Below are positions 1 to 58,787 of a stretch of DNA of 58,787 nt, piece by piece. The position numbers were made by a program, and so were the translations under genes. The notes beneath the pieces are model-generated. The model saw nothing but the letters and a program-made list of their open reading frames with translations, was not told the DNA's origin and ran no database searches. This DNA is from Acidobacteriota bacterium (GTDB lineage: Bacteria > Acidobacteriota > UBA4820 > DSQY01). The stretch covers positions 1-58,787 of the forward strand of contig JBMFSH010000016.1 of NCBI GenBank assembly GCA_049967655.1. The letters are read 5' to 3'. Each line of letters starts with the position of its first letter. Position 1 is the first letter of the stretch.

Positions 1-363
1 CGCCTCGCCAGGGCCCTGGCCTTCCCGTACAAATTGCTGCTTAATAAGTACTTCGTGGACGAGCTCTACTTCGGGGCCTTCATCCGGCCACTGCTGGCCT
101 TGTGCCGGGGGCTCTGGTGGTGGGACCGCTGGATCGTGGATGGCATCGTGAACGGCGCCCGCAATCTGACGGTGGGCGCCTCCGTCGCCTCGTTCGCCGT
201 GGACAAATACGTGGTGGATGGGGCGGGGGTCAACGGCACCGCGGCCACCTTCCAGTGGCTCTCCCGGATGAACCGGAAGGTCCAGACGGGGCAGTTCCAG
301 CACTACGCGCTGGGAGTGGTAGGGGGATTCATTCTGTTGCTGGTGTGGTACTTGTATCACTAG
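1..363 (+). CDS. nuoL: NADH-quinone oxidoreductase subunit L, C-terminal part (5' truncated by window edge)
   Basis: Frame open from base 1; NKYFVDELY...DRWIVDGIVNG...QTGQFQHYAL typical of the NuoL C-terminus; precedes nuoM. Confidence 0.9.
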   Translation, partial: RLARALAFPYKLLLNKYFVDELYFGAFIRPLLALCRGLWWWDRWIVDGIVNGARNLTVGASVASFAVDKYVVDGAGVNGTAATFQWLSRMNRKVQTGQFQHYALGVVGGFILLLVWYLYH

Positions 364-386
364 TCTGAAGACGAGGAGCCACGGAC

Positions 387-2015
387 ATGCCCTACATTTT
401 GTCGATTATCACCTACATTCCGTTACTGGCGGCCTTCGTGATCCTATTTGTGCCGAAGGATCAGACGAAGCTGATCAAGTACTCCACCACGGCGGTGTTC
501 CTCCTCGACTTCCTCCTGAGCCTTCCGCTCTGGTTCGGATGGAGTCAGGCCCAGGCCGCCGCGGATTCGGCCCACACCATGTGGGTCTTCGAGGAGGGGC
601 CCTTCCCGTGGATCACCTCCCTGGGGGTGAGCTACCACTTCGGCGTGGACGGCATGTCCATGCTCCTCGTGCTGCTCACCACCTTCCTCGGCGTCTTGGC
701 CGCTTGGTCGAGCTGGAGGTACATCCAGAACCGGGAGAAGGAGTACTACATCTGGCTGCTGGTCCTCCAGACGGGCATGCTGGGGGTCTTCTGCAGCCTC
801 GACTTCTTCCTCTTCTACGTCTTCTGGGAAGTGATGCTGGTACCCATGTACTTCCTCATCGGCATCTGGGGCGGACCCAATAAGCTCTACGCCGCCATCA
901 AGTTCTTCCTCTACACCCTGGCCGGCTCCGTCCTGATGCTGATCGGCATCCTCGTCCTCTACTTCAGGACGCCCCTGGTGAACGGCGTCCACAGCTTCGA
1001 CCTGAACTCCATCCTGGCCCTCCACCTCGATCCGGCCTTGCAGTGGTGGGTCTTCGCGGCCTTCTTCGTGGGCTTCGCCATCAAGGTGCCCATGTTCCCC
1101 TTCCACACGTGGCTGCCGGACGCCCACGTGGAGGCCCCCACGGCGGGTTCGGTCATCCTCGCCGGCGTCCTGCTGAAGATGGGAACTTACGGATTCTACC
1201 GTTTCGCCATCCCGATCCTGCCCGACGCCACCGTCAAATGGCTCCCCTTCGTGTTGATCCTCTCCATCATCGGGGTCATCTACGGCGCTATGGTCTCCCT
1301 CGTCCAGAAGGACATGAAGAAGCTGGTGGCCTACTCCTCCGTGAGCCACCTGGGTTTCGCCATGGCCGGCATGTTCACCCTCACCGTGGCGGGCATGAAG
1401 GGCAGCATCCTCCAGATGATCAACCACGGCATCAGCACGGGCGGGCTGTTCCTCCTCGTGGGCATCATCTACGAACGGATGCACACCCGCGAGATCAAGC
1501 TCTACGGCGGCCTGGCCAAGCTCATGCCGGTCTATGCCGCCTTTTTCATGATCATCACCCTCTCCTCCATCGGCCTGCCGGGCCTCAACGGCTTCGTGGG
1601 CGAGATCATGATCCTGCTGGGCGCCTACACCATGCCGAGTTACCTGATCTTCTCCAAGTCGCTCCTCTTCCTCCTCGTCTCGGGAATGCTCCTGGGGGCC
1701 GCCTACATGCTCTGGATGTACCAGCGGGTCTTTTTCGGCGAGGTGACCAACCCGCACCTGGAGGAGCACGTCAAGGGGCACGACATGACGGGCCGAGAGC
1801 TCGGCTACATGATCCCGCTCGTGGTCCTGGCCCTCTGGATCGGCCTCTACCCCAAGCCGGTCCTGGACAAGATGGACCGGAGCGTGGCCTTCGTGATGCA
1901 GCGCCTCAAGCCGGCCATGGAGCGCGTCGAGGCCGCCAAGGCCCTCAAGCCGCCGGCATTGCCGCCCGCTACCGAGGCGCCCACCGCCGCGCCCATACCG
2001 GCGCCGGAGCGCTAG
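387..2015 (+). CDS. nuoM: NADH-quinone oxidoreductase subunit M
   Basis: FYVFWEVMLVPMY, IKVPMFPFHTWLPDAHVEAPT, LKMGTYG motifs; GAGGAG RBS. Confidence 0.97.
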   Translation: MPYILSIITYIPLLAAFVILFVPKDQTKLIKYSTTAVFLLDFLLSLPLWFGWSQAQAAADSAHTMWVFEEGPFPWITSLGVSYHFGVDGMSMLLVLLTTFLGVLAAWSSWRYIQNREKEYYIWLLVLQTGMLGVFCSLDFFLFYVFWEVMLVPMYFLIGIWGGPNKLYAAIKFFLYTLAGSVLMLIGILVLYFRTPLVNGVHSFDLNSILALHLDPALQWWVFAAFFVGFAIKVPMFPFHTWLPDAHVEAPTAGSVILAGVLLKMGTYGFYRFAIPILPDATVKWLPFVLILSIIGVIYGAMVSLVQKDMKKLVAYSSVSHLGFAMAGMFTLTVAGMKGSILQMINHGISTGGLFLLVGIIYERMHTREIKLYGGLAKLMPVYAAFFMIITLSSIGLPGLNGFVGEIMILLGAYTMPSYLIFSKSLLFLLVSGMLLGAAYMLWMYQRVFFGEVTNPHLEEHVKGHDMTGRELGYMIPLVVLALWIGLYPKPVLDKMDRSVAFVMQRLKPAMERVEAAKALKPPALPPATEAPTAAPIPAPER

Positions 2016-2025
2016 GAGGCGGCCC

Positions 2026-3537
2026 ATGCCCGTTCTGCACCCTGAGTTCTGGCGCCTGCTGAGCCCCGAGTGGGTCCTGGTCTGCTTCGGGACCCTCTTC
2101 CTCCTCCTCTCCGCCCTGCCGGCGACCCGCGGCGCCAGGCGAGCCATCGGCGTCATGACCCTGTTCGGCTTCGCCGTCGTTCTCGTGCTCTGCGCCCAGA
2201 CCCTCGCGGCCCTCTCGCCGGGCATGCACGTCGCGGTCCTGACGGGACTGGACGGGCAGATCGGCCTGACGGTGGACGGCTTCAGCCAGGTCTTCAAGTT
2301 CATCTTCGTGCTCGGCGCCCTGCTCACGGTGCTGATGTCCTTCAAGTACCTGGAGGTGGAGAAGGCCTGGACGGGCGAGTACTTCACCTTCCTCACCTTC
2401 GCCGTCTTCGGGATGATGGTGATGGCCAGCGGCGTGGACCTGCTCACGCTGTGGGTCGGCCTGGAGACCATGGCCCTCTCGGTCTACGTCCTGGCCGCCT
2501 ACATGCGCCGGCAGGAGCCCAGCGTGGAAGGGGCCACCAAGTACTTCCTCCTGGGAGCCTTCTCCTCGGGCCTCTACCTGTATGGCACCTCTCTCATCTA
2601 CGGCGCCACCGGGACCGTGCAGCTGGGATCCATCCGCCTCGCCCTGCTGGACCGACTGGCCCACGGCGGCCCAGCGGCGGTGGGATTCCCGCTGGCCGCG
2701 GGCCTGGTGATCCTCTCCGTCTCCCTCCTGTTCAAGGCCGCCCTCGTGCCCTTCCACTGGTGGACACCCGATGCCTACGAGGGGGCGGCCACGCCCATCA
2801 CGGCCTTCATGAGCGTGGCCCCCAAGGCGGCCGCCTTCGCCCTCCTGCTCCGGATTTTCGTGGCGGGCTTTCTTCCCCTCGCCCCCATGTGGACGGGCCT
2901 CTTGAGTCTGGTGGCCATCCTCACCATGGCCTGGGGCAACATTGCCGCCATGCTCCAGAACAACGTAAAGCGCATGCTGGCCTACTCCTCCATCGCCCAC
3001 GCCGGTTACGCCCTCGTGGGCCTCGTGGCGGCGGGGAGGAGCCAAAGCAACCAGGGCATCGCGGCCGTGGCCTTCTACCTCCTGGTCTACGCGTTCATGA
3101 ACCTCGGCGCCTTCGGCCTCGTGCTCTACCTACAGCGGGAGGGCTCGGCGGGCGACCAGATGGATGATTTCGACGGTCTCATCCAACGCAGCCCACTCAT
3201 GGCCGTCCTGATGATCTTCTTCCTCCTCTCCCTCGGAGGCATCCCGCCCATGGCCGGCTTCCTCGGCAAGCTGATGATCTTCTACTCAGCCCTGGACGCG
3301 CACCTCTACCTCCTGGCGGTGGTGCTGGCCGTGACGAGCGTCATCTCCCTCTACTACTACTTCAGGGTCGTCTACCACATGTTCCTGAAGGAGGGCACCC
3401 CGAATCTGCCGGCGCCCTCCGCTGGTCGGCCGCTCGGCTGGTCTCTCGGCCTGTGCGGGGCGGCGGTGCTGGCCATAGGACTGTACGGACAGCCTTTCCT
3501 CCATTGGGCGTCCCAGGCCGTTCTGCTGGGACGCTGA
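2026..3537 (+). CDS. nuoN: NADH-quinone oxidoreductase subunit N
   Basis: EGATKYFLLG, FKAALVPFHWWTPDAYEGA, KRMLAYSSIAHAGY motifs; AGGAGG RBS. Confidence 0.96.
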   Translation: MPVLHPEFWRLLSPEWVLVCFGTLFLLLSALPATRGARRAIGVMTLFGFAVVLVLCAQTLAALSPGMHVAVLTGLDGQIGLTVDGFSQVFKFIFVLGALLTVLMSFKYLEVEKAWTGEYFTFLTFAVFGMMVMASGVDLLTLWVGLETMALSVYVLAAYMRRQEPSVEGATKYFLLGAFSSGLYLYGTSLIYGATGTVQLGSIRLALLDRLAHGGPAAVGFPLAAGLVILSVSLLFKAALVPFHWWTPDAYEGAATPITAFMSVAPKAAAFALLLRIFVAGFLPLAPMWTGLLSLVAILTMAWGNIAAMLQNNVKRMLAYSSIAHAGYALVGLVAAGRSQSNQGIAAVAFYLLVYAFMNLGAFGLVLYLQREGSAGDQMDDFDGLIQRSPLMAVLMIFFLLSLGGIPPMAGFLGKLMIFYSALDAHLYLLAVVLAVTSVISLYYYFRVVYHMFLKEGTPNLPAPSAGRPLGWSLGLCGAAVLAIGLYGQPFLHWASQAVLLGR

Positions 3538-3546
3538 CGGGGCCTC

Positions 3547-3783
3547 ATGGTCACGCCCTGGCGCCGTCTTGGCGTCTACCTCGACTTGGTCTACGTCTTC
3601 CCGGGAACCGTCGGTGTGGGAACGGGCTTGGGGTACCTCGTCGATCGCTGGCTGGATACCAGTCCCTACGGCACCATGTTCGGCTTCCTTCTGGGGTTGG
3701 CGGGCGCCTTCTGGTATCTGTTCCGCATGCTCGGACTATTCGGTCATGGGGGGCCGCCGGGTGGGAACGATGACCGTCCCTGA
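3547..3783 (+). CDS. AtpZ/AtpI-family small membrane protein
   Basis: GLGYLVDRWLDTSPYG..FGFLLG pattern; first gene of the F0 cluster. Confidence 0.85.
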   Translation: MVTPWRRLGVYLDLVYVFPGTVGVGTGLGYLVDRWLDTSPYGTMFGFLLGLAGAFWYLFRMLGLFGHGGPPGGNDDRP

Positions 3784-4141
3784 GTTCCGCCGGCGCTTCA
3801 TGATTCTGGCGGCCCCGGGCGGCCTCGCGGGGACCGCTCTCCTGGGGATCCGCGCGGACCCGAGAAGCGCGCTCGCCTTCGCCCTCACCTTCGTCCTGGT
3901 TTGCGCCGACTTCCTCTGGATGTCGCTGGGGATCGAGAAGGCCCTCGGCGGGAGCTCCCTCAAGCGGACGGCGGCCGGCTTCTTCCTGGCGGGGCTGGCC
4001 TTTCGCACCATCTTGCTCCTCCTCGCCCTGTATGCTATTCTAAGGTTCCTACCTCGGGAGTCTCTGGGTGTCATCCTGGGGATAGGGGGGGCCCTAATGC
4101 TTCTGGCAGCGGCCGGAGCTTTGCCTGCAAGAGGCGGATGA
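3770..4141 (+). CDS. atpI: ATP synthase protein I (four-TM accessory protein)
   Basis: Hydrophobic ~123 aa ORF between the AtpZ-like gene and atpB, overlapping both. Confidence 0.7.
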   Translation: MTVPEFRRRFMILAAPGGLAGTALLGIRADPRSALAFALTFVLVCADFLWMSLGIEKALGGSSLKRTAAGFFLAGLAFRTILLLLALYAILRFLPRESLGVILGIGGALMLLAAAGALPARGG

Positions 4142-4818
4142 TGCACGAGCTGAATTCCCTCGTCACGATGCTGGTGGACGCCCTTGTCCACAAGGAAGTG
4201 CCCGACTATTTCGTGATGCTCACGCTGATCATGGTGGGCACCCTGCTCTTCTTCTTTCTGGCCACCCGCCGCCTCTCCGTGGAACGGCCGGGGGTGGTGC
4301 AGCAGATCCTCGAGCTGGTCGTGGAGACGGTGGGCAAGTTCCTGGACGACATCCTCGGGCCCCACGGCCGTCAGTACATGGCGCCCATGGGCACCTTCAC
4401 GGTCCTGATCCTTGTCTCCAACCTCAGCGGCCTGATCCCCGGTTTTATGCCGCCCACGGGCAACATCGTCGTGACCCTCTCCCTGGGCCTCTCCTCCTTC
4501 TGCGTCTACAACTACTACGGCCTCAAGGCTCACGGCATCGGCTACGTGAAGCACTTCATGGGCCCCATCCTGCTGATGGCCCCGCTCTTCTTCCCTATCG
4601 AGATCGTGAGTCACGTGGCCCGGCCCATGTCCCTCGGCATCCGTCTCTTCGGTAACATCTTCGGCGATCACCAAGTGGGGGGCGTCTTTCTGCACCTCGT
4701 CCCCTTCGCGATTCCGGTTCCCTTCATCCTTCTGGGCATCTTCGTGGCCTTCGTCCAGACGCTGGTCTTTGTCTTGCTCTCCATGATCTATATCGCGGGG
4801 GCGGTTGAGCACCACTAG
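4138..4818 (+). CDS. atpB: F0F1 ATP synthase subunit a
   Basis: PIEIVSHVARPMSLGIRLFGNIFGDH with the essential Arg; VQTLVFVLLSMIYI. Confidence 0.96.
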   Translation: MMHELNSLVTMLVDALVHKEVPDYFVMLTLIMVGTLLFFFLATRRLSVERPGVVQQILELVVETVGKFLDDILGPHGRQYMAPMGTFTVLILVSNLSGLIPGFMPPTGNIVVTLSLGLSSFCVYNYYGLKAHGIGYVKHFMGPILLMAPLFFPIEIVSHVARPMSLGIRLFGNIFGDHQVGGVFLHLVPFAIPVPFILLGIFVAFVQTLVFVLLSMIYIAGAVEHH

Positions 4819-4846
4819 GTTAGGAAGGTTCGAAAGGAGGAGCTCC

Positions 4847-5164
4847 GTGAACAGGAAAAAGGCTTGGATGGTTCTGTTGGGGTCTTTGATGCTGATGCTG
4901 GCCGCCCCCGTCTTCGCCCAGGAGCCGGGCACCGCCGCCGGCCTCGGCAAGGATGCTCTCGGCGTGCTGGCTGCCGGCTTCTCGATGGCTTTTGCCTCCG
5001 CCATCTGCGGCCTGGCTCAGGGCAAGGCCATCTCGGCCGCCTGCGAGGGCGCCGCCCGGAACCCGGGCATGGCCGACAAGCTGCAGATCATGATGATCAT
5101 CGGTCTGGCCTTCATCGAGTCGCTGGCGCTCTACACGATGGTCATCATCTTCGTGAAGATGTGA
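4847..5164 (+). CDS. atpE: F0F1 ATP synthase subunit c with N-terminal signal-like extension
   Basis: GLAQG..EGAARNP..GLAFIESLALY; GTG start after AAGGAGG. Confidence 0.95.
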   Translation: MNRKKAWMVLLGSLMLMLAAPVFAQEPGTAAGLGKDALGVLAAGFSMAFASAICGLAQGKAISAACEGAARNPGMADKLQIMMIIGLAFIESLALYTMVIIFVKM

Positions 5165-5170
5165 CTTTCC

Positions 5171-5208
5171 TCCGGGGTCCCGTCTTCGGGCGGGACCCCG
5201 GACCTTCC
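5171..5208 (+). terminator. Strong hairpin after atpE (putative terminator or stabiliser)
   Basis: TCCGGGGTCCCG-TC-TTCG-GG-CGGGACCCCGGA, perfect 12-bp outer stem with cUUCGg loop; weak U-tract. Confidence 0.6.
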
Positions 5209-5217
5209 CGCTCTGCC

Positions 5218-6315
5218 TTGCCCCAAAGCCCCATCACCCGCATCCCCTCCGCTCTCCATCCGGTGCTCCTCTCCCCGAGTGTGGCCCCCATCCTTCCCCA
5301 GCTGCGCCGCTTCGTCGGCGGGCGACGGGCGTTTCTCTGCACGGAGGACAGGCTCGCCAAGATCCTGGCTCCGGTCCTCGGCCTGCTCTCCGAGTCCCTC
5401 GACCGGGCGCCCTTTGTGACCTTCGCGGGCGGCGAGAGGCGCAAGAACAGGGAGACCAAGGAGAGGCTGGAGGATTCCCTCTTGGGGGCGGGCGCCGCAC
5501 GGGACGCCGTGTTGGTAGCGGTGGGAGGCGGGTTGGTGAGCGACCTGACGGGATTCACCGCCGGCACCCTCATGCGCGGCGTGCCCTACATCAACCTCCC
5601 GACGACTTTGCTCGCTCTGGTGGACGCCTCCATCGGAGGCAAGACGGCCGTCAACACTCCGGCGGGCAAGAACCTGGTGGGACTGTTCCACCCGCCCCTC
5701 GCGGTCCTGGGCGCCCTCGACTTTTTGGATACGCTCCCACCCCGCGAGTTCCGCTCGGGCCTGGCGGAGTGCCTCAAGCACGGCGCGGGCCTCGATGCCG
5801 ATCTCCTCGCATGGATGGCCGAGCGCTCTCCCAAGGACCTGCGCCGGGACCGGGAGGCGCTCCTTCACCTCGTGGCCACCTCCAGCGCCCTGAAGTGCCG
5901 CGTGGTGGATGAGGACCCCACGGAGCATACCGGCCGGCGGAACATCCTGAACCTCGGCCACACCCTCGGCCACGCCATCGAACTCCTGAGCGGCTACAGG
6001 GTCAGCCACGGCTCCGCCGTTGCGGCCGGCCTCTGCTGGGAGGGGGCCTGCGCCGTCGTCCAGGGCTACCTCCCCCGAGCGGACCTGGAGATCCTCTTGC
6101 AGGCCATTCGTCCCTACCGCTTCCCGCCCCTGTGGCTGAGCGCGGATTCGGCGGCGGTCTTCGAGGCCGCGGCCCACGACAAGAAGAACACCAAGGGCCA
6201 AGTGGCCTACGTCCCCCTGGCCGCCATGGGGCGTTCCGCCCTTCCCCCGCCCCACACGGCCCCCATGACCCTCCTGGCGCTCCGCTCGGCCCTCGATCTC
6301 CTTCCGGAAGGCTGA
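5218..6315 (+). CDS. aroB: 3-dehydroquinate synthase (start uncertain: TTG 5218 or GTG 5161 overlapping the atpE stop)
   Basis: GGGLVSDLTGF, PTTLLALVDASIGGKTAVN, LNLGHTLGHAIE, HGSAVAAG. Confidence 0.9.
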   Translation: MPQSPITRIPSALHPVLLSPSVAPILPQLRRFVGGRRAFLCTEDRLAKILAPVLGLLSESLDRAPFVTFAGGERRKNRETKERLEDSLLGAGAARDAVLVAVGGGLVSDLTGFTAGTLMRGVPYINLPTTLLALVDASIGGKTAVNTPAGKNLVGLFHPPLAVLGALDFLDTLPPREFRSGLAECLKHGAGLDADLLAWMAERSPKDLRRDREALLHLVATSSALKCRVVDEDPTEHTGRRNILNLGHTLGHAIELLSGYRVSHGSAVAAGLCWEGACAVVQGYLPRADLEILLQAIRPYRFPPLWLSADSAAVFEAAAHDKKNTKGQVAYVPLAAMGRSALPPPHTAPMTLLALRSALDLLPEG

Positions 6316-6316
6316 C

Positions 6317-7030
6317 ATGGACAAGCTCTTCGGCGTGAACCCCGTTGTCGAGTGCCTGCGCGCTGGCCGAAGGGCCGTCCGGCGGCTCTGGGTCTCCAGC
6401 GTGGACCGAGCTGCGGAGCTGGAGCGCCGATCGGGCGTTCCCCTCCCCCTCGCCTTCGAAACGCTCCCGCGCGAGAAGCTGAGCCGCATGGCCGACAATC
6501 CGAACCATCAGGGGGTGTTGGCCGAGGTGGATCCTTATCCCTACGCCGACGCGGAAGACCTGCTGGAGGTACCGGGGGCCTTCCTGCTCCTCCTGGATAA
6601 CCTGACCGATCCCCACAACGTGGGTGCCATCCTGCGCAGCGCCTACTGCGCGGGCGTCACCGGCGTGACCCTCCGGAAGCACCACTCGGCCCAGATCACG
6701 CCCGTGGTGGCCAAGGCCTCCGCGGGCGCCGTGGAGCACCTGAACGTGGCCCTCGTGCCCAACCAGTCCATGGTCCTCGAACAGGCGGGCGACAGGGGCT
6801 ACTTTCGCCTCGCCCTGGACATGGAGGGGGCACCCCTCTGGAGCGCGGACCTTCCGTGGAATCGCCCCCTGGCGCTGGTGGTGGGCGAGGAGGGAGAGGG
6901 CGTGGGACGCCTGGTCCGCTCCCGCTGCGACGCCTCCGTGAGGATCCCCATGCGCGGTCGGCTGGACTCCCTCAACGCCTCCGTCGCCGCGGCCCTGGCC
7001 CTGTTCGAGGTGGCCAGGCGCCGATCATAG
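6317..7030 (+). CDS. rlmB: TrmH/SpoU-family 23S rRNA methyltransferase (RlmB-like)
   Basis: NHQGV, DPHNVGAILRSA, IPMRGRLDSLNASVA. Confidence 0.9.
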   Translation: MDKLFGVNPVVECLRAGRRAVRRLWVSSVDRAAELERRSGVPLPLAFETLPREKLSRMADNPNHQGVLAEVDPYPYADAEDLLEVPGAFLLLLDNLTDPHNVGAILRSAYCAGVTGVTLRKHHSAQITPVVAKASAGAVEHLNVALVPNQSMVLEQAGDRGYFRLALDMEGAPLWSADLPWNRPLALVVGEEGEGVGRLVRSRCDASVRIPMRGRLDSLNASVAAALALFEVARRRS

Positions 7031-7122
7031 GCCGCTGAGCCGCCCAGGATTGAAGAGCGACGGGCGCCATGGGACAATCGCCGCTCCGGCCCAGCGACGC
7101 GCCGGGGCGAACGGGAGGGAGC

Positions 7123-8940
7123 ATGGACGCTCATGACAAGATCGCCATCGTGGATTTCGGCGGGCAGTACGCCCACCTCATCGCCACCAAGGTCCGGCGC
7201 CTGAACGTTCTGGCGGAGATCCTCCAGCCCGAGGACCCCGTCGAGCACTTCGCCCAGTTCAAGGGGATCATCCTCTCCGGAAGTCCCTCCCTGTCGGCCT
7301 ACGACGAAGACAGCGCCTACGACGGCCGCATCTACGACCTGCCCGTGCCGATCCTGGGGTTCTGTTTTGGCCACCAGGAGATCGCCAAGCACTACGGCGG
7401 CCGCGTGGAGCACACCCAGCGCGAATATGGGCCGGCGGTCCTGACCTTGCGGGGCCCCAGTCCCATCTTCCGCGGCCTCGCTCCCGAAGAGACGGTCTGG
7501 ATGAGCCACGGCGATTCGGTGACGGCTCTGCCGGAGGGATTCGAGGAGATCGGCGTCTCCTCGTCCGAACGGGGACCGGCCCACCGCAACGCCGCCATCG
7601 CCCACCAGGGGCTCCGGCGCTACGGCTTCCAGTTCCACCCCGAGGTGGACGACACACCGCACGGCGAGGCGATGCTGAGGAATTTCGTGCTGGACATCTG
7701 CGGCTGCCGACCCGATTGGACCATGGACCTCTTCTCCCGGGAGGAGGAGGCGCGCATCCGCGAGCAGGCCCAAGGCCGGCCCGTCTTTCTGCTGGCTTCG
7801 GGCGGAGTGGATTCTACCGTGTGCGCGGTGCTGCTCGGCGAGGCACTGGGGCCCGAGCGGGTCCACCTGCTCCACATCGACAACGGCCTGCTGCGAAAGA
7901 ACGAGAGCAGCGAGGTTCTTGGGGCCTTCCGCCGGCACGGGCTGGACCGGAACCTCCATTTCGTGGACGCCTCGGAGCGCTTCCTCTCCGCTCTCGCGGG
8001 CGTGGTGGAACCCGAACGGAAGCGCCGGATCATCGGCGACACCTTTCTGGAGGTGTTCCAGGCGGAGGCCTCCAGGCTGGATCTCCGGGACTGCCTCTTG
8101 GCCCAGGGGACCATCTATCCCGACACCATCGAGACGGGCGGGACCAGGCGCGCCGACGTGATCAAGACGCACCACAACCGCGTGCCGGCGGTGGAGGCCC
8201 TGATCGCCAGGGGGCAGGTCATCGAACCGCTGCGCGAGCTGTACAAGGTGGAGGTCCGGGAGCTGGGCGAGGCCCTCGGGCTGCCCGAGGAGCTGGTTTG
8301 GCGCCACCCCTTCCCCGGTCCAGGCCTCGGCATCCGGCTTCTCTGTTCCGATGGCAGGGCCCCCGATCCCACGCCCGGCGCCGAGGAGACGCTGGCTCGG
8401 CTCGCGGCCCAGGCCGGCGTGGGCGCCGCCATCCTCCCCGTGCGCTCCGTGGGGGTCAAGGCCGACCTGCGCGCCTACGAACAGCCGGTGATGCTCTGGG
8501 GGGCGGACCTCCTGCCCCGCGCGGAGACCCTCGCCTCCAGGCTTTACCAGGAGGTGCCCGGGGTCAACCGCTGCGTGGTGGATCTCACCGGCAAGGGGTT
8601 CGAGACCGCTAAGCCTCTGGCTGGGACGGTCACCCGGGAACGGCTGGACCTCCTGCGGGAAGCCGACGCTATCGTGATGGAGGGGCTGAGGCGGCACGGC
8701 CTCTACCGCACCGTGTGGCAGTGCCCCATCGTCCTGGTCCCCCTGGAGCTGGACGGCCGGGGGAGGGAATTGGTGGTGATCCGCCCCGTCCTCTCCGAGC
8801 GGGCCATGACCGCCCGGCCGGCCCTCTTCCCCGCCCCCCTTCTCGACGAGCTGCGCGGGGCCATCATGGCGCTTCCCGGAGTATCGGGAGTGGCCCTGGA
8901 TGTGACCACCAAGCCCCCGGGAACCATCGAGTGGGAGTGA
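7123..8940 (+). CDS. guaA: GMP synthase (glutamine-hydrolysing), long form
   Basis: DFGGQY, GFCFGHQ, QFHPEV, SGGVDS, IKTHHN, RHPFPGPGL, KPPGTIEWE. Confidence 0.95.
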   Translation: MDAHDKIAIVDFGGQYAHLIATKVRRLNVLAEILQPEDPVEHFAQFKGIILSGSPSLSAYDEDSAYDGRIYDLPVPILGFCFGHQEIAKHYGGRVEHTQREYGPAVLTLRGPSPIFRGLAPEETVWMSHGDSVTALPEGFEEIGVSSSERGPAHRNAAIAHQGLRRYGFQFHPEVDDTPHGEAMLRNFVLDICGCRPDWTMDLFSREEEARIREQAQGRPVFLLASGGVDSTVCAVLLGEALGPERVHLLHIDNGLLRKNESSEVLGAFRRHGLDRNLHFVDASERFLSALAGVVEPERKRRIIGDTFLEVFQAEASRLDLRDCLLAQGTIYPDTIETGGTRRADVIKTHHNRVPAVEALIARGQVIEPLRELYKVEVRELGEALGLPEELVWRHPFPGPGLGIRLLCSDGRAPDPTPGAEETLARLAAQAGVGAAILPVRSVGVKADLRAYEQPVMLWGADLLPRAETLASRLYQEVPGVNRCVVDLTGKGFETAKPLAGTVTRERLDLLREADAIVMEGLRRHGLYRTVWQCPIVLVPLELDGRGRELVVIRPVLSERAMTARPALFPAPLLDELRGAIMALPGVSGVALDVTTKPPGTIEWE

Positions 8941-9009
8941 GGCGATAGAGCCGGGGAGGCGAGAAACAGGGACATGCCCCCCGCTCTCCGCCCCTCCCGG
9001 TCAAAGGAC

Positions 9010-9036
9010 AAGGGCCGGGAAGCCCCGGCCCTTCTT
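9010..9036. terminator. Hairpin between convergent guaA and pstS
   Basis: AAGGGCCGGG-AAGC-CCCGGCCCTT, 10-bp stem. Confidence 0.6.
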
Positions 9037-9064
9037 CCGTGCGCCAAGATAGAAGGCTGGGAGA

Positions 9065-10120
9065 CTACTTCGCCTGCATGCCGGCGTTCCAGAGAGCCTT
9101 CCCGCCCCCCGTGACATCCTTCGCCCACATGGCCTCGATCATGTCGACCACGTTCATGGGGAGAGGGATGTAGTCCAGGCCCGCGGCCATCGTGCTGCCC
9201 TTGCGGAAGCCCCAGTCGAAGAACTTGAGAATCGCCTGGCCCGTGGCGGGCTCGGTCTGCTTCGCGTAGAGAATGATGAAGGTGGCGCCCGCGATGGGCC
9301 AGGTGTCCTTGCCCGGCTGGTCCGTGAGGACCACGCCGAAGTGGTCCGAGTGGGCCCAGTCGGCGTTGGCCGCCGCCGCCTGGAAGGCCGCCATGGTGGG
9401 CTTCACGAAAAAGCCCGCCTTGTTCTTGAGCTCCACCGTCGTGAGGTGGTTCTGCTTGGCGTAGGAGTACTCCACGTAGCCGATGCCGCCGTCCACCTGC
9501 TTCACGTACGAGGTGACGCCCTCGCTGCCCTTGCCGCCCACGCCGACGGGCCAGTTGACGGCAGTGGAGAAGCCCACCTTCTCCTGCCAGGGCTTGGAGA
9601 CCTTGCAGAGGTAATTGGTGAAGATCCAGGTGGTGCCCGAGCCATCCGCCCGGTGCACCACGGTGATGTCCTCGTCGGGCAGCTTGAGGCCCTTGTTCAG
9701 GGAGGCGATGCGCGGATCGTTCCACTTGGTGATGGTGCCGAGGTAGATATCCGCCAGGACCGGCCCCGAGAGCTTGAGCTGGTCCGTGCCAATCCCCCGG
9801 ATGTTCACCATGATGGCCACTCCCCCCATGGCGGTGGGGAACTGGACCTGGTCATGCTTTCCCAGATCGGCCCCGGAGAGGGGGGCGTCGGAGGCGCCGA
9901 AATCGACGGTGCGGTTGTTGATCTGCTGGATGCCCCCGCCCGATCCGATGGACTGATAGTTCAGGCCCGCCCCTCCCTGGGCCTTGTACTCGTAGGCCCA
10001 CTGCGAATAGAGAGGGTAGGCGAAGGTCGATCCCGCCCCATTGATGATCTTGGGGCCCTGGGCCATGGCGCCCACGCCCACCAGAGCCGCCATACCTGCG
10101 GTCAGCAAAAGCTTTTTCAT
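9065..10120 (-). CDS. pstS: Phosphate ABC transporter substrate-binding protein
   Basis: Signal peptide; GAGSTFAYP, YQSIGSGGG, DFGASD, RADGSGTT; GGAGG RBS. Confidence 0.95.
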   Translation of the reverse strand: MKKLLLTAGMAALVGVGAMAQGPKIINGAGSTFAYPLYSQWAYEYKAQGGAGLNYQSIGSGGGIQQINNRTVDFGASDAPLSGADLGKHDQVQFPTAMGGVAIMVNIRGIGTDQLKLSGPVLADIYLGTITKWNDPRIASLNKGLKLPDEDITVVHRADGSGTTWIFTNYLCKVSKPWQEKVGFSTAVNWPVGVGGKGSEGVTSYVKQVDGGIGYVEYSYAKQNHLTTVELKNKAGFFVKPTMAAFQAAAANADWAHSDHFGVVLTDQPGKDTWPIAGATFIILYAKQTEPATGQAILKFFDWGFRKGSTMAAGLDYIPLPMNVVDMIEAMWAKDVTGGGKALWNAGMQAK

Positions 10121-10243
10121 CCGGTCCTCCTTCAACATCGGAACGACCCTCGGTGCAAGGGCCGCTTCCAATCTCAGGCTATTCGGAAAGGATGACCGGA
10201 GTTTGGCTGGCGTGTTGCGAAATTGAAGTAATGCGGGCTGGAG

Positions 10244-10756
10244 CTAAGGCGTCGGCGAGAGGCGGCGGAGGATTTCCTGCTCCATCGTCTCCCTCGAGGT
10301 CACCTTGACTTCGCAGGCCTCGGCCACGATCAGTCCGAGCGCCTTCTGGTACATTTTCTTCTCCCGGAAGGAGAGGGGCTTCTTGTTGTTCAGGATCCAC
10401 AGGGCCTTGAGGACCCGGACCACGGACATGAGGTCCCCCGAAGCCAGCATGCTGCCGTGCTGCGCAAACCGGTCCTTCCAGGAGGGCAGGATCTCCGGCT
10501 CGCCCTCTCCGAGATAGGTCAGCGCCTCCTCGACCCCCCGCTTCGTGGAGAGGGGCCTGAGTCCGACCTCCTCGATATTGTCGAGCGGAATGAGCACCTT
10601 GGACTCGCCCGTGCTGTCCTTGAAGAGCAGCACGCAGAACACGCGCTGGGTATCGCCCATCTGGCGCTCCCGGATATCCTGAACCAGCCCCACGCCGTAT
10701 CCGGGATAGACGATGGTGTCCCCGACCTTGAACCACAGCTTGCGAGTTCTGGCCAT
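10244..10756 (-). CDS. carD: CarD-family RNA polymerase-binding transcription factor
   Basis: FKVGDTIVYPGYGVG, VGLRPL, WKDR, LSFREKKM. Confidence 0.88.
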   Translation of the reverse strand: MARTRKLWFKVGDTIVYPGYGVGLVQDIRERQMGDTQRVFCVLLFKDSTGESKVLIPLDNIEEVGLRPLSTKRGVEEALTYLGEGEPEILPSWKDRFAQHGSMLASGDLMSVVRVLKALWILNNKKPLSFREKKMYQKALGLIVAEACEVKVTSRETMEQEILRRLSPTP

Positions 10757-10762
10757 GCTGTG

Positions 10763-10771
10763 AGTATACCA
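10763..10771 (-). promoter_or_regulatory. Extended -10 promoter (TGgTATACT) 6 nt before the carD ATG; probable leaderless mRNA
   Basis: Minus strand reads TG G TATACT CACAGC ATG; no SD. Confidence 0.55.
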
Positions 10772-10804
10772 TAGGGGCGGTTGCTGTGTGATACCAACCC
10801 GAGA

Positions 10805-11001
10805 CCCAAATTCCGCGATGCAATTGCCGCCGGTGCGGGAGCCCTCGCCTGCCGCCGACTTCCCCATCGCGATTGAGCGTGTGCGACATTAAGCGGGATG
10901 GGATGAAAGGCCAGCCCCTTTTAGGTAAGCTGCCCTAACTCGCGATCCACGGCTGCATAAGCCTTGTCCCGCCTTCTCCATCCTCCATCGCGCGATTGGG
11001 G
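10805..11001. mobile_element. MITE-like element, copy A (197 bp) with 5-bp target duplication CGAGA
   Basis: Left end CCCAAATTCCGCGATG, right end CATCGCGCGATTGGGG; CGAGA at 10800-10804 and 11002-11006. Confidence 0.8.
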
Positions 11002-11027
11002 CGAGAGGGAAGGGCGTTTGTGCGCGC

Positions 11028-11056
11028 TTGACCTCCCTTCCCGCCCCTCCTATGCT
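11028..11056 (+). promoter_or_regulatory. Sigma70-like promoter TTGACC-17-TATGCT, 7 nt before ATG 11064
   Basis: Hexamers and 17-nt spacer read directly. Confidence 0.5.
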
Positions 11057-11063
11057 TGGGGTC

Positions 11064-12182
11064 ATGCGGAGAATGCTCATGGGCGCGGGCCTCGGCATAG
11101 GCTTGGCGGCGGCCACCTTGGCGGGAGGGTCCCTCCAGGAGCCATCCGGCCAGCCGCTGCGATTCTGCCAGGTAACCTTCCGGCTTCTCACCACGGGTTC
11201 ACACCAGACCACCCAGACCATCGGGACCTTCTCCTCCACCCTTCCCCTGGGCAAGGCGGGCCAGCTCGACAGGCTGATGACCATCACCAACCAGACCCGC
11301 GACGTCTCCACGTCCCTGGCGCTCAAGCTTTCGCTCACGCCCGTTCTGGACGAGAGCGGCCAGCTTCACTGCGTGATTCTCTCCGACGTGAGCCCCCAGG
11401 GCGGGAATCCTACTACCCGGGCCAAGGATATCGTGTTCGCGACGCCGGGCGAGCAGTTGATGGAGCTTTTTGCGGACCCGAGAACGGGTACCCAGGTCGT
11501 CATGGCCGTTCAAGCGGCTCTGGCGGACCCATCCGCCACCGAGGCGCGTTCTAAATTCCCTCCCATTCTCTTCCTGGTGCGCGTGGAGCAGTGGAACGGC
11601 GCCCAGCGCTCCGAGATCGAAACCCTCCAACTCCAGTCCTTGGAGGGCAAAGCGGTGGGCCACGACTACCAGCGGAACGTTCCCCGGTGGGTGGAGGGCG
11701 AGCCATCCGGCCCCGATCAGATCTCCACCCAGCATTTTAAGGAGCTGGATTTCAGCAAGGGCACCCCCGTCATTCAGGCGGGCGAAGGGTTCACCATTCC
11801 GCTGGAAGAGAAAAAATCCTCCAAGGCCCGAAAGGAGAAGGCCGCCAAGGAGAAAACCGACCAGGGGGGCAAAAAGGAGACCCCCAGCCCGCCCAGAAAG
11901 CTGGTCTGGGACAAGGAGTTCTATCACCTGACGCTGTCACCCCTCTCCATCAGGGATGACCATCTGGATCTTAAGGTGCAGGTGGTCGGCCAGATGCTGT
12001 CGCCGACCACCCACCAGCCGCTTCCGGCGGTGGACATTTCCACGGAGAAGAGCCTCCTGCCCAACCAGCCCGTTCCCTTCTATCTGACGAGGGATGTGGC
12101 CGGAGCCACGCAGGGATACGTGCTCTGGATCGTGGCGCGGTGGGGCAACACCGGGGCCTCCTCCTCCGATTTCACCCCGTGA
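11064..12182 (+). CDS. Hypothetical exported protein, beta-rich with Lys-rich insert
   Basis: Signal-peptide-like N-terminus MRRMLMGAGLGIGLAAA; long open frame; no family recognised. Confidence 0.7.
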   Translation: MRRMLMGAGLGIGLAAATLAGGSLQEPSGQPLRFCQVTFRLLTTGSHQTTQTIGTFSSTLPLGKAGQLDRLMTITNQTRDVSTSLALKLSLTPVLDESGQLHCVILSDVSPQGGNPTTRAKDIVFATPGEQLMELFADPRTGTQVVMAVQAALADPSATEARSKFPPILFLVRVEQWNGAQRSEIETLQLQSLEGKAVGHDYQRNVPRWVEGEPSGPDQISTQHFKELDFSKGTPVIQAGEGFTIPLEEKKSSKARKEKAAKEKTDQGGKKETPSPPRKLVWDKEFYHLTLSPLSIRDDHLDLKVQVVGQMLSPTTHQPLPAVDISTEKSLLPNQPVPFYLTRDVAGATQGYVLWIVARWGNTGASSSDFTP

Positions 12183-12241
12183 CCGCCAGCGGCTTTCAAG
12201 CCCAGCCCTCATGTGCCACCCGCCCATTTACTGGAGGTCGA

Positions 12242-12907
12242 ATGCATCGGATCAGACGGCTCACCTTACTCGCGCTCCTCTCCCTCGCACCCCTGTGTGG
12301 CCTCGCCCAGGAGAAGCCCGACGAGGGCCTCTGCGCCCAGACCTTCGCGAAGCTCGCGGAGAGCTACCGGCACTTCACGTCCCTGGAGGCCCATTTCATC
12401 CATACGCTTCACGCTCCGGCGCTGGGCCAGAACGAGGTGGACGAGGGGACCCTCTACCTCGAGAAGGGGGGACGCATGCGCTGGGACTACACCACGCCCC
12501 CGGGCAAACTGGCGGTGGCGGACGGCAAGGAGAGCTACCTCTACCTGCCTTCGGAGGACCAGGTCTTCATCCAGCCTCTCGGGACCGGTCCGAATGCTCC
12601 TCTCGCCATCAGGCTCCTCTCCGGCGACGTGGAGCCGGGAAAGGACCTGTTCTGCATGGGAGCCAGCCGCGACGGGGATACGGTGGTTCTCCGGCTCGGG
12701 CTCGCCTCCGACGCGGAGGGGGTGCGCAACCTGAAGGTGCGGGTGGACGGGGACGGCAAGCAGATCAGCGAGGTCAGCTACACGGACGCCCTGGGCAACC
12801 AGGTGGACCTGCGGCTGACCGGCATCCGGACGCCCGGACACCTCTCCGCCGACCTCTTCACCTTCACCCCCCCGAAGGGAGCCCAGATCATCCGGTCGGG
12901 CGGATGA
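12242..12907 (+). CDS. lolA: Outer-membrane lipoprotein carrier protein LolA family
   Basis: EGTLYLEKGGRMRWDY..P.KLAVADGK, DLFTFTPPKGAQII; GGAGG RBS. Confidence 0.88.
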   Translation: MHRIRRLTLLALLSLAPLCGLAQEKPDEGLCAQTFAKLAESYRHFTSLEAHFIHTLHAPALGQNEVDEGTLYLEKGGRMRWDYTTPPGKLAVADGKESYLYLPSEDQVFIQPLGTGPNAPLAIRLLSGDVEPGKDLFCMGASRDGDTVVLRLGLASDAEGVRNLKVRVDGDGKQISEVSYTDALGNQVDLRLTGIRTPGHLSADLFTFTPPKGAQIIRSGG

Positions 12908-12931
12908 TCGGCGGGGGCGGTCCCGCGGCCC

Positions 12932-13489
12932 TCAGCGAGCGCCGGTACGACATCCGATGAGCGAGAGGAATTCGGCGCGCGCCCTCGGATCGGAGAGAAA
13001 GGTTCCACGAAGCGCAGAGGTGGTGGCCTGGCTCCCCTCCTTCTGTACCCCGCGCATGACCATGCAGAGATGGGTGGCCTCCAGGACCACCCCGAGCCCC
13101 CTGGGCTTGAGGGCACGGGCGATGGTGTCGGCCACCTGCTCCGTGAGCCTCTCCTGAACCTGCAGCCGGCGCGCGAAGTGCTCCAGGATCCTGGGAACCT
13201 TGGAGAGTCCCATGAGGCTCCCGTCGGGTATGTAGGCCACGTGCGCCTTGCCGAAGAAGGGCAACAGGTGGTGCTCGCACAGGCTGTAGAAGGGGATCTC
13301 CTTCACAAGGACAAGGGCCTGGGAAGGATCCGGAAATACGGCGTTCTCGAGGATCTCCTCGATGGACTCGCGGTAGCCCCGAGTCAGCTCCAGCAGGGAT
13401 TCGGAAACCCGGGCCGGGGTCCGGCGGAGACCTTCCCTCCCCGGGTCCTCCCCCAGGGCCGCCAGGATCGCTCTTACGGCCTCTTCCAT
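12932..13489 (-). CDS. folE: GTP cyclohydrolase I
   Basis: [40 protein letters not shown]. Confidence 0.97.
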
Positions 13490-13513
13490 GTCCTCTCCTT
13501 CAGTCAAGGGGTG

Positions 13514-13543
13514 AGTATACGCGCCCCCGCCGGAGGCCTGCAA
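13514..13543 (-). promoter_or_regulatory. Putative folE promoter TTGCAG-18-TATACT
   Basis: Minus-strand hexamers upstream of the folE RBS. Confidence 0.4.
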
Positions 13544-13708
13544 AAGGGTCGATTCAAGGCCCCGACGCCGGGCCTTCCGGTAACGAGGTTAGCAGCACCC
13601 CATGCCACGCAACTAAAGCAGAAAATGGCCTCTACGGAATTCAGCGCTGAGGCGGCGGGTGAGAAAGGCGCCATTTCGTAAACTCAGTATACACCCCTCC
13701 CTAGAGAC

Positions 13709-13737
13709 TTGACAAGGAGCCTTCCATGAATTACTAT
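13709..13737 (+). promoter_or_regulatory. Near-consensus sigma70 promoter TTGACA-17-TACTAT
   Basis: Perfect -35, 17-nt spacer, upstream of the FmdB-family gene. Confidence 0.7.
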
Positions 13738-13778
13738 TGGCTCCGGCATTAAGTAAGTAAGAAGGAAGGATCAGAGAC

Positions 13779-14039
13779 ATGCCTATTTATGAGTACCACT
13801 GCGACAAATGCAACCAGCGCTTCGAACGCCTTCAGCGCCTGTCGGACCCGCTTCTTACGGTGTGTCCGAAGTGCGGGGGTTCGGTGCACAAGATGTTCTC
13901 CGTCCCGGCCCTCCAATTCAAGGGCACTGGATTCTACACGACGGATTACGCTCATCGCCCCAGCGGGAGCGTAGCCTCCGAGAAGAAGCCCGCCTCGCCC
14001 TCCGAGGCAGGAGCTCCTGGAGGTTCGACTCATGAGTAA
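13779..14039 (+). CDS. FmdB-family zinc-ribbon protein
   Basis: MPIYEYHCDKC...CPKCGG...FKGTGFYTTDY. Confidence 0.92.
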   Translation: MPIYEYHCDKCNQRFERLQRLSDPLLTVCPKCGGSVHKMFSVPALQFKGTGFYTTDYAHRPSGSVASEKKPASPSEAGAPGGSTHE

Positions 14040-14139
14040 ATCCCACCTGACACTATCTTACCCTCGTCTACAGACCGTTTCGACGGTTTCCCGCCTTACT
14101 ACCCTACCCACCTAAGCCTAATCCCTCCTCTTTTATAGT

Positions 14140-14170
14140 CCCCCCGGTCCGTTTCGAGACGACCGGGGGG
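14140..14170 (+). terminator. GC-rich hairpin downstream of the FmdB-family gene
   Basis: CCCCCCGGTC...GACCGGGGGG stem followed by a pyrimidine tract. Confidence 0.45.
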
Positions 14171-14233
14171 CCCCTCCTCTTTCCCCGTCCGACTCGGCTT
14201 ACGCTCCTCCTGAGGACCGTGGTAAGGTAGCCC

Positions 14234-15622
14234 GTGATGCGATACACCCGCCCCCATTCCAAAGCGAAGGCTCCCCCGCACTCTCCCCGCCGCAAGCAGT
14301 CTCCCCACGGGGAGCCGACGGCGACGGTGGAGATCGAGGCCCTGACCTGGGGAGGGCGAGGCCTGGCCAGGCACGAGGGCAAGATCATCTTCGTCTCCAA
14401 GGCCGTGCCCGGGGACAAGCTCCTGGTGGGCCTGGACCGCGTCAAATCCCGTTACGCGGAGGGCCACATCCGGGCCGTCCTGGCCCCCGGACCCGACCGG
14501 GTGGAACCGAAGTGCAAATTCTTCAGCCACTGCGGTGGCTGCCAGTGGTTGAGCACGGCCTACGCCCGGCAGCTGCGGGAAAAGGAGCTCCTCCTGCGCT
14601 CCATCCTTCGCCGCCACCTCCCTGAGGCTGGACCGGAGGCCATCGTCGGGGCCGAACCGGATCGGGGCTATCGCCACAAGGGAGAGTTCCACGTCCACCT
14701 CTCCGGTGACACCCTCCGCATAGGCTTCTATCAGGAGGGCAGCCACCACGTGGTCAACTTGGACTTCTGCCTGCTCTTCGACCGTGCCTACAACGTCTTC
14801 TACCAGAACCTCCGCTCCGTCCTCCGCGAAGAGCCTCGGGCGAAGGCGCTGGAGAGGCTGACGCTGGACAGGGACGAGGAGGGGGCGCACTACGCCGCCC
14901 ACCTCCACCTGCGCGAGGGGGCCTCCGAGGAAGAGGCGGCGGCCCTGGCCAGGGTGGGGGAGTCCGCGGGATTGGGAGGGGGACTGGTGACGCCGGCCCG
15001 GGAGCCGGGACGCCTCCTGGCGCGATGGGGCAGGCCCTGGACCCGATACACCCTGCCGGGAGCCGAGGTCGGCGCTCCGGAGCTTCGGATGCAGGCCGAC
15101 GTGCGCTCCTTCACGCAGGCCCACTACCTCATGAACCGGAAACTGGTCTCAGCGGTGCGCGAGTGGCTCGGCCTAGCCCGCCACGAGCGCCTCCTGGATC
15201 TCTACTCCGGCATCGGGAACTTCTCCGTGCCCCTGGCCTCGGTCTGCCGCGAGGTTGTGGCCGTCGAAGCGGGCCCCACGGCCCATGAGGATGCGAAGGA
15301 AAACGCCCGGATCAACGGCCTCCTCAACCTCCGCCACGTCCTGGGGGAAGCGGCCCCGTGGGTCGCCAAGATGGCCGCCGCCAGCGAGAACTTCGACGCG
15401 GTCCTCCTGGACCCACCCCGCACGGGCGCCAGGGACCTCCTGGAGACCCTCGTCCATCTGACTCCCAAGCGCATCCTGTACGTCTCCTGCAATCTGCCCG
15501 CTCTGGAGCGCGACCTGCAGATCCTGGGGGAGTCGGGCTACAGGCCGCTGCGAATGCAGGCCTGGGACCTCTTCCCCCAAACGTACTCCGTCGAGACGCT
15601 ATGCCTCCTCGCGCGCTCCTAG
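14234..15622 (+). CDS. rlmD: 23S rRNA (uracil-C5)-methyltransferase, RlmD/TrmA family with TRAM domain and 4Fe-4S motif
   Basis: C..FSHCGGCQW, SFTQ, LDLYSGIGNF, LDPPRTG, YVSCN, DLFPQT. Confidence 0.92.
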   Translation: MMRYTRPHSKAKAPPHSPRRKQSPHGEPTATVEIEALTWGGRGLARHEGKIIFVSKAVPGDKLLVGLDRVKSRYAEGHIRAVLAPGPDRVEPKCKFFSHCGGCQWLSTAYARQLREKELLLRSILRRHLPEAGPEAIVGAEPDRGYRHKGEFHVHLSGDTLRIGFYQEGSHHVVNLDFCLLFDRAYNVFYQNLRSVLREEPRAKALERLTLDRDEEGAHYAAHLHLREGASEEEAAALARVGESAGLGGGLVTPAREPGRLLARWGRPWTRYTLPGAEVGAPELRMQADVRSFTQAHYLMNRKLVSAVREWLGLARHERLLDLYSGIGNFSVPLASVCREVVAVEAGPTAHEDAKENARINGLLNLRHVLGEAAPWVAKMAAASENFDAVLLDPPRTGARDLLETLVHLTPKRILYVSCNLPALERDLQILGESGYRPLRMQAWDLFPQTYSVETLCLLARS

Positions 15623-15642
15623 CCTCACCGGCAGACGCCGAA

Positions 15643-15672
15643 TTGACAGGAGATCGCCCCCTTCCGTATACT
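15643..15672 (+). promoter_or_regulatory. Sigma70 promoter TTGACA-18-TATACT for tRNA-tilS-hpt
   Basis: Hexamers end ~10 nt before the tRNA 5' end. Confidence 0.7.
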
Positions 15673-15682
15673 TCCGGGCTGG

Positions 15683-15759
15683 GGCGGTGTAGCTCAGGTG
15701 GTTAGAGCAAACGGCTCATATCCGTTGTGTCCGGGGTTCAAGTCCCTGCACCGCCACCA
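15683..15759 (+). tRNA. tRNA with CAT anticodon, probably elongator Met (Ile2 not excluded); CCA encoded
   Basis: Acceptor stem GGCGGTG/CACCGCC, D arm AGCTCAGGTGGTTAGAGC, anticodon arm AACGG-CTCATAT-CCGTT, T loop GGTTCAAGTCC, 3' ACCA. Confidence 0.95.
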
Positions 15760-16726
15760 TCCCCTCCTCAAGCGCTTCAGGCGCGACCTCAAGGAATTTC
15801 CGCTGGCGGGCGGCCAGCGCCTGCTCCTGGCCGTATCGGGCGGCGGAGACTCGGTGGGAATGCTCGCCCTGTTCCTCTCGGCCCGTCCCCGACCCGACCT
15901 GGCGCTGGGCCTGGCCCACGTCCACCACAATCTCAGGATAGGGGAGGCGGACCGCGATCAGGCGTTCGTGTGCCGCCTGGCGGAGACCCTGGGCCTTCCC
16001 TGCGCCTCCGTGACCCTTCGCGGCAAGCCCGCCCCCGCTCAGAGCTGGGAAGAGTGGGCCCGCGAGGGCCGTTATGCTGCCCTGGAATCGCTGCGAGAAA
16101 AGGGACGTTGGGATTGGCTGGCCACGGCCCACAGCAGGGACGACCAAGCCGAGACCGTCCTGCTCAGGATTCATCGCGGCACCGGCCTTCAGGGCCTGGC
16201 GGCCATCCGCCCCGTGGCGGGCAGGGTTCTGCGGCCCGTCCTGGAATTTTCCGGCTCCGAGCTGCGGGAGGCCGCCGCCGCGTGCGGGCTGAGCTGGATT
16301 GAGGACTCCTCCAACGGTGACAGGCGGTTTTTGCGCAACCGTCTCCGGTTGGACGTGATGCCCGTCCTGGAGGCCTCCATGCCAGGATTCGCCCGCCGGC
16401 TCTCGGCCCTGGCCCGGCTCGCCGCCGAGGCTGAGCCGCGGTCCAATCCCTTGGAATTTGCGGATTTGAGCGCGGGTACCTTATATTACCGGTGTGATGC
16501 ACTGGCCGCTCTCCCTCGGGGCGAGGGGCTGGAACTCCTGCGCCAGGGACTGGCTCTGGTGCGGGGGCATCTCCGCAGCATCGGCGAACGCCATCTGCGG
16601 GCCCTCTGGGCCTTGCGGGAAGCGCGCCCGGGAGCCACGGTGGCCCTCCCCGGGGGATGGGCTGGCGTCCGGGAAGAGGCGGGGATCCGGCTGCGGGCAC
16701 TGCCCGCCGGCAGGACGCGAACATGA
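15698..16726 (+). CDS. tilS: tRNA(Ile)-lysidine synthetase (start ambiguous, see findings)
   Basis: AVSGGGDS, HVHHNLR, AREGRY, TAHSRDDQAETVL, DSSN..FLRNRLR; tilS-hpt-ftsH synteny. Confidence 0.9.
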   Translation: MVRANGSYPLCPGFKSLHRHHPLLKRFRRDLKEFPLAGGQRLLLAVSGGGDSVGMLALFLSARPRPDLALGLAHVHHNLRIGEADRDQAFVCRLAETLGLPCASVTLRGKPAPAQSWEEWAREGRYAALESLREKGRWDWLATAHSRDDQAETVLLRIHRGTGLQGLAAIRPVAGRVLRPVLEFSGSELREAAAACGLSWIEDSSNGDRRFLRNRLRLDVMPVLEASMPGFARRLSALARLAAEAEPRSNPLEFADLSAGTLYYRCDALAALPRGEGLELLRQGLALVRGHLRSIGERHLRALWALREARPGATVALPGGWAGVREEAGIRLRALPAGRTRT

Positions 16727-17244
16727 CCATGAAGCTGGCCCACGGCATTCTATTCACCGAGCAGCAGATCCAGCAACGGGTGGTGGAGCTAGCCCGCCAG
16801 ATCCAGAGGGACTACGAGGGGAAGACGCTGGTCCTCTGCGCCATCCTCAAGGGCTCCATCCCCTTCCTCGCCGACCTCATGCGGCACATCCAGGGGGACG
16901 TCCGCCTCGCGCTGATCGAGATGAAGAGCCAGGTGGACGGGCAGCACGCCTCCATCCTCTTCACCTCCAGCCTCGATCTGGCTGACCGGCACGTGCTGAT
17001 CATCGAGGACATCGTGGACACGGGCATCACCCTGGATTACCTGCTCAAACACCTGGACGCCGAGCGGGCTCCCGCCTCCCTCAGGGTCGCAGCCTTCCTG
17101 GACAAGCCCGAGGCCAGGCGGATCGAGGTGCCGCTCCATTACCGGGGATTCACCGTTCCAGACAAGTTTGTGGTGGGCTACGGCCTGGATTACCAGGAGA
17201 GATTCCGGAACCTACCCTTCATCACCTGGGTGGAACCGGAATGA
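16723..17244 (+). CDS. hpt: Hypoxanthine phosphoribosyltransferase
   Basis: ILKGS.PFLADL, LIIEDIVDTGITL, FVVGYGLDY..RNLP; ATGA overlap with tilS. Confidence 0.95.
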   Translation: MTMKLAHGILFTEQQIQQRVVELARQIQRDYEGKTLVLCAILKGSIPFLADLMRHIQGDVRLALIEMKSQVDGQHASILFTSSLDLADRHVLIIEDIVDTGITLDYLLKHLDAERAPASLRVAAFLDKPEARRIEVPLHYRGFTVPDKFVVGYGLDYQERFRNLPFITWVEPE

Positions 17245-17385
17245 TGTCACCGCCGCGGGCGTTCCGCATCATAGGTTAGAGACCCGGCCTGCGGGTTGGT
17301 GGTCTCGAGTCGAAGGCTCCGGCCGGTGTCCCTTCGCCCTATCCTCCGATGCCGTGGCCAGGCAGCCTGACCGAAGGGAGCAGCA

Positions 17386-19308
17386 GTGAACCAGCAGTTA
17401 CGGAATTTGATCCTCTGGGCCCTCATCTTCGTCGTTATAGCCGTCTCCATCGGACTCCTCAGAAAGGCCACGCTCAAGGAAACGGACCTCCCCTTCAGCA
17501 AGTTCGACCAGCTCGTTCAGCAAGGGCAGATCGTGAGTGCCGTCATCAAGGGCACGGCCGTGCACGGCGAGCTCAAGGAGCCCATCGACGGGGCCACCCA
17601 CTACACCACGAACCTCCCGCCCGACCTCCAGAACTACACCCCCCAGATGGTGGCCAAGGGCGTGGACGTGAAGTCGGTAGAGCCGAACTCCGGGCAGTAC
17701 GTTTTCGCCCTGGCCTACATCCTGCCCATCGTCCTGATGATCGGCTTCTGGATCTTCTTCATGCGACAGATGCAGTCCGGCGGGAACAAGGCCTTCAGCT
17801 TCGGCAAGTCCAAGGCCCGCATGGTCGGTGAAGCCAAGAACAAGATCACTTTCAAGGACGTGGCGGGCATCGAAGAGGTGAAGGAGGAGCTCTACGAGAT
17901 CATCGAGTTCTTGAAGGAGCCCCAGAAGTTCTCCAAGCTGGGCGGCAAGATCCCCAAGGGCGTTCTGCTCATGGGAGCGCCCGGAACGGGCAAGACCCTC
18001 CTCGCCAAGGCCATCGCCGGCGAGGCGGGAGTGCCATTCTTCTCCATCTCCGGATCCGAGTTCGTGGAGCTCTTCGTGGGCGTGGGCGCCAGCCGCGTGC
18101 GCGACATGTTCGAGCAGGCCAAGAAAAACTCCCCCTGCATCGTCTTCATCGACGAGATCGACGCCGTGGGGCGGAACCGGGGCATGGGCAACATCGGCGG
18201 CCACGAGGAGCGGGAGCAGACCCTCAACCAGCTGCTCGTGGAGATGGACGGCTTCGAGGCCAACGAGGGCGTCATCATCATCGCCGCCACCAACCGGCCC
18301 GACGTGCTCGACCAGGCCCTCCTGCGGCCGGGCCGCTTCGACCGGCGCATCGTGGTGCCGCGCCCCGACCTGCGCGGGCGCGAGGAGATCCTCGGGGTGC
18401 ACGTGCGGGGGCTCAAGGTCGCCGACGACGTGGATCTCTCCGTCGTGGCCCGCGGCACGCCGGGCTTCTCCGGCGCCGACCTGGCCAACCTCGCCAACGA
18501 GGCGGCGCTCCGGGCCGCTCGGCGAGGCGTCAAGGCCGTCGAGATGGAGGACTTCGAGTTCGCCAAGGACAAGGTCCTCATGGGGTCCGAGCGGCGCTCC
18601 ATGATCCTTTCCGAGGAGGACAAGAAGGTCGTGGCCACCCACGAGTCCGGACACGCCGTGGTGGCTTACAACCTCGCCGCCGCCGACCCCATCCACAAGG
18701 TCTCCATCGTGCCTCGCGGCATGGCCCTCGGCGTCACCCAGCAGCTCCCCATGGACGACAAGTACAACTACAGTAAGGAATACCTGGAGGCCGAGATCGC
18801 CGTCATGCTGGGCGGCCGGACGGCCGAGGAGCTGTTCCTGGGCTCCATCACCACCGGTGCCGGAAACGACTTCGAGAAGGCCACCGAGATGGCCTGGAAG
18901 ATGGTCACGGCCTGGGGCATGAGCGAGAAGCTCGGGCCGCTCTCGTACGTCTCCGACAAGGCCCAACTCATGCCCTTCTGGGAGACGGGGCCGCGCAACC
19001 AGTACTCGGAGCGCACCGCCCAGGAGATCGACGAGGAGGTCAAGCGGATCGTCCTGCAGGCCCAGCAGACCGCGCGCGATATTCTCACCCAGCACAAGCC
19101 CCAGATGGAACACCTCATCCGCGCCCTCCTGGACCGGGAGGTGCTGGATAAGGAGGAGTTCACGGCCATCATGAAGGGCGAGCCGCTCCCGGACCGCCCA
19201 GTGCCGCCGGCCGCGGGCGAAGCGGCCGCCTCCCCGGCGGCGCCCTCCTCGAGCGCGCCCGCGGTCTCCCCCTCGCCGAGTCTCTCGGGTCCCGTGGGCG
19301 GGGCCTGA
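17386..19308 (+). CDS. ftsH: ATP-dependent zinc metalloprotease FtsH
   Basis: Two TM segments; [30 protein letters not shown]. Confidence 0.98.
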
Positions 19309-19315
19309 GGGCTCC

Positions 19316-20524
19316 GTGGACGGGCGGGCTGAGGGGCATCCGGCCCCCGGCCAAAACGGGATCCTGTTCCTTCCCCTTCCCGGCACGGCGCGCCTGCATC
19401 CCCTCTTCGGCGTACGCGCCTTCGGCCTCTCGCCGCGCCAGGCGTCCGTGCTCGAAGAGGCGGGGAAGAGTGTGGCCTCCCTGGGCCCGCCTCTCTGGAT
19501 CGAAGCGCTCTCCTCGCCCGCGGGCGGCCTCACGATTCACGGCCCGCTCCACGTTTTTTTCCACCTCCTCGATTCGCTCGGCCAATGGGAGGAGATGGGC
19601 GAAGTGGCCTCGGCCCTGGCCGACACCCTGGACCGGAGCACCCGCCGGCCGACGCTGATGGTTCGCGGTCGTAACCTGTTCGAAAGGAGCCCCCACCTCC
19701 TTATGGGCGTGGTCAATGTGACCCCCGACTCCTTTTCCGACGGCGGAAGATTTTTGGCGCCCGAGGCGGCCGTGGCGCACGCGCTCCGCCTGGCCCAGGA
19801 GGGCGCCGACCTCCTGGACCTTGGCGCCGAATCGAGCCGCCCGGGTAGCGATCCCGTCCCCGCTGAGGAGGAGCTCCGGCGGCTGGTGCCTCCTCTTCGG
19901 GAGCTCCACCGCCTCCTGCCCGACCTGCCCATTTCGGTGGACACCACGAAAGCGGTCGTGGCTGAGGCGGCTCTGGAGGCCGGAGCGGACCTCGTGAACG
20001 ATATATCGGCGGGATGCCTCGATGCCTCCATGGTCCCCCTTTGCGCCCGGCGCCGGGTGCCGCTCATCCTCATGCACATGCGCGGCCTGCCCAAGACCAT
20101 GCAGGAGTCCCCCCACTATGATGACCCCGTGGCGGAGGTGACCCTCGAACTCCGGAAGAGGGTGCGGACGGCCGAGGCGGCGGGGCTGGGCGCGGGAACC
20201 CTGGTGGTGGACCCTGGATTCGGGTTCGCCAAGCGCCCCGAGGACAACCTGGCGCTCGTCGCGGAGCTGGAGGGGCTGCGGGCGCTCGGCTACCCGGTCC
20301 TGCTGGGCGCCTCCCGCAAGAGCACCATCGGCGCCCTCACGGGGGCCGACGCGGCCGACCGCCTGCCGGGCACGCTGGCCCTCCACACCGCCGCCCTGCT
20401 CCACGGGGCGAGCATCCTCCGCGTCCATGACGTGAAGGAGCACCGGCAGGCCCTCGCCTGTGCGGCGGCCTTGATGGGAAAGCGGTCCGAAGAACGGGCC
20501 GCACCCCATCGAGAGGGGCGATGA
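19316..20524 (+). CDS. folP: Dihydropteroate synthase with N-terminal extension
   Basis: MGVVNVTPDSFSDGG, GAESSRPG, DPGFGFAK, GASRKS, RVHDV. Confidence 0.93.
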   Translation: MDGRAEGHPAPGQNGILFLPLPGTARLHPLFGVRAFGLSPRQASVLEEAGKSVASLGPPLWIEALSSPAGGLTIHGPLHVFFHLLDSLGQWEEMGEVASALADTLDRSTRRPTLMVRGRNLFERSPHLLMGVVNVTPDSFSDGGRFLAPEAAVAHALRLAQEGADLLDLGAESSRPGSDPVPAEEELRRLVPPLRELHRLLPDLPISVDTTKAVVAEAALEAGADLVNDISAGCLDASMVPLCARRRVPLILMHMRGLPKTMQESPHYDDPVAEVTLELRKRVRTAEAAGLGAGTLVVDPGFGFAKRPEDNLALVAELEGLRALGYPVLLGASRKSTIGALTGADAADRLPGTLALHTAALLHGASILRVHDVKEHRQALACAAALMGKRSEERAAPHREGR

Positions 20525-20541
20525 AGAGCCTCATTTGAATC

Positions 20542-20690
20542 GGCGCGCTCAACGCCTTCGGCAGGGCCTCGGCCGGCCCCCCTCCGCGCTCCTCCTCGCT
20601 CCGCTCGTCCTCACTGCTCCCCCCTGCCCTCACGAAGGCAGCCCTCCGGATGGGGGACCTCCTCGTCCCCCAGACCCCCTCGTCTCGCCC
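20542..20690 (+). repeat. GC-rich palindromic element, homologous to the insert at 24569-24742 (reverse complement)
   Basis: Shared ordered blocks GGCGCGCTC, GGGCCTCGGYCGGCCC, CCTCGCTCCGCTCG, CTGCTCCYCCCTGCCCTC and a GGGGG..ACCTCCYCGT..CCCCC hairpin. Confidence 0.75.
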
Positions 20691-20711
20691 CTCCCCTCTG
20701 CGCCCTCCCGT

Positions 20712-21932
20712 TCAGCGCCTGGGAGGGAAGAGGGCAACGCCTTCGCACCTGGGCGGTGGCGCCATCCCCAGGAGGGCGCAGACGGTCGGGGCGATGTCGG
20801 TGGCGTGGACGTCGCCGAGGAGCTTGCCGGCGGGGATGCTGGGGCCCTCGGCGTAGAAGATGCCGTCCATCTGGGGAAGCTCCGAGGGTGGCCAGCCGTG
20901 CATGCCGCGGGGGAGTGACTTCTCCCCCTTGCGATTGAAGCTCGAAAAGTAGGCCCCCGGCGGGGCCACCAGGACGAAGTCGCCCTCCCGGCCGCTCTCC
21001 GCGTAGCCCCAGCGGGAGGGGAGAGTGCTCCGGGTGTAGACGCGCACATCGCCGGGCAGCCGGCTGAGCCCCGCCGCCACCTGCCGCCGCTGGGCCTCCG
21101 TCTTCACGTAGACGTTGCAGACCGGGCCGGAGGTGGCGATGTAGGGGTAGAAGCCGCGCTTGGGAATCACCTTCACCACGTCGATGACGCGGGAGACGGC
21201 GGCCATGCCGTGGTCGGAGACGATGATGAGGTCCACGGGAACCGCCGGACCGAGCGCGCGTATGCCCGCCCTCAGGTGCGCCAGGAAAGCGTCGGCGCGC
21301 CGCATGGCCGCGTGCACCGCGGGCCCGTCGGGCCCCTCCGCGTGGCCGGGGCCGTCGGCGCCGTGGGTCCAGGCCATGACAAGGCGAGGTCTCTGCCCCT
21401 GCGGTCTCCGGAGCAGACCCAGAATCCAGGCCGAGGTCCCCGCGTCCGAAGCACCCTCCTCGAAGGGCCTGTAGAAGCTCGCCTGGACGCCGCGCCACGG
21501 ACCCTTTGAAACGGGCCACCCCGACACGGCGGCGCCCAGGCCGGCCTCCTCGGCCAGGGCCCACAGGGGCGGCGCGAGGAGCCATCCGGCGTCGTCCGAG
21601 TCCGAGAAGCGCCGGCCCGCCTCGCGATCCAGAAAGCTGTTGGCGATGACGCCGTGGCGGCCCGGCAGGCACCCCGTGGCCAGGGTCGAGTGGCTGGCGA
21701 AGGTGAGGGAGGGGAAGGGAGGAATCAGCCGCGCGGCGCTCGCGCCGTCCCTGGCCATGGCGGCAAAGGCGCTCAGGTGGTCCCTCTCCGGGTAGTCCCA
21801 GCGCACCCCGTCCATGGAGATCAGGACCACCGTGGGCCGGAGCGTCGGCGCCGCCGCCCGCATCGCCAGCAGCCCCGCCAGGAGCAGGGCCAGGGCGCCC
21901 AGGGCCGCGAGCAGGCATCGAGATCGCCGCAT
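20712..21932 (-). CDS. Exported nucleotide pyrophosphatase/phosphodiesterase (alkaline phosphatase superfamily)
   Basis: LISMDGVRWDY, PFPSLTFASHSTLATG, DGPGH, IIVSDHGM, GMHGW; TAATG overlap with the upstream gene. Confidence 0.9.
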   Translation of the reverse strand: MRRSRCLLAALGALALLLAGLLAMRAAAPTLRPTVVLISMDGVRWDYPERDHLSAFAAMARDGASAARLIPPFPSLTFASHSTLATGCLPGRHGVIANSFLDREAGRRFSDSDDAGWLLAPPLWALAEEAGLGAAVSGWPVSKGPWRGVQASFYRPFEEGASDAGTSAWILGLLRRPQGQRPRLVMAWTHGADGPGHAEGPDGPAVHAAMRRADAFLAHLRAGIRALGPAVPVDLIIVSDHGMAAVSRVIDVVKVIPKRGFYPYIATSGPVCNVYVKTEAQRRQVAAGLSRLPGDVRVYTRSTLPSRWGYAESGREGDFVLVAPPGAYFSSFNRKGEKSLPRGMHGWPPSELPQMDGIFYAEGPSIPAGKLLGDVHATDIAPTVCALLGMAPPPRCEGVALFPPRR

Positions 21933-24562
21933 TACGCCTCCTCCAAGGCCCGGCGCGACGCCTCCAGCGCGAAGGCCAGCTCCTCGCTCCGGCTCTGCAC
22001 CCGGCCCTCGGCCTTGGCGGCGCGGGTCTCCTCCAGGGCACGGGAGATGGCCGGGGAGGGGGGAATGCCCGCGCGGATCAGATCGTGGCCCGAGATGGCC
22101 AGCTTCAGGAAGCGGTCCTTGACCAGAAAGTCCCGCACCCGGGCCTGCCGCGACGGCGGCTGAATCTTGGCGAGCAGGAAGAGCACCCATGGGAGAGGTT
22201 GCCCCTTCAGGACCTTGTAGGCACGGCCTCTTCCGCAGTCCTCCTCGGAGGTGAGCACCCGGATGGCGTGCCAGGTGAGGGAACGGTAGCGGGCGAGCGC
22301 GTCCCGGGTCTGCTGCGAGAAGGGGTAGTGGTCCCGGAAGGCGGCCAGTTCCGCGTTCGACAGCCGCTCCGTGAGCGCCATCAGGTAGACGCAGGGCCGG
22401 TCCACGGGCTCGTCTGGGAACTGCGTGTCGAAGAAACCGAGGGTCTGCTGGACGCGGTAGAGCGTCTCCAGCACCTTGGGGGTGAGCTTGAGGGCGGGCC
22501 AAAAGACCTCCAGCAGACCGTAGGTTTCCATGGCTTTGAGCCCCTCCACGGCGTTGGGGCCCGCCAGGAGCTGCTGGACCTCGGCGAGCACCCGCTTGGG
22601 GGAGAGGTGGCGGAAGAGATGCTGCTTGCGCGTGGCCTCGATGAGCTGCTCCGTCTCGGCCGGCAACGTGAAGCCAAGGCGGACGGAGAATCGGACGGCC
22701 CGGAAGGCGCGGGTGGGGTCTTCCACAAAAGAGAGGCCGTGGAGCACCCGGATACGCCCAGCCTTCAAGTCCCGGACACCGCCGAAGAGGTCCAGTATCT
22801 CCCCGAATCGGTCCGGGGACAGGTAGAGGGCGAGCGTGTTGATGGTGAAGTCGCGCCGATAGAGGTCCTGGTAGAGCGCCGCGTGGGCCACCGTGGGCAG
22901 GGCCGCCGGCGTCTCGTAGTATTCGGCTCGCGCCGTGGCGAAATCCCAGTGGCCCCCGCCCGGGCGGATCCAGAGGGCCGTGCCGAAGGCGCGGTGGGCC
23001 CTGATCCGTCCGCCCTCCCGCCGGGCCCACGCTTCGGCCAGCTCCACGGCGTCCCCTTCGACGACGAAGTCCACGTCCTGCACGGGCCGACCCAGGAGGA
23101 GGTCCCTCACGGCGCCGCCCACGAGCAGGCAGGGAGTGCCCGCGGCCTCCGCCAGGGCACCCAGGGACTTCAGCCTTCCGAGCTCCTCGGGCGGGAAGGC
23201 TGCGCGCATGAGATGGCTGACCTCCTTGGCCGACGGTTGGCCTCCCGGCCGATGGACCATGAGCGTCTTGTCTTGGTGGTAGAGGGATTTGAAGAGGCTC
23301 ATGCGGGAGACGAGCCCCTCCACGTGGTCCAGGTCGCGCCCGAACAGGGCGATGCGCCAGTTGTTCTCCAGCATGAGCCGGCGGACCTCCTCCGCCGCCA
23401 CCTCGGGTGGAAAGAAGGGCGGGGGCGAAATCAGGAAGTCCGAGACGGGCCTCTCCGCCAGGCCGTGCTGGATGGCCCCGTCCACCTCCTGCCGCGTCAC
23501 GACCCCCACGAGCCTGCCCTCCTTGAGGACCGGCAGGGCGTTGACCCGATGGCGGTTCATCTCGCGGAAGGCCTCGCGCGTGGTCGCCGTGGCCTCCAAC
23601 CGGTGATACTCCCGGGTCATGATGTCGCTCGCCCTCAGGCCCACGGGATGGACAAAGGTCAGCTCATCCAGGAGCAGTGCCCTCACCTCCGCGGGCGTCT
23701 TGTCCCTGATCACGGCGGAGGCCGCGGAGGGGTGTCCGCCTCCGCCGAAGACCGACAGGACCTGGGCGGCATTCACGTGCGGTGTCTTGGAGCGCGCGAT
23801 GATGTGCACCCGGTTTTCCAGGTAGGCCAGCAGGAAAAGGGCCTGCATCCCCTCCATGGCCAAAATCTCGTGGACGAGGACCGACAGGTCGGGGACGTAG
23901 TCCTCCAGGGCCAGGGTGGTCAGGTGCACCGTGACTCCCCCCACAGCTACCGACTCCAGGTGCTCAAACATGGCCGCCAGGAGGCGCATCTGTGCCTCCG
24001 TAAACCCCCGGTGCAGGGTCTGCTGGACGGCGCCGAGGTCGCCTCCCCATTCCAGGCATTGCAGGACGGCCTTGAAATCCGAAGGGCGCGTGGTGGGAAA
24101 GGAGAGGAAACCCGTGTCCTCGTAAATGGCCAGCAGAAAGAGGGTCGCCTCGAAGGGGGTCGGTTCGACCGAAGCCTCCAGGAGGCACTTCACCATGACC
24201 GTGGTGCAGGCCCCCGCCTCCTCCACCACGTGCCGCTCCCCCTTCAGGTCTCCGGCCCCGGGATGGTGGTCGAAGACCTCCGTGGGGGTGGGCGGGGTCC
24301 GCCGGAGCAGATCCACGAGCGGCCCCAGCCGTTCGCCGGATGAGACGTCCACGCAGACCAGCCGCTCCACCTGGTCATGGTCCAGCCCCTTCAGCGGCTG
24401 GATCTCGGGGAGCCGGTCCCGGTTCTCCTCCAGCCAGCGGCGGACCAGCGGCTCCGCCGCACCCGAGAAGACGAGCCGCGCCCCCGGATACAGCAGGGAC
24501 GCCGCCACCATCGAGGCGAGGGCATCGAAATCCGCGTTCGTGTGCGTCGTGATCACGATCAT
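21932..24562 (-). CDS. tRNA nucleotidyltransferase with DHH-DHHA1 and CBS domains (A-adding/CCA-adding type)
   Basis: THTNADFDA, DHH, YEDTG, GGGGHPSAAS, CBS pair, VGGAVRDLLL..DVD, DLYRRDFTIN, EDPTR. Confidence 0.93.
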   Translation of the reverse strand: MIVITTHTNADFDALASMVAASLLYPGARLVFSGAAEPLVRRWLEENRDRLPEIQPLKGLDHDQVERLVCVDVSSGERLGPLVDLLRRTPPTPTEVFDHHPGAGDLKGERHVVEEAGACTTVMVKCLLEASVEPTPFEATLFLLAIYEDTGFLSFPTTRPSDFKAVLQCLEWGGDLGAVQQTLHRGFTEAQMRLLAAMFEHLESVAVGGVTVHLTTLALEDYVPDLSVLVHEILAMEGMQALFLLAYLENRVHIIARSKTPHVNAAQVLSVFGGGGHPSAASAVIRDKTPAEVRALLLDELTFVHPVGLRASDIMTREYHRLEATATTREAFREMNRHRVNALPVLKEGRLVGVVTRQEVDGAIQHGLAERPVSDFLISPPPFFPPEVAAEEVRRLMLENNWRIALFGRDLDHVEGLVSRMSLFKSLYHQDKTLMVHRPGGQPSAKEVSHLMRAAFPPEELGRLKSLGALAEAAGTPCLLVGGAVRDLLLGRPVQDVDFVVEGDAVELAEAWARREGGRIRAHRAFGTALWIRPGGGHWDFATARAEYYETPAALPTVAHAALYQDLYRRDFTINTLALYLSPDRFGEILDLFGGVRDLKAGRIRVLHGLSFVEDPTRAFRAVRFSVRLGFTLPAETEQLIEATRKQHLFRHLSPKRVLAEVQQLLAGPNAVEGLKAMETYGLLEVFWPALKLTPKVLETLYRVQQTLGFFDTQFPDEPVDRPCVYLMALTERLSNAELAAFRDHYPFSQQTRDALARYRSLTWHAIRVLTSEEDCGRGRAYKVLKGQPLPWVLFLLAKIQPPSRQARVRDFLVKDRFLKLAISGHDLIRAGIPPSPAISRALEETRAAKAEGRVQSRSEELAFALEASRRALEEA

Positions 24563-24813
24563 GGCGCCCCTCGTTCAAGCCACGGTGGCGGCGCGGCGAA
24601 GGGGTGCGGGGGAACGGGGAGGTTCCCCCGCGGCGAAGGGCGCCTTTCGCGAGGGCAGGGAGGAGCAGCGGCGCCGAGCGGAGCGAGGCGGAGCGCCGAG
24701 GAGGGCCGACCGAGGCCCGCCTCGGGGAGCGCGCCCCCGCGCGACGCCGCCACCATCGAGGCGAGGGCATCGAAATCCGCGTTCGTGTGCGTCGTGATCA
24801 CGATCATGGCGCC
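24498..24813. repeat. Perfect 71-bp direct repeat (24498-24568 and 24743-24813) of the nucleotidyltransferase gene start, flanking a 174-bp palindromic element
   Basis: Both copies read GACGCCGCCACCATCGAGGCG...GATCACGATCATGGCGCC. Confidence 0.92.
24559..24807 (-). CDS. Leader ORF (82 aa): first 22 residues duplicate the downstream enzyme's N-terminus; stop overlaps its ATG
   Basis: MIVITTHTNADFDALASMVAAS then element-derived codons; ATGA overlap at 24559-24562; TGcTAGACT 6 nt upstream of its ATG. Confidence 0.5.
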   Translation of the reverse strand: MIVITTHTNADFDALASMVAASRGGALPEAGLGRPSSALRLAPLGAAAPPCPRERRPSPRGNLPVPPHPFAAPPPWLERGAP

Positions 24814-24857
24814 AGTCTAGCAACAGCGCCTGGAATTCACCACAGCGACCCCGCCGC

Positions 24858-24878
24858 TACTTTTTACTTTTTACTTTC
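24858..24878. repeat. Three tandem TACTTTT heptamers just downstream of the hisC stop
   Basis: TACTTTT TACTTTT TACTTTC. Confidence 0.6.
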
Positions 24879-24880
24879 GA

Positions 24881-25981
24881 TCAGCGCCCCAGGACCTTCT
24901 TGGCGGCCTCCAGGAAGCGTTCATTGCCGTAATGGTGGAAGACGGAAACCCTCAGGGAGTTGGGATAGCCGTTGTTCGCCATGGGCCGGATGATGACCCC
25001 CTCCCTCAACATGGCCTGAAAGAACTGCTCGCCGGGCATGGGCACGTCGATGAGAACGAAGTTGGCCTGCGAGGGGACGACGGGGATCCCCGCGTCCTGG
25101 CAGCCCTGCGTGAGGTAGGGCCTCTCCACGGCGTTGAGCGCCACCCCCTTGGCCACGAATTCCTGGTCCTCCAGGGCCGCCATGGCCGCCACCTGGGCCA
25201 CCGAGCTGGTGTTGAAGGGTGAGCGGACCTTGTGGAGCGTGGCGATCACCTCTGCGTGGGCGAAGCCGTAGCCCACGCGCAGCCCTGCCAGGCCGTAGGC
25301 CTTGCTGAAGGTTCCCAGGACCATCAGGTTGGGGAAGCGGGCCAGGAGGGGCTGGACGGTGGCGTAGTCGGGGGCGTCGGCGTACTCCTTGTAGGCCTCG
25401 TCCACGATTACAAGGACGTAGCCCGGGACCCGTTCGAGAAAAGCTTCGAGCTCCGTAAAGGAGGTGTAACGGCCCGTGGGGTTGATGGGGTTGTCCAGGA
25501 TGATGAGCCGGGTGTTCTCGTCCACCGCATCCAAGAGCGCATCGAGATCGTGGTTGCGCTCCCGCATGGGCACGGCCTTGATGGGAGCGTCCATGATCTG
25601 ACAGGCGATGGGGTAGAGGGCGAAGGAGCCGAAGCTGAAGACGGCATTGGCCTGCCGGTTCAGGTAGGCCCGGGCGGACATCTCCACGATTTCCACCGAG
25701 CCATTGCCCAGGATGACCTGCTGGGCGGGGACCCCGTAGTGCCGACCAAGGGCCTGGCAGAGGTAGAAGCCGCTGCCCTCGGGGTAGATGTGGAGCTCGC
25801 CGAGCATGTTCCGGACGGCCTCCACGGCCTTCGGCGAGGGACCCAGCGGGTTCTCGTTGGAGGCCATCTTGAGGCTGCTCGTAATGCCCAGCTCGCGCTC
25901 CACCTCCTGGGTCGGCTTGCCGGGAACGTAGGGACTGATCTTCCGGATGTTGTGCGGAACGGGTACCTGCATGTCCATCAT
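24881..25981 (-). CDS. hisC: Histidinol-phosphate aminotransferase
   Basis: PYVPGKP, KMASNENPLGPS, NPINPTG, DEAY, TFSKAYGLAGLRVGY. Confidence 0.93.
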   Translation of the reverse strand: MMDMQVPVPHNIRKISPYVPGKPTQEVERELGITSSLKMASNENPLGPSPKAVEAVRNMLGELHIYPEGSGFYLCQALGRHYGVPAQQVILGNGSVEIVEMSARAYLNRQANAVFSFGSFALYPIACQIMDAPIKAVPMRERNHDLDALLDAVDENTRLIILDNPINPTGRYTSFTELEAFLERVPGYVLVIVDEAYKEYADAPDYATVQPLLARFPNLMVLGTFSKAYGLAGLRVGYGFAHAEVIATLHKVRSPFNTSSVAQVAAMAALEDQEFVAKGVALNAVERPYLTQGCQDAGIPVVPSQANFVLIDVPMPGEQFFQAMLREGVIIRPMANNGYPNSLRVSVFHHYGNERFLEAAKKVLGR

Positions 25982-26751
25982 CTCCTCCGGGGAGCCTTTT
26001 CCTTCTCCGCCGCCAGGTGCGCGTGGGCCTTCAGCGCCTCCACCTCTTCGGGCAGGAGGGGACGCACCTCGCCCGGCTTCATCTTGCCCAGGCGGACGGG
26101 GCCCATGGCCACGCGCTTGAGCTTGATCACCGGGTGGTCGATGCGGAAAAACATCTCGCGCAGCTGGTTCTTGCGCCCCTCCGTCATCTCGATCTGAAGC
26201 CAGGTGTGGCGGGTCTCGCGCGAGGGAATCCGCCGGATGGTCACCGGCAGCGTCCTCCTCCCCTCCAGCACGATCCCGCGGCGCAGCCTGTCGAGCGCCT
26301 CCGCGGCCGGATCCCCCTTGACCTTGACCTGGTAAGTCTTGAGCACCTTGTACCTCGGATGGAGCAGCCGGTTGGCCAGCTCCCCGTCGGTGGTAAGCAG
26401 CAGCAGGCCCTCGCTGTGGTAGTCCAACCGCCCCACCGGGAAGAGCCCTTGCACTCCCTTGGGAAGGAAGGCGGTCAAACAGGGCCTCCCCTTCTCGTCG
26501 GAGAGGGTACTGACGATCTCCTTCGGTTTGTAGAGCGCGAAATAGCGCGCCTGCTCCTGGAGCCGAACCCGCTTGCCCTCCAGCTTGACGGAGTCCCGCC
26601 CGGGATCGACGAGGGTGGCCAGCTCGGTGACCACCTCCCCGTTCACCGTGATGCGGCCCTCCAGGATCAGGGCCTCGGAACCCCTCCGGGAGGCAACACC
26701 GGCTCGGGCCAGAAAGAGGTTCAGGCGGAGGAGCGATCCTTTCTCAGTCAT
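25978..26751 (-). CDS. rluB: rRNA pseudouridine synthase (RluB/RsuA family)
   Basis: S4 domain RLNLFLARAGVASRR, VGRLDYHSEGLLLLTTDG, EGRKNQLR. Confidence 0.9.
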   Translation of the reverse strand: MTEKGSLLRLNLFLARAGVASRRGSEALILEGRITVNGEVVTELATLVDPGRDSVKLEGKRVRLQEQARYFALYKPKEIVSTLSDEKGRPCLTAFLPKGVQGLFPVGRLDYHSEGLLLLTTDGELANRLLHPRYKVLKTYQVKVKGDPAAEALDRLRRGIVLEGRRTLPVTIRRIPSRETRHTWLQIEMTEGRKNQLREMFFRIDHPVIKLKRVAMGPVRLGKMKPGEVRPLLPEEVEALKAHAHLAAEKEKAPRRR

Positions 26752-27445
26752 GGGCGGGCTCCTTTTCCATCGGAGGCCCCTCGGCCTCCCGTTCCGCCGG
26801 GACCGCCTCCCGTGGCACAACGGGCGGCTCGACGGCCCTGGGGAAGGGTTTGGCCTGGTCTCCCGCGGGGGACTCTACCTCGCGGAAGAGGCTCTCCTGC
26901 CGGACCCCCTCCCGGAACACCTCCTCCAGCTCCCGGAAGGAGGGCAGGTCCTCCAAGGAGTTCAGCCCGAAGTGGATGAGAAACTCCTTGGTGGTGGCGT
27001 AAAGCAGTGGGCGGCCCACCACGTTTTTCCGGCCGGCGATGCGGACCAGCTTTTTCTCCAGGAGCCCCTTCAGGACGGGCCCGCACTCCGTGCCCCGGAT
27101 GGCGCCCACCTCCGCCGCCGTGATGGGCTGCTTGTAAGCCACGATGGCAAGGCTCTCCACGGCCGCCGGACTCAGCTTCCGCAGGTTCTGCGCCTTCAGG
27201 AAGGCCCTCACGAAGGGGGCGTGCTCGGGCCTCGTAACCAGGCGGAATCCCTCGGCCACTCTCTCCACGCGGAGGCCCACCGACCGCTCCTCGTAGCCGT
27301 CTTGCAGCGTCTTCAGCAGACTCAGCGCCTCGGGAGGGGTCACCTCTCCATCGAGGGCGCTCACCACATCCTGCACCGTGACTGGAACCGAGGCGACGAA
27401 GAGGATGGCCTCAACGGCCCCCAACCGATCCGTTTCCCGCATCAT
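26744..27445 (-). CDS. scpB: SMC-Scp complex subunit ScpB
   Basis: LSPAAVESLAIVAYKQPIT..IRG, GRPLLYATTKEFLIHFGL..L.DLP. Confidence 0.93.
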   Translation of the reverse strand: MMRETDRLGAVEAILFVASVPVTVQDVVSALDGEVTPPEALSLLKTLQDGYEERSVGLRVERVAEGFRLVTRPEHAPFVRAFLKAQNLRKLSPAAVESLAIVAYKQPITAAEVGAIRGTECGPVLKGLLEKKLVRIAGRKNVVGRPLLYATTKEFLIHFGLNSLEDLPSFRELEEVFREGVRQESLFREVESPAGDQAKPFPRAVEPPVVPREAVPAEREAEGPPMEKEPAHD

Positions 27446-27737
27446 GCCCCCAGGATTGGGTAGTGTAGCAGAAGCCGGCCGGTACGGCACCTCTGACGAT
27501 GAGCCGAAATTCCGAGATGAGGGGATTAGGGGATTCCGGTAGCTCCTTCCCTGTCCCCTGTCCCTTGCCCCCTATAGCCAAGCGTTCACCCGGATCGCGG
27601 CCAGGCACCGCTCCTGCAAAGCAGTTGCGGCGCCATGGGGCGAGCGGGTAGAATGGCACTCCAGCCACGTGTAGGCGCCGATGCAAGCCTGGAGGAGTTG
27701 TCACCGTCGTACGCCACGTCTCTTTGCGAGGTGACCC

Positions 27738-29096
27738 ATGAGAGCCGTCAATCCAGCCACAGAAGAACCCGTTCGGGAGCTTCCCGACCACAACCTGGCG
27801 CAGGTGGACGAGAAGCTGGACCTCGCCGCCGAAACCTTCTATTTCTGGCGCCGCACCTCCTTCTCGGAGCGCGCCTCCCTCATGAAGGCCGCCGCCCGGA
27901 GGCTGAGGGACGGGAAGGGCCCCTACGCGGCGCTCATGACGCAGGAGATGGGCAAGACCATCACCGCCGCCGAGGCCGAGGTGGAGAAGTGCGCATGGGT
28001 CTGCGACTTTTACGCCGACAACGCCGAGCGCTTTCTGGCCCCGGAGCCCGTCAAGACGGATGCCGCTCGGAGCCTCGTACGCTTCGATCCTCTGGGGTCC
28101 GTGCTCGCCGTGATGCCCTGGAACTTCCCCTTCTGGCAGGTCTTCCGCTTCGCCGCCCCCGCGCTGATGGCCGGCAACGTGGGTCTCCTCAAGCACGCCT
28201 CCAACGTTCCGGGGTGCGCGCTCGCCATCGAGGAGGTCTTTCGCGCCGCCGGCTTTCCCATGGGGACCTTCCAGACCCTGCTGGTAGGCTCCAGGATCGT
28301 CGAGGGAATCATCCGCCACCCGGCGGTGCGCGCCGTAACCCTTACCGGCAGCGATCCCGCGGGCGTGGTCGTGGCGTCCCAGGCGGGAGCGGCCTTGAAG
28401 AAGACCGTGCTGGAGCTGGGGGGCTCCGACCCCTTCATCGTCCTTCGGGACGCGGACGTGGAGGCCGCGGCCCGTTCGGCGGCCACCGCCCGGACCATCA
28501 ACAACGGCCAGAGCTGCATTGCCGCCAAACGGTTCATCGTCGAAGAGGCCGTGGCCGACCGCTTCGAGTCGGCCCTCGTGTCGGCCATGGCGGCGCTGAA
28601 GGTGGGCGATCCCATGGACCGGTCAACGGACGTGGGCCCCCTGGCCCGGGCCGACCTGCGGGAGGAGCTCCAAGGCCAGGTGGACCGCACCGTGGCGGCG
28701 GGAGCGCACCTCGCCCTCGGCGGGCGCCCGATGGAGGGACGGGGCTACTTCTACCCGCCCACCGTATTGACCGGGGTCGAACCGGGCATGGCCGCCTTCG
28801 AGGAGGAGACCTTCGGCCCCGTGGCCGCCGTGGTCAGGGCCCAGGATGCGGAGCACGCTATCGTCCTGGCCAACGCCTCGCCCTTCGGCCTCGGGGCGTG
28901 CCTCTGGACCGCCGACACCGACAGGGGCGCGGCGCTGGCCGCGGAGGTGGAGGCCGGTGCGGTCTTCGTGAACGGCATCGTGAAGTCCGATCCCCGGCTG
29001 CCCTTCGGGGGGGTGAAGCGCTCGGGTTACGGCCGGGAGCTCGCCGCCTTCGGCATCCGGGAGTTCGTAAACATCAAGTCCGTCTGGATCGCCTGA
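27738..29096 (+). CDS. NAD(P)-dependent succinate-semialdehyde dehydrogenase-like aldehyde dehydrogenase
   Basis: [53 protein letters not shown]. Confidence 0.93.
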
Positions 29097-29133
29097 CGGG
29101 GCCGCCCCGCCGGGCTCTCAGGAGGAAGCGACC

Positions 29134-31128
<1,995 letters not shown>

Positions 31129-31923
31129 TGGGCCGGGAGCCCTCCGGGATGTCGTCCCAGGCCGGCTCCTCTCCGGGCTCGCCCTCCATCAAATCGAACC
31201 GCCGCAGAAGGGTCGTGGCCACCGTGGCGCAGTGCACCCGGGCTCCCGCCCGGCGGAGGGCTCGCGAGGCCTCCTTCAGCGTCGCGCCCGTGGTGCGGAT
31301 GTCGTCCACGAGGAGGACCCTGAGCCCCCGCACCCTGGGATCGGCGACGAAGGCGCCCGACAGGTTCCTCTGCCGCGCTGGGGCCGAGAGCCCCTTTTGG
31401 GTGCGCGGAGCCCTCCTGAGCCGCAGGAAGCGCCGGTGGGGCAGCCCCATGCGCCGCGCCGCGTGGGCGGCCAGGAGCCCCGCGGGCTCGAAACCGCGCA
31501 CCATCACCCTCCGCAGGGGACTGGGCACCCCCACCACCAGGTCCCATTCCTCCTGAGGCCAGCGCCGGCCGACCGCCCTCACCAGGGCACACGCCAGCAG
31601 GGAGGCGAGGGGGTACCGGCGCCGCTCCTTGTAGAGCAGGAGCAGGGATCGGACGGGGCCCCGGTAGATGAAGGCGCTGGCGTGGGATTCGTAGGGCGGG
31701 GGATCGCTCAGGCAGGCGCCGCAGACGTGGATCTCCTGGTCCTCAACGGGCGGGAGGGGAAGGCCGCAGATGGGGCACGCGAGCGGCGGCATCCGCTCCC
31801 TCTCCCGCCAGCACGCGCGGCAGAGCCCGGGGACGGGGCCTCCCGCGCTGTCCGCGCCGCAGAGGGAACAGGGGCCGTAGGGAAAGAGGAAGTTCAGGAT
31901 GGACCGGCAGGGGCCCCGCCCGG

Positions 31924-32310
31924 TCACGGGCTCGGCCGCCGCCCGGCGGCGGGAGGAAGGGGGCGGGTTCCGGCGGCGGGGGCCGTCCCCGCGGCGCCGG
32001 CACGGGGCGATTGGCTCGGGGAAGGGTCGGGGGGCGGAAGGTAGAGGATCTGTTCGCCGGGCTTCTTCAGAAAGAAGAGCTCCCGCGCCAGTTTCTCGTA
32101 GGTGTCCGGATCGGTCTTGAGCTTCCGGATCTCCTCCTTCAATTGCCCGTTTTCCTGCTGGAGGGTCTGGATCTCCGCCTGGAGGGACTGGACCTGCCTG
32201 CGAAGCGCCATGAGAGCCAACACTCCCCCTGGGCCCCAGATCAGGAGGGCCGCCATGGGAAGCCAGACGAGGACCACCAGCGCCCAGGCGAGCTGGGTTC
32301 TGGATCTCAC
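31924..32310 (-). CDS. ftsB: Septum formation initiator FtsB/DivIC family
   Basis: TM segment + coiled coil + [19 protein letters not shown] overlap with the eno stop. Confidence 0.85.
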
Positions 32311-33587
32311 CCGTTCAGCCGTCGCCGCACCTCCTCGCCCGCGAAGCGGGCCGCCGCGCCGAGCTCCTCTTCGATCCGCAGGAGCTGGTTGTACTTGGAG
32401 AGCCGGTCCATCCGGCAGGGTGCACCGGTCTTGATGAAGTCGGCGTTCACGGCCACGGCCAGGTCGGCGATGAAGCTGTCGTCCGTCTCCCCCGAGCGGT
32501 GGCTGATGACGACGCCGTAAGACGACCGCTTGGTGAGCTCCACGGCCTCGAGGGTCTCGGTCACGGTGCCGATCTGGTTGGGCTTGATCAACATGGCGTT
32601 GGCGATGCCTTCCTCGACGGCCTTGCGGATGAGCACGGGGTTGGTGACCACGTAGTCGTCCGCCACGAGCTGTGCTTTCCGGCCCAGGGCCCTCGTCAGG
32701 GCCTGCCATCCGGCCCTGTCGTGCTCGCCCACCCCGTCCTCGATGGAGAGCAGGGGATAGCGCGCCACCCAGCCCGAGTAGAGGGTCACGAGTTCCTCGG
32801 CGCTCTTGAGGCCGCCGACCCGGTAGGCCTTCTTCTCGGAGTCCCACGCGTTGCTGGCCGCCGCGTCGATGCCCAGGGCGATTTCGCGGCCCGGCTTGTA
32901 CCCCGCCTTCTCAATGGCCTGAACGAGGATGGCCAGGACCTCCTCCTCGTTCTCCAGGTTGGGCGCGAACCCGCCCTCGTCGCCGATGCCGGTGGAGAGC
33001 CCCTTGGCCTTGAGCAGGCCCTTGAGAACGTGGTAGGTCTCCGCGCCCCAGCGGAGCGCCTCGCGGAAGGAGGGCGCCCCCAGGGGGATGAGCATGAACT
33101 CCTGGACGTCCAGGTTGTTGTCGGCGTGGGCCCCGCCGTTCACCACGTTCATCATGGGCACGGGCAGCCGGTGGGCGAAGGCCCCGCCGAGGTAGCGGTA
33201 GAGAGGCATCCCGAGCGACACCGCCGCCGCCCGCGCCACCGCCTCCGACACACCGAGGAGGGCGTTGGCCCCGAGGGCGCCCTTGTTGTCGGTGCCGTCA
33301 AGCCGCAGCATCTCAAGGTCGAGGCCGCGCTGGTCCAGGGCGTCCGCCCCCTCCAGCGCGTCGGCGAGGGTTTTGTTCACGTGTTCCACCGCCTTCAGGA
33401 CGCCCTTGCCCTGGTAGCGGTTCTTGTCCCCATCTCTGAGCTCCACCGCCTCGGCCTCGCCGGTGGAGGCGCCGGAAGGCACGGAAGCGCGCGCGGCGGC
33501 GCCGTCCTCCAGCACCACTTCGACCTCCACCGTCGGGTTTCCGCGGGAGTCCAGGATTTCTCTGGCCAGAATCTGATCTATGAACAT
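32307..33587 (-). CDS. eno: Enolase
   Basis: [43 protein letters not shown]. Confidence 0.98.
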
Positions 33588-33825
33588 GGCGGACCTCCCC
33601 TTTGATAGTAACCCACGTCGCGCTTCATGTCCTCCTTCAGGAAACAAAGCCACCGCCAGCGCCCTACGTAATTTCCCCCTCTCCCCACGATGCGAAGAGA
33701 GGCGGCGGAAGGGACATCCCGAGCCTCACCCGCCGCTCTGGATGCAACGCCCCTGCGCGAGTCACGCCCAGTGACAGGCCCAAAGGCCGAAAGGTCCGTA
33801 CGGGCCCTTCTCTGGCCTGGTGTGA

Positions 33826-35715
33826 CTAGGACGCTAAATGCGCCGCCATGAGAACGGGGCCGCGGGCTCGCCATCCCGGCACCAGCAGTCTGGCCTGGTC
33901 GCCCTTGAAGTCGTGGCAGTTGGTGCAAGCGCCGTCGCTCTTGTAGTGGTTCACCTTGTCGGTGTGGCAGGTTTCGCAGGTAGCGCGCCCCGTGACCACG
34001 AAGGTGTGGGGCTTGTGGCAGTCCGTGCAGGATGCGTCGGGGTGGCCCCCCTTCAGGTGCAGGCCGCCCAGGGAGGTGTGGCAACTCTTGCAGTCCACGA
34101 TGGGCTGGACCTCCTGGGCCTTGAGGTGGCAGGTGTCGCAGCCCATCTCGATCATGGGGGCCTTTTCGCTGATCTTGTGGCAGCCCGCGCAGGTTTCCGG
34201 CGGCCGGTAGCCGGCGGCGTGACAGCGGCTGCAGAGGATCTCGGCGTGCTTGCCCTTCAGCTCCCAGGGGTGCCAGTTCTCGGTGCTCGCGGGCATGACC
34301 TGGCCCAGGGGCACCAGCGGCCCGCGCTGGGGCATGGTGTGGCAGGTGGTGCAGCTACGGGTGATGGGCTTGCCGGTGGTTGTGGAGAGGTGCCGGCCAT
34401 CATGGCAGCGGAAGCAACCTGGCCAGTTGCGGTGGCCGATGTTGTTCGCGTAGGTGGTCCAGTTTACCTTCATGGCTGGAAAGACGCTTCGGTCGTAGAT
34501 ACCGATGGCCGTGTCCACCGCCTGCTGGATGTCCGCGCCTTTGGCCTTGGCGAGGTCTGGATAGTTCTTCTCGTAATAGCCGGTGATGGTCTTCTTGAGG
34601 CCTTCGCGGGCGCTGGGGCGATCGGGGTAGTTCTGGACGAGGGCATCCACGGTGACTTTCTTGATCCAGGGGAGGGAACGATCGATGTTGCCCGCGGCCA
34701 TGGCGTTGTCCACCGCGGGTCCAGGCGCCGGGAAGATGTGGGTGGGGCGGTTGTGGCAGTCGATGCAGTCGACCGTGTGCCTGGGGAGTGCCGCGAGTTG
34801 GGCTGGCGTCAGTTTGGAGTCCTTACTAACGAAGGTCTCGGTGGTGCCATCGGCGTGCTTGACCTCTACCCAGGGGATATTCTCCTGCTGGGGATCGGTG
34901 GCCGCGAAGGTGACGGTGTTCCCCAGGATCATGTGCCAGTGGATACCGCTCGTGGCGCCAAGAGCCGCCTCGCCTCCGCCGATTTTCAGCAGGAGGCTGA
35001 TCTCCTCGGGAGTATTCTTCTCATCGTACCCGAAGTGCGGAATCTGAACGAGCTGGGCTCCGTAGAACTTTTTGGGCCAGTGGCACTCTTCGCAGGTTTC
35101 CCGGGCGGGGCGCAGGTTCTTGATGGGGACCGGGATGGGCGTGGGGTAGGTATGGAAGAGGGTGGCGATCACCTGCCGGGCGCCGGACATCTTTGACTTC
35201 ACATACCACGAGGCCCCAGAGCCCACGTGGCACTCCACGCACTTGACCCGGGCATGAGGAGAGTGGAGATACGCCGTGTACTCCGGCTGCATGATGGTGT
35301 GGCAGATTCGCCCGCAGAAGGTTACGGACTCGGTGAACATGAAGGCGTTGTAGGAGACGAACCCCATGAGGACGACCCCCACGAACCCTCCCACCAGGAC
35401 GTAGGCGAAGCGCTTGCGCTGGAGGGGGTCGTTGAGATCCAGCTTGGGGTAGGGAAGCGCCTCGGTCTCGGGTCCTAGCTTCCTGCGGCGAAGGCTCTCG
35501 CGCCTCATCCCGTACAGGAAGATGAGGCCGCCCAGCGTCAGGAACGCCGGGAAGACCATGTAGGTGAAAATCCCCAGGTAGGGGCTCGGCCGGGAGAGGC
35601 CGAACTCGAGAATCAGGGCGAAGGCGATAAGCACCGCCGTGGCCACCACAACGAGGCCGCCGAAGTAACTCAAGGTGTTGCGATAGAGCTCCCTGCCCTT
35701 GCGCTTCTCCGACAC
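33826..35715 (-). CDS. Inner-membrane multiheme c-type cytochrome, NapC/NirT (ImcH-like) core with extra C-terminal hemes
   Basis: Three N-terminal TM helices; 12 CxxCH plus one CxxxCH; LRPARETCEECHWP; GTG 35715 follows GGAGG (alternative GTG 35721). Confidence 0.88.
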   Translation of the reverse strand: MSEKRKGRELYRNTLSYFGGLVVVATAVLIAFALILEFGLSRPSPYLGIFTYMVFPAFLTLGGLIFLYGMRRESLRRRKLGPETEALPYPKLDLNDPLQRKRFAYVLVGGFVGVVLMGFVSYNAFMFTESVTFCGRICHTIMQPEYTAYLHSPHARVKCVECHVGSGASWYVKSKMSGARQVIATLFHTYPTPIPVPIKNLRPARETCEECHWPKKFYGAQLVQIPHFGYDEKNTPEEISLLLKIGGGEAALGATSGIHWHMILGNTVTFAATDPQQENIPWVEVKHADGTTETFVSKDSKLTPAQLAALPRHTVDCIDCHNRPTHIFPAPGPAVDNAMAAGNIDRSLPWIKKVTVDALVQNYPDRPSAREGLKKTITGYYEKNYPDLAKAKGADIQQAVDTAIGIYDRSVFPAMKVNWTTYANNIGHRNWPGCFRCHDGRHLSTTTGKPITRSCTTCHTMPQRGPLVPLGQVMPASTENWHPWELKGKHAEILCSRCHAAGYRPPETCAGCHKISEKAPMIEMGCDTCHLKAQEVQPIVDCKSCHTSLGGLHLKGGHPDASCTDCHKPHTFVVTGRATCETCHTDKVNHYKSDGACTNCHDFKGDQARLLVPGWRARGPVLMAAHLAS

Positions 35716-35908
35716 AGACACCTCCTCTATCTTTTCGCCCCGATTCGAATATGGTTAAGTGTAGTCGCCGGCCCCTTTCTTGAAAAGGGTGGCCTCCGAG
35801 CCGCCGGGCGGGGTGGGGGCAATTGAGCCAAAATTGGCCATATTTCCCGAATCCCCCAAACCGCCGATGGGTGCTGGATTTCCGCGCTCCGGCAAGGGCG
35901 CTGGCGGA

Positions 35909-36026
35909 GCCCAATCCCGCGATGGGGGAGGGGAATAGCCGTGGAAGGTGCGACAGCTCACGCACAGTGGGAAGGGGTGTCACACCCACTGAGGGATCGG
36001 GGGCCATCGAGTCGAAGGCCCCGGCT
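35909..36026. mobile_element. Degenerate fragment of the MITE family (right end, inverted)
   Basis: CCCAATCCCGCGATGG..GAGGGAATA and GGGATCGGGG..TCGAGTCGAAGGC resemble the reverse complement of 40820-40936; no partner end found. Confidence 0.45.
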
Positions 36027-36277
36027 TTCCTTCGCCGACCCGCGAGCCGGGCCAGCGGGGCCGGGAGTTGCCCTCCGGCGGACCCTTGGATAAGATGGCC
36101 GACCATGGTGCCGGCTCTGGAATTCCAGCCACGGAGGCGTTTGAAGGCGGCCTGGGGCCCCCTCGCGGCGGTTTCTCCACACCTGCCGGAGGCGGGAGGA
36201 GGTGCGCTCTCCGCGCTCGCGCCTCCGGGCGTCGGGGGCGGGAAGGGGCGCATCCGGCTGCCGCCCGGCGGCGCCGC

Positions 36278-36940
36278 ATGATCCGCTTCTACCACGTGGA
36301 CAAGGTGTACAGGGGGGAAGCGCACGCCCTCGAGGACGTGAACCTCATCATCCATCCCCGGCAGTTCTGTTTCGTGACGGGCTCCTCCGGGGCCGGCAAG
36401 AGCACCCTGCTCAAGCTCATCATCCGGGAGGAGCGGCCCTCCGCGGGCCAGATCCTCGTGAACGGCCGCAACCTCGCCAGCCTGCCCGAACGCCAGATGC
36501 CCCACTTCCGGCGCCGCATCGGCGTGGTGTTTCAGGACTTCCGGCTCATCCCCACGCGGACCGTCTTCGAGAACGTCGCCCTCGTCCTCATGATCCAGGG
36601 CATCCCCGTGAAGGAGCGCAAGCGGCGGGCCTTCGAGGCCCTCCGGTGGGTGGGGCTACAGAGCAGGATGTCCTCCTTTCCCGAGCAGCTCTCGGGGGGC
36701 GAGCAGCAGCGCGTGGCCATCGCAAGGGCCCTCATCAACCGCCCCGTGATGCTGCTGGCCGACGAGCCCACGGGGAACCTCGACCCGGACCTGGCCCGGG
36801 AGATCATCACCCTGTTCAGGGAGGTGAACGCGGCGGGAACCACCGTGGTGGTGGCCACCCACGACCGCGCGCTCATCCAGGAGTTCGGGGGACGGGTCGT
36901 CATCCTGGAGCGCGGCAAGCTCGTGGACGACGGGGAATGA
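36278..36940 (+). CDS. ftsE: Cell division ATP-binding protein FtsE
   Basis: GSSGAGKSTL, IGVVFQDFRL, LSGGEQQRVAIARA, ADEPTGNLD. Confidence 0.95.
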   Translation: MIRFYHVDKVYRGEAHALEDVNLIIHPRQFCFVTGSSGAGKSTLLKLIIREERPSAGQILVNGRNLASLPERQMPHFRRRIGVVFQDFRLIPTRTVFENVALVLMIQGIPVKERKRRAFEALRWVGLQSRMSSFPEQLSGGEQQRVAIARALINRPVMLLADEPTGNLDPDLAREIITLFREVNAAGTTVVVATHDRALIQEFGGRVVILERGKLVDDGE

Positions 36941-36992
36941 GGACGGCACGAGGCAGCGAGGCGCGCGGCCGAGGCCGCGCAGAGGGGGTTTC

Positions 36993-37892
36993 GTGAGCTG
37001 GCTTCGCACGATTCTCTATTTCTTCAGCGAAGGGACGCTGGCCCTGTGGCGCCACAGGGCCCTCCACGGCTTCGCGCTCTTCATCGTCACCCTCTCCCTC
37101 TTCGTGCTGGGCTTCTCCCGCTACCTCACGGGGAACGTGAACGCACTGGTGCAGAGCTGGCAGGACGACCTGGAGGTGCGCGTCTTCTTCGACGACGCGC
37201 TGCCCCAGGACCAGATCCTGGCGATCCAGCGCAAGCTGGAGAAGGTCCCCTGCGTGGCCTCGGCCCGTCTGGTGACACCCGAGGAGGCCCTCAAGATCCT
37301 CTCGCGGTTCGCCCCCGCCTTCGCGCAGGCCTCCTCGGAGCTCGGCGAGAACCCGCTTCCCCCGTCCCTCTCGCTCCGCCTCAAATCTCCGCCCGACCTC
37401 GCGGCCGTGCGGCGGATGGTGGCCGAGGCGGGCAAGCTGCCCGGCGTGAGCCAGGTCCTCTTCGACTGGCAGTGGGTGGAGAAGATCCGGGCCTACTCGC
37501 GGTTCGTCTCCCTGCTGGGCTGGATTCTCTTCGGCGCGCTCAGCGTGGCGGCGGTCTTCACCGTGGCCGCCATCACCCGGATCATGGTGCTCTCCCGCCG
37601 CGAGGAGATCGCCATCCTCCACTTCGTCGGCGCCACGGCCGCCCGGATACGCGGCCCCTTCGTGGCCAGCGGAATGATCCTGGGGTTCCTCGCGGGCCTC
37701 CTGGCCCTCCTGCTGCTGGCCGTGACCCACCTCGTTCTCCACCGGGTGGCCGGCCCCGACGCCCTCCTGCTGACGTGGGTCTCGAAGTCCTTCCTCCCGC
37801 TCGCGGACCAGGCAGCCCTCCTGCTCATGGGGACCTTCCTGGGCGGCGCGGGCGGAGGAGTCTCCCTGGGAGGCCCGGAGCACTGGAGCTAG
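36993..37892 (+). CDS. ftsX: Cell division permease FtsX
   Basis: ENPLPPS, RREEIAILHFVGAT..IRGPF; follows ftsE. Confidence 0.92.
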   Translation: MSWLRTILYFFSEGTLALWRHRALHGFALFIVTLSLFVLGFSRYLTGNVNALVQSWQDDLEVRVFFDDALPQDQILAIQRKLEKVPCVASARLVTPEEALKILSRFAPAFAQASSELGENPLPPSLSLRLKSPPDLAAVRRMVAEAGKLPGVSQVLFDWQWVEKIRAYSRFVSLLGWILFGALSVAAVFTVAAITRIMVLSRREEIAILHFVGATAARIRGPFVASGMILGFLAGLLALLLLAVTHLVLHRVAGPDALLLTWVSKSFLPLADQAALLLMGTFLGGAGGGVSLGGPEHWS

Positions 37893-38022
37893 CGGGGCGC
37901 TGGGCGCCCAGGTTCCCTGCCCGCGGGCCGGCGTCCGCTAGACAAACGGGCCGCGCGCCCGTCTAATCGGATAGGTGCCTGCGCGGCGGAGATCCTTTCG
38001 GCGGGAAGAGGGGGAGGAGAGC

Positions 38023-40617
38023 ATGGCTCGGATTCGCGGCTTGAGGGTTCTTCTCCTGGTCCTTCTGGGTATGCTGGCGGGCGCGCCTCTCCTGGCCGGC
38101 GGCGGGCTCTCCCCGATCTGGACCTACAACCCGAACGAAACCATCCTGTTCGCACCCACCATCGGCTGGGACGGGTCCGTTTATTTCGCCACGGGCGACA
38201 GCCACATCCGCGGGCTATCCTCTTCAGGTGGACTGCTCTGGTCCGTAAACCCGGGCGGGCTGCCTTCCACGGGAATGGCTCTCGACGGGAACCTCCTCCT
38301 CTTCTCCACGAGCCAGGGGGAGTTGAACGCCTACGGGCTGGACGGCCATCTCGCCTGGCGGCTGCCCCTCCACGCCGACATCCGCGCCATTCCCGCGGTG
38401 GCCGCCGACGGCACGATCTATCTGGGCACGGTGGGCGGAAGCTTCTACGCCGTCCGCGGAACGGGCCAGATCGCCTGGTCTTACAAGACCAATGAACCGA
38501 TCCTCCAGAGCGCCGTCGTGGCGCACACGGGCACGATCTTCGTCTCCTCCTACACGCACCTGTGGGCCTTCAGCCCGCAGGGGGCCCTCCTCTGGTCGAG
38601 GCCCCTGGCCAAACCCCTGGCCACCCCCATCGCCCTCGACGGGAGCGATGATCTCTATTACATCGACTCCGGGGGCGCCGCGTGGTCGCTGAACCCGAGC
38701 GGCACCAAGCGCTGGATGGCCCCGGGCAGTTCGACGCTCGACACGAGCGCCTCCTCCCCGACCGTCTCCCAGGACGCGGTCTTCTTCAACGCCACGCTGT
38801 CGACGCCGCCCCCGGTCACCTACAGCATCTCCGGCACGATCACGGTCTCGGGCGGAGGCGCCCTTCAGGGCGTCACGGTCACGGCCACGGGCGGCTCCTC
38901 CTCTTCGCCCTCCGCCACCAGCGATTCCAGCGGCAACTACACGATCTCGGGGCTGGCCGACGGCACCTATACGCTGACCCCGGCGCTCTCCGGATACGCC
39001 TTCACGCCGGCCACGGCCAGCGTCACCGTGAGCGGCGCCAACGTCACCGGAAAGAATTTCGCCGCCTCGTTGGGCTACAGCATCTCGGGAACCGTCACCC
39101 TGAGCGGCGGTTCGGGGCTGGCGGGGGTCACGCTCTCCTCGGGGACGGGCGTCACCGCCACCACCGACTCCAGCGGCCTCTACACCCTGTCGCCCCTGCC
39201 CGTGGGCATCTACACGGTGACCCCCAGCCTGACCGGCTACACCTTCAGCCCCGCCTCGCTCAACGTGACGATCACCACGTCGAACGTGAGCGGGGAGAAT
39301 TTCACGGCGAGCGCCTCGAGCGGGGCCGCGGAGGGCCTCTCCGCGGAGACCGGGGCGGCGGCGGCCACCGAATCCACCACCGCGACTTACCAGTTCGGGG
39401 CCTACGACCCGGCGGACGGGACGGCCCTCTGGCCGGCGCTGACCATCGGGAGCAACTCAGCCCCGGCCCTCGCCTCGGACGGGACGGCTTGGGTGCCCAG
39501 CGCGGGGGACCAGAAGGTCTACCAGATCGACACCAGCTCGGGCTCCACGGTGAGCACGCTCTCGGCGCCCGCCGCGCCCCAGGACATGGTGCTGGCCGAT
39601 ACTTCGGCCGGTCCGCGCCTCTGCTTCGTGGCGGGAACCGAGCAGCTCCGCTGCTACGCCGTCTCCGCCGGCCCCGACGGCACCGCCCCCTGGAGCCAGC
39701 TCGGCGCGGGACCGCGCCACCTCTTCCGGCGGGACGACCCTCCCGCCGTCACGATCACCGAGCCCGCCGGCGGAGCGGTCTCGGGCGACGTGACCGTGTC
39801 CGCCGACGTGACGGACGACTTCCCCGCCGGGATGGTCGTCCGCTTCCTCGTGGACGGCACCCCCTTCGCCACCCTCAGCGCCACCCCCTACGCCGCCACC
39901 TGGTACAGCCAGGCCGCCACGGACGGCACCCACACCCTCTCGGTGCAGGCGAGGGACTCGGCGGGCAACGTGAGCCGGGCCGACGTGCAGGTGACCTCGA
40001 GCAACCCCTCGGGCGGCTTCACGGTCTACGCCGATTCGCCTCCCGTCCCCTTCTCCTGGCAGGCCGGCTCGGAGACGGCCTTCCGCGTGGAATTCTCGCT
40101 CTCCTCCTCCTTCTCGCCCCTGCTGGCCGACTCCAGGGAGCCGGGCCATCCCTGGCTGAAAAAGGCCAGCTGGCGGCCGGGGCAGGCCACGTGGAAGAAG
40201 ATCCTCCTCTCGGCCAAGGAGGCCACCACGGCGCCGACGGTCATCTATTGGCGCGTCGTCGGAAAGAGCGGAGACACCCTGGGCAGTGGCTCTTTCGACA
40301 TCGCCGCTCCCACCGCGCCCGACGGCCTCCAGCCGCCCGACGGGACCACCGCGTCGGGAGCTCCGACCTTCTCGTGGAACGCGGAGCACAGCCGGGCCTT
40401 CCGCGTGGAGGCGAGCCGCAGCGCCGACTTCTCCACGGGCGTCGTCCTGAGCAGCCGGAGCGCGGCGCACACCTGGCTTCACAAGGACACCTGGACCCCA
40501 GGCAACAAGGCTTGGAACAAGGCCGCATCGGGGACTTCGACGCTCTATTGGCGCGTGGTGGCCCGCGATGCCCTGGGACGGGAGACGACCAGCGCCACCA
40601 GCAGCCTCACCCTCTAG
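38023..40617 (+). CDS. Secreted multidomain protein: PQQ-like beta-propeller repeats, two carboxypeptidase-regulatory-like domains, Ig-like domain, duplicated Trp-rich C-terminal domain
   Basis: Signal peptide; PAVAADGTIY/G..W repeats; two YSISGT.T...T.DSSG.YT..L..G.YT.TP repeats; DGTHTLSVQARDSAGN. Confidence 0.85.
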   Translation: MARIRGLRVLLLVLLGMLAGAPLLAGGGLSPIWTYNPNETILFAPTIGWDGSVYFATGDSHIRGLSSSGGLLWSVNPGGLPSTGMALDGNLLLFSTSQGELNAYGLDGHLAWRLPLHADIRAIPAVAADGTIYLGTVGGSFYAVRGTGQIAWSYKTNEPILQSAVVAHTGTIFVSSYTHLWAFSPQGALLWSRPLAKPLATPIALDGSDDLYYIDSGGAAWSLNPSGTKRWMAPGSSTLDTSASSPTVSQDAVFFNATLSTPPPVTYSISGTITVSGGGALQGVTVTATGGSSSSPSATSDSSGNYTISGLADGTYTLTPALSGYAFTPATASVTVSGANVTGKNFAASLGYSISGTVTLSGGSGLAGVTLSSGTGVTATTDSSGLYTLSPLPVGIYTVTPSLTGYTFSPASLNVTITTSNVSGENFTASASSGAAEGLSAETGAAAATESTTATYQFGAYDPADGTALWPALTIGSNSAPALASDGTAWVPSAGDQKVYQIDTSSGSTVSTLSAPAAPQDMVLADTSAGPRLCFVAGTEQLRCYAVSAGPDGTAPWSQLGAGPRHLFRRDDPPAVTITEPAGGAVSGDVTVSADVTDDFPAGMVVRFLVDGTPFATLSATPYAATWYSQAATDGTHTLSVQARDSAGNVSRADVQVTSSNPSGGFTVYADSPPVPFSWQAGSETAFRVEFSLSSSFSPLLADSREPGHPWLKKASWRPGQATWKKILLSAKEATTAPTVIYWRVVGKSGDTLGSGSFDIAAPTAPDGLQPPDGTTASGAPTFSWNAEHSRAFRVEASRSADFSTGVVLSSRSAAHTWLHKDTWTPGNKAWNKAASGTSTLYWRVVARDALGRETTSATSSLTL

Positions 40618-40674
40618 GCGAAAGGGAGGATAGGGGTCGGCCGACGCTGGATCACATCGCCGACGGCCCCGTTA

Positions 40675-40936
40675 CCCAAATTCCGCGATGGAAACGCGGG
40701 TGCCTCCGGCTACCGCTCGGGTTCACGGGGGGAAAGGCGTTGTCTCCTGGACGGGGAGGGCCATTCCCTCCCCGCTCCACGGGCAAAGCCCGTGGAGCCT
40801 CACCCCACCCTTGGTGCCCTCTCGCCTTTGGCTCGAGGGCGCCCCAATCCCTTGATAGGTAACAAGGGCCTCTTCTTCAATGGCTTGCCCCGCCTGCTTT
40901 CCATGTTATTTCCCTCGTTCCATCGCGGGATTGGGG
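40675..40936. mobile_element. MITE-like element, copy B (262 bp) with 5-bp target duplication CGTTA
   Basis: Left end CCCAAATTCCGCGATGGAAACG, right end CGTTCCATCGCGGGATTGGGG; CGTTA at 40670-40674 and 40937-40941. Confidence 0.85.
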
Positions 40937-41272
40937 CGTTAGGAAGGCGAAGAAGACCAGTTTCTCCGGGGAGTCGTTGACCAGGCCGTGGGAGTGGCCC
41001 GCCTTGAGGAGGAAGCCGTCGCCCGGACCCACGGGAAAGGGCTCCCCATCCAGGTAGCCGGTGCCCCGGCCTTGAAGGACCAGGTAAAACTCCTCCGTGT
41101 CGGGATGGAGGTGCTGGCCGATGCTGGCCCCCGGCTGAAGGGTGATCCGGCTCGCCGCCAGGATGCCCCCCATCTCGCCCGCCGCCAGGTACTCCTGCTG
41201 AGCTGCTTCCCCCTTGCCGCCCCGGATGTTCCGCCGAAGCTCCACGGGGAGGTCCTTCAGATTTCGGATCAT
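40877..41272 (-). CDS. Cupin-domain protein; last ~19 codons and stop lie within the MITE
   Basis: NIRGGKG, LQPGASIGQHLH..TEEFY, GHSHGLVN. Confidence 0.85.
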   Translation of the reverse strand: MIRNLKDLPVELRRNIRGGKGEAAQQEYLAAGEMGGILAASRITLQPGASIGQHLHPDTEEFYLVLQGRGTGYLDGEPFPVGPGDGFLLKAGHSHGLVNDSPEKLVFFAFLTPQSRDGTREITWKAGGASH

Positions 41273-41318
41273 CGCTTATCCCCCTTTGCGTTGCCGGGTG
41301 AGGCCGCCCCGTGGCGCT

Positions 41319-42620
41319 TCACCCCTCCAGGGCCAGTATAAGGGGTTCTTCGAGCGCCTCGCAGATCCAGCGCAGGAAGCGCGCCGCGTCGGCTCCGTCG
41401 ATGAGCCGGTGGTCGTAGGAGAGGGAGAGGGGCAGGATGAGCCTCGGCACGAACTGACCCTCCCGCCAGACGGGCCGCATCTCCGATCGAGACACCCCCA
41501 GAATGGCCACCTGGGGCCAGTAGACGATGGGCGAGAAGGCGGTCCCCCCGATGCCTCCCAGGTTGGAGATCGTGAAGGTGCCCCCCTCCATCTCGTCGGG
41601 GGCGATCCGCTTGGTGCGCGCCCGCTCGGCCAAATCGGCCAGCTCCGACGAGAGGCGGGTGATGGACTTCCGGTCGGCGTCGCGCACGACAGGCACCAGG
41701 AGGCCGCGGTCCGTGTCCACGGCCACGCCCACGTGGACGTACTCCTTGAAGACGATCTCCTCCTGCGCGGCATCGAGGCTCGCGTTGAACTGGGGGAAGG
41801 CCCTGAGCGCGCTGGCCGCCACCTTCAGGAGGATGGCCGTCATGGTGAGCTTGCCGCCGGCCGCCTCCACCCGTCGGGCGTGCCGCTTGCGAAAGGCCTC
41901 CAGGTCGGTGACGTCGGCCTTGTCGTATTGAGTCACGCGCGGCGCCGCGAGCCAGGCCTGCGTCATGCTCTGGGCCGTGATCCTGCGGACCTTGCTCATG
42001 GGCTCCCGGCGGACGGCGCCCCAACGGGCGAAGTCCGGCAGGGGCGCCGAGGGGGCGGCCGAGCCGCCCGCGGAGAGCAGCGCCTTGGCGTGGCTCTTGA
42101 CGTCCTCCGCACAGATGCGCCCGCGTTCGCCGGTTCCCCTCACCTGGGCGATGTCCACTCCCAGCTCGCGGGCCAGCCGGCGCACCGAGGGGGCGGCGGG
42201 GGCGGCGGCGCGACCCACGGGAGGCTCCTCGCGCCCTTCGGAAGACGGGGCGGATGGTGGCGCGGGCCGCGGCGGGGGGAGAGCCGGAGCGGGAGTTGCT
42301 TCCGGCTCCCGGCCGGCGGAGGGAGGTTGGACGCGCGGTTCGGCCGCCGGGGCGGGAGGCTGGAGCGTGGTCTGGGGCGCGGCCTGTGTCTCCACGCGCA
42401 GGAGGACCTGCCCGACGGTGATGGCGTCGCCCGCCTTCACGAGGATCTCGCGCACGGTTCCGCCCTGAGGGGAGGGCAGCTCGAACATGGCCTTCTCCGT
42501 CTCCACCTCGAGCAGCGCCTGGTCGGCGCGGACCACGTCGCCCACGGCCACCAGGACCTTGACCACGTCGGCCTTCTGGATGTTCTCCGAGACCTCCGGC
42601 AGCCGGATTTCCTGAATCAT
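41319..42620 (-). CDS. aceF: Pyruvate dehydrogenase E2 (dihydrolipoamide acetyltransferase), single lipoyl domain
   Basis: EVETEKA lipoyl site, PSVRRLARELG, FTISNLGG, SYDHRLIDGA. Confidence 0.93.
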   Translation of the reverse strand: MIQEIRLPEVSENIQKADVVKVLVAVGDVVRADQALLEVETEKAMFELPSPQGGTVREILVKAGDAITVGQVLLRVETQAAPQTTLQPPAPAAEPRVQPPSAGREPEATPAPALPPPRPAPPSAPSSEGREEPPVGRAAAPAAPSVRRLARELGVDIAQVRGTGERGRICAEDVKSHAKALLSAGGSAAPSAPLPDFARWGAVRREPMSKVRRITAQSMTQAWLAAPRVTQYDKADVTDLEAFRKRHARRVEAAGGKLTMTAILLKVAASALRAFPQFNASLDAAQEEIVFKEYVHVGVAVDTDRGLLVPVVRDADRKSITRLSSELADLAERARTKRIAPDEMEGGTFTISNLGGIGGTAFSPIVYWPQVAILGVSRSEMRPVWREGQFVPRLILPLSLSYDHRLIDGADAARFLRWICEALEEPLILALEG

Positions 42621-42639
42621 CGCTCTGTCCCTCGCCTTC

Positions 42640-45339
42640 TCACACGGTGACCGGATTGGGCTTCTCGGGGTCGAGGCCCTGCTCCTTCATGGCCCTCTTC
42701 ACGAGGTCCGCCTTGACCTTCCCTTCCCGCGCCAGCAGGGAGAGGGCCGCCAGCGCGATGGCGCGGGCGTCCACCTCGAAGAACTCCCTCAGGGCCGGGC
42801 GGCCGTCGCTGCGCCCGAAGCCGTCGGTCCCGAGCGTCGCGAGGGGCGCCCGGATCCACCGGGCGATGGAGGCGGGCAGGGCCTTGACGTAGTCCGAGGC
42901 CGCAACGAAGACCCCATCCTCCCCCTCCAGCATCTCCCGCACGTAAGCGCGGCGCGGGGGCTCGCCGGGGTGGAGCAGGTTCCAGCGCTCGGCGTCCATG
43001 GCGTCCCTGTACAGCTCCTTGTAGCTCGTCACGCTCCAGACGTCGGCCGCCACGCCGTACCTCTCCTCCAGCAGGGCCGCCCCCTTCACGGCCTCGTTGA
43101 GGATGGTTCCGCTGCCCAGGAGGTGGGCTTTCGGGGCATGCGCTTTCGCGGAGGAGGAGGAGAAGCGGTAGAGCCCCCGGAGAATACCCGCCTTCGTGGA
43201 TTCCAGGCTCCCGTCGGGCCCCTTCGGCATGGGCGGCATCCTGTAGAACTCGTTCATGACCGTCAGGTAGTAGAAGAGGTTCTCCCCCTTGGCGACCATG
43301 CGCTCAATGCCGTCGCGCACGATGACCGCCAGCTCATAGGCGAAGGCGGGGTCGTAGGCCTTGAGGTTGGGCACGGTGTAGGCGAGCAGGTGGCTGTTGC
43401 CGTCCTGGTGCTGGAGCCCCTCGCCCGCCAGGGTCGTGCGGCCCGCCGTGCCGCCCACCAGGAAGCCCCTCGCGAGCATGTCGCCGGCGGCCCAGATGAG
43501 ATCGCCTATGCGCTGGAAGCCGAACATGGAGTAGTAGATGAAGAAGGGGATCATGGGGATGCCGTGGCTGGCGTAGGCGGTCCCCGCGGCGATGAAGGAG
43601 GCCATGGCCCCCGCCTCCGTGATGCCCTCCTCCAGGATGGCGCCGTCGGTGGCCTCCTTGTAGTAGAGCAGGCTCTCGCGGTCCACGGGCTCGTAGAGCT
43701 GGCCCGCGTGGGAGTAAATCCCGACCTGCCTGAAGAGGCTCTCCATGCCGAAGGTCCTGGCCTCGTCGGGCACGATCGGCACGATGAGCCGGCCCACGTC
43801 GGGATCCTTGAGCAGCTTGGCCATGAGGTGCACCAGGGCCATGGTGGTGGCCACCTCCCGCTCGCCCGTGCCCGCGTAGAACTCCTCGAAGAGCGACTCG
43901 GGCGGCGTCTTGTTGGGCGGTGCGGCGGCGATGCGCCGGGGCAGGTAGCCCCCGAGCTCCTCCCGCCGGGCCTTGAGGTAGCGGATCTCCTCGCTCTCCT
44001 CGGGCGGGCGGTAGAAGGGGGCCTCGGCCACCCGGTCGTCGGAGATGGGGATGCCGAAGCGGCTCCGAAACTCGCGCAGCTCCTCGTCGTTCAGCTTCTT
44101 CTGCTGGTGGGTGATGTTCTTGCCCTCGCCCGCCTCGCCCAGGCCGTAGCCCTTGATGGTCTTGGCCAGAATGACGGTGGGGGAGCCCGTATGCTCCACC
44201 GCCGTCTTGTAGGCGGCATAGACCTTTTCGGGGTCGTGGCCGCCGCGCCTCAGCTTGCGGAGCTGTTCGTCGGAGTAGGTGCCGACCAACTCCAGCAGCC
44301 GGGGGTCGGCACCGAAGAAGTCCTTGCGGATGTAAGCCCCGTCGGAGACGACGTACTTCTGGTACTGGCCGTCCACCACCTCGCCCATGCGCTGCACGAG
44401 GAGCCCCTCCGCGTCTTTCTCCAGGAGCGGGTCCCAGTCATCTCCCCAGATCACCTTGATGACGTTCCAGCCGGCTCCCCGGAAGGCCGCCTCCAGCTCC
44501 TGGATGATCTTGCCGTTGCCGCGAACGGGCCCGTCCAGCCGCTGGAGGTTGCAGCTCACCACCCAGATGAGGTTGTCCAGCTTCTCCCGGCTCGCCAGCG
44601 TGATGGCCCCCAGGCTCTCGGGCTCGTCCATCTCGCCGTCGCCCAGGAAGGCCCAGACCTTGGCGTCCGAGGCCGGCTTGAGGCCGCGGTCCACGAGGTA
44701 GTGGTTGAAGCGGGCCTGGTAGATGGAGAGGATGGGGCCCAGGCCCATGGAGACCGTGGAGAACTGCCAGAAGTCCGGCATCAGGTAGGGGTGCGGGTAG
44801 GAGGAGAGACCGCCCTCCGGCCGGCACTCGCGGCGGAAGCGGTGCAGGTCCTCCTCGCTCAGGCGCCCCTCCAGGAAGGCCCTCGCGTAGATGCCCGGCG
44901 AGGAGTGGCCCTGGAAGTAGACCATGTCGCCCTCCCGGCCTCCGTCGCGGCCCCGGAAGAAGTGGTTGAAGCCCACCTCGTAGAGCGTGGCGTCGGCCGC
45001 GTAGGTGGAGATGTGGCCGCCGATGCCGTGCTCCTCTCGGTTGGCCCTCACCACCATGGCCATGGCGTTCCAGCGGATGATGCTCTTGATCCGCCGCTCG
45101 ATCTCCCGGCTGCCCGGATAGGGCGGCTGCTGCTCCCGCGGGATGGTGTTGATGTAGGGTGTGTTGGCGGTGAAGTGGGGCTTCACGCCGTACTTGTGGG
45201 CTCGCACGTGCAGGTGCCAGAGCAGCTCCCGCACGCGCTCGGCTCCCTGGGATTGGTAGACGTAGTCCAGCGATTCCAGCCACTCGCGGTTCTCCGTCTC
45301 CCGAAGGTGCGAGGGACCCCTGGCGTCCTTCTCTCTCAT
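42640..45339 (-). CDS. aceE: Pyruvate dehydrogenase E1, homodimeric type
   Basis: IRWNAMAMV, QGHSSPGIYARA, GDGEMDEPE, NLQRLDGPVRGN, EGLQHQDG. Confidence 0.97.
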   Translation of the reverse strand: MREKDARGPSHLRETENREWLESLDYVYQSQGAERVRELLWHLHVRAHKYGVKPHFTANTPYINTIPREQQPPYPGSREIERRIKSIIRWNAMAMVVRANREEHGIGGHISTYAADATLYEVGFNHFFRGRDGGREGDMVYFQGHSSPGIYARAFLEGRLSEEDLHRFRRECRPEGGLSSYPHPYLMPDFWQFSTVSMGLGPILSIYQARFNHYLVDRGLKPASDAKVWAFLGDGEMDEPESLGAITLASREKLDNLIWVVSCNLQRLDGPVRGNGKIIQELEAAFRGAGWNVIKVIWGDDWDPLLEKDAEGLLVQRMGEVVDGQYQKYVVSDGAYIRKDFFGADPRLLELVGTYSDEQLRKLRRGGHDPEKVYAAYKTAVEHTGSPTVILAKTIKGYGLGEAGEGKNITHQQKKLNDEELREFRSRFGIPISDDRVAEAPFYRPPEESEEIRYLKARREELGGYLPRRIAAAPPNKTPPESLFEEFYAGTGEREVATTMALVHLMAKLLKDPDVGRLIVPIVPDEARTFGMESLFRQVGIYSHAGQLYEPVDRESLLYYKEATDGAILEEGITEAGAMASFIAAGTAYASHGIPMIPFFIYYSMFGFQRIGDLIWAAGDMLARGFLVGGTAGRTTLAGEGLQHQDGNSHLLAYTVPNLKAYDPAFAYELAVIVRDGIERMVAKGENLFYYLTVMNEFYRMPPMPKGPDGSLESTKAGILRGLYRFSSSSAKAHAPKAHLLGSGTILNEAVKGAALLEERYGVAADVWSVTSYKELYRDAMDAERWNLLHPGEPPRRAYVREMLEGEDGVFVAASDYVKALPASIARWIRAPLATLGTDGFGRSDGRPALREFFEVDARAIALAALSLLAREGKVKADLVKRAMKEQGLDPEKPNPVTV

Positions 45340-45534
45340 GGTTTCGTACCCTCTCTGTCCGTGGCCTCTCCACCCATCATAGCCGAAGCCGCCGCCCCTT
45401 GGCACCCGGGCGGACCCTTTCGCCGCTCTTCAACGGCGGAAACCGGGCTGGCGGGCTGGGGCGCGGGCGCGAGGCCGCATTCCCGTGCTAACAGCGCCGG
45501 GAGCGGGATTGTTTCCCGGGCCCTGGTGAAGACG

Positions 45535-45630
45535 GCGATGGGGCGATGAAGCAATTAGGCGATGAAGCGATTAAGCGATGAAGCGATTAAGCGATGAAGC
45601 GATGAAGCGATGAAGCGATGAAGGGATGAG
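45535..45630. repeat. Tandem octamer array, 12 units, consensus GCGATGAA (variants GCGATTAA, GCAATTAG)
   Basis: Counted directly from the sequence. Confidence 0.9.
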
Positions 45631-45666
45631 GGTACCGCCTCCGCTGCGCCGTGTCTTCCCGCCCCG

Positions 45667-46530
45667 TCACCGCCGGCCGCCCGACCCGCCGGGGCCCTGA
45701 GGGCCGCCCGCCCCGCCTGGACCGCCGCGCTGACCCGGGCCTCCAGGACCGACCGCGGGGCCCGAGCCCATGCCCCGGCCGGGACCACCGGGGCCCCGGC
45801 CCATTCCGCCCCCCATGCCGGGGCCGCGCAGTCCCGCGTCGCGGGCCCATCCCCGGGCGAGATCCGAGGGCGCCTTGCCCTTGGCGGCGGCTTGGGCGAT
45901 GGCCTTCAGAATCTCGTCGTTCTGCATGCCGCAGCGGCGGCCCACCAGGATGGTCCACGGCAGGCGCAGGAGCTCCTCGTCGGGCAGGTTGCCGGGCATG
46001 GCCGCCAGAAGGCCGTGGGCCGAGGTGCTGCTCAGACCGATGGCGCGAAGGTGAGCCAGGCTGTGGGCCCCGGCCAGCACGCGCTCCAGCCGGTCCGTCT
46101 TGAGCTCGCCGGCCAGATGGGTGAGGTCCTCCGGCGTGATGGGGCCGAGCGTCAGGGCGTCGGCCATCTCTTCCACCGGGCTCCAGCCCTCCGAAACCCC
46201 GCCGCCCTTGAGCCCCTGGGCCTTGAGGCCGTCCACCAGGACCCGGGCGGTGCGCGTCTCCTCCAGCAGGAAGGAGGCCCTCATCTTGATCCGCTCGGGA
46301 GGAGCCCCCTTGGAGAGGCACTCCACCATCCGGTCCACGTACCGGGCCGTGGGGAGCCCCTCCTGCTGGAGCTGGTCGAGGCCGGACAGGACGGGCATCA
46401 GCGCCGACTCGTCCAGGTGCGAGCGCTGGGCCGCCGCTTCCAGGCGCGAGAGGCCGCCGGGGGCCTCCGGCCCGGCCGCCGCCGCCGTCCCCACGATCAC
46501 CAAAAGTGCGAGCCAAGCGAGCTTTCGCAT
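45667..46530 (-). CDS. Hypothetical exported helical protein with Gly/Met/Arg-rich tail
   Basis: Signal peptide MRKLAWLALLVIVGTAAAA; starts 1 nt after the anti-sigma stop. Confidence 0.75.
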   Translation of the reverse strand: MRKLAWLALLVIVGTAAAAGPEAPGGLSRLEAAAQRSHLDESALMPVLSGLDQLQQEGLPTARYVDRMVECLSKGAPPERIKMRASFLLEETRTARVLVDGLKAQGLKGGGVSEGWSPVEEMADALTLGPITPEDLTHLAGELKTDRLERVLAGAHSLAHLRAIGLSSTSAHGLLAAMPGNLPDEELLRLPWTILVGRRCGMQNDEILKAIAQAAAKGKAPSDLARGWARDAGLRGPGMGGGMGRGPGGPGRGMGSGPAVGPGGPGQRGGPGGAGGPQGPGGSGGRR

Positions 46531-46531
46531 G

Positions 46532-47140
46532 TCAGAGCCTCAGTACGGCGTTCTGGTGGCCCAGGCCGTCGGGGCGCAGCTCCACCGCCATCGGATCGGT
46601 CTCGTAGCGAGTGCCGTCCACCAGGAAGAGGTACTCGTACCGGCCGGGAGGAAGCTTCACCTGCAAGGACCAGTTCCCGTCTCCGCCCCGGACCATGGGC
46701 GCCTTTCGGGGGTCCCAATCGTTGAAGGAGCCGACCAGGGCCACGGAGGTCGCCTGGGGGTCATAGTAGGCGAAGGTCACCGACACCAGCTTGCCCTTCG
46801 GGGGCGAGCCGGCGGCCCTGGCCAGCTCCGCAGGGCTGGCCGGCGGGGCAGCCGGCGCGAGGGGGACCGACCGCCGGGCCACGAGCACCCACACCCCCGC
46901 GAGGATCCCGGCCAGCACTCCCAGGGTCGCGAGCCGGTAACCCCACACGAAGCCTGGCCGGTCGAGGCGCCGGAGGAGGCTGAGCTTCCACGGCGGTCTC
47001 GGGGCCGGCATCCTGGCCAGCTCCCCCGCGATGCGGCCAGCCAACCCCTCGGGGGGAAGGTCGTGGGAGAGCCCGCGGAGCCGCTCTTCCAGCGGCCCCC
47101 GCCCGCCCTGGCCGTACTCGCTCCCCCGAAGCGCGCTCAT
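46532..47140 (-). CDS. Putative anti-sigma factor with C-terminal CBM48/AMPK-type glycogen-binding domain
   Basis: Single TM; VALVGSFNDW..PM..GNWSLQVKLPPGRYEYLFLVDG..DP..DGLG.QNAVL; ATGA overlap with the sigma gene. Confidence 0.8.
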   Translation of the reverse strand: MSALRGSEYGQGGRGPLEERLRGLSHDLPPEGLAGRIAGELARMPAPRPPWKLSLLRRLDRPGFVWGYRLATLGVLAGILAGVWVLVARRSVPLAPAAPPASPAELARAAGSPPKGKLVSVTFAYYDPQATSVALVGSFNDWDPRKAPMVRGGDGNWSLQVKLPPGRYEYLFLVDGTRYETDPMAVELRPDGLGHQNAVLRL

Positions 47141-47700
47141 GGCTCCGCCTCCCTCCGCTCCAGGCAGAGCTTCAGCTGATCGAGGCCCCTCTGGACGCGC
47201 ATCTTGGCCGCCGAGAGGCCGATGCGCAGGGCGCCGGCCACCTCCGCCAGGGAAAGCTCCTCCTGATAGCGCAGGAGGATGGCCTCGCGCTGTCCCTCCG
47301 GCAGGCGCAGCAGGCAGCGCCGCAGCCGCTCCTCCTCCTGCCGGGCCGCCAGCCCCTCGTCCGCCGGCCTGGCCCCGCGGGAGGCCGGCTCGTCGGGCAG
47401 CTCCTCCACCGCCGGGGCCGGTCCCGCCCGCCGGTTGCGCCTGCCCTCGTCCCGGCAGACGTTCACGGCGATGCCGAAGAGCCAGCTCAGGAAGCGGCTC
47501 CTTCCGTCGAACTTCCCGAGGCTTCGATAGGCTCGAAAGAAGGTCTCCTGCACGATCTCCTCCGCCTCCTGCCGGCTCCCCGTCATCTTGGCGGCCAGGT
47601 TGAAGAGGGCCGGGGTATAGGCCTCCACCACGGGCGCGAAGCGCTCCGGATCCCCCTCCAAGGCGGCCCTGATCCGCCGCTGGACCTCCGCCTCCTCCAT
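47137..47700 (-). CDS. ECF RNA polymerase sigma factor
   Basis: AEEIVQETF.RAY, SWLFGIAVN, LP..QREAILLRY..EVA..L..AAKMRVQRG. Confidence 0.92.
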   Translation of the reverse strand: MEEAEVQRRIRAALEGDPERFAPVVEAYTPALFNLAAKMTGSRQEAEEIVQETFFRAYRSLGKFDGRSRFLSWLFGIAVNVCRDEGRRNRRAGPAPAVEELPDEPASRGARPADEGLAARQEEERLRRCLLRLPEGQREAILLRYQEELSLAEVAGALRIGLSAAKMRVQRGLDQLKLCLERREAEP

Positions 47701-47801
47701 CCGGTCATCCCTATCGTCGATCCCATTATGGCCCTAAACAACGGCAACGTCACGCGGAGAAAGGAGGGGGGGCCGTCATGCACCCCCCCTCGCCGCCGCC
47801 C

Positions 47802-48581
47802 TCAGAAAATCCAGAGCGGCACGCCCTGGTCGTTGCGAAGCTGGAGCACCTGGCCCGTGGCCGTGTCCTCCACGGAGAGGGCCACCCAGCCCTGCGCGCA
47901 CTGCGCCATGCGGATGCTCACCGTCTGCCCCTGCTGGAGCGTGAAGCCCTGCTGGTGCATGTACCAGAAGGGGCCCAGCGCCACCACAACCTGCCCGCCG
48001 CCCTGCGCCGTCAAGGTGACCGTGTTGCGGTGGGTGCCCAGGCCCAGGCTCAGGGCCGTCACCTGGCCCGGGACGTCCTGGATCGTGGAGGGGTTCACGT
48101 TCCCGCCCGAGGCGTAACACCCCGCGCCGCCGCGGCCTCCCTTCCTCGTTTGCCCCTGGGCCTGACCTTGAGCCTGCCCGCCCCGCTTGCCCTTCCAGAG
48201 CGGCTTGCCGTTCTCGTCCCTCAAGGTGATGCTGGCGCCCGTGGTGAGGTCCTGCACGGAGAAGGCCACCACGTCCGAGTCGGTCCGGCTGGCGCAGTTG
48301 GCCACGGTCGCCGTCACGCTATCCCCCACCGCCAGAGAGAAGCCGTTGGCCACCAGAAACCAGTAGGGCCCCAGCTCCACCGTCAGGCTCTCGCCCCCCG
48401 CCTCCGCCAGCACGAAGCTCGGGTGCTGGAGCCCGGGGCCCAAGGTGACGGAGCTGACCGTCCCGCTCACCGCCCGCACCGTGGAGAGATCGACCTTGCC
48501 GCCTCCGCCCGGACCCGCGGCCAGAACCAGCCCCGCCGTCATCACCAGAATCGCCCCTGCTACCGCCGTGATCCGTTTCAT
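47802..48581 (-). CDS. Exported protein with two tandem OB-fold-like repeats (MamS/MamX-like)
   Basis: Two copies of V.G.V...LGP.W(F/Y)...G.....LR...G.PLW; AGGAGG RBS. Confidence 0.75.
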   Translation of the reverse strand: MKRITAVAGAILVMTAGLVLAAGPGGGGKVDLSTVRAVSGTVSSVTLGPGLQHPSFVLAEAGGESLTVELGPYWFLVANGFSLAVGDSVTATVANCASRTDSDVVAFSVQDLTTGASITLRDENGKPLWKGKRGGQAQGQAQGQTRKGGRGGAGCYASGGNVNPSTIQDVPGQVTALSLGLGTHRNTVTLTAQGGGQVVVALGPFWYMHQQGFTLQQGQTVSIRMAQCAQGWVALSVEDTATGQVLQLRNDQGVPLWIF

Positions 48582-48840
48582 GACGCCCTCCTGCACAAGT
48601 ACCCTAACCACATGCCCCGGGATGGCCCCGACGGCCGCCCCACACCTCGTTCTTGTCGCGAGGAGAAGAAAGGTCACATCCCCTCCCCGTCACCCCGCCT
48701 TTCTCCCTCAGGCCGGGGTACATACGCTGGCTCCGCAGGCTGGCGAAGGGTCCGCCCGCACGGCAGAGGAGGAGCCTGGCTCGTCTTTCCCGGTTTCGTT
48801 TGCGGTAGACTGGCGAGGAAGAACCGCAAGGGATGGTCCC

Positions 48841-49669
48841 GTGCCCAGAAAGGCCAAAGGTCCGCCGCCCGGGCGGATATCACGGAGAGGAGCACCAAGG
48901 CGGAGATCCTGGCGGCCTATCAGCGCCTGGCCCAGTCCGTCGGCGAAAATCAGGGTGGTGAGGCGGTGCGGGACGGTGCCCCCGCCAGGGACGCGTCGCT
49001 GTTTGCCGAGGAGAGGCCGGCCATGAAAGTGGAAACGAGAAAAGAGGTCGAAGCGCTCAGCCTAGACGCCATCGTCATGGAGCTCTCGTCGCTCAAGCTG
49101 GCCATCGGCAAACACCTGACCGAGGTCGAAGAACGCCTCCCCGCCGAGGCGGTTCGGCTGGCGGCCTTGAAGGAGGCGGCGGCCGAGCAGGAGGCCCGGC
49201 TTCGGGAGCTGCACGAGATCGAAGCCGCCGCCGGAAGCTGGAGGAGGAGTTCGCCGCCCGCGAGGCCGGCGTCAAGGCCCGCGAGGAGGCCCTGGCGGCC
49301 CAAGAGAAGGAACTCGCCGACCTGCGCCAGCGCGCGCAGGAGTTCCCCGCCCAGCTCGACCAGGCGGTCCGCGCCGCCTCCGAGTCATCCGCCAAGGCCA
49401 CCGAGGAGCGGCTCAAGCTCGAAAAGCTCCTCTTAGAAAAGGATATGGAGCGGGAGCGCGAGGTCATGCGCCTCACCGTCGCCTCCCTCCAGGAGAGGGT
49501 CAAGGAGCAGGAGGGGCGCATCAAGGCCCTCGATGCCGACCTCAAGGAGAGCGTGGCGAGCTCGCAGTCCGTCGCCGCCCGAGCCATCGAGGGCATCGCC
49601 GGCCTGCGCCACGGAGCGGCCCTCCAGGCCGAGACCGCCAAGGAGCCGGGACCGGAGCCCAGGCGCTGA
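48841..49669 (+). pseudogene. Frameshifted coiled-coil protein gene
   Basis: VPRKAK start, ITERSTKAEILAAY...LRELHEIEAAAG segment and LEEEFAARE...AARAIEG segment require frame changes near 48870 and 49235. Confidence 0.6.
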
Positions 49670-49699
49670 CGCAATGCCGGCTGGGAGCCGCCCCCCGGG

Positions 49700-50015
49700 A
49701 TCGCGTGCGGGCAACCGAGCGGGGCTCGGCCAGTATGGGCAGCGCCTGGGCATGAGCCAGAATCGGCAGTCCCCGCTCTTCCTGGAGCCGCCGGTTCGCG
49801 CCCATAGGGTCTTCGTGCGCGTGGGTGTTGACCACGGCGAGGATTTCGCGCCCCCCAAGCGCCTTGACGAACGCTTCGGCCGTGCGGGCCATGCTCGTGT
49901 CCACGAGGACCCCGTCCACCCAGTAGGCCGCCACCCGGTAGAGATCCCGGCCGACCACCCGGCGCGCCATCGTACATTGCGCGACTCCTTCTGCCAGGTC
50001 ACGGGCGAGCACCAT
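49700..50015 (-). pseudogene. Truncated metallo-beta-lactamase-fold hydrolase
   Basis: VAAYWVDGVLVDT..VNTHAHEDP (HxHxDH with last His changed to Pro); similarity lost after ~95 aa. Confidence 0.65.
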
Positions 50016-50049
50016 TCGGGGATCCTTCCGCAGCAAAGGGAGCCCTTGA

Positions 50050-50140
50050 CCCAAATTCCGCGATGGAAACGCGGGTGCCTCCGGCTACCGCTCGGGCCCA
50101 CCGGGGAAAGGCGTTGTCTCCTGGATGGGGAGGGCCATCC
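50050..50140. mobile_element. MITE family copy C: left ~90 bp nearly identical to copy B; no right end found
   Basis: CCCAAATTCCGCGATGGAAACGCGGGTGCCTCCGGCTACCGCTCGGG...GGAAAGGCGTTGTCTCCTGGA.GGGGAGGGCCAT. Confidence 0.8.
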
Positions 50141-50259
50141 CCCACCAGGCCCATCTCCCTCCCGGCCCTCGATCCCCCAAAACGGCGGGGAGCGAAGGGT
50201 CGCTCTGCCCCTCCGCTCCCACGGGTTAGACTCGCGGTTCCTCGGTCCTTTCGCGGTTT

Positions 50260-50652
50260 CTACCTCTCCGGCACCGCCTTGTAGCCGTAGGCGATGACGC
50301 CGGACTCGCCGGCCTCCTGGATCTTGCGGAACTCCAGGCTGACGGGGAGGCCGACCTTCAGGCGCTCGGGCTCGCAGTCGGCGATCTGGCAGAGGATGCG
50401 CGTGCCGTCCTTCAGCTCCACGATGCCCATGCAGTAGGGGGCCTCGTCGCCGAAGCCGCGCGGGGCCGTGCGAATGACGGTGTGGCTGACCACCTTGCCC
50501 TCGGAGGGGAGGGTGTAGGCCTTGAACTTGCGCGAGCCGCAGGGGCAGACGAGGCGCGCGGGGAAGAAAACCTTCCCGCAGCCGGCGCACTTTACGGCCT
50601 CCATGCGGTAGCGAAGGGGCGTGTTCCTCCGAACGTTGGCTGGGGAAATCAT
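50260..50652 (-). CDS. DUF35 Zn-ribbon/OB-fold scaffold protein
   Basis: KCAGCGKVFFPARLVCPCG..GKVVSHTVI..APY..IVEL..GVIAYGYK; TGATG overlap with the thiolase stop. Confidence 0.92.
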   Translation of the reverse strand: MISPANVRRNTPLRYRMEAVKCAGCGKVFFPARLVCPCGSRKFKAYTLPSEGKVVSHTVIRTAPRGFGDEAPYCMGIVELKDGTRILCQIADCEPERLKVGLPVSLEFRKIQEAGESGVIAYGYKAVPER

Positions 50653-51809
50653 CACAGCACCTCCAGGATGTGGACGACGGCGCTGCCGCCGGAGCCGCCC
50701 ATGTTCTGGGCGAGGCCGCGCTTGACGCCCTTGAGCTGGCGCTTGCCCGCCTCGCCGCGGAGCTGGGTGACGATCTCGTGGATCTGGGCGATGCCCGTGG
50801 CGCCCACCGGGTGGCCCTTGCTCTTGAGGCCTCCCGAGACGTTCACGGGGAACTTGCCGTCGCGGGCCGTGAGGCCGTCGCGCGTGGCCTTGCCGCCCTG
50901 GCCCTTCTTAACGACCCCCAGGGCCTCCAGCACGCAGATCTCGGCGATGGTGAAGCAGTCGTGCACCTCGGCGAAGTCGATGTCGGAGGGCTTCACGCCG
51001 GCCTGCTTGTAGGCGCTGGCGGCCGCCTCGGCGGTGGACTTGAGCCAGGTCAGGTCATCCCGCTGGTGGAGGGCGATGGTGTCGGTGGCGTGGGCCGAGG
51101 CCGCCACCTTGACGATGGGCTTCTTCTTGAGCTTCTTGGCCATCTCCAGGGGGACGATGACCACGGCCGCCGCGCCGTCGGTGATGGGCGAGCAGTCCAG
51201 GATGTTGAGGGGGTCCGCCACCTTCACGCTGTTGATGACCTGGTCCACCGTAATCTTCATGCGGTACTGCGCGTGGGGGTTGAGCATGCCGTTGTCGTGG
51301 TTCTTGACGGCGACCTGGGCGAGGTCCTCGCGCTTGGTGCCGTACTGGTGCATGTGGGCCGTGGCGATGAGGGCGTAGAGGCCGGGGAAGGTGGCGCCGT
51401 GGAAGGCCTCCATCTCCTGGTCCGCGGCCGTAGCCAGGGCGTAGGTGGCCTGCGCGCCGCTCACGTCGGTCATCTTCTCCACGCCGCCGCAGAGGACGAT
51501 GTCGTGCATCCCCGAGGCCACGTAGGCGATGCCGGTGCGCAGGGCCATGCCGCCCGAGGCGCAGGCCGACTCGACCCGCACACCAGGCACGGGGGCCTGG
51601 CCGAGGTAGTCGGCGAGGAGCGAGCCGATGTGCTCCTGGCCGGAGAAGAGGCCGGGGCTCATGCAGCCCGCCACGAGGCCGTCGATGTGGTCCACGCCGG
51701 CGTCGTCCATGGCCTCCAGCGCCGCTTTCACGAAGAGGTCCCGCAGGGAGTCGTGCCACAGCTCCCCGAAGTCCGTCATGCCGATCCCGATGATGGCTAC
51801 GTCGCGCAT
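50652..51809 (-). CDS. Archaeal-type acetoacetyl-CoA thiolase
   Basis: [40 protein letters not shown]. Confidence 0.93.
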
Positions 51810-51813
51810 GGCC

Positions 51814-52866
51814 TCAGTCCTCCACGTTCTTTCGGATCTTGCGGCGGAACTTCACGTAGGTGCCGTAGTCCAGGTAGAAGGGGTGGGTGTCCAGGTAGTC
51901 CCTCGTCTTCTTGGCCTTGCCCTGGACCTTGGGGAGCTCCTTGGTGGCCGTGAAGATGAAACCGTCCGAGCCGGCGCCCGAGCCGAAGGAGCACATGAGG
52001 ATGGCGTCGCCGGGCTTGGCCTCGTCCAGGATGGCCGAGAGGCCCAGGGGCGAAGCGCCCGAGTAGGTGTTGCCGAGGGTGGGGACGAGCAGGCCCGTCT
52101 TCATCTGCTCGTCGGTGAAGCCGAGGTCGTGAGCCATCTTCATGGGGAACTTGCCGTTGGGCTGGTGGAAGACGGCGTACTTGAAGTCCTTCGGCTTGGC
52201 GCCCGCCTTCTTGAGAAGGCCCTCCACGCCGCCGCGCACGTGCTTGAAGTAGGCCATGTCTCCGGTGAAGCGGCCGCCGTGGCGCGGGTAGTGCATGTAC
52301 TCGCGGCGCCAGAAGTCGGGGGTGTCGCTCATGTAGGAGTACTGGCAGTCCAGGGTGGCCACCACGTTCTTCGCGCCCATGAGGAAGGCCGCTCCGCCCG
52401 CCGCCGCCGAGTATTCCAGCGCGTCGCCGGGGGCCCCTTGGGAGGTGTCGGCGCCGATGCCCATGGCGTACTCCACCTCGCCCGACTTGACCAGACCGTA
52501 GGCGAGGAACATGCCCTCGGAGCCGGCCTTGCAGGCGAAGGAGAGGTCCGCGCAGTGGCAGTCGTTGACGGCGCCGATGACCTCGGCCACCGCCGTGCCG
52601 GTGGGCTTGACCGCGTAGGGGTGGGATTCGGAGCCGACGTAGATGGCGCCGACCTTCTCCCCGTTGACGCCGGCCCGCACCATCGCGTTGCGCGCCGCCT
52701 CCACCGCGATGGTGATGACGTCCTGGTCCGGTCCCGGGACCGACTTCTCCCGGAGCATCAGACCCTTCTTGAAGCTGGGCGCGTCCGCCCCCCAGACCTT
52801 GGCGATCTCCTCGACCTTGATCCGGTAGCGCGGGATGTACGCCCCGTACCCGACGATTCCTGCCAT
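51814..52866 (-). CDS. Archaeal-type hydroxymethylglutaryl-CoA synthase
   Basis: [63 protein letters not shown]. Confidence 0.93.
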
Positions 52867-52990
52867 AACGACCTCCTTTGGTGACTGCCCCCTAAGACGA
52901 TACAAGCCCTCACTTTATCCTTTCGGCGGGGGAGCGGCAAGCGGAGCGGAGGACTTCGAAGCGCTAAAGGAGGATTGAAGAGATGGGGTG

Positions 52991-53137
52991 CCTTCCGGAG
53001 CGAAGCGGAGGAAGGCGCGTCCCGGCGCCGATGGGCCTCATGCAAGGAAGCGAGGCGGCCGCACCGCAAGCGTACTCCCTGTACGCTGAGGATGCGGACG
53101 CCGAAGGCTGACGAAGCAGGAGGTCCGTCGCCGCCGG
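52991..53137. repeat. Composite intergenic palindromic element
   Basis: CCTTCC..GGAAGG hairpin (52991-53015); long hairpin 53022-53137 with outer CCGGCG.CGATGGGCCTC/GAGGTCCGTCG.CGCCGG and central AGCGTAC/GTACGCT. Confidence 0.6.
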
Positions 53138-53406
53138 CGCCCCCGTGGAGGGTGGGGGGACGGTCGTATTCGATGAGGCTGGGACTGGCGCCCGAAGGGC
53201 GGCTGGGGGACTGCGGACGGAGCGCGGCCTCGCTCGCGTGGACGCGCCCGGCGAAGGCCCCCAGAGCCACGCCAAAGGCGCGGCCGAGACCCAGCCGTAG
53301 TTCGGAGCCGGCAAAACGGTCTATCTTGGACAAGCATATCGCGCCGGATAGTGTAGAATCGTTGGAGGTGTGAGGTCGGGCTTACGGACCCGAAGGAGGA
53401 TGAACG

Positions 53407-54033
53407 ATGGCGAAACGGCACGTGCTTCTGGCTCTGGCGCTGGCGGCGTCCCTCGTCCCCCTCGGGGCCTCTCAGACGGTCCAGGTGCTCCAAGATCTGA
53501 GGCCCGAGGTGAAGAAGAAGCTCCCCGCGGGCTACGCCGTCGAGGGCCTCACCTACAGCTTCCAGGACAAGCGCTTCAGCATCAGCGCCACGCCGCTCAC
53601 CCCGTTGGCGCGCGAGGCCTACTATGCCAAGAGGAAACTCAAGGATCCCTTCGCCGACGCCACGCCCGCGGCGGGATACATCTTCTTCCTGATCCGCATC
53701 GAGAACCGCCAGAAGACGGACATGCTCTACTTCTCGCCGGGGAACGTCATGTTCGGCAACATGAACCCCATCGACGAGATCGCCATGTACCAGCTCTTCT
53801 ACCGCCTGCCCGAGGCGAACGCCAAGCTCGACGCGGCCGGGAGGAGCTTCTTCCTGCGCGACCTGCACCTGCCGCCCGGCCTGTGGATCGAGCGGCTCAT
53901 GGTCTTCCAGTACGATGACCCCTATCCCACCAAAAAGATCAACCTCGCCCTCACGAGCATCCTGCTGGGCGGGGAGGGGCTGGACGTGAATTTTCCTTTC
54001 ATCGCTAAGTTCAAAAAGGAGAAGGTGGAATGA
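53407..54033 (+). CDS. Hypothetical exported protein
   Basis: Signal peptide; AAGGAGG RBS; ATGA overlap with folD. Confidence 0.75.
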   Translation: MAKRHVLLALALAASLVPLGASQTVQVLQDLRPEVKKKLPAGYAVEGLTYSFQDKRFSISATPLTPLAREAYYAKRKLKDPFADATPAAGYIFFLIRIENRQKTDMLYFSPGNVMFGNMNPIDEIAMYQLFYRLPEANAKLDAAGRSFFLRDLHLPPGLWIERLMVFQYDDPYPTKKINLALTSILLGGEGLDVNFPFIAKFKKEKVE

Positions 54034-54953
54034 CGGCCCAGATCCTGGACGGAAAGCGTATAGGTGCCCAGATCCGAGAGGAGGTGGCCGCCGGCGTCGA
54101 GCTCCTTCGGTCCCGAGGCCTGCGCCCTCCCGGCCTGGCGGCGGTACTCGTGGGCGAGAACCCCGCGAGCCGGGTCTACGTGGCCTCCAAGGTGAAGGCC
54201 TGCGCCGAGGCGGGGGTCTTCTCCGAGAAGATCGAGATGCCGCAGAGCAGCACCACGGCACAGGTGCTCTCCTGCGTCGAGGCGCTCAACGGCCGGGAGG
54301 ACATCGACGGCATCCTCGTCCAGCTTCCGCTCCCGCCCCAGGTGGACGAGGGCGCGGTGCTCAGCCTCATCGACCCGGCCAAGGACGTGGACGGCTTCCA
54401 CCCCGTCAACGTGGGGCGGCTCGTGCTGGACCAGCCGGCCTTCGAGCCCTGCACCCCCGCGGGCATCATGCAGATGCTCAGGCGCTCGGGCGTCACGCTG
54501 AAGGGCAAGCGCGCGGTGGTGGTGGGCCGCTCCCACATCGTCGGCAAACCCATGGCCCTGCTCCTCCTTCGCGAGCACGCCACGGTCACCATCTGCCACT
54601 CGCGGACCCAGGACCTCGCCGGCGTGTGCCGGGAGGCCGACCTCCTCGTGGCCGCCATCGGGAAGGCCACCCTCATCACGCACCAGTTCATCAAACCCGG
54701 GGCCGTGGTGGTGGACGTGGGTATGAACCGCATCACGGACCCCGAAGAGGCCGCCCGGGCCTTCGGCGGGGACGAGGCGCGGATCCGGCAGGTGCGCGAG
54801 AAGGGCTCCACGCTGGTGGGCGACGTGCTCCCCACGGCCATGTGGGAGATGGCTTCGCTCTACACGCCGGTGCCGGGCGGCGTGGGCCCCCTCACCATCG
54901 CCATGCTCCTCTCCAACACCCTGAAGTCGGCCAAGATCCGCCTCGGCGCGTGA
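54030..54953 (+). CDS. folD: Bifunctional methylene-THF dehydrogenase/cyclohydrolase
   Basis: DGILVQLPLP, KDVDGFHP.NVG, PCTPAG, GRSHIVGKP, PVPGGVGPLT. Confidence 0.97.
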   Translation: MTAQILDGKRIGAQIREEVAAGVELLRSRGLRPPGLAAVLVGENPASRVYVASKVKACAEAGVFSEKIEMPQSSTTAQVLSCVEALNGREDIDGILVQLPLPPQVDEGAVLSLIDPAKDVDGFHPVNVGRLVLDQPAFEPCTPAGIMQMLRRSGVTLKGKRAVVVGRSHIVGKPMALLLLREHATVTICHSRTQDLAGVCREADLLVAAIGKATLITHQFIKPGAVVVDVGMNRITDPEEAARAFGGDEARIRQVREKGSTLVGDVLPTAMWEMASLYTPVPGGVGPLTIAMLLSNTLKSAKIRLGA

Positions 54954-55067
54954 GGCACTGCCCTTGACAGCCCTCCGTTGTCGCCATCTCCCCGGCCCGC
55001 CATCTCCCCGGCCTACGGCTTTGAGGAAAGCCCACAGGGAAACGTGGCCGGCGGCAGGGGGGCTCTG

Positions 55068-55682
55068 ATGCTCCACATCGGCCTCACGGGCGGCATCGGA
55101 TCGGGCAAGAGCACCGTGGCGGCGATCTTCGGCGAACTCGGGGCCGTGCTTCTGGACGCCGACCTGCTGGTCCGCGACCTGCTCGGCCCGGGCCAGGAGG
55201 CCTCCGCCGCGGTGGGAGCGGCCTTCGGTCCCGCCGTCCAGGCCGCCGACGGCTCCGTGAACCGGAAGGCCCTCGCCGCCCTCGCCTTCTCCGACGAGCA
55301 GGCGCGCCGCGCTCTGGAGGCGATCCTCCATCCCCGCATTCTGGCCAGACGGCGCGAGCTCCTCGACGAGATCCGCGGCCGGCTGGGCGAAGAGACCGTG
55401 GTCGTCACGGAGGCGGCTCTCATCTTCGAGGCCGGGACCCGCGGCGAGTTCGACGAGGTGGTGCTCGTGACGGCCCCCGAAGGAATCCGCCGCCAGCGCC
55501 TGGAGGCGGCGGGCTGGGACGCGGAGGAGGTCAGGCGCCGCATGGAGGCCCAATGGCCGGACTCGCGCAAGCTTCCCCTGGCCGATCACGTGGTGGACAA
55601 CGGGGGGAGCCCCGCCGCCACGCGCGCCCAGGCCGAGCGGCTCTGGCGGCTCTTCCAGGAGAAGCTTCATGCTGCCCGATGA
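55068..55682 (+). CDS. coaE: Dephospho-CoA kinase
   Basis: IGLTGGIGSGKSTVA, LEAILHP, EAALIFE, ADHVVDNGG. Confidence 0.93.
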   Translation: MLHIGLTGGIGSGKSTVAAIFGELGAVLLDADLLVRDLLGPGQEASAAVGAAFGPAVQAADGSVNRKALAALAFSDEQARRALEAILHPRILARRRELLDEIRGRLGEETVVVTEAALIFEAGTRGEFDEVVLVTAPEGIRRQRLEAAGWDAEEVRRRMEAQWPDSRKLPLADHVVDNGGSPAATRAQAERLWRLFQEKLHAAR

Positions 55683-57042
55683 AACCCTCGCCGCCGATCT
55701 GCTCCGGGAGCTGACCTCCTCGGGCGCCGACTACGCCGACCTCTTCGCCCAGCGGACCCACTTCCGGAGGATCGTCCGCGAAGGGGGCCGGAGCCGCACC
55801 CTGTCGGCCGGGGAGGAGGCGGGGGCGGGCCTGCGGATCCGCGCCGGAGGACGCACCCTCTTCGCCGCCGTTTCGAGCCTAGAGCCCGAGCGCCTCCTCC
55901 TCCAGGCGAGGGCGCTCGCCGCCGAGGTGGGGGGCACCAGATCTTCGCGGTGTGAGCCCTTCCGGACGCACGATGAGGACGGCGGTGAGACGGAGACGGA
56001 CCTTGAATGGGCGCAAGCTTTACTCCTGGAGGGAGAGAGCGAGCTGGCGGCGGCCGGCTGCTCCGAGGAGCGCTCTTCGGCCATCCTGAGCCTCTCAGAC
56101 GGCCACAGCGTGGTGGCCAACTCCCGCGGCGGATTCTGCCGGGAACGCCGGGCCAACCTGACCCTCTACCAGCAGGCCACGGTGCTGGAGGGCGGCCGCC
56201 TTGCCTCCGCCGCGCGCGTGGTGAGCGGCCCCGGGACGCTGGGGGCCGACCCCGCCGGAGCCGTCCGGAGGGCCGCCCGGGAGGCGCTTCAAACGGCCCG
56301 CCACCGGCTCGCGGCCGTTCCGGCCCCCCGCGGAAGTTTCCCCGTCGTCCTGGGCTCCACGGCGGCGGGCCTCTTCCTCCACGAGGCCGTGGGCCACGCC
56401 TTCGAGGGCGACTTCGTGGCGAACGGCGCCTCCCCCTTCTCCCGCAGGCTGGGCGAGCGCGTCGCCGGCGCCCCCCTGGAGCTCTGGGACGACGGCACCC
56501 TCGATGGGGGCTGCGGCACGGCCCGCTGCGATGACGAGGGCACCGCCACCGGGCGCGCCCCCCTCCTGCGCGAGGGGCGCCTGGCGGGCTACCTGCTGGA
56601 CCTCGCCTCCGCCGAGGCCCTCTCCCTCGCTCCCACGGGCCACGGGCGCCGCGAATCCTACCGGCACCCGCCCCTGCCGCGCCAGCGCAACCTCTCGGCC
56701 GCCCCGGGCTCCCTCCCCACGGAGGCCCTGGCACGGGAGGTGGAGTTCGGCCTGCTGGTCCTCCAGATGGGCGGGGGGTGGGCGGACATCCCGCGCGGGG
56801 ACTTCGCCCTCCGCGTGACCGAGGGATTCCTCCTGCGCGAGGGGAAGAGAGGCGAACCGATCAAGGGGGCCCTGCTCCGAGGCAACGGCCCGCGAGCGCT
56901 CCTGGCCCTCAAGGCCATAGGATCGGAGACGGGCGCGGGAGCGGGGACGTGCCTGAAGCTGGACCAGAGCGTGCCCGTCAGCGACCGGGCACCGGCGCTC
57001 CTGCTGGAGAGCCTTGACGTGACGGCGGAGGAGGAACCTTGA
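55669..57042 (+). CDS. tldD: TldD-family metalloprotease
   Basis: FLHEAVGHAFEGD, DDEG, TGHGRRESYRHPPLPR, GTCLK.DQSVPV. Confidence 0.88.
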   Translation: MLPDETLAADLLRELTSSGADYADLFAQRTHFRRIVREGGRSRTLSAGEEAGAGLRIRAGGRTLFAAVSSLEPERLLLQARALAAEVGGTRSSRCEPFRTHDEDGGETETDLEWAQALLLEGESELAAAGCSEERSSAILSLSDGHSVVANSRGGFCRERRANLTLYQQATVLEGGRLASAARVVSGPGTLGADPAGAVRRAAREALQTARHRLAAVPAPRGSFPVVLGSTAAGLFLHEAVGHAFEGDFVANGASPFSRRLGERVAGAPLELWDDGTLDGGCGTARCDDEGTATGRAPLLREGRLAGYLLDLASAEALSLAPTGHGRRESYRHPPLPRQRNLSAAPGSLPTEALAREVEFGLLVLQMGGGWADIPRGDFALRVTEGFLLREGKRGEPIKGALLRGNGPRALLALKAIGSETGAGAGTCLKLDQSVPVSDRAPALLLESLDVTAEEEP

Positions 57043-58370
57043 GCACGGCCCTCATGATCCTCCGGAGCACGGAGGATTTCGACGTCCTGAAGGCGGCCCT
57101 ACCCCCGGAGTGGCACGTGGAGATGGTGGGCTCCGGAGACCTGGCCCTCGAGCGCCTGAAGGCGGGAGGCGTGGCCCTGCTCGTGATGGACGTCGAGGAG
57201 GCGGTGGAGTCCCCCGAGGCTGCGCTTCCCGAGTTCAAGACCCTGGCCCCGTGGGCCCCCATCCTCTGCCTCCTCCCCGAGGCACAGCGGCCGAGCATCC
57301 CCTCCCTGCTCGCCCTGGGCGCCACCGACGTCCTCCTCAAGCCCATCCTCCCCGCCGAGGCGAACGTGCGCTTCCAGGGTGCGCTGGCCCGCTTCCCCAA
57401 GCAGCCCTCCACCCCGCTCACCAAGGCCGAGGAGGCCGTGCTGCTGGGTCCCTCCCCCGCCATGGCGGGCATCCGCGAGCAGATTGCCATCGTGGCCCCC
57501 ACCGAGATCCCCGTCCTCATCCTGGGCGAATCGGGCACGGGCCGCGGCGTCATCGCGCGTCAGGTGCACTACCAGAGCGCCCGCGCCAAGGCCCCCTTCC
57601 TCGTGGTGAACTGCCAGGGGGTGCCCGAGCAGGTCCTGGAGGCGGAGACCTTCGGCCAGGCGGACGAGACCGGCCAGAGCGCCGTCCGGGGCCACCTCGA
57701 GGAGGCCGAGGGCGGCACGCTCTTCTTCGACGAGGTGGCCGACTTCTCCCCCGTCTTCCAGGCCAGGCTCCTCAAGATCATGCGGGAGCGCGAGTACGCG
57801 AGGATCGGCGAGACCACACCGCGCGCCGCCAACCTCCGCTTCATTTTTGCCTCCTCCCGGGACCTCGCCGCCGAGCTCGCCGCCAAGCGCATCCGCGAGG
57901 ACTTCTACTACCGCATCCAGACCTTTCCCCTCACCGTTCCGCCCCTGCGGGAACGCACCGAGGACATCCCGGTCCTGGCCCGCGCCTTTCTCCAGAGCTA
58001 CTGCCGGGAGATCGCCAAGCCCTTCGAGGGCATCGAGGAGGAGGCCCTGGAGTGCCTCCTCTGGTACCCCTGGCCCGGCAACGTCCGCGAGCTTCAAGCG
58101 CGCATGCGATTCTGCACCCTCTACCTCACCACGCCAATCCTGAGGCGCGAGGACCTCCCCTTCGAGCTCCAGGGCCACACGGGGCGCGGCGTCGGCAGCT
58201 TTGCCCACGCCCGCGTCCAGTTCGAGCGCGAATACCTCATCCGCCTCCTGCGCAAACACAAGGGCAACATCAACCGCATGGCCAAGGAGTCCGGCAAGCA
58301 GCGCGTCGAGATCTACCGCATGCTCAAGCGTTACCGCCTCTCCGTCGAGAAGTTCCGCGGCAAGGGGTAG
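57039..58370 (+). CDS. NtrC-like response regulator (receiver + AAA + HTH) with degenerate sigma54-activation motifs
   Basis: GESGTGR, EAEGGTLFFDEV, REDFYYR, PLRER.EDI, WPGNVREL, C-terminal HTH; no GAFTGA. Confidence 0.88.
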   Translation: MSTALMILRSTEDFDVLKAALPPEWHVEMVGSGDLALERLKAGGVALLVMDVEEAVESPEAALPEFKTLAPWAPILCLLPEAQRPSIPSLLALGATDVLLKPILPAEANVRFQGALARFPKQPSTPLTKAEEAVLLGPSPAMAGIREQIAIVAPTEIPVLILGESGTGRGVIARQVHYQSARAKAPFLVVNCQGVPEQVLEAETFGQADETGQSAVRGHLEEAEGGTLFFDEVADFSPVFQARLLKIMREREYARIGETTPRAANLRFIFASSRDLAAELAAKRIREDFYYRIQTFPLTVPPLRERTEDIPVLARAFLQSYCREIAKPFEGIEEEALECLLWYPWPGNVRELQARMRFCTLYLTTPILRREDLPFELQGHTGRGVGSFAHARVQFEREYLIRLLRKHKGNINRMAKESGKQRVEIYRMLKRYRLSVEKFRGKG

Positions 58371-58787
58371 GGACGCGAGACGCGCCAGACGCGACAATTT
58401 GCGCGAAGACGCTTGAATTGCAGTCGGAACACGCAGCCGGAAGAGTGCGTTTATCGCGAATTCTCAACAAAGCCCATATTTCCGCTTCAGGCCCGAAAGA
58501 AAAGAACCGTGTGTAAATCCTCGCCGTACCCCGTCTGGCGGAGGGTGACGATCGGGGGGTAGCCTGGAGCGGTGCGTGATAGGCGCGTGCGGTCGGGCTG
58601 CGGTGCACGGCCCCGGGGATACCCCGTTGTTCTGCGTGCCGGCGCCGCCCACGCCGGCGGCCGGGGCGGCGCCAGGGCGGACGGGCCTGGGGGGTTCGGG
58701 CCGGGCCCAGGCAGAGGGCCGGGCGGCCTGCGAGGAGCGGGATGAGGAGAAGGGGAAGCCGGTCAGTCCTGGAGCGCTTCGGGCAGG

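Follow-up and report, generated by a model that had tools for sequence, protein, structure and literature searches.

A gene-less repeat with a probable copy-specific guide lies between the two copies of a duplicated tRNA nucleotidyltransferase-like gene start in an Acidobacteriota genome

How a gene can carry an insertion at its very start and still be whole is the question raised by one locus in a 58,787-nt stretch of Acidobacteriota DNA (contig JBMFSH010000016.1; the whole stretch is called the window below). The start of a tRNA nucleotidyltransferase-like gene occurs there twice, around a short insert, and the original prediction was that a small non-autonomous element had entered the gene, regenerated its start and coupled its translation to a leader frame. 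The insert was found to belong to a family of gene-less repeats, in which a conserved end is joined to a host site matched by a short guide; on balance, we lean toward the view that the family spreads as folded single-stranded DNA that uses this guide. The features of the window that bear on the question are the following.

20545–20699, minus strand: second, decayed copy of the family, behind the phosphodiesterase gene, its long duplication gone
21932–24562, minus strand: host gene, 876 aa, with DHH, DHHA1, CBS and PolyA_pol domains according to domain models
24498–24500, plus strand: GAC microhomology between the gene and the 3′ end of the element, from repeat comparison
24501–24568, plus strand: in-gene copy of the 68-bp duplication, comprising the working gene start and 6 nt upstream
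24501–24509, plus strand: guide target in the gene, GCCGCCACC
24559–24807, minus strand: leader frame of 82 codons, its TGA overlapping the main ATG
24567–24572, minus strand: SD-like GAGGGG ahead of the main ATG (AAGGAGG in genome G002)
24569–24583, plus strand: locus-specific 15-nt spacer (a different spacer in metagenome locus L206)
24584–24592, plus strand: copy-specific guide GGTGGCGGC, a 9-nt complement to 24501–24509 and 24746–24754
24595–24745, plus strand: conserved folded core of 151 nt, from the G[GT]CGA anchor to the GCGAC end
24606–24631, plus strand: hairpin 1, a 10-bp stem with a GGNNAG loop
24696–24725, plus strand: hairpin 4, a 12-bp stem with a GGCNGA-type loop
24746–24813, plus strand: second 68-bp copy, joined to the GAC end of the element and remaining with the original promoter region
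24814–24822, minus strand: extended −10-like TGcTAGACT, 6 nt before the upstream ATG, identical in 4/4 genomes of the genus

The two identical gene starts were confirmed as an exact direct repeat of 71 nt (24498–24568 and 24743–24813) with the copies 245 nt apart. Because the first three nucleotides of this repeat (GAC) are the element's own conserved end, which matches the gene, the true duplication is 68 bp and not 71 (24501–24568 and 24746–24813), and the insert between the copies is 177 nt long (24569–24745). The top NCBIfam model for the host gene was the A-adding tRNA nucleotidyltransferase, at a score under the curated cut-off. Comparison of 25 genomes of the Acidobacteriota family showed the duplication, with the element between its copies, in all four genomes of the genus, and a single gene start in the other 21; close relatives with an empty site thus exist, and an assembly artefact is out, as the duplication recurs in all three other genomes of the genus. 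The insert had been described as one palindrome, but it contains several hairpins instead, and the minus-strand DNA fold of the 174 nt was similar to those of shuffled sequences (z −1.2); its apparent terminal inverted repeat is the pairing of the guide with the duplicated host sequence. Nor is the 71-bp length alone sufficient to rule out DDE enzymes, as had been argued, because IS1549 and IS1634 make repeats of 8–514 bp (PMC2266710).

In this genome (G000), 22 profile matches to the insert were found, 13 of them near full length, and the family was also matched in 23 of the 24 other genomes of the Acidobacteriota family. A covariance model matched 10 of 11 family genomes and, weakly, 1 of 140 genomes of other families, and five short weak matches were obtained among 36 genomes of distant relatives. 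Collection scans yielded 44 genome loci and 48 metagenome loci, and the viral contigs scanned gave 0 matches. The core is a multi-hairpin unit of ~110–155 nt, bounded by a G[GT]CGA anchor on one side and a GCGAY end on the other. In 20 aligned copies, 97% of the cells in the core helices pair, against 42–59% with slid partners (the structure was derived from the same alignment), and 14 of the 29 pairs change on both sides. No internal ORF was seen in the element copies, and a comparison of window positions 20000–25200 with Rfam returned no match, the three chance-level hits lying far under the gathering scores. No description of the family was found in the literature, mainly open-access, so that it is apparently undescribed. 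The view of a non-autonomous element with a regenerated gene start is supported.

The association with duplicated gene starts that had been expected of other copies was not borne out genome-wide, as only one of the 13 near-full copies in G000 lies before a start; nine lie behind stop codons, one behind tRNA-Asp, and two in a larger composite repeat. The genes whose stop codons precede copies are fumarase-like, asd, GGDEF, radical SAM, lpdA, protoporphyrinogen oxidase, aldo-keto reductase, thiolase and phosphodiesterase genes. Most copies of the family duplicate gene 3′ ends or tRNA ends rather than starts. Long flanking repeats were present at seven of the 13 copies, and in these the repeat starts at the GAC end or no more than a few bases from it, its match lying 50–158 nt ahead of the anchor. 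In every case most of the host gene is found on the anchor side, so that a copy is sense when it follows a stop and antisense when it precedes a start; insertion would presumably be tolerated only close to a gene terminus. Antisense copies were found at two gene starts, and nearly all copies point in the same direction as the gene upstream of them.

Each locus has its own bases at −3 to about −11 before the anchor, and these are complementary to the opening bases of the duplicated segment. This guide comprises 7–11 nt per copy, longer at tRNAs, and stands in a fixed register with its target. The pairing was quantified on 148 unique matches, of which 76 had both ends and enough flank and fell into 22 locus clusters, each entered by one representative. 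Some clusters combine more than one locus, and the genomes are related to each other. Between the guide and the first 8 nt after GAC, 5.64 Watson–Crick pairs per locus were counted, while permuted guides gave 3.74, none of 100,000 permutations reaching the score, and registers shifted by 1–3 nt gave 2.2–3.2 pairs. A perfect 8-mer target within 200 nt upstream was found for 8 of the 22 representatives, compared with 2.4% for the guides of other loci. Eight of the 22 have fewer than six of eight pairs, and several copies are weak or off-register by 1–2 nt. Across 50 non-redundant copies, the guide fitted the in-gene copy better in 21 cases and the downstream copy in 2, with 27 ties. The guide also tracks changes of its target, namely two synonymous changes in lpdA of G016 and a C-to-G change at the thiolase site. 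The guide rule is statistically firm. The copy-specific guide, the main feature of the element, was absent from the original prediction.

Empty and filled alleles of the same genes were then compared. The aldo-keto reductase gene is empty in G001 and G003; in G000, the downstream copy is the gene end of G001 and G003 and is followed by the same flank as in G001. The in-gene copy agrees with it over 37 nt and then changes to a different, mostly synonymous end common to G002. The gene end that came with the element was therefore foreign, and the proximal stretch of the in-gene copy was either copied from the recipient or homogenised later. Such foreign in-gene ends, as read from these alleles, point to homing. 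In the window gene itself, L206 has an insertion at the same nucleotide, whose core belongs to a different clade and whose spacer is different; G022 is the empty counterpart of L206 (92–93% identity). Exactly 245 nt are missing from a contig of 7098 nt from run X8, which shares ~92% identity with the window, although this empty allele is an assembled contig, in which a collapsed repeat is possible. Guide remnants without a core occur at lpdA in G003 and G014, and tandem units at L004, L058, L010, L030, L076 and L256. IS1630 reportedly makes long duplications of variable length; an IS1630-like, pre-existing cruciform cut on both sides is out here, because the guide is missing from the downstream copy and from G022. 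A change of the DGR kind was likewise rejected, the differences between copies not being A-specific.

The predicted 82-codon leader, stop-free through the element and ending in a TGA that overlaps the main ATG, was confirmed. In the four alleles of the genus, the frames from the upstream ATG are open for 82, 81, 133 and 82 codons and all end in a TGA overlapping the main ATG, with stops in the other two frames. In L206, the leader has 78 codons over 233 nt from ATG to ATG and ends in ATGA, a terminus thus found in 5/5 filled alleles of this gene. The coupling frame is kept, as the ATG-to-ATG spacings of 245, 245, 242, 398 and 233 are all 2 mod 3; between G003 and G000, the leader region differs by eight small indels with a net change of −3. 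An unrelated, aldo-keto-reductase-like gene start (L177) has a 98-codon leader that is likewise terminated by ATGA. An open frame per se is unremarkable, 52–64 of 76 cores being stop-free per frame; the signal is the frame and not its openness, with four largely independent configurations that would be expected about 1 in 81 times under random frames. The +153 nested insert says little about frame selection, as a unit of equal length is present at a non-coding locus.

The TG-C-TAGACT sequence is present 6 nt before the upstream ATG as claimed, and a promoter scan that required a −35 box returned nothing at this start. TACAAT or GATAAT lies exactly 6 nt before the ATG in 7 of the 21 empty alleles; since these hexamers share the position of TAGACT here, the original start was probably leaderless. 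The SD-like GAGGGG is indeed found 4 nt before the main ATG, but it falls mostly in the 15-nt locus-specific spacer and not in the conserved core. With the ATGA frame kept and an SD-like motif now at the main start, the leader likely passes ribosomes to the intact gene by translational coupling. The leftover gene start would keep the promoter, and the surviving alleles would be those with an ATGA-ending leader, likely coupling translation. Coupling would be a consequence of where the window copy survived, not the purpose of the repeat family.

To find an enzyme that accompanies the family, 114 enzyme loci were examined, and none lay beside an element copy: no copies were found beside 41 Y1 or RT loci (0/30 for Y1), beside 51 GIY-YIG, Y2, IS110, DDE or HNH loci, or beside 22 further loci around weak Y1 matches. 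Y1 genes occur in 23/25 genomes, RT genes in 8/25, and GIY-YIG genes in 24/25, in G000 only as a 601-aa, UvrC-sized frame. Y2 (PF04986) was found in 1/25 genomes, not beside the element, and IS110 (PF01548) in 9/25, with none of the 12 loci examined beside it. In five genomes tested, DDE_Tnp_1 and HNH were each present in four and TnpB in none. An IS200-like TnpA was found only in G024, not beside the element, among genomes that are incomplete MAGs. The class 3 Y1 motif was detected in 3/151 genomes, none of the Acidobacteriota family, and a class 3 protein lying between two arrays, used as query without a positive control, gave 0/25 family genomes.

As the best mechanism, we infer that the guide directs nicking and strand transfer of single-stranded DNA and that copying and homology make the other end. 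The guide would pair with its target on the same-sense strand, and an enzyme leaving a 3′-OH would nick at the 5′ edge of the target; candidates are an HUH-type enzyme or the host's type IA topoisomerase, a host enzyme of the same polarity. A host polymerase would extend the 3′-OH, recopying the recipient sequence for some tens of bases, until homology let synthesis switch to a donor with its own gene end, spacer, guide and core. A cut behind GAC would then allow the new strand to be joined to the displaced target, which would leave a long, variable duplication and a whole gene; in cis, the same reaction would add tandem units. Such a scheme would cover the precise junction, the variable length, the recipient-type proximal and donor-type distal sequence, and the tandem units. 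A nick–extend–recut–transfer scheme in cis has been proposed for BIME amplification (PMC3333891).

The alternative nearest to this mechanism is one in which RNA takes the place of DNA: the core would be a small ribozyme or an RT substrate, whose 3′ end is joined at the guide-bound site and copied into DNA while the 5′ end is made by homology. RNA folding scores are as good as those for DNA (plus-strand RNA z −4.15), a second hairpin has GNRA loops in 55/70 copies, and nearly all copies run with the upstream gene. Group II introns end in AC or AT, and so does the element. Against RNA, RT is present in just 8/25 genomes and never beside the element, Rfam has no match, the antisense copies at gene starts carry foreign spacers, and c-GNA-g loops, of a DNA type, close 23 of 45 parsed variable hairpins; c-GNA-g mini-hairpins are far more stable in DNA than in RNA (PMC13037366). 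The c-GNA-g loops, the antisense copies and the restriction of RT to 8/25 genomes were counted for DNA, and the RNA version is considered unlikely.

That the guide has no role after insertion is also rather unlikely, and somewhat more so. The complement would then be written by fold-back synthesis as the element inserts, and the duplications would be recombination scars, which is consistent with near-identical cores on different guides (support 100/98 and 100/99) and with the insertion point in the fumC-like, holB and thiolase genes not being the same from lineage to lineage. At the radical-SAM locus of G000, however, both copies carry the same change, which mismatches the guide, and the duplication was therefore renewed without rewriting the guide. 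Two different cores also use the same nucleotide of the window gene, and downstream copies are mutated mainly in the first, guide-bound 9 nt (18/42 copies, vs. 8, 9 and 5 in later windows), although indels and the use of the distal part as the anchor inflate this count. A MITE mobilised by a DDE transposase of the IS1549/IS1634 type would accord with the long, variable repeats that such enzymes yield and with the DDE_Tnp_1 genes in 4/5 genomes; this explanation is very improbable and already largely refuted, as there is only one fixed end and no constant terminal inverted repeats, the guide is left unexplained, and a staggered cut could not produce two copies of which one has a foreign gene end, as can be the case here.

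Guide-directed transfer of folded single-stranded DNA would, at its broadest, define a programmable class of mobile DNA without a protein of its own, in which each copy has a DNA guide in cis, homing between species replaces a gene end or start, and a host enzyme or the folded strand itself cuts and joins; this is advanced tentatively, at a little under an even chance. To our knowledge, the DNA-guided insertion known so far, that of IS608, has one fixed four-base guide, and the longer programmable guides are RNA (bridge RNA, omega RNA). If true, the present family would be a new route of site-specific mobility, with a 7–11-base guide in cis at each locus, no encoded protein, and a target gene that is kept whole. 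It would also offer a possible short targeting module, whose guide could be rewritten to aim insertion, and would explain gene-end swaps between species and how an often-leaderless gene gained an SD and a coupled leader. Pairs of empty and filled alleles, together with the guide rule, make the mechanism directly testable.

Several known systems resemble the family in part. IS91/ISCR elements likewise have one fixed and one loose end, capture adjacent host DNA and leave duplications beside the element, but they use a Y2 transposase, are ~10x the present element's size, and have no guide described (PMC3575428); a Y2 transposase with oriIS and terIS was not found with the present family. The long duplications of variable length are shared with IS1549 and IS1634, which have terminal inverted repeats and DDE transposases and are not known to have a guide or a foreign gene end (PMC2266710). 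Both repeats of such elements would be recipient-derived, unlike the foreign in-gene end at the aldo-keto reductase gene, and constant terminal inverted repeats were not found here. No DEDD recombinase lay beside the guide-bearing segment, as it would for IS110 and bridge RNA, and no Rfam model of a group I or II intron or known ribozyme was matched. With REP/BIME sequences the family shares intergenic hairpin repeats, tandem amplification and the proposed nick–extend–transfer scheme (PMC3333891). The tRNA-type copies resemble the two arms of the class 3 REP hairpin (PMC6006769); unlike the present family, class 3 REP repeats have no long duplications in their flanks. A GT[AG]G or CnGA foot, typical of REP, was not found, the anchor being G[GT]CGA and CnGA occurring only in a loop; no flanking tnpA-REP was seen (0/30 Y1 loci, 0/22 further loci, class 3 protein in 0/25 genomes), and no class 3 REP repeat was found in the Acidobacteriota family.

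Like IS200/IS605 elements, the family has a guide that pairs with its target next to a subterminal hairpin. Insertion of IS200/IS605 is not known to leave a target duplication, whereas long repeats are present at 7/13 copies in G000; their guide and target are a fixed 4–5 nt, whereas the guides here differ by locus, and no cognate TnpA/TnpB element with the same ends was found in the genomes, which are incomplete MAGs. In IS608, too, the target pairs with a guide, located at the 5′ foot of the element's hairpin, in strand-specific folded DNA, but the IS608 guide is a fixed tetranucleotide, its insertion is precise and its TnpA is encoded (PMC5934647). In the present family, by contrast, each copy has its own 7–11-nt guide, whose pairing partner is the sequence that follows the junction, and the duplications made on insertion range from tens of bases to >100 bp. 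Where integrative elements restore the 3′ end of a gene for a tRNA or a protein, they bring a spare, often synonymous end and leave the original behind. Unlike such elements, the present family has no integrase and no shared att core, and it uses many unrelated targets per genome, starts included. By analogy, the family would work most like the guide-hairpin end of IS608 combined with the gene-end restoration of integrative elements.

In the alignment of the element core, a run of purines just ahead of hairpin 3 (columns 65–69) changes in step with the 3′ strand of hairpin 4 (columns 111–115), which suggests either that the two can pair in an alternative fold or just that two subfamilies are present. 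Hairpin 4 also houses nested copies, as a second element sits within that of the first in the L033:2015 region (genus genome G001), at L061:621 (genus genome G003) and in L197. The 5′ portion of the nested element is a short target-loop-guide hairpin, and the nested unit is equally long in L033 and L061.

One element subfamily, with a constant 6-nt guide, is carried by a larger multi-hairpin composite repeat, in which a CGTAC-N-GTACG hairpin is conserved and the ends are TTTTGGACAGCC-like. This repeat may be a MITE ferrying the subfamily.

Sites of the composite repeat (C, contigs of G000, the genome of the window; L, fetched loci)
C3:119700-120100
C8:103040-103270
C28:10570-10950 and 30700-31040
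C32:29750-29984
C17:15800-16050
Further loci: L060, L070, L071, L073, L077

Across lineages, the same host genes are hit at differing positions and by copies with differing guides. For the tRNA-targeting copies, the complementarity is longer and spans the T arm.

Host genes targeted repeatedly, and tRNA targets (fetched loci)
holB: L214, L225, L021
Fumarase-like gene: L232, L154
Thiolase gene: L175, L187, L195
tRNA-Gly: L079, L083, L007, L093, L196
tRNA-Asp: L237, L086
tRNA-Leu: L024

A GGAG tail after GAC is common to the tRNA-targeting copies, and because it differs from the tRNA sequence, their true junction may lie 5–7 nt further in.

Codon 22 of the tRNA nucleotidyltransferase-like gene (window 24493–24503) encodes Ser in G000, G001, G003 and the empty allele of run X8, where it is TCG, a match to the element end, and Ala in genus genome G002, the empty-site family genome G022 and the filled metagenome allele L206. 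This may be a scar left when an element was excised earlier. A short (ACTTTTT) tandem run that separates hisC from the promoter (window 24859–24877) differs in unit number across the four genus genomes.

Many stand-alone Y1 HUH genes with short inverted ends, GGGGTCA or GGGACA, were observed in L097–L125; they match the TIRYT/subclass 2.1 description in PMC6006769, and are unrelated to the element. Outside the family, a 187-aa HUH-type protein (G078, L390:757-1320) has an array of class 3 REP-like hairpins on either side. The guide and tail of the tRNA-targeting copies resemble the two arms of a class 3 REP hairpin.
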